A stretch of DNA of 10,599 bases from a virus (IMGVR_UViG_3300042908_000811:64001-74599), one strand, 5' to 3'; shown: positions 1 through 10,599, counted from the first letter of the stretch. The notes: a model not told the origin generated them from the letters alone. Numbers and translations are program-made.

Positions 1-44
1 TCTTCTACTGTTATAGGTTTTTTATTTGAGGGTTTGTTTGCCAT
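1..44 (-). CDS. 5' end of a hypothetical protein running off the window (MANKPSNKKPITVE...)
   Basis: ATG at 44 on the minus strand, purine-rich RBS (AAGGGA) upstream, directly after the stop of 56..298; frame open to the window edge. Confidence 0.6.
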   Translation of the reverse strand, partial: MANKPSNKKPITVE

Positions 45-55
45 TATAGTTTCCC

Positions 56-298
56 TTATTTTTGCTTTTCCGCCAGTGTCCTGAGATAAGCAACCGCCAA
101 TTCAATTCCAAGATTAATTAAATAACTCGCGGCACTAATTCCTATAATTCTTAACTCATTAACAACGGCATCACGTTTTTCCGAACCAGGAATATCGTCT
201 CCATCAACCCTAAGTACAGTCGCTTTAATGCGGTCAAATAAAGAAGAACCTAAAACGATTTTTGCAAAACTTGATATAATAGTAGATTTTAACGACAT
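56..298 (-). CDS. Hypothetical protein (80 aa), weakly reminiscent of LL-H-type holin-like proteins
   Basis: Track ORF 56..307 starts at GTG, but GAGGTG (310-305) lies 6 nt before ATG 298, the better start. C-terminal G-x-EK-x(n)-IELAV pattern recalls LL-H-family proteins; no clear long TM helix. Late promoter at 323-330. Confidence 0.55.
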   Translation of the reverse strand: MSLKSTIISSFAKIVLGSSLFDRIKATVLRVDGDDIPGSEKRDAVVNELRIIGISAASYLINLGIELAVAYLRTLAEKQK

Positions 299-322
299 AT
301 CATTCACCTCTCTAAATGAGAG

Positions 323-330
323 TATTTATA
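323..330 (-). promoter_or_regulatory. T4-type late promoter TATAAATA
   Basis: Plus strand tatttata = TATAAATA on minus, 25 nt upstream of ATG 298. Confidence 0.75.
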
Positions 331-348
331 ATTAAATAGTTCTTAGCG

Positions 349-356
349 TATAAATA
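349..356 (+). promoter_or_regulatory. T4-type late promoter TATAAATA
   Basis: Exact match 33 nt upstream of ATG 390; heads the plus-strand operon 390..2030. Confidence 0.75.
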
Positions 357-389
357 GTAAAAACTCTCCCCAACATTATAGGAATTTAT

Positions 390-605
390 ATGGAAATATT
401 GTCTTGGTTTTTGGTTATCACTGTTGCAAATTCTGACGAATTGTTGGTTAAAGAAATGAAATCAAAAGAAGAATGTATTAAGGTTCAAAAGCAATTCGCT
501 AAAAAGGCACAAAAGAAAATAAGGCAAATACAAGACGTTACTTGTGAATATGGTACTATAACAAACCCTATCCCAGCAAACGCTCCAAAAGAAGAATACC
601 TTTAA
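390..605 (+). CDS. Hypothetical protein (71 aa), hydrophobic N-terminus, two Cys
   Basis: ORF track; AGGA RBS upstream; first gene after late promoter. Confidence 0.7.
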   Translation: MEILSWFLVITVANSDELLVKEMKSKEECIKVQKQFAKKAQKKIRQIQDVTCEYGTITNPIPANAPKEEYL

Positions 606-612
606 TAAATAC

Positions 613-693
613 ATGAAACGTTTGGTAATTGAAGCATTAATTTTTATTGCAATATTACTCAGTTCTGCGATAATATTAAAAATTAAAGGATAA
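613..693 (+). CDS. Small membrane peptide (26 aa, MKRLVIEALIFIAILLSSAIILKIKG)
   Basis: Manual translation; fills the gap between 605 and 695 in the same orientation; one hydrophobic helix flanked by basic residues. Not in the track. Confidence 0.5.
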   Translation: MKRLVIEALIFIAILLSSAIILKIKG

Positions 694-694
694 T

Positions 695-856
695 ATGGGA
701 AAAACTGCAACCAATCCGATTACTGGAGATAAAATCCAGACAAAAACAAGTTCAAAAAAATATTATGATAACTATGACTCAATTTTTAGAAAAGACAAGG
801 AATTAAAAAATAATGAAACTCCTACTAGCACTACTAATATTTCTTCCAATCAATAG
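695..856 (+). CDS. Small hypothetical protein (53 aa, MGKTATNPITGDKIQTKTSSKKYYDNYDSIFRK...)
   Basis: Manual translation; AAGGA RBS at 685-690; the N-x-ITGD-x-I-x-TK...Y-x-x-N-[YW]D-x-IF pattern resembles small proteins I recall from aquatic phages. Overlaps the start of 813. Confidence 0.65.
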   Translation: MGKTATNPITGDKIQTKTSSKKYYDNYDSIFRKDKELKNNETPTSTTNISSNQ

Positions 857-1226
857 TTATTCAGAAGAACAAATTAAAATTTTGAGAATTATAGATGCAG
901 ATACGATTTTAGTATCCGCTCCATTCATGCCCGCACCATTAAAAAAACAAATGCCAATGAGATTATCTAATGTAGATACTCCAAACATAAACCGTTGGGC
1001 AAATTGTGGTAACGAAGCAATACTTGGAGAAGAAGCAAAGAAATACGTTGAAAGTTTAATTAAGAAAAGTAAAAAGCAACAAGTAAAGATTGTTGGTTAC
1101 GATAAGTATGGTAGATGGTTGGGGCAAATTTATCTTGATGGTAAAAGTATATCAGATTCCTTAATAGAAAAGAAATTCGCTAGACCTTATTATGGCGGTA
1201 AAAAGCAATCTTGGTGCAATAAATGA
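813..1226 (+). CDS. SNase-like (thermonuclease family) nuclease with N-terminal signal peptide
   Basis: Motifs IIDADTI, RLSNVDTP, DKYGRWLG and GKSISDSLIEKKFARPY match the staphylococcal nuclease fold; MKLLLALLIFLPINSYS resembles a Sec signal peptide. Confidence 0.9.
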   Translation: MKLLLALLIFLPINSYSEEQIKILRIIDADTILVSAPFMPAPLKKQMPMRLSNVDTPNINRWANCGNEAILGEEAKKYVESLIKKSKKQQVKIVGYDKYGRWLGQIYLDGKSISDSLIEKKFARPYYGGKKQSWCNK

Positions 1227-1765
1227 AACAATTTAAAGAACATTTATCAGAAAATATAATTTCAGAAGCGTTCCAATATCATTTAGAAAATAACATCCCT
1301 TTCGACGATTGCGTTTTTAGGTATGGATCAGAAATGTATTTTGAATTTATTCATACTCTGAGAGAATATTATAATAAGAATTTACTCGAAGGCTATAACT
1401 ATTCTGAATACGAATTAGAGTTAATTAATTCCGATTTGGGCGAATTTGCGATGTATGAAAATGAAATGGTTCCGTTAGATTTAATTATTGAAGAAGAAAC
1501 TCCAGAATTAAATAAACCGAAAAGGGGCGGACCTAAGAAATTTTATGTTCACGTAAGAGACCCAAAGTCAGGGAATATTAAGAAGGTTGCTTTTGGTGAT
1601 ACTACTGGATTGGCTGTCAAGTACGATAACCCAGAAAGGAAAAAGGCATTTGCTGCAAGACATAATTGCTCAGATAAAACAGATAAGACTTCTCCTGGGT
1701 ATTGGGCGTGTAGGGTGAATAAGTATATGGCAAAAACGCCAGCAGGTAGAAGTGGATATTGGTGA
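1223..1765 (+). CDS. Hypothetical phage protein (180 aa): acidic N-half, basic C-terminal domain (KKFYVHV...KKVAFGD...FAARHNC...GYWACR)
   Basis: ATGA overlap with the nuclease gene; the C-terminal motif resembles a widespread unknown-function domain of aquatic phages; N-terminus MKQFKEHLSENIISEA. Confidence 0.85.
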   Translation: MKQFKEHLSENIISEAFQYHLENNIPFDDCVFRYGSEMYFEFIHTLREYYNKNLLEGYNYSEYELELINSDLGEFAMYENEMVPLDLIIEEETPELNKPKRGGPKKFYVHVRDPKSGNIKKVAFGDTTGLAVKYDNPERKKAFAARHNCSDKTDKTSPGYWACRVNKYMAKTPAGRSGYW

Positions 1766-1766
1766 T

Positions 1767-2030
1767 ATGCTACCATATATTGATGAAGAACAACCAGATC
1801 ACACTCTAAGAATATTTGATTCTACATTTGATTCCAACGATTTCTATTGGCACAAAGATAAAAAAGATAGGTTAATAACAGCAGTTTCTGGAGAAGATTG
1901 GGAATTACAAATTGATAATCAACTCCCAATAAAATTAGAAATAGATAAAGTATATCCTGTCCAAAAAGAAACTTGGCACAGAATAATTAAAGGCGAAGGA
2001 GATTTAATCTTAAAGATTAAAGAATACTAA
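1767..2030 (+). CDS. Small cupin-like beta-barrel protein (87 aa)
   Basis: Track start is GTG 1752; ATG 1767, 1 nt after the upstream stop, is more plausible. WHKD...WHRIIKG His pair and alternating beta pattern suggest a cupin fold (inference). Confidence 0.7.
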   Translation: MLPYIDEEQPDHTLRIFDSTFDSNDFYWHKDKKDRLITAVSGEDWELQIDNQLPIKLEIDKVYPVQKETWHRIIKGEGDLILKIKEY

Positions 2031-2347
2031 AGGTTTTTATAAAATTCAGATAGTTTTTGTAATTCTTCTTTTGAAGCGTTACTTTTAAATTTATTCGCCT
2101 TTAAAGAAATTACAATAATATTATCTATTTCATATCCCTTTGTAGAATCTATTCTATCTATAGAAATAGAATTATCTTCTGCTTTATTTCTATTAAATTT
2201 AATAGGAATTCCTAAAATAGGACATGTAATAGGATAGGTTAGATTATTAAGGTCTGTTATGGATAGGTTAAAAGGTATTCCGCGAGATTTAGCAGAACCT
2301 TTTAACCTATTATAGATAGTTTTTATTTCGGGAGTATATCCAATCAC
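2027..2347 (-). CDS. His-Me finger (HNH-like) endonuclease
   Basis: CPILG...SIDRIDSTKGYEIDNIIVISLKANKFK is the phage DRID-type beta-beta-alpha-Me motif; GTG start overlaps the upstream TGA (GTGA coupling). Confidence 0.8.
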   Translation of the reverse strand: MIGYTPEIKTIYNRLKGSAKSRGIPFNLSITDLNNLTYPITCPILGIPIKFNRNKAEDNSISIDRIDSTKGYEIDNIIVISLKANKFKSNASKEELQKLSEFYKNL

Positions 2348-2490
2348 TTTTTATCAGGTTTCTGATAATCTTCCAGTTTTTGATTGCTTCCCTGTCTTTG
2401 CGGTTTCTTATTAAGAAAAGAAGCTGTTCTGGCTATTTCTTCAGCCATCTTCTTTTTGTCTTCTTCGTTTGGTATATAACGATTCACCAT
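2344..2490 (-). CDS. Small charged hypothetical protein (48 aa, MVNRYIPNEEDKKKMAEEIART...)
   Basis: Manual translation; ATG 3 nt after the 2494 stop, and its TGA overlaps the HNH start. Not in the track. Confidence 0.6.
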   Translation of the reverse strand: MVNRYIPNEEDKKKMAEEIARTASFLNKKPQRQGSNQKLEDYQKPDKK

Positions 2491-2493
2491 AAT

Positions 2494-3393
2494 TTATTTC
2501 ACACCCATTTCTTTATTTCTTTGTTGTTGTATTTTTAAGAATTCAGCAGCAGCTTTAGGGTCTTTCGATAGTCTGGAATAAGTGTCAGCAACGCCGCTTT
2601 CTACTTCTTTAGAACCGCCAGAAAGTTTACCCAAAACGTCTCCAACTTTGTATATAGGGGAAACAGACGCTTCCCTTTTCTTAATCAATTCTTTTGCCTT
2701 TTCTAAATCGTCTGGCTGTTTAGTTCCAGGAAGAAGTTTTTGTTGTGTGGTAGGAAGTTTTGCTGGTGTGGTAGGAAGTTTTGCAGGCTTTGCTGCGTCT
2801 GAAGGTTGTTGAGACTTTTCGGCAGCTCTTTCTTTACCCAGACGTTTTAATTCTTCTGCCCTTCTCTTCAACCTTTCCCTTTCTTCTTCAGATTTCTTTA
2901 AATACTCTGCACCACCACCAGCCATAGCACCGCCAGTAACGCCTCCAACAACTCTACCTAAAGAACCGCCAAGTTTTCCGCCAACCCTACTACCAACAGT
3001 AGCGCCAACAACAGAAGGAATTGCTCGACCTACTCTTTCGCCGCTCTTAAATAATGTTGGGCTTCTCTGTTTTCTAATTTGTTGGGACTTTTCTATTTTC
3101 TTTTCTTCTTCCTCTGGAGATTTACCAGTAAAGAAACTTCTCGCTTTACCACCCCAACGTTTAAATCTCTCTTTACCTAAAAGACCTTGAGCGTATCCAG
3201 AAGAAACGTCTCCAAGATCTCTACTAAATTCTTTGGTAGAATATTCGTTTATACAAGTTTTAATTTCTAAAATTTCTTCTTCAGAAAAGATACCGTCTTC
3301 AATAAATTTTGCGTACTCTTCTTCGCTGAAGACGTCAAAAGTTTCTTGCAAATTTGTTCTTTGTTGTTCTCTTAATTGTTTGAAAGTTTTCAT
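2494..3393 (-). CDS. Putative internal head/virion cargo protein (299 aa) with glycine-zipper segment and P/K/T-rich region
   Basis: ATG 3393 preferred over GTG 3396 (GAGG upstream). N-terminus MKTFKQLRE; GxxxG-rich stretch; PAKLPTT repeat; in the late operon from the 4205-4212 promoter. Confidence 0.8.
   Translation of the reverse strand: MKTFKQLREQQRTNLQETFDVFSEEEYAKFIEDGIFSEEEILEIKTCINEYSTKEFSRDLGDVSSGYAQGLLGKERFKRWGGKARSFFTGKSPEEEEKKIEKSQQIRKQRSPTLFKSGERVGRAIPSVVGATVGSRVGGKLGGSLGRVVGGVTGGAMAGGGAEYLKKSEEERERLKRRAEELKRLGKERAAEKSQQPSDAAKPAKLPTTPAKLPTTQQKLLPGTKQPDDLEKAKELIKKREASVSPIYKVGDVLGKLSGGSKEVESGVADTYSRLSKDPKAAAEFLKIQQQRNKEMGVK
2745..2786. repeat. 21-bp tandem repeat x2 encoding PAKLPTT
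   Basis: gtgtggtaggaagttttgctg / gtgtggtaggaagttttgcag. Confidence 0.9.
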
Positions 3394-3403
3394 CACTAAA
3401 CCC

Positions 3404-4174
3404 TCAAACCCATTTTCCGCCGCCAGCAGAAGGATTCTTTTTCAATTCAGAAGAAGAAAGTCTTGGTGGGGTTGTTGGGGAAAGTTTTGGTTCTGGACCT
3501 ACTGGTTTTGCTGGTTCTCCACCCAATTTAGAAATTGCAGAACGTACTTGAGAACTAGACTGTCCGCCCGGAGAAATAGGTTTCTCCATTCTAGTTTGAG
3601 GCGTCAATACAGATTTTAATGTTCCCGTTTTTGACGCCATATCAGAAGTCGCTGATTTCATTCTTGCAGCGCTTGCCCTCAAATCGTCCATAGCTGGAGA
3701 AGAAGTTGGTAAGGACTTCTTAGCGGGTATTGGCGCTGGTTTTGGAATTGGTTTAATATTCGGTTTCGCCGCAGACGTTTTAGGGACCGGAGTTGGTTTC
3801 GCCACAGACGTTTTAGGGGCTGGAGTTGGTTTCGGGGTGGTTGTTGAAGGAACTGGCGCAGGTTTTGCTGCTGATCTTTCTTTACCCAATTGTTTTAATT
3901 CTTGCGCTCTTTGTTTTCTGGATTCTATAGAAGACTGCTGAGGTTTTGCTGCATCTGTTGTTGGTTCGCTTCTAACAGGAACGCTTGGTTTCTGAGATTT
4001 TAATGGTTTGTTCATTCCCGGAATCATTTGACCAACAGCAGCAACCTTTTGTTTTGCCTTTTGCCAGAATGGTTTAGTTCCCAACCAAGGGTCATTAACG
4101 TATTGATCATTTTTATCCGCTTCAGAAATAACTGATTCGTTGATTTCTTTTCTTAATTCTTTAAACGTTTTCAT
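3404..4174 (-). CDS. Putative internal head/virion cargo protein (256 aa), Pro/Lys/Ala/Ser-rich, largely disordered
   Basis: N-terminus MKTFKELRKEINESVISEA; AAGGT RBS; first gene after late promoter 4205-4212; shares RAxELKxLGKER with the downstream gene. Confidence 0.85.
   Translation of the reverse strand: MKTFKELRKEINESVISEADKNDQYVNDPWLGTKPFWQKAKQKVAAVGQMIPGMNKPLKSQKPSVPVRSEPTTDAAKPQQSSIESRKQRAQELKQLGKERSAAKPAPVPSTTTPKPTPAPKTSVAKPTPVPKTSAAKPNIKPIPKPAPIPAKKSLPTSSPAMDDLRASAARMKSATSDMASKTGTLKSVLTPQTRMEKPISPGGQSSSQVRSAISKLGGEPAKPVGPEPKLSPTTPPRLSSSELKKNPSAGGGKWV
3762..3834. repeat. 33-bp imperfect tandem repeat (~2.2 copies) encoding KPTP[AV]PKTS[VA]A
   Basis: ggtttcgccgcagacgttttagggaccggagtt / ggtttcgccacagacgttttaggggctggagtt / ggtttcg. 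Confidence 0.85.
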
Positions 4175-4204
4175 TCCAGAAATACCTTATTGTTTTGATT
4201 AAAG

Positions 4205-4212
4205 TATTTATA
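4205..4212 (-). promoter_or_regulatory. T4-type late promoter TATAAATA
   Basis: Exact match on minus, 30 nt upstream of ATG 4174. Confidence 0.8.
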
Positions 4213-4218
4213 AAAAAA

Positions 4219-4226
4219 TATAAATA
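4219..4226 (+). promoter_or_regulatory. T4-type late promoter TATAAATA
   Basis: Exact match, back-to-back with 4205-4212; upstream of ATG 4278. Confidence 0.8.
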
Positions 4227-4277
4227 AACCAAGAGGAACAAATTCCTTCTTGTTTATTATTTTTATTGGAGAAAACT

Positions 4278-4442
4278 ATGATTAATCTAAACCTTGAAAT
4301 TGCTGAAGTGAATGGCGTATTAACTGCACTAGGACAAATGCCCTACGCACAAGTAACAGAACTTGTTGAGAAAATTAAACAACAAGCAATCCCACAAGTT
4401 CAAGCACAACAACAAGAAGTTTCAGAAAATAACGAAGAGTAA
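4278..4442 (+). CDS. Small hypothetical protein (54 aa, MINLNLEIAEVNGVLTALGQMPYAQVTELVEKIKQQAIPQ...)
   Basis: Manual translation; GGAG RBS at 4268-4271; stop 3 nt before ATG 4446; the LG-x-x-PY-x-x-V-x-x-L-x-x-KI-x-x-Q pattern resembles small proteins I recall near phage tail genes. Missed by the track. Confidence 0.85.
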   Translation: MINLNLEIAEVNGVLTALGQMPYAQVTELVEKIKQQAIPQVQAQQQEVSENNEE

Positions 4443-4445
4443 GAA

Positions 4446-5378
4446 ATGACTACAAATTTAACAGCTATTTTAGGCGGTTCATCTGGTGGATCGTGGAAAT
4501 CACAGACATTTACTACTTCGGGAACATGGGTAAAACCAGAAGGCGTTGAGGTGGTAAAAGTCGTCATGGCTGGTGGCGGTGGGGGCGGCGGTTATTGGGA
4601 TTCTCCCGGTGGAAGTGGAGGAAACTCAATTTTCTATGCTCCAATACCTATTTATGCTTCTGGCGGTTTTGGTGCTCTAAGAGCAGATTTCTCTGCATGG
4701 AACGAAAATATTATAAATGGTTGGGGCGGTAATGGTGGTGGCGTATCTGGGGGAGAAGTTCTTTTGCTTCACACATCCGGAATTATTCTCGGTAGCCCTC
4801 CACAAGTAATAACAAACACAAATTCTGGTAAATCCTATACAACCAATAACGGAACGAGAGTTAAAACTCATGGAGGCGCAGGTATGCCGTCCGGAAATTC
4901 TATCTCTGGTGCTGGTGGAGCCGCTGGTTCAAGACGTGGTGGAGCAATTCCCGGTTTCGGTAATTCCGGCACATCTGGTATATGGAATATCAATGATGAT
5001 GATTCTGCGGAATACGGTCCCGGTGGTGGCGGTGGCGCTTCCTTTGGTGATGGAGGAATGGGTGTCGGAAGACCAGCACGAAACACAACACCAACACAAG
5101 CAACTCCCGGCATTTTTGGTGGTGGTGGCGGCGGTGGCGCTTATATAAGAGCTAACAGAACCACATTTAATTTCATCGGCGGTCCAGGTGGCGGTGGCGG
5201 AGAAATCGTAATTCGTGATGTTCCCGTAAAAGACGTGGCTTCCGTTTTTGTGGCTATAGGTGCCGGTGGTGCTCCTGCCACTCAATCAGGAACGTCAAAT
5301 AATACGTGGAGAGGTGGAATAACTACAGTTGCTCCTTCTGCTGGTGGTGCTGGTATTTGTCAAATTTTTTGGAGTTAA
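4446..5378 (+). CDS. Glycine-rich tail-fibre/adhesin-like protein (310 aa)
   Basis: FTTSGTWVKP...VVMAGGGGGG, GGGGGEIV...V-x-IGAGG and GAGICQIFW are the hallmarks of phage glycine-rich (polyglycine sandwich) tail domains; late promoter upstream. Confidence 0.85.
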   Translation: MTTNLTAILGGSSGGSWKSQTFTTSGTWVKPEGVEVVKVVMAGGGGGGGYWDSPGGSGGNSIFYAPIPIYASGGFGALRADFSAWNENIINGWGGNGGGVSGGEVLLLHTSGIILGSPPQVITNTNSGKSYTTNNGTRVKTHGGAGMPSGNSISGAGGAAGSRRGGAIPGFGNSGTSGIWNINDDDSAEYGPGGGGGASFGDGGMGVGRPARNTTPTQATPGIFGGGGGGGAYIRANRTTFNFIGGPGGGGGEIVIRDVPVKDVASVFVAIGAGGAPATQSGTSNNTWRGGITTVAPSAGGAGICQIFWS

Positions 5379-5380
5379 TT

Positions 5381-5704
5381 ATGTATAAATTTGCAACAAT
5401 TTCTAATGGAATCGTTACCAATATTATTGAATCTAATGATTATGAATCCATTAATATGCTAAAACAATATAATGAAGAAGTTATTATGGCAAACAATAGA
5501 GATGTAGAAATTGGATTTATTTGGGATGGTGATACCTTTTATAAAGACCCCCTTTTAGTAGAAAAGGAAAATAAAATCGTTGAAAAAAATTCAAATAAAA
5601 TGCTTGAGGAAAAACAAACTTTATACGATCAATTGTCAGTTAAAGAAAGTTTATCTGATGAAGAACAAGAAACTCTCGATCTATTAAAATTAGATTTGGA
5701 ATAA
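5381..5704 (+). CDS. Tail-fibre-associated chaperone-like protein (107 aa)
   Basis: True start is likely ATG 5381 (GGAG at 5371-5374), not track 5306. FATISNGIVTNII...IGFIWDGDTF motif; directly downstream of the Gly-rich gene. Confidence 0.7.
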   Translation: MYKFATISNGIVTNIIESNDYESINMLKQYNEEVIMANNRDVEIGFIWDGDTFYKDPLLVEKENKIVEKNSNKMLEEKQTLYDQLSVKESLSDEEQETLDLLKLDLE

Positions 5705-5734
5705 GAAAAAGGGGAGTTAACTCCCCTTTCTTTT
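5705..5734. terminator. Bidirectional intrinsic terminator
   Basis: Perfect palindrome aaaggggag-ttaa-ctccccttt (5708-5729), A-run before and T-run after, between convergent genes. Confidence 0.85.
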
Positions 5735-5827
5735 CCCTACGAATTCTCTACCGTCAATAGTTTTGGATTCCATTTCTGGAATAATTGACACATCACAGTG
5801 AATAAACATAATTACTTTTTTTTGTTT

Positions 5828-6625
5828 CTACAAAAAATTCGTATTAAAGACTTCAGAATTTATATCGATCCTGTCTAGGTTTGGAAGTTTTCCTGTTACA
5901 ATTTTCCAACTTTTATTAGGGAAATCTTTCTTCACGATTAATTGATTATCCATTTTATCGAAATTTTCATCTGACATTACAGTATTCATTTTAATCAAAT
6001 TGTATCTTTCTTCAGGATCTTTTCCTCTAAATCTTATATATTGTAGAGGATCGCCTTCATTTATTTCAATATTAAAGTCTAATATCTCAAACGTTGGTAC
6101 AATAGGTCTTTGCCAATTATAGATATTAAATGATCCAGGAATCAATCGCAAGGATGGATTATTGTGAAAATATGCCGGAAACGTTTCTATCCAAACATCT
6201 TCTACAGAGGAGAAGAATATCACATTAAGATTTTTATATTCTAATATAGGAATTCCATCATTACTCTTTGTTATTTTTTCAGCAACCTCTTCTGAATTTC
6301 GAAGTTCTTCAACGGAATTGATACGAATGGAATGTGGGGCATTAATACTCCACATTTGGTTTACATAAGAAGTAAATGCTGGACACTTTTTTATATCAGA
6401 ATTAGAATCTTGACAAACGCCTACATTTGACACATCAACATTAACAAAATCCCTTTTGCTTCTTCTATCTAAATCTTTAATATCGTCTATATTTACAACA
6501 TCACCCAATTCTCTACCACTAAGAAAATTGGATATATTCTTTAATACATTAGCGGGGATATCCTTCCCAACAAAAACGTCTTGTTTATTTGAGGCACAAT
6601 ACCCAAAATAATATATATTAATCAC
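5828..6625 (-). CDS. Hypothetical protein (265 aa); possible dUTPase-like beta fold, no catalytic motifs recognised
   Basis: ORF track; KKCPAF, IPGSFNIYNWQRP and INEGDPLQYIRF patterns resemble unknown-function proteins of aquatic T4-like phages. Confidence 0.75.
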   Translation of the reverse strand: MINIYYFGYCASNKQDVFVGKDIPANVLKNISNFLSGRELGDVVNIDDIKDLDRRSKRDFVNVDVSNVGVCQDSNSDIKKCPAFTSYVNQMWSINAPHSIRINSVEELRNSEEVAEKITKSNDGIPILEYKNLNVIFFSSVEDVWIETFPAYFHNNPSLRLIPGSFNIYNWQRPIVPTFEILDFNIEINEGDPLQYIRFRGKDPEERYNLIKMNTVMSDENFDKMDNQLIVKKDFPNKSWKIVTGKLPNLDRIDINSEVFNTNFL

Positions 6626-6641
6626 AATAAAAAACCAAATA

Positions 6642-6854
6642 TTAAATTACAGAAGCAGTTGCTGTATTACTCGTTAACTCTTCTATTACTGGTGGATTTG
6701 GATTATCTATAAATTCTTTTCCTGTCCAAAGTTTTCCAATAAATGACAAATTGTATGATGGAATAGAAATCATATCATCATACTGAACGTTTGCTGTCAA
6801 TTCTGAGATAGCGATAACAATGTTTTCGTTCGAAATTGTTGCGTAATAAAACAT
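6642..6854 (-). CDS. Tail-fibre-associated chaperone-like protein (70 aa), paralogue of 5381..5704
   Basis: GGAG (6864-6861) 6 nt before ATG 6854 favours this start over 6866; YATISNENIV...IGKLWTGKEF. Confidence 0.7.
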   Translation of the reverse strand: MFYYATISNENIVIAISELTANVQYDDMISIPSYNLSFIGKLWTGKEFIDNPNPPVIEELTSNTATASVI

Positions 6855-6865
6855 AATATTCTCCA

Positions 6866-7231
6866 TTAATAAAATTCAATAACTTGCCAAGAAAATGGAA
6901 TAAACTGGGCGAAGCTATTTCCCGTATAATAAAAAATTAAATTTCCTACCGTGAATTGAGTAGAAGAGTTTACGGAGATTAAAACTGGCACACAAACAGC
7001 ACCACCTGTAGAGGAAAAATAGCCGCCTGTATCGACGCGACCATACCCACCGTCAATCAAAATCATAATCTTACTTGTAGTCACAGAAGCCATAGTCACA
7101 TTATATGTAGCTGCTGCGGGATTTGATACATACCCTCTTTGTATACTCTTTACCACACTTGTTAACCCCGCTGTTGTTTGTACTGTTCCATCTGGATATT
7201 GAACTCCTGTGACAATTAGTGATGTTGCCAT
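6866..7231 (-). CDS. Short tail-fibre-like/virion accessory protein (121 aa)
   Basis: GVQYPDGTVQTTA and VKSIQRG motifs typical of phage tail-fibre repeat/tip modules; GGAG RBS; late promoter 7278-7285. Confidence 0.7.
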   Translation of the reverse strand: MATSLIVTGVQYPDGTVQTTAGLTSVVKSIQRGYVSNPAAATYNVTMASVTTSKIMILIDGGYGRVDTGGYFSSTGGAVCVPVLISVNSSTQFTVGNLIFYYTGNSFAQFIPFSWQVIEFY

Positions 7232-7277
7232 ATTTTATTTCTCTCCATATTCCAACAAATATATCTATATTATCTTA

Positions 7278-7285
7278 TATTTATA
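7278..7285 (-). promoter_or_regulatory. T4-type late promoter TATAAATA
   Basis: Exact match on minus, 46 nt upstream of ATG 7231. Confidence 0.75.
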
Positions 7286-7361
7286 TATTCGCGGTGCTTT
7301 CGCAAAACAGTGGTGTTTCCCGAAGGGAAATATAGAAATGGCGAACAATAACCGAAAAATT

Positions 7362-7556
7362 TTATTCAACAAGAAACTCTAGGAGGGATATACCATTATT
7401 CGATACGCGAATCACGGAATTATCTTCGAATATGAAGTCTTCTTCTGGTAATGAAGAAACAGGTCTTCCTTTATTCTCAAGGATAATGGATACGCTCTCT
7501 CCGTATGAAAAGGGTCTCGCTGAAATTGCTTTATATAATTGCTCTGCTTTACTCAT
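7362..7556 (-). CDS. Hypothetical protein (64 aa)
   Basis: ORF track; AGGA upstream; same orientation as neighbours; no recognisable motif. Confidence 0.6.
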   Translation of the reverse strand: MSKAEQLYKAISARPFSYGESVSIILENKGRPVSSLPEEDFIFEDNSVIRVSNNGISLLEFLVE

Positions 7557-7623
7557 TTTTGTCTTCTTCCTAAGGATAAATATCGCGGTCCGCGGGATGT
7601 AACGCGGGATGCTTGGTTACTGG

Positions 7624-7749
7624 TTAAAAAGAATCAAAGATTCCAAGAATCTTCGCGGGATTCTCTAAAATGCTTGGATATTCTACGGCGATGTATGTAG
7701 AACCTACAAGAACGATCGCGGCTATCAATACGAATCTAAAATGTGTCAT
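7624..7749 (-). CDS. Small single-pass membrane protein (41 aa, MTHFRFVLIAAIVLVGSTYIAVEYPSILENPAKILGIFDSF)
   Basis: Manual translation; GGAG RBS 8 nt upstream, right after the groES stop; hydrophobic helix. Not in the track. Confidence 0.65.
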   Translation of the reverse strand: MTHFRFVLIAAIVLVGSTYIAVEYPSILENPAKILGIFDSF

Positions 7750-7762
7750 AAATGATTCTCCG

Positions 7763-7999
7763 TTAATAAATGAAGATAACTTCGTCAATAGGTGTTATGT
7801 AGAGTTCTCCTTCAACCTTGGTTGCGGCATTCCAATTTAGGAATACTGTATCTTCTACATTTACTTCTGTAACATCGGGACCAATCGCTAATACTTTGCC
7901 TTTGTCTTGGTCTAGAGTTGATTTTAGGATTATGCCTGATTCTGTTTCTTTTGAACCTGGGATTCTTTCAATTAGAATATTATTTAGAGTTGGTTTCAT
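7763..7999 (-). CDS. groES: GroES/Cpn10-like co-chaperonin (78 aa)
   Basis: MKPT-LNNILIE, mobile loop KETESGIIL, KGKVLAIGP, V-x-V-x-D-x-V: the Cpn10 signature. No groEL in the window. Confidence 0.9.
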   Translation of the reverse strand: MKPTLNNILIERIPGSKETESGIILKSTLDQDKGKVLAIGPDVTEVNVEDTVFLNWNAATKVEGELYITPIDEVIFIY

Positions 8000-8089
8000 A
8001 TTGTATTATTTGCTTTTTTACTTATGTTAAATCAAGGGTTTAGAACCTACATTTTTCATTTTTTGGTATACCCTGTGGGGTACATTGGG

Positions 8090-8097
8090 TATTTATA
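8090..8097 (-). promoter_or_regulatory. T4-type late promoter TATAAATA upstream of groES
   Basis: Exact match on minus, 90 nt upstream of ATG 7999. Confidence 0.6.
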
Positions 8098-8098
8098 T

Positions 8099-8190
8099 TA
8101 AACGTTATTAGAGTTTAATTCTACTCTGTAGTCAATAGAAAGTAAACGTTATTAGAGTTTAATTCTACTCTGTAGTCAATAGAAAGTAAA
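8099..8190. repeat. Perfect 44-bp tandem duplication (plus partial third copy to ~8197)
   Basis: taaacgttattagagtttaattctactctgtagtcaatagaaag at 8099-8142 and 8143-8186, then taaaggttatt. Confidence 0.95.
8107..8179 (-). promoter_or_regulatory. Two sigma70-like promoters (TTGACT-N17-TCTAAT), one per repeat unit
   Basis: -35 at 8135-8130 and 8179-8174; -10 at 8112-8107 and 8156-8151; 17-nt spacers; point toward groES. Confidence 0.6.
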
Positions 8191-8192
8191 GG

Positions 8193-8324
8193 TTATTTTT
8201 CCATATTTATGAAATATTTCTTATTTTTTCTAGAGGGATCATCTTTAGGATTGAATTTTGGTTTTTTCTTCTTTTTAGATTCAATTGGATCGAAGTCTGA
8301 GAATTTAGATAGTTTCTTTTTCAT
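8193..8324 (-). CDS. Small highly basic protein (43 aa, MKKKLSKFSDFDPIESKKKKKPKFNPK...)
   Basis: Manual translation; ATGA overlap with the stop of 8321..8746. Not in the track. Confidence 0.6.
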   Translation of the reverse strand: MKKKLSKFSDFDPIESKKKKKPKFNPKDDPSRKNKKYFINMEK

Positions 8325-8746
8325 GGTAGAAGGTTTGGGAATGTTTCCTTTATTAGAGAGTACGTTAGACCTTTAGTTTTAAGATCTTTGTTGAATAGAT
8401 TAATAAGTGTTTGTGCTTCAGCAGGTTCCAAAGATTCTAGAAGTTGAAGAAGGAGATTGTTTCGTTTTTCAATTGTGAGAGAATCTGCTGTTTCGTTTCC
8501 AATTTGAAATAGATATAGACGTTTCAATTCGCAAGGAAGAGTAGAGAAAGAGATACCTGGAAGAGTATCTGGTTCTTTATATCCTTCTGGGAAAGAAGAA
8601 GGGTAGAATCTAATATCAGGGTGGAAAGCTAAAGAAAGGAATTGCTTCAGTAGAGGAGAAGCGTATTGTAGAAGAATAGATTGCTTCTCTTTCTTAGAAG
8701 GAGAATTAGAAATTTGGTTGAGGATTTCGTAAAAATTAATGTTCAT
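8321..8746 (-). CDS. Conserved T4-like phage hypothetical protein (141 aa), DUF6433-like
   Basis: EIL-x-x-IS...K-x-EK-x-x-IL...L...FHPDI...P-x-G...ELKRLY-x-F...R-x-x-L-x-x-QLLESL-x-P-x-EA-x-x-L...K-x-L pattern matches my recollection of DUF6433 proteins of T4-like phages; needs HMM confirmation. Confidence 0.75.
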   Translation of the reverse strand: MNINFYEILNQISNSPSKKEKQSILLQYASPLLKQFLSLAFHPDIRFYPSSFPEGYKEPDTLPGISFSTLPCELKRLYLFQIGNETADSLTIEKRNNLLLQLLESLEPAEAQTLINLFNKDLKTKGLTYSLIKETFPNLLP

Positions 8747-8756
8747 AATATGTAGT

Positions 8757-8787
8757 AGGAAAAAGAGGAGAGTTTGTTCTCTCCTCT
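8757..8787 (-). terminator. Intrinsic terminator after 8802..9506
   Basis: Stem agaggagag (8764-8772) / ctctcctct (8779-8787), 6-nt loop, followed on minus by TTTTCC. Confidence 0.8.
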
Positions 8788-8801
8788 AATGTTAAATGGA
8801 T

Positions 8802-9506
8802 TTATTGCTTGTGTGATAATACCAAATGCTTCATCGCAGAATGTAAATCTGTATGCTTACCCAATTGATCAAAACCTTTGTCTGGATGACCTTTCCAAGA
8901 TTTAATAATAGATCTACCACCATCTTCATGTCTAGAAGAAGTTACAGCACCAACAATTTTACCATTATGGGTAATATGATGTACTGAATCCGCGTCATAC
9001 CCTAATGGAGATTCTTCTGGATCAGCCTTTTCAATACCATATCCACCAGCAACAGGTTTTGCAGCAGGTTTAGGAGTAACTGGTTTAGAAACCGTTGTTT
9101 TTGTTGGTTTTGGAGCAGGAGCAGGTTTTGCTGGGGCTTCTCCAGAACGTTTTGCTAGATTTTCTTGGGCTGTTCTTGATACTCTACCCGCTTTATCTGT
9201 AGCTAATTGTTTAAGGGTTTCTTCAGAGGTATGGGGGTGTCCAGCAACAATAGATCTATAATAAGCAGTTTTATGTCCTGCCATTCTATTCATAGTATCA
9301 TGAAAAATTTCTGGATGTTTTTCATGATGTAAATGCTTTAGAGCATATCCAACAGTCAACATTGTTGGATCGTCATGTTTTTCTTTCGCTAGATGTTTAT
9401 CTAGAACTGCTTTAATTTCTTCATGAGAAGAATCTTCATGCGTTTCTTTATGTTTTGCGGCTTCAAAAAGCTCTAACTTTTCTAGTAGTTGTTTAAACGA
9501 AATCAT
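8802..9506 (-). CDS. Putative virion cargo protein (234 aa): His-rich, one LRV/HEAT-like repeat, P/K linker, small C-terminal domain
   Basis: N-terminus MISFKQLLEKLELFEA; 22 His; RSIVAGHPHTSEETLKQLATD...VSRTAQEN resembles a leucine-rich-repeat-variant unit; own late promoter and terminator. Confidence 0.8.
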   Translation of the reverse strand: MISFKQLLEKLELFEAAKHKETHEDSSHEEIKAVLDKHLAKEKHDDPTMLTVGYALKHLHHEKHPEIFHDTMNRMAGHKTAYYRSIVAGHPHTSEETLKQLATDKAGRVSRTAQENLAKRSGEAPAKPAPAPKPTKTTVSKPVTPKPAAKPVAGGYGIEKADPEESPLGYDADSVHHITHNGKIVGAVTSSRHEDGGRSIIKSWKGHPDKGFDQLGKHTDLHSAMKHLVLSHKQ

Positions 9507-9533
9507 TTATCAATACCTATTTCTAAATAGGAA

Positions 9534-9541
9534 TATTTATA
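9534..9541 (-). promoter_or_regulatory. T4-type late promoter TATAAATA
   Basis: Exact match on minus, 27 nt upstream of ATG 9506. Confidence 0.8.
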
Positions 9542-9590
9542 ATATTTAAGTTTGGAGAAAGAGCAATTAAACCCTTTCTCCATTTTCAGA

Positions 9591-9983
9591 TTACCAAAGA
9601 ACTGGGTGACCCATTTGGCTCATACAAGAGTTAAACGAACGCTTATATGTTTCGTCCGCTTCATACATTCCATACCAAAGTCCAGTAATACCACCGATTG
9701 CACCGCCAGCTGCAGCACCAACACCAGCGGAAGCGGCTCCAGTAATGATTGCACCGGAAACAGCACCAATAGCAGCAGCGGCAGAAGCAGCAACGATTGC
9801 ATCTTCAACACCTTCTGTTGCATATCCAGCAGTTTTGCTGGCTAATTGCTGGCAATAAACAAAATCTTCATCGGCTTTTGCTAGATTTTTATCAGCCTTT
9901 TCGTTTAGAGTTGGTTTATATCCTGCTACAGTTGAACAACCCACAAGGGCAATTGATACAAATAACATAGTAATATATTTCAT
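9591..9983 (-). CDS. Glycine-zipper lipoprotein (130 aa)
   Basis: Lipobox LVG-C16; Ala/Gly zipper AAAAIGAVSGAIITGAASAGVGAAAGGAIGGITG flanked by YCQQLA and NSCMSQMG; strong AAGGAG RBS. Confidence 0.85.
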   Translation of the reverse strand: MKYITMLFVSIALVGCSTVAGYKPTLNEKADKNLAKADEDFVYCQQLASKTAGYATEGVEDAIVAASAAAAIGAVSGAIITGAASAGVGAAAGGAIGGITGLWYGMYEADETYKRSFNSCMSQMGHPVLW

Positions 9984-10040
9984 TATTTTCTCCTTTATTG
10001 TTTAACACACACCGAATTAACGGTAAATTTATTTAGCGGT

Positions 10041-10598
10041 TTATATATCAACATATCTTAATTCAAAGGAATCAGCCATTTTCTCGCGTCCAGAATATCC
10101 CCTGCAATTCATCAGAATATTGGTTGAACCAATCATAGCGTTTAATCTACGATGAGAATGTCCACAGATCCAATGGGATATTTTAGGGTTATCTAGAATA
10201 AAATCTGTTAGATTAGAAATATATCCTGGATTCATCGTAGTATCTCCTTGATACTTTTCTGGAACACAAATATCAGAAGGGCAATGGTGAGTTACCATTA
10301 TTACCTTTTTATTATCTTCATTATTCAATTCGTTCTTGGCGAATTCCATAAACTTTTGATGGTCTTCATACGCATCTTCTGGATGCCAAATAGATCCCCA
10401 TTCATTAGTACGTTCTCTGTTACTATTCTTGATAATCTGAAAATCATTCATCAAATAAGAAATCTTATTCATTGCAATAGGGTCTTTTTTATTAAAATCT
10501 GTCCACATTGTTCCACAGACGAATGTAACCCCGTTCAATTTAAACGTTTCCTTTTCCAGGACATGAAGGTTTTTCAGATAAGAAAGTTTTTCTTTGAT
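10041..10598 (-). CDS. Calcineurin-like metallophosphoesterase, 5' end outside window
   Basis: Frame stays open upstream of track start 10538 (IKEKLSYLKNLHVLEKETFKL...). Motifs F-x-x-G-T-x-WTDF, VIMVTHHCPS, HWICGHSH. Confidence 0.9.
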   Translation of the reverse strand: MKEKLSYLKNLHVLEKETFKLNGVTFVCGTMWTDFNKKDPIAMNKISYLMNDFQIIKNSNRERTNEWGSIWHPEDAYEDHQKFMEFAKNELNNEDNKKVIMVTHHCPSDICVPEKYQGDTTMNPGYISNLTDFILDNPKISHWICGHSHRRLNAMIGSTNILMNCRGYSGREKMADSFELRYVDI

Positions 10599-10599
10599 A

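Follow-up and report, generated by a model that had tools for sequence, protein, structure and literature searches.

Diverse late proteins of an uncultured freshwater T4-like myovirus begin with leaders resembling the T4 capsid-targeting sequence

A total of four ORFs (180, 299, 256, and 234 aa) in the window, the whole stretch of 10,599 nucleotides analysed here, begin with the pattern M-[KI]-x-F-K-[EQ], and their resemblance to the leaders of T4 internal proteins is genuine and far beyond chance expectation. The window represents the last 10.6 kb, and the late-gene end, of a 74.6-kb fragment from an uncultured freshwater T4-like myovirus. These four ORFs and a fifth of 78 aa located outside the window probably possess at the N-terminus a propeptide that corresponds to the capsid-targeting sequence (CTS) of the T4 internal proteins, and the presence of a T4-type CTS leader on diverse late proteins was supported by all tests of the sequence data. 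The leader-bearing late proteins are most likely cargo packaged in the head, because the N-termini of the four are almost the same as the head-loading peptide of T4, and by analogy they are probably injected. The mechanism itself is already known, and the four proteins are new examples of it.

The original prediction placed the four ORFs and their N-termini at positions 1223, 3393, 4174, and 9506, with [IL]-x-E within about 20 aa, and all were present as described. The cleavage-type sites, ISE/A (180 and 256 aa), LQE/T (299 aa), and LFE/A (234 aa), are located at residues 15–18 (the slash marks the proposed cleavage point), so that the final residue pair is E-A for three leaders and E-T for the fourth; the fifth ORF carries IFE/S. 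The T4 leaders cited for comparison agreed with the T4 record, in which IPI begins with MKTFKEFTSTTTPVSTITE/A, and IPII and IPIII with MKTYQEFIAE/A. The 256-aa leader MKTFKEL thus corresponds to MKTFKEF of IPI, the 78-aa leader MKTYKEFIEN to MKTYQEFIAE of IPII and IPIII, and the site ISE/A to ITE/A of IPI. Within the first seven residues, five to six are identical to T4 in four ORFs, the 234-aa protein (MISFKQL) being more distant.

Table 1. Leader-bearing ORFs and late-promoter motifs (window coordinates unless marked as record)
Feature	Position	Strand	Remarks
180-aa protein	1223..1765	+	proposed leader residues 1-15 (nt 1223-1267), MKQFKEHLSENIISE/A
299-aa protein	2494..3393	-	proposed leader residues 1-17 (nt 3343-3393), MKTFKQLREQQRTNLQE/T
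256-aa protein	3404..4174	-	proposed leader residues 1-18 (nt 4121-4174), MKTFKELRKEINESVISE/A
234-aa protein	8802..9506	-	proposed leader residues 1-15 (nt 9462-9506), MISFKQLLEKLELFE/A
Fifth leader ORF, 78 aa	record 54894-55130		MKTYKEFIENIFE/S; outside window
Sixth candidate	record 37567-38562		weaker leader
TATAAATA late-promoter motif	349..356	+	exact match; first ORF start 33 nt downstream
Unit headed by 349 copy	390-605, 695-856, 813-1226 (SNase-like), 1223-1765	+	genes closely spaced or overlapping
TATAAATA late-promoter motif for 256-aa and 299-aa pair	4205..4212	-	30 nt to ATG
TATAAATA copy heading Gly-rich gene unit	4219-4226	+	back to back with 4205..4212 (-)
TATAAATA late-promoter motif for 234-aa gene	9534..9541	-	27 nt to ATG

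In column shuffles, which preserve the composition at each N-terminal position, the pattern M[KI]x[FY]K[EQ] appeared on average 0.24 times (5000 shuffles, maximum 3), compared with five occurrences among the 177 gene proxies of the record. With an [IL]xE[AST] site included, five were again observed against 0.006 expected. Upon scoring against T4 MKTFKEF and MKTYQEF alone, four ORFs showed at least five identities out of seven (0.38 expected). An [IL]xE-type site at residues 7–22 was present in only 11 of the 177 gene proxies, and in a pool of the four proteins, [IL]xE was only weakly depleted from the mature parts (2 versus 6.2 expected, P = 0.04). The leader was found in 4/21 gene proxies of the window versus 1/167 in the remaining record (Fisher p = 5e-4). 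As a positive control, the same pattern was applied to 53 kb of T4, where only IPI, IPII, and IPIII matched among 94 gene proxies. The scan of the whole record recovered the four window ORFs, but the set is not confined to these four as first proposed, since a fifth ORF and a weaker sixth candidate were identified elsewhere (Table 1).

Seven copies of the late-promoter motif TATAAATA were detected in the window against 1.5 expected, a number reached in 0/200 shuffles; the entire 74.6-kb record contains only 15. At the level of sequence, this gp55-type promoter is enriched, and all four leader genes lie in TATAAATA-headed units as had been claimed, two of them 27–30 nt after a copy and two (180 and 299 aa) predicted to be cotranscribed, operon-internal, and without a promoter of their own. 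The 180-aa gene is the fourth in its unit and overlaps the stop of the preceding gene, and the 299-aa gene begins 7 nt after the 256-aa gene. Since six of the nine ORFs directly after TATAAATA lack the motif, the leader is not a general feature of late genes. Late ORFs of the window without the leader, in agreement with the prediction, include those for a Gly-rich protein, a 121-aa product, GroES, an SNase-like nuclease, and DUF6433.

The cargo had been described as an uncharacterised payload. As to its being lineage-specific, this holds for the 234-, 256-, and 299-aa proteins, which lack wider homologues (one to three known each) and are all basic, but not for the 180-aa protein (see below). 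The proposed cargo types (glycine zipper, disordered basic, His-rich helical repeat) stand as rough leads and no firmer. The mature parts are mutually unrelated except for low-complexity PAKP stretches and one short motif. The mature pI is 9.2–10.5 in four of the five leader proteins, the 180-aa protein being the exception, and several leader proteins are disordered or of low complexity.

In the 299-aa protein, counted from ATG (a GTG one codon upstream is likewise open), the leader is followed first by an acidic stretch and a glycine-zipper segment, then by a K/E/R stretch resembling a coiled coil, and finally by a basic tail. The mature pI is 9.5, and the matches of the protein to tape-measure and glycine-zipper families are weak. 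An earlier LRE/Q site may be an alternative cleavage point. Just two homologues are known; the one with 46% identity retains MKTFKQLQE/D, with different residues following. The 299-aa and 256-aa proteins have one short internal motif in common. The mature 256-aa protein has a strongly basic composition (pI 10.5) with abundant Pro, Ala, and Lys (37 Pro and 41 K+R per 238 residues), and is predicted to be disordered (Atlas model pLDDT 0.46). One identical copy is present in a near-identical strain (L007), and in a more distant syntenic late region (L106), a 249-aa gene with a late promoter ahead begins with MKTFKEFRGELGE/A. The mature 234-aa protein has a basic pI of 9.2 and is rich in His (22 residues); a disordered PAKP linker joins its HEAT/ARM-like helices to a small C-terminal domain of beta-plus-helix type. 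Its LRV repeat match is below the Pfam cut-off, and its AlphaFold model (pLDDT 64) gave weak matches to ARM-repeat and GNAT folds. Only three homologues of 82–97% identity are known, all keeping the leader. In both the 256-aa and the 234-aa protein, [IL]xE occurs in the leader only, and a tblastn search of 50,697 phage records found nothing for either.

Among the cargo candidates, the 180-aa protein has the weakest case. Because its family has more than 1400 members, it is not a lineage-specific internal protein. Its mature part is near neutral (pI 6.1) and contains five further [IL]xE sites; R146, H147, C149, D154, and C163 are invariant. Among 93 aligned homologues, an [IL]xE ending at residue 8–22 is kept in 61, about a third being without it, and 67 have F at position 4. 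A C-terminal domain, which matches phrog_7595, is also present in podoviruses and archaeal viruses, and no PDB fold match was obtained for the model.

The leader behaves like a module apart from the cargo. A total of 80 related loci (1350 gene proxies) contained 75 relaxed and 40 strict leaders, compared with 6.6 and 2.2, respectively, in shuffles. Leaders in these loci precede adenylate kinase, zeta-toxin-like kinases, a cytidylyltransferase-like protein, HAD phosphatase, and DUF6267; in four of these proteins the Pfam domain begins at residue 16–25, the HAD match being weak. Leaders of the kinase family vary in length (8, 10, or 13 residues) but always end with [IL]xE/G directly before the conserved GVYDPGIFKAFF. 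The slot content also differs in L007 and L106: an AmoC/PmoC gene fills the 234-aa slot in the former, while the latter has four leader genes, including those for 443- and 670-aa proteins without counterpart in the window.

The 74.6-kb record, of 51% CheckV completeness, is a fragment without the head module; it gave no Peptidase_S77 match and lacks gp21, gp22, and gp23, and for this reason a gp21-type protease is inferred from the relatives only. Two long metagenomic relatives with the 180-aa family (G002 and G003) contain homologues of gp20, gp21, gp22, and gp23, as does HTVC008M, a cultured relative sharing the same family, although these core head proteins are only 30–44% identical to those of T4. 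The gp23 site is kept at the place of LTE/A in T4 (LTE/A58 in G002, LNE/T64 in G003, and LGE/I52 in HTVC008M), and the gp22 homologues contain 10–14 [IL]xE sites. In G002 and G003, a small basic leader protein, MKTFQQIRE/A and MLSFEEYLSQDLDE/A, respectively, is encoded directly before gp21. On the same gene block of HTVC008M, leaders are weak or absent, indicating that the tag is not universal in the clade.

The T-even internal proteins are highly diverse with only the CTS in common (PMC3012670), and the first 10 residues of IPIII are enough for packaging (PMC9026906). The leader genes described here are like those of IPI, IPII, and IPIII in the 10–19-residue N-terminal leader, which is close to MKT[FY][KQ]EF... 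and terminates with [IL]-x-E before A, S, or T, in the late TATAAATA promoters, in the mostly small-to-medium, basic, and mutually dissimilar mature proteins, and in the gene content varying among close relatives. One leader gene lies within or adjoining a tRNA gene cluster, as does ipI. They differ in that the cargo is larger (65–282 residues mature), that one member, the 180-aa protein, belongs to a widespread conserved family, and that host and phage lineage are far removed from the T-evens. Since the mature parts match no internal-protein family in Pfam or PHROG, they are analogues of T4 cargo via the leader, and not homologues.

A propeptide-directed loading of unrelated head proteins with a gp21-like protease is also a feature of the giant phages phiKZ, 201phi2-1, and SPN3US, for which two reports (PMC5694885, PMC7411985) describe that a gp21-related protease trims many unrelated head proteins behind a short x-E motif. 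The phage studied here, in contrast, is a T4-like virus of ordinary size. The propeptides of giant phages are long and are not known to form a conserved tag of 10–19 residues, and their cleavage motif is described differently.

Leader-starting proteins are present in virions of cyanophage S-SM1, a cultured relative. Among the virion-associated "non-structural" proteins of T4-like cyanophages, T4-GC190 (cytidylyltransferase-like) and T4-GC1455 belong to the gp41–gp61 block. Mass spectrometry of purified S-SM1 virions identified T4-GC190, 1453, 1454, and 1455 (text and Table S8 of Sullivan et al. 2010, PMC3037559), which supports the CTS reading. GC190 of S-SM1 begins with MKKFSAFLNE/A and GC1455 with MLSFKELQE/K, and the other two of the four detected proteins lack a clear leader. 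The 180-aa family adjoins homologues of this block in HTVC008M, and leader genes in G002 and G003; the 180-aa gene described here is instead located in a late operon behind the SNase-like gene, outside a gp41–gp61-type block. The S-SM1 paper describes neither leader nor cleavage, and the virion proteins belong to other families than the four here, the three lineage-specific proteins having no homologues there.

As the S-SM1 proteomics gives presence in the virion, and neither location nor cleavage, the N-terminus might mark virion- or assembly-associated proteins without being a cleaved head-internal CTS, for instance as an amphipathic helix that docks to another assembly intermediate or a chaperone, or that is retained on the mature protein. 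The two leaderless virion proteins of the S-SM1 block would agree with such a role, and so would the AlphaFold model of the 180-aa protein (pLDDT 87), in which the helix of residues 4–22 spans the ISE/A site and continues into the fold. We consider this unlikely, since the leader is a near match to the proven head-targeting peptide of T4 and terminates in a gp21-type site, which in the kinase family coincides precisely with the beginning of the conserved domain despite the variable leader length; in addition, a leader protein adjoins gp21 in two relatives, and the 234-aa model has pLDDT below 50 over residues 1–10 and 12–26, the proposed leader included.

The leader codons are richer in A/T-ending synonyms than the gene bodies (TTT 90% versus 69%, AAA 92% versus 66%), so that the conservation could in part reflect a role in starting translation. 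Together with the exchange of cargo among strains, as in the 234-aa slot of L007, this would fit an expression or recombination cassette, in which an A/T-rich start of the coding region, combined with the late promoter and the ribosome site, aids late translation and provides short homology for gene swapping. This explanation is quite improbable: Ser or Thr at position 3 is kept through the unrelated codon families AGT, TCN, and ACN, indicating selection on the leader at the protein level, and the cassette leaves unexplained the downstream [IL]xE[AGST] site and its register with the conserved domain starts, as well as the ORFs directly after TATAAATA without the motif and the operon-internal leader genes. 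A cassette role and a protein signal are mutually compatible, and the CTS region of T-even phages probably serves as both.

Chance or common descent, either as a by-product of AT-rich composition or through paralogues keeping only their N-termini, is close to refuted and very improbable, even though MK- starts are frequent in AT-rich phages and the 256-aa and 299-aa genes adjoin and have a motif in common, because the composition-keeping column shuffles fall far below the five leaders observed, the mature parts lack detectable homology outside low-complexity stretches, and the same leader precedes clearly different Pfam families in the relatives as well as the T4 internal proteins.

Under the CTS reading, the leader genes would be transcribed late from the TATAAATA promoters, and the leader of 13–18 residues would bind the scaffolding core of the assembling prohead, by which the protein would be built into the head interior. 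The gp21-type prohead protease would then cleave behind the [IL]-x-E that terminates the leader, and the mature proteins would remain with the DNA in the head and exit at infection. Core binding, cleavage, head residence, and ejection are steps that we infer by analogy. The very basic, disordered 256-aa protein may neutralise DNA charge, and the 299-aa glycine-zipper and 234-aa helical-repeat proteins are candidates for early host-directed functions; an anti-defence role of the cargo is a guess.

A wider reading, which we offer tentatively and regard as rather doubtful, is that an almost unchanged T4 CTS is shared by the entire T4 superfamily, in coliphages as well as in freshwater and marine phages with head proteins of only 30–44% identity, and tags a large and fast-changing repertoire including enzymes. 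The 234-, 256-, and 299-aa proteins, which are strain-specific, would then be injected as effectors of the first minutes, acting in anti-defence or host takeover. If this is true, the tagged repertoire would include adenylate kinase, zeta-toxin-like kinases, a cytidylyltransferase-like protein, and HAD phosphatase, and the injected proteome of uncultured T4-like phages could become readable from sequence alone.

The N-terminal leader predicted to be shared by four ORFs of the window was present, as quoted, on all four, and scanning of the whole record gave a fifth leader ORF of 78 aa located outside the window. The corresponding leaders of T4, obtained by translation of the T4 record, are MKTFKEFTSTTTPVSTITE/A for IPI and MKTYQEFIAE/A for IPII and IPIII (the slash marks the proposed cut by gp21 protease). 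Of all the leaders, that of the 78-aa ORF is the most similar to T4 IPII/III in its first ten residues, 8 of which are identical to the IPIII leader. A 331-aa ORF, which starts 28 nt past a TATAAATA (the T4-type late-promoter motif) and matched no family, is a possible sixth candidate, judged by a weaker and more divergent leader. The leader, the late context, and the relatives together support the original prediction that the set probably represents T4-type capsid-targeting sequences (CTS) on putative late, head-packaged cargo, for which injection and an anti-defence role are speculative. This reading is strongest for the 256-, 299-, 234-, and 78-aa proteins and weakest for the 180-aa protein.

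Leader ORFs and other features of the record and related contigs. L001 and L002 are pieces of the source record, L007 is a contig of a near-identical strain, and L106 is a distant syntenic contig; the four leader examples at the end are from marine and freshwater T4-like phages.
Feature	Position	Strand	Leader and site, or family
180-aa ORF	window 1223-1765	+	MKQFKEHLSENIISE/A
299-aa ORF	window 2494-3393	-	MKTFKQLREQQRTNLQE/T
256-aa ORF	window 3404-4174	-	MKTFKELRKEINESVISE/A
234-aa ORF	window 8802-9506	-	MISFKQLLEKLELFE/A
78-aa ORF	record 54894-55130 = L002:4894-5130	+	MKTYKEFIENIFE/S
331-aa ORF (candidate)	record 37567-38562 = L001:7567-8562	+	MLRFIQYLEE/K
SNase-family nuclease gene	window 813-1226	+	PF00565, E = 4e-12
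GroES-type co-chaperonin gene	window 7763-7999	-	phrog_3188
DUF6433 protein gene	window 8321-8746	-	DUF6433
130-aa ORF	window 9591-9983	-	
tRNA 3'-end-like sequence	L002:4800-4850		
AmoC/PmoC gene	L007:1876-2655		PF04896, E = 1e-122
OrfB/TnpB gene	L106:3140-4360		IS605-type
Leader example	L012:5362-5934		
Leader example	L021:6880-7572		
Leader example	L051:1164-3293		
Leader example	L049:7351-8607		

The 78-aa ORF lies within a cluster of 23 tRNA genes, flanked by tRNA-Arg and tRNA-Leu, and in this respect is similar to T4 ipI, which adjoins tRNA genes. The leader is retained in a homologue at 78% identity, and the mature domain (the part after proposed leader removal) reappears as the C-terminal module of longer proteins, P0147 and P0149, in which repeated [VM]AE/GS linkers give a polyprotein-like look. 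P0149 and another protein sharing this domain, P0126, are both encoded on contigs too short to reveal gene context. Just upstream of the 78-aa ORF, about 900 bases from the last called tRNA, a sequence resembling a tRNA 3' end (T-arm, acceptor stem, and CCA) was observed, for which neither Rfam nor ARAGORN provided an explanation or a 5' half; it may be a tRNA remnant or an interrupted tRNA gene.

The ORFs were proposed to be otherwise dissimilar, and indeed no mutual homology was detectable among the mature parts except for low-complexity stretches of Pro/Ala/Lys and a single short motif common to the neighboring 256- and 299-aa proteins. The mature pI is 9.2-10.5 for four of the five leader proteins and 6.1 for the 180-aa protein. 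With respect to the proposed cargo descriptions, the 256-aa protein is basic, rich in Pro and Lys, and predicted to be disordered, and the 234-aa protein is His-rich, both as described; the 299-aa protein carries an acidic stretch behind the leader, a charged helical stretch, and a glycine-zipper segment, the last of which is a rough lead from weak rows. For the 299- and 256-aa proteins, Atlas searches returned models of low confidence and weak rows for glycine zippers, and no usable hit to Pfam or PHROG was obtained with the 256-, 234-, and 78-aa proteins. In the low-confidence model of the 234-aa protein, HEAT/ARM-like helices are followed by a linker that is disordered and by a small domain at the C-terminus, with pLDDT below 50 at residues 1-10 and 12-26, the proposed leader included; no PDB fold matched at E <= 0.001, and ARM-repeat and GNAT rows are leads only. 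The 234-, 256-, and 299-aa proteins have one to three relatives each among billions of database proteins, and the leader is kept there.

The 180-aa protein has more than 1400 homologues, and its conserved C-terminal domain is found also in podoviruses and archaeal viruses. Of 93 family members, 67 retain F at position 4 and 61 retain an [IL]xE that ends at residue 8-22. The model of this protein (pLDDT 87; no PDB fold match at E <= 0.001) includes one helix over residues 4-22 that passes through the putative cleavage site, and it is chiefly for this protein that the leader could stay on as an uncleaved helix or direct the protein elsewhere, an alternative that we consider unlikely for the set. 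[IL]xE was weakly depleted from the mature cargo (P = 0.04 when pooled), with an excess in the 180-aa protein, and selection against internal protease sites was set aside as support.

A total of seven copies of TATAAATA were found in the window versus 1.5 expected (15 in the whole record), which identifies the window as the fragment's late region. The leader ORFs lie, as predicted, in units headed by this motif: two are directly behind a copy, with 30 nt to the start of the 256-aa gene and 27 nt to that of the 234-aa gene, and two are further inside units, the 299-aa gene being located 7 nt downstream of the 256-aa gene and the 180-aa gene, whose unit begins with the copy at 349, overlapping at its start with the stop codon of the preceding SNase-like gene. 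Since six of the nine ORFs directly behind a TATAAATA carry no leader, the leader is not general to late genes. An RNA-level explanation of the leader conservation has some support, in that A/T-ending synonyms are preferred more in leader codons than in gene bodies, but it leaves unexplained the preservation of Ser or Thr across unrelated codon families, and accounts neither for the downstream cleavage motif nor for the fact that most late genes lack the leader motif.

The SNase-family nuclease has a signal-peptide-like N-terminus, directly precedes the 180-aa leader gene in the same late operon, and is also present in L106. The GroES-type gene, about 90 nt behind a TATAAATA, corresponds to the co-chaperonin role filled by gp31 in T4, and the DUF6433 protein encoded near it is similar to ATP-dependent DNA ligases in their N-terminal domain. 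The 130-aa ORF combines an Ala/Gly-rich glycine-zipper-like segment with a signal of the lipoprotein type (…LVGC), gave weak Pfam rows only (RTX N-terminal, Tim17), and could encode a membrane protein for lysis or superinfection exclusion.

Of 177 non-overlapping gene proxies, 5 matched the N-terminal pattern M[KI]x[FY]K[EQ], against a mean of 0.24 and a maximum of 3 in 5000 trials in which each N-terminal position was shuffled among genes; together with an [IL]xE[AST] site, five were observed versus 0.006 expected. Because this pattern was composed after the ORFs were known, N-termini were also scored against the two leaders of T4 alone, and four ORFs reached 5/7 identities versus 0.38 expected. 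As a control, only IPI, IPII, and IPIII were matched among 94 gene proxies in 53 kb of T4. The leader genes are concentrated in the window, where they make up 4 of 21 gene proxies versus 1 of 167 in the remaining record (p = 5e-4). Chance is effectively excluded by the shuffles, and so is simple paralogy, given mature parts without mutual homology and leaders on differing Pfam families in relatives.

Among 80 related-phage loci (1350 gene proxies), 75 leaders were detected by relaxed and 40 by strict scoring, versus 6.6 and 2.2 after shuffling. The leader is located ahead of adenylate kinase, zeta-toxin-like P-loop kinases, a cytidylyltransferase-like protein (combined with DUF5824), a HAD phosphatase, and DUF6267, and in four of these the Pfam domain begins at residue 16-25, the HAD match being weak. 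A small set of nucleotide-metabolism enzymes might possibly be carried in the head of these phages. Leaders of the kinase family differ in length among phages (8, 10, or 13 residues), always ending in [IL]xE/G immediately before the conserved GVYDPGIFKAFF, a register expected for a removable tag joined to the domain at a protease site. L106 represents a more distant form of the late region, in which GroES is present along with the Gly-rich and SNase-like genes; the homologue of the 299-aa protein encoded there (46% identical) starts with MKTFKQLQE/D and then diverges. L106 has four leader genes, of which two (443 and 670 aa), each behind its own TATAAATA, are without counterpart in the window. 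The OrfB/TnpB gene of L106 is inserted at the back-to-back late promoters that separate the Gly-rich gene from the first leader gene. In the cultured T4-like phage HTVC008M, leaders in the gp126-134 block are weak or missing, making it a poor cultured model.

The gp21 protease (Peptidase_S77) was unmatched in the record, but the record is a fragment, half complete (about 51% by CheckV) and devoid of head and tail modules, so that the missing match does not show that the phage lacks the protease. Homologues of gp20, gp21, gp22, and gp23 are encoded by HTVC008M and by two long related contigs carrying the 180-aa family, G002 (116 kb) and G003 (100 kb). The T4 gp23 maturation site LTE/A is retained at the aligned position as LTE/A58, LNE/T64, and LGE/I52 in G002, G003, and HTVC008M, respectively, and the gp22 homologues of all three contain many [IL]xE sites, as does the degraded scaffold of T4. 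Since these sites are kept, the specificity of gp21 protease appears to be conserved within the clade. A small basic leader protein, MKTFQQIRE/A in G002 and MLSFEEYLSQDLDE/A in G003, is encoded directly before gp21.

In purified virions of cyanophage S-SM1, a putative cytidylyltransferase, T4-GC190, was detected together with T4-GC1453, T4-GC1454, and T4-GC1455, without discussion of a leader or cleavage (Sullivan et al. 2010 and Table S8 therein; PMC3037559). The four genes are grouped between gp41 and gp61, and two of the four proteins start with MKKFSAFLNE/A and MLSFKELQE/K, the other two having no clear leader; the same two leaders are found on gp184 and gp186 of Syn9. Thus, enzyme-like leader-bearing proteins are physically present in the virions of this cultured relative, but none is from the families in the window.

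The record, of 74,599 bases with the window as the last 10,599, represents part of a T4-like myovirus genome, as indicated by the CobS and CobT-like "peptidase" pair known from T4-like cyanophages and pelagiphages, the tRNA cluster, the use of the TATAAATA late motif, and the 180-aa family shared with HTVC008M, the Methylophilales phage Melnitz, and the Flavobacterium phage immuto. Melnitz and immuto, like S-SM1 and Syn9, are cultured relatives with leaders of this kind. Megablast detected no near-identical relative of the window among phage records. L007 (8967 bp) is 92-97% identical in DNA to the window over shared stretches, and carries a full AmoC/PmoC gene at the place of the 234-aa gene, beside an RNase H-like gene. 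The lineage may therefore group in or near the freshwater phages carrying subunit C of methane or ammonia monooxygenase, a hint of a methanotroph or nitrifier host.

In the literature searched, no description of CTS-like leaders was found for cyanophage- or pelagiphage-type T4-like phages. The KVP40 genome paper reportedly discusses internal-protein-like genes. Internal proteins go unmentioned in Petrov (2010). The internal proteins of T-even phages are highly diverse, with the CTS as the sole shared part (PMC3012670), and the first ten residues of IPIII are enough for packaging (PMC9026906); the present proteins therefore add to a known mechanism. The mechanism itself is textbook T4 biology, and the gain for this window is modest.

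Phage proteins injected with the DNA act ahead of any phage gene expression, the classic example being T4 IPI*, which blocks a host restriction enzyme, and environmental T4-like phages rank with the most abundant phages of lakes and oceans. If the leader marks injected proteins, candidate first-strike effectors could be listed from sequence, free of culture, and the tag could also help to load such phages with foreign proteins. A predicted label as late, head-packaged cargo is hereby given to four "hypothetical proteins," of which three are nearly without relatives.
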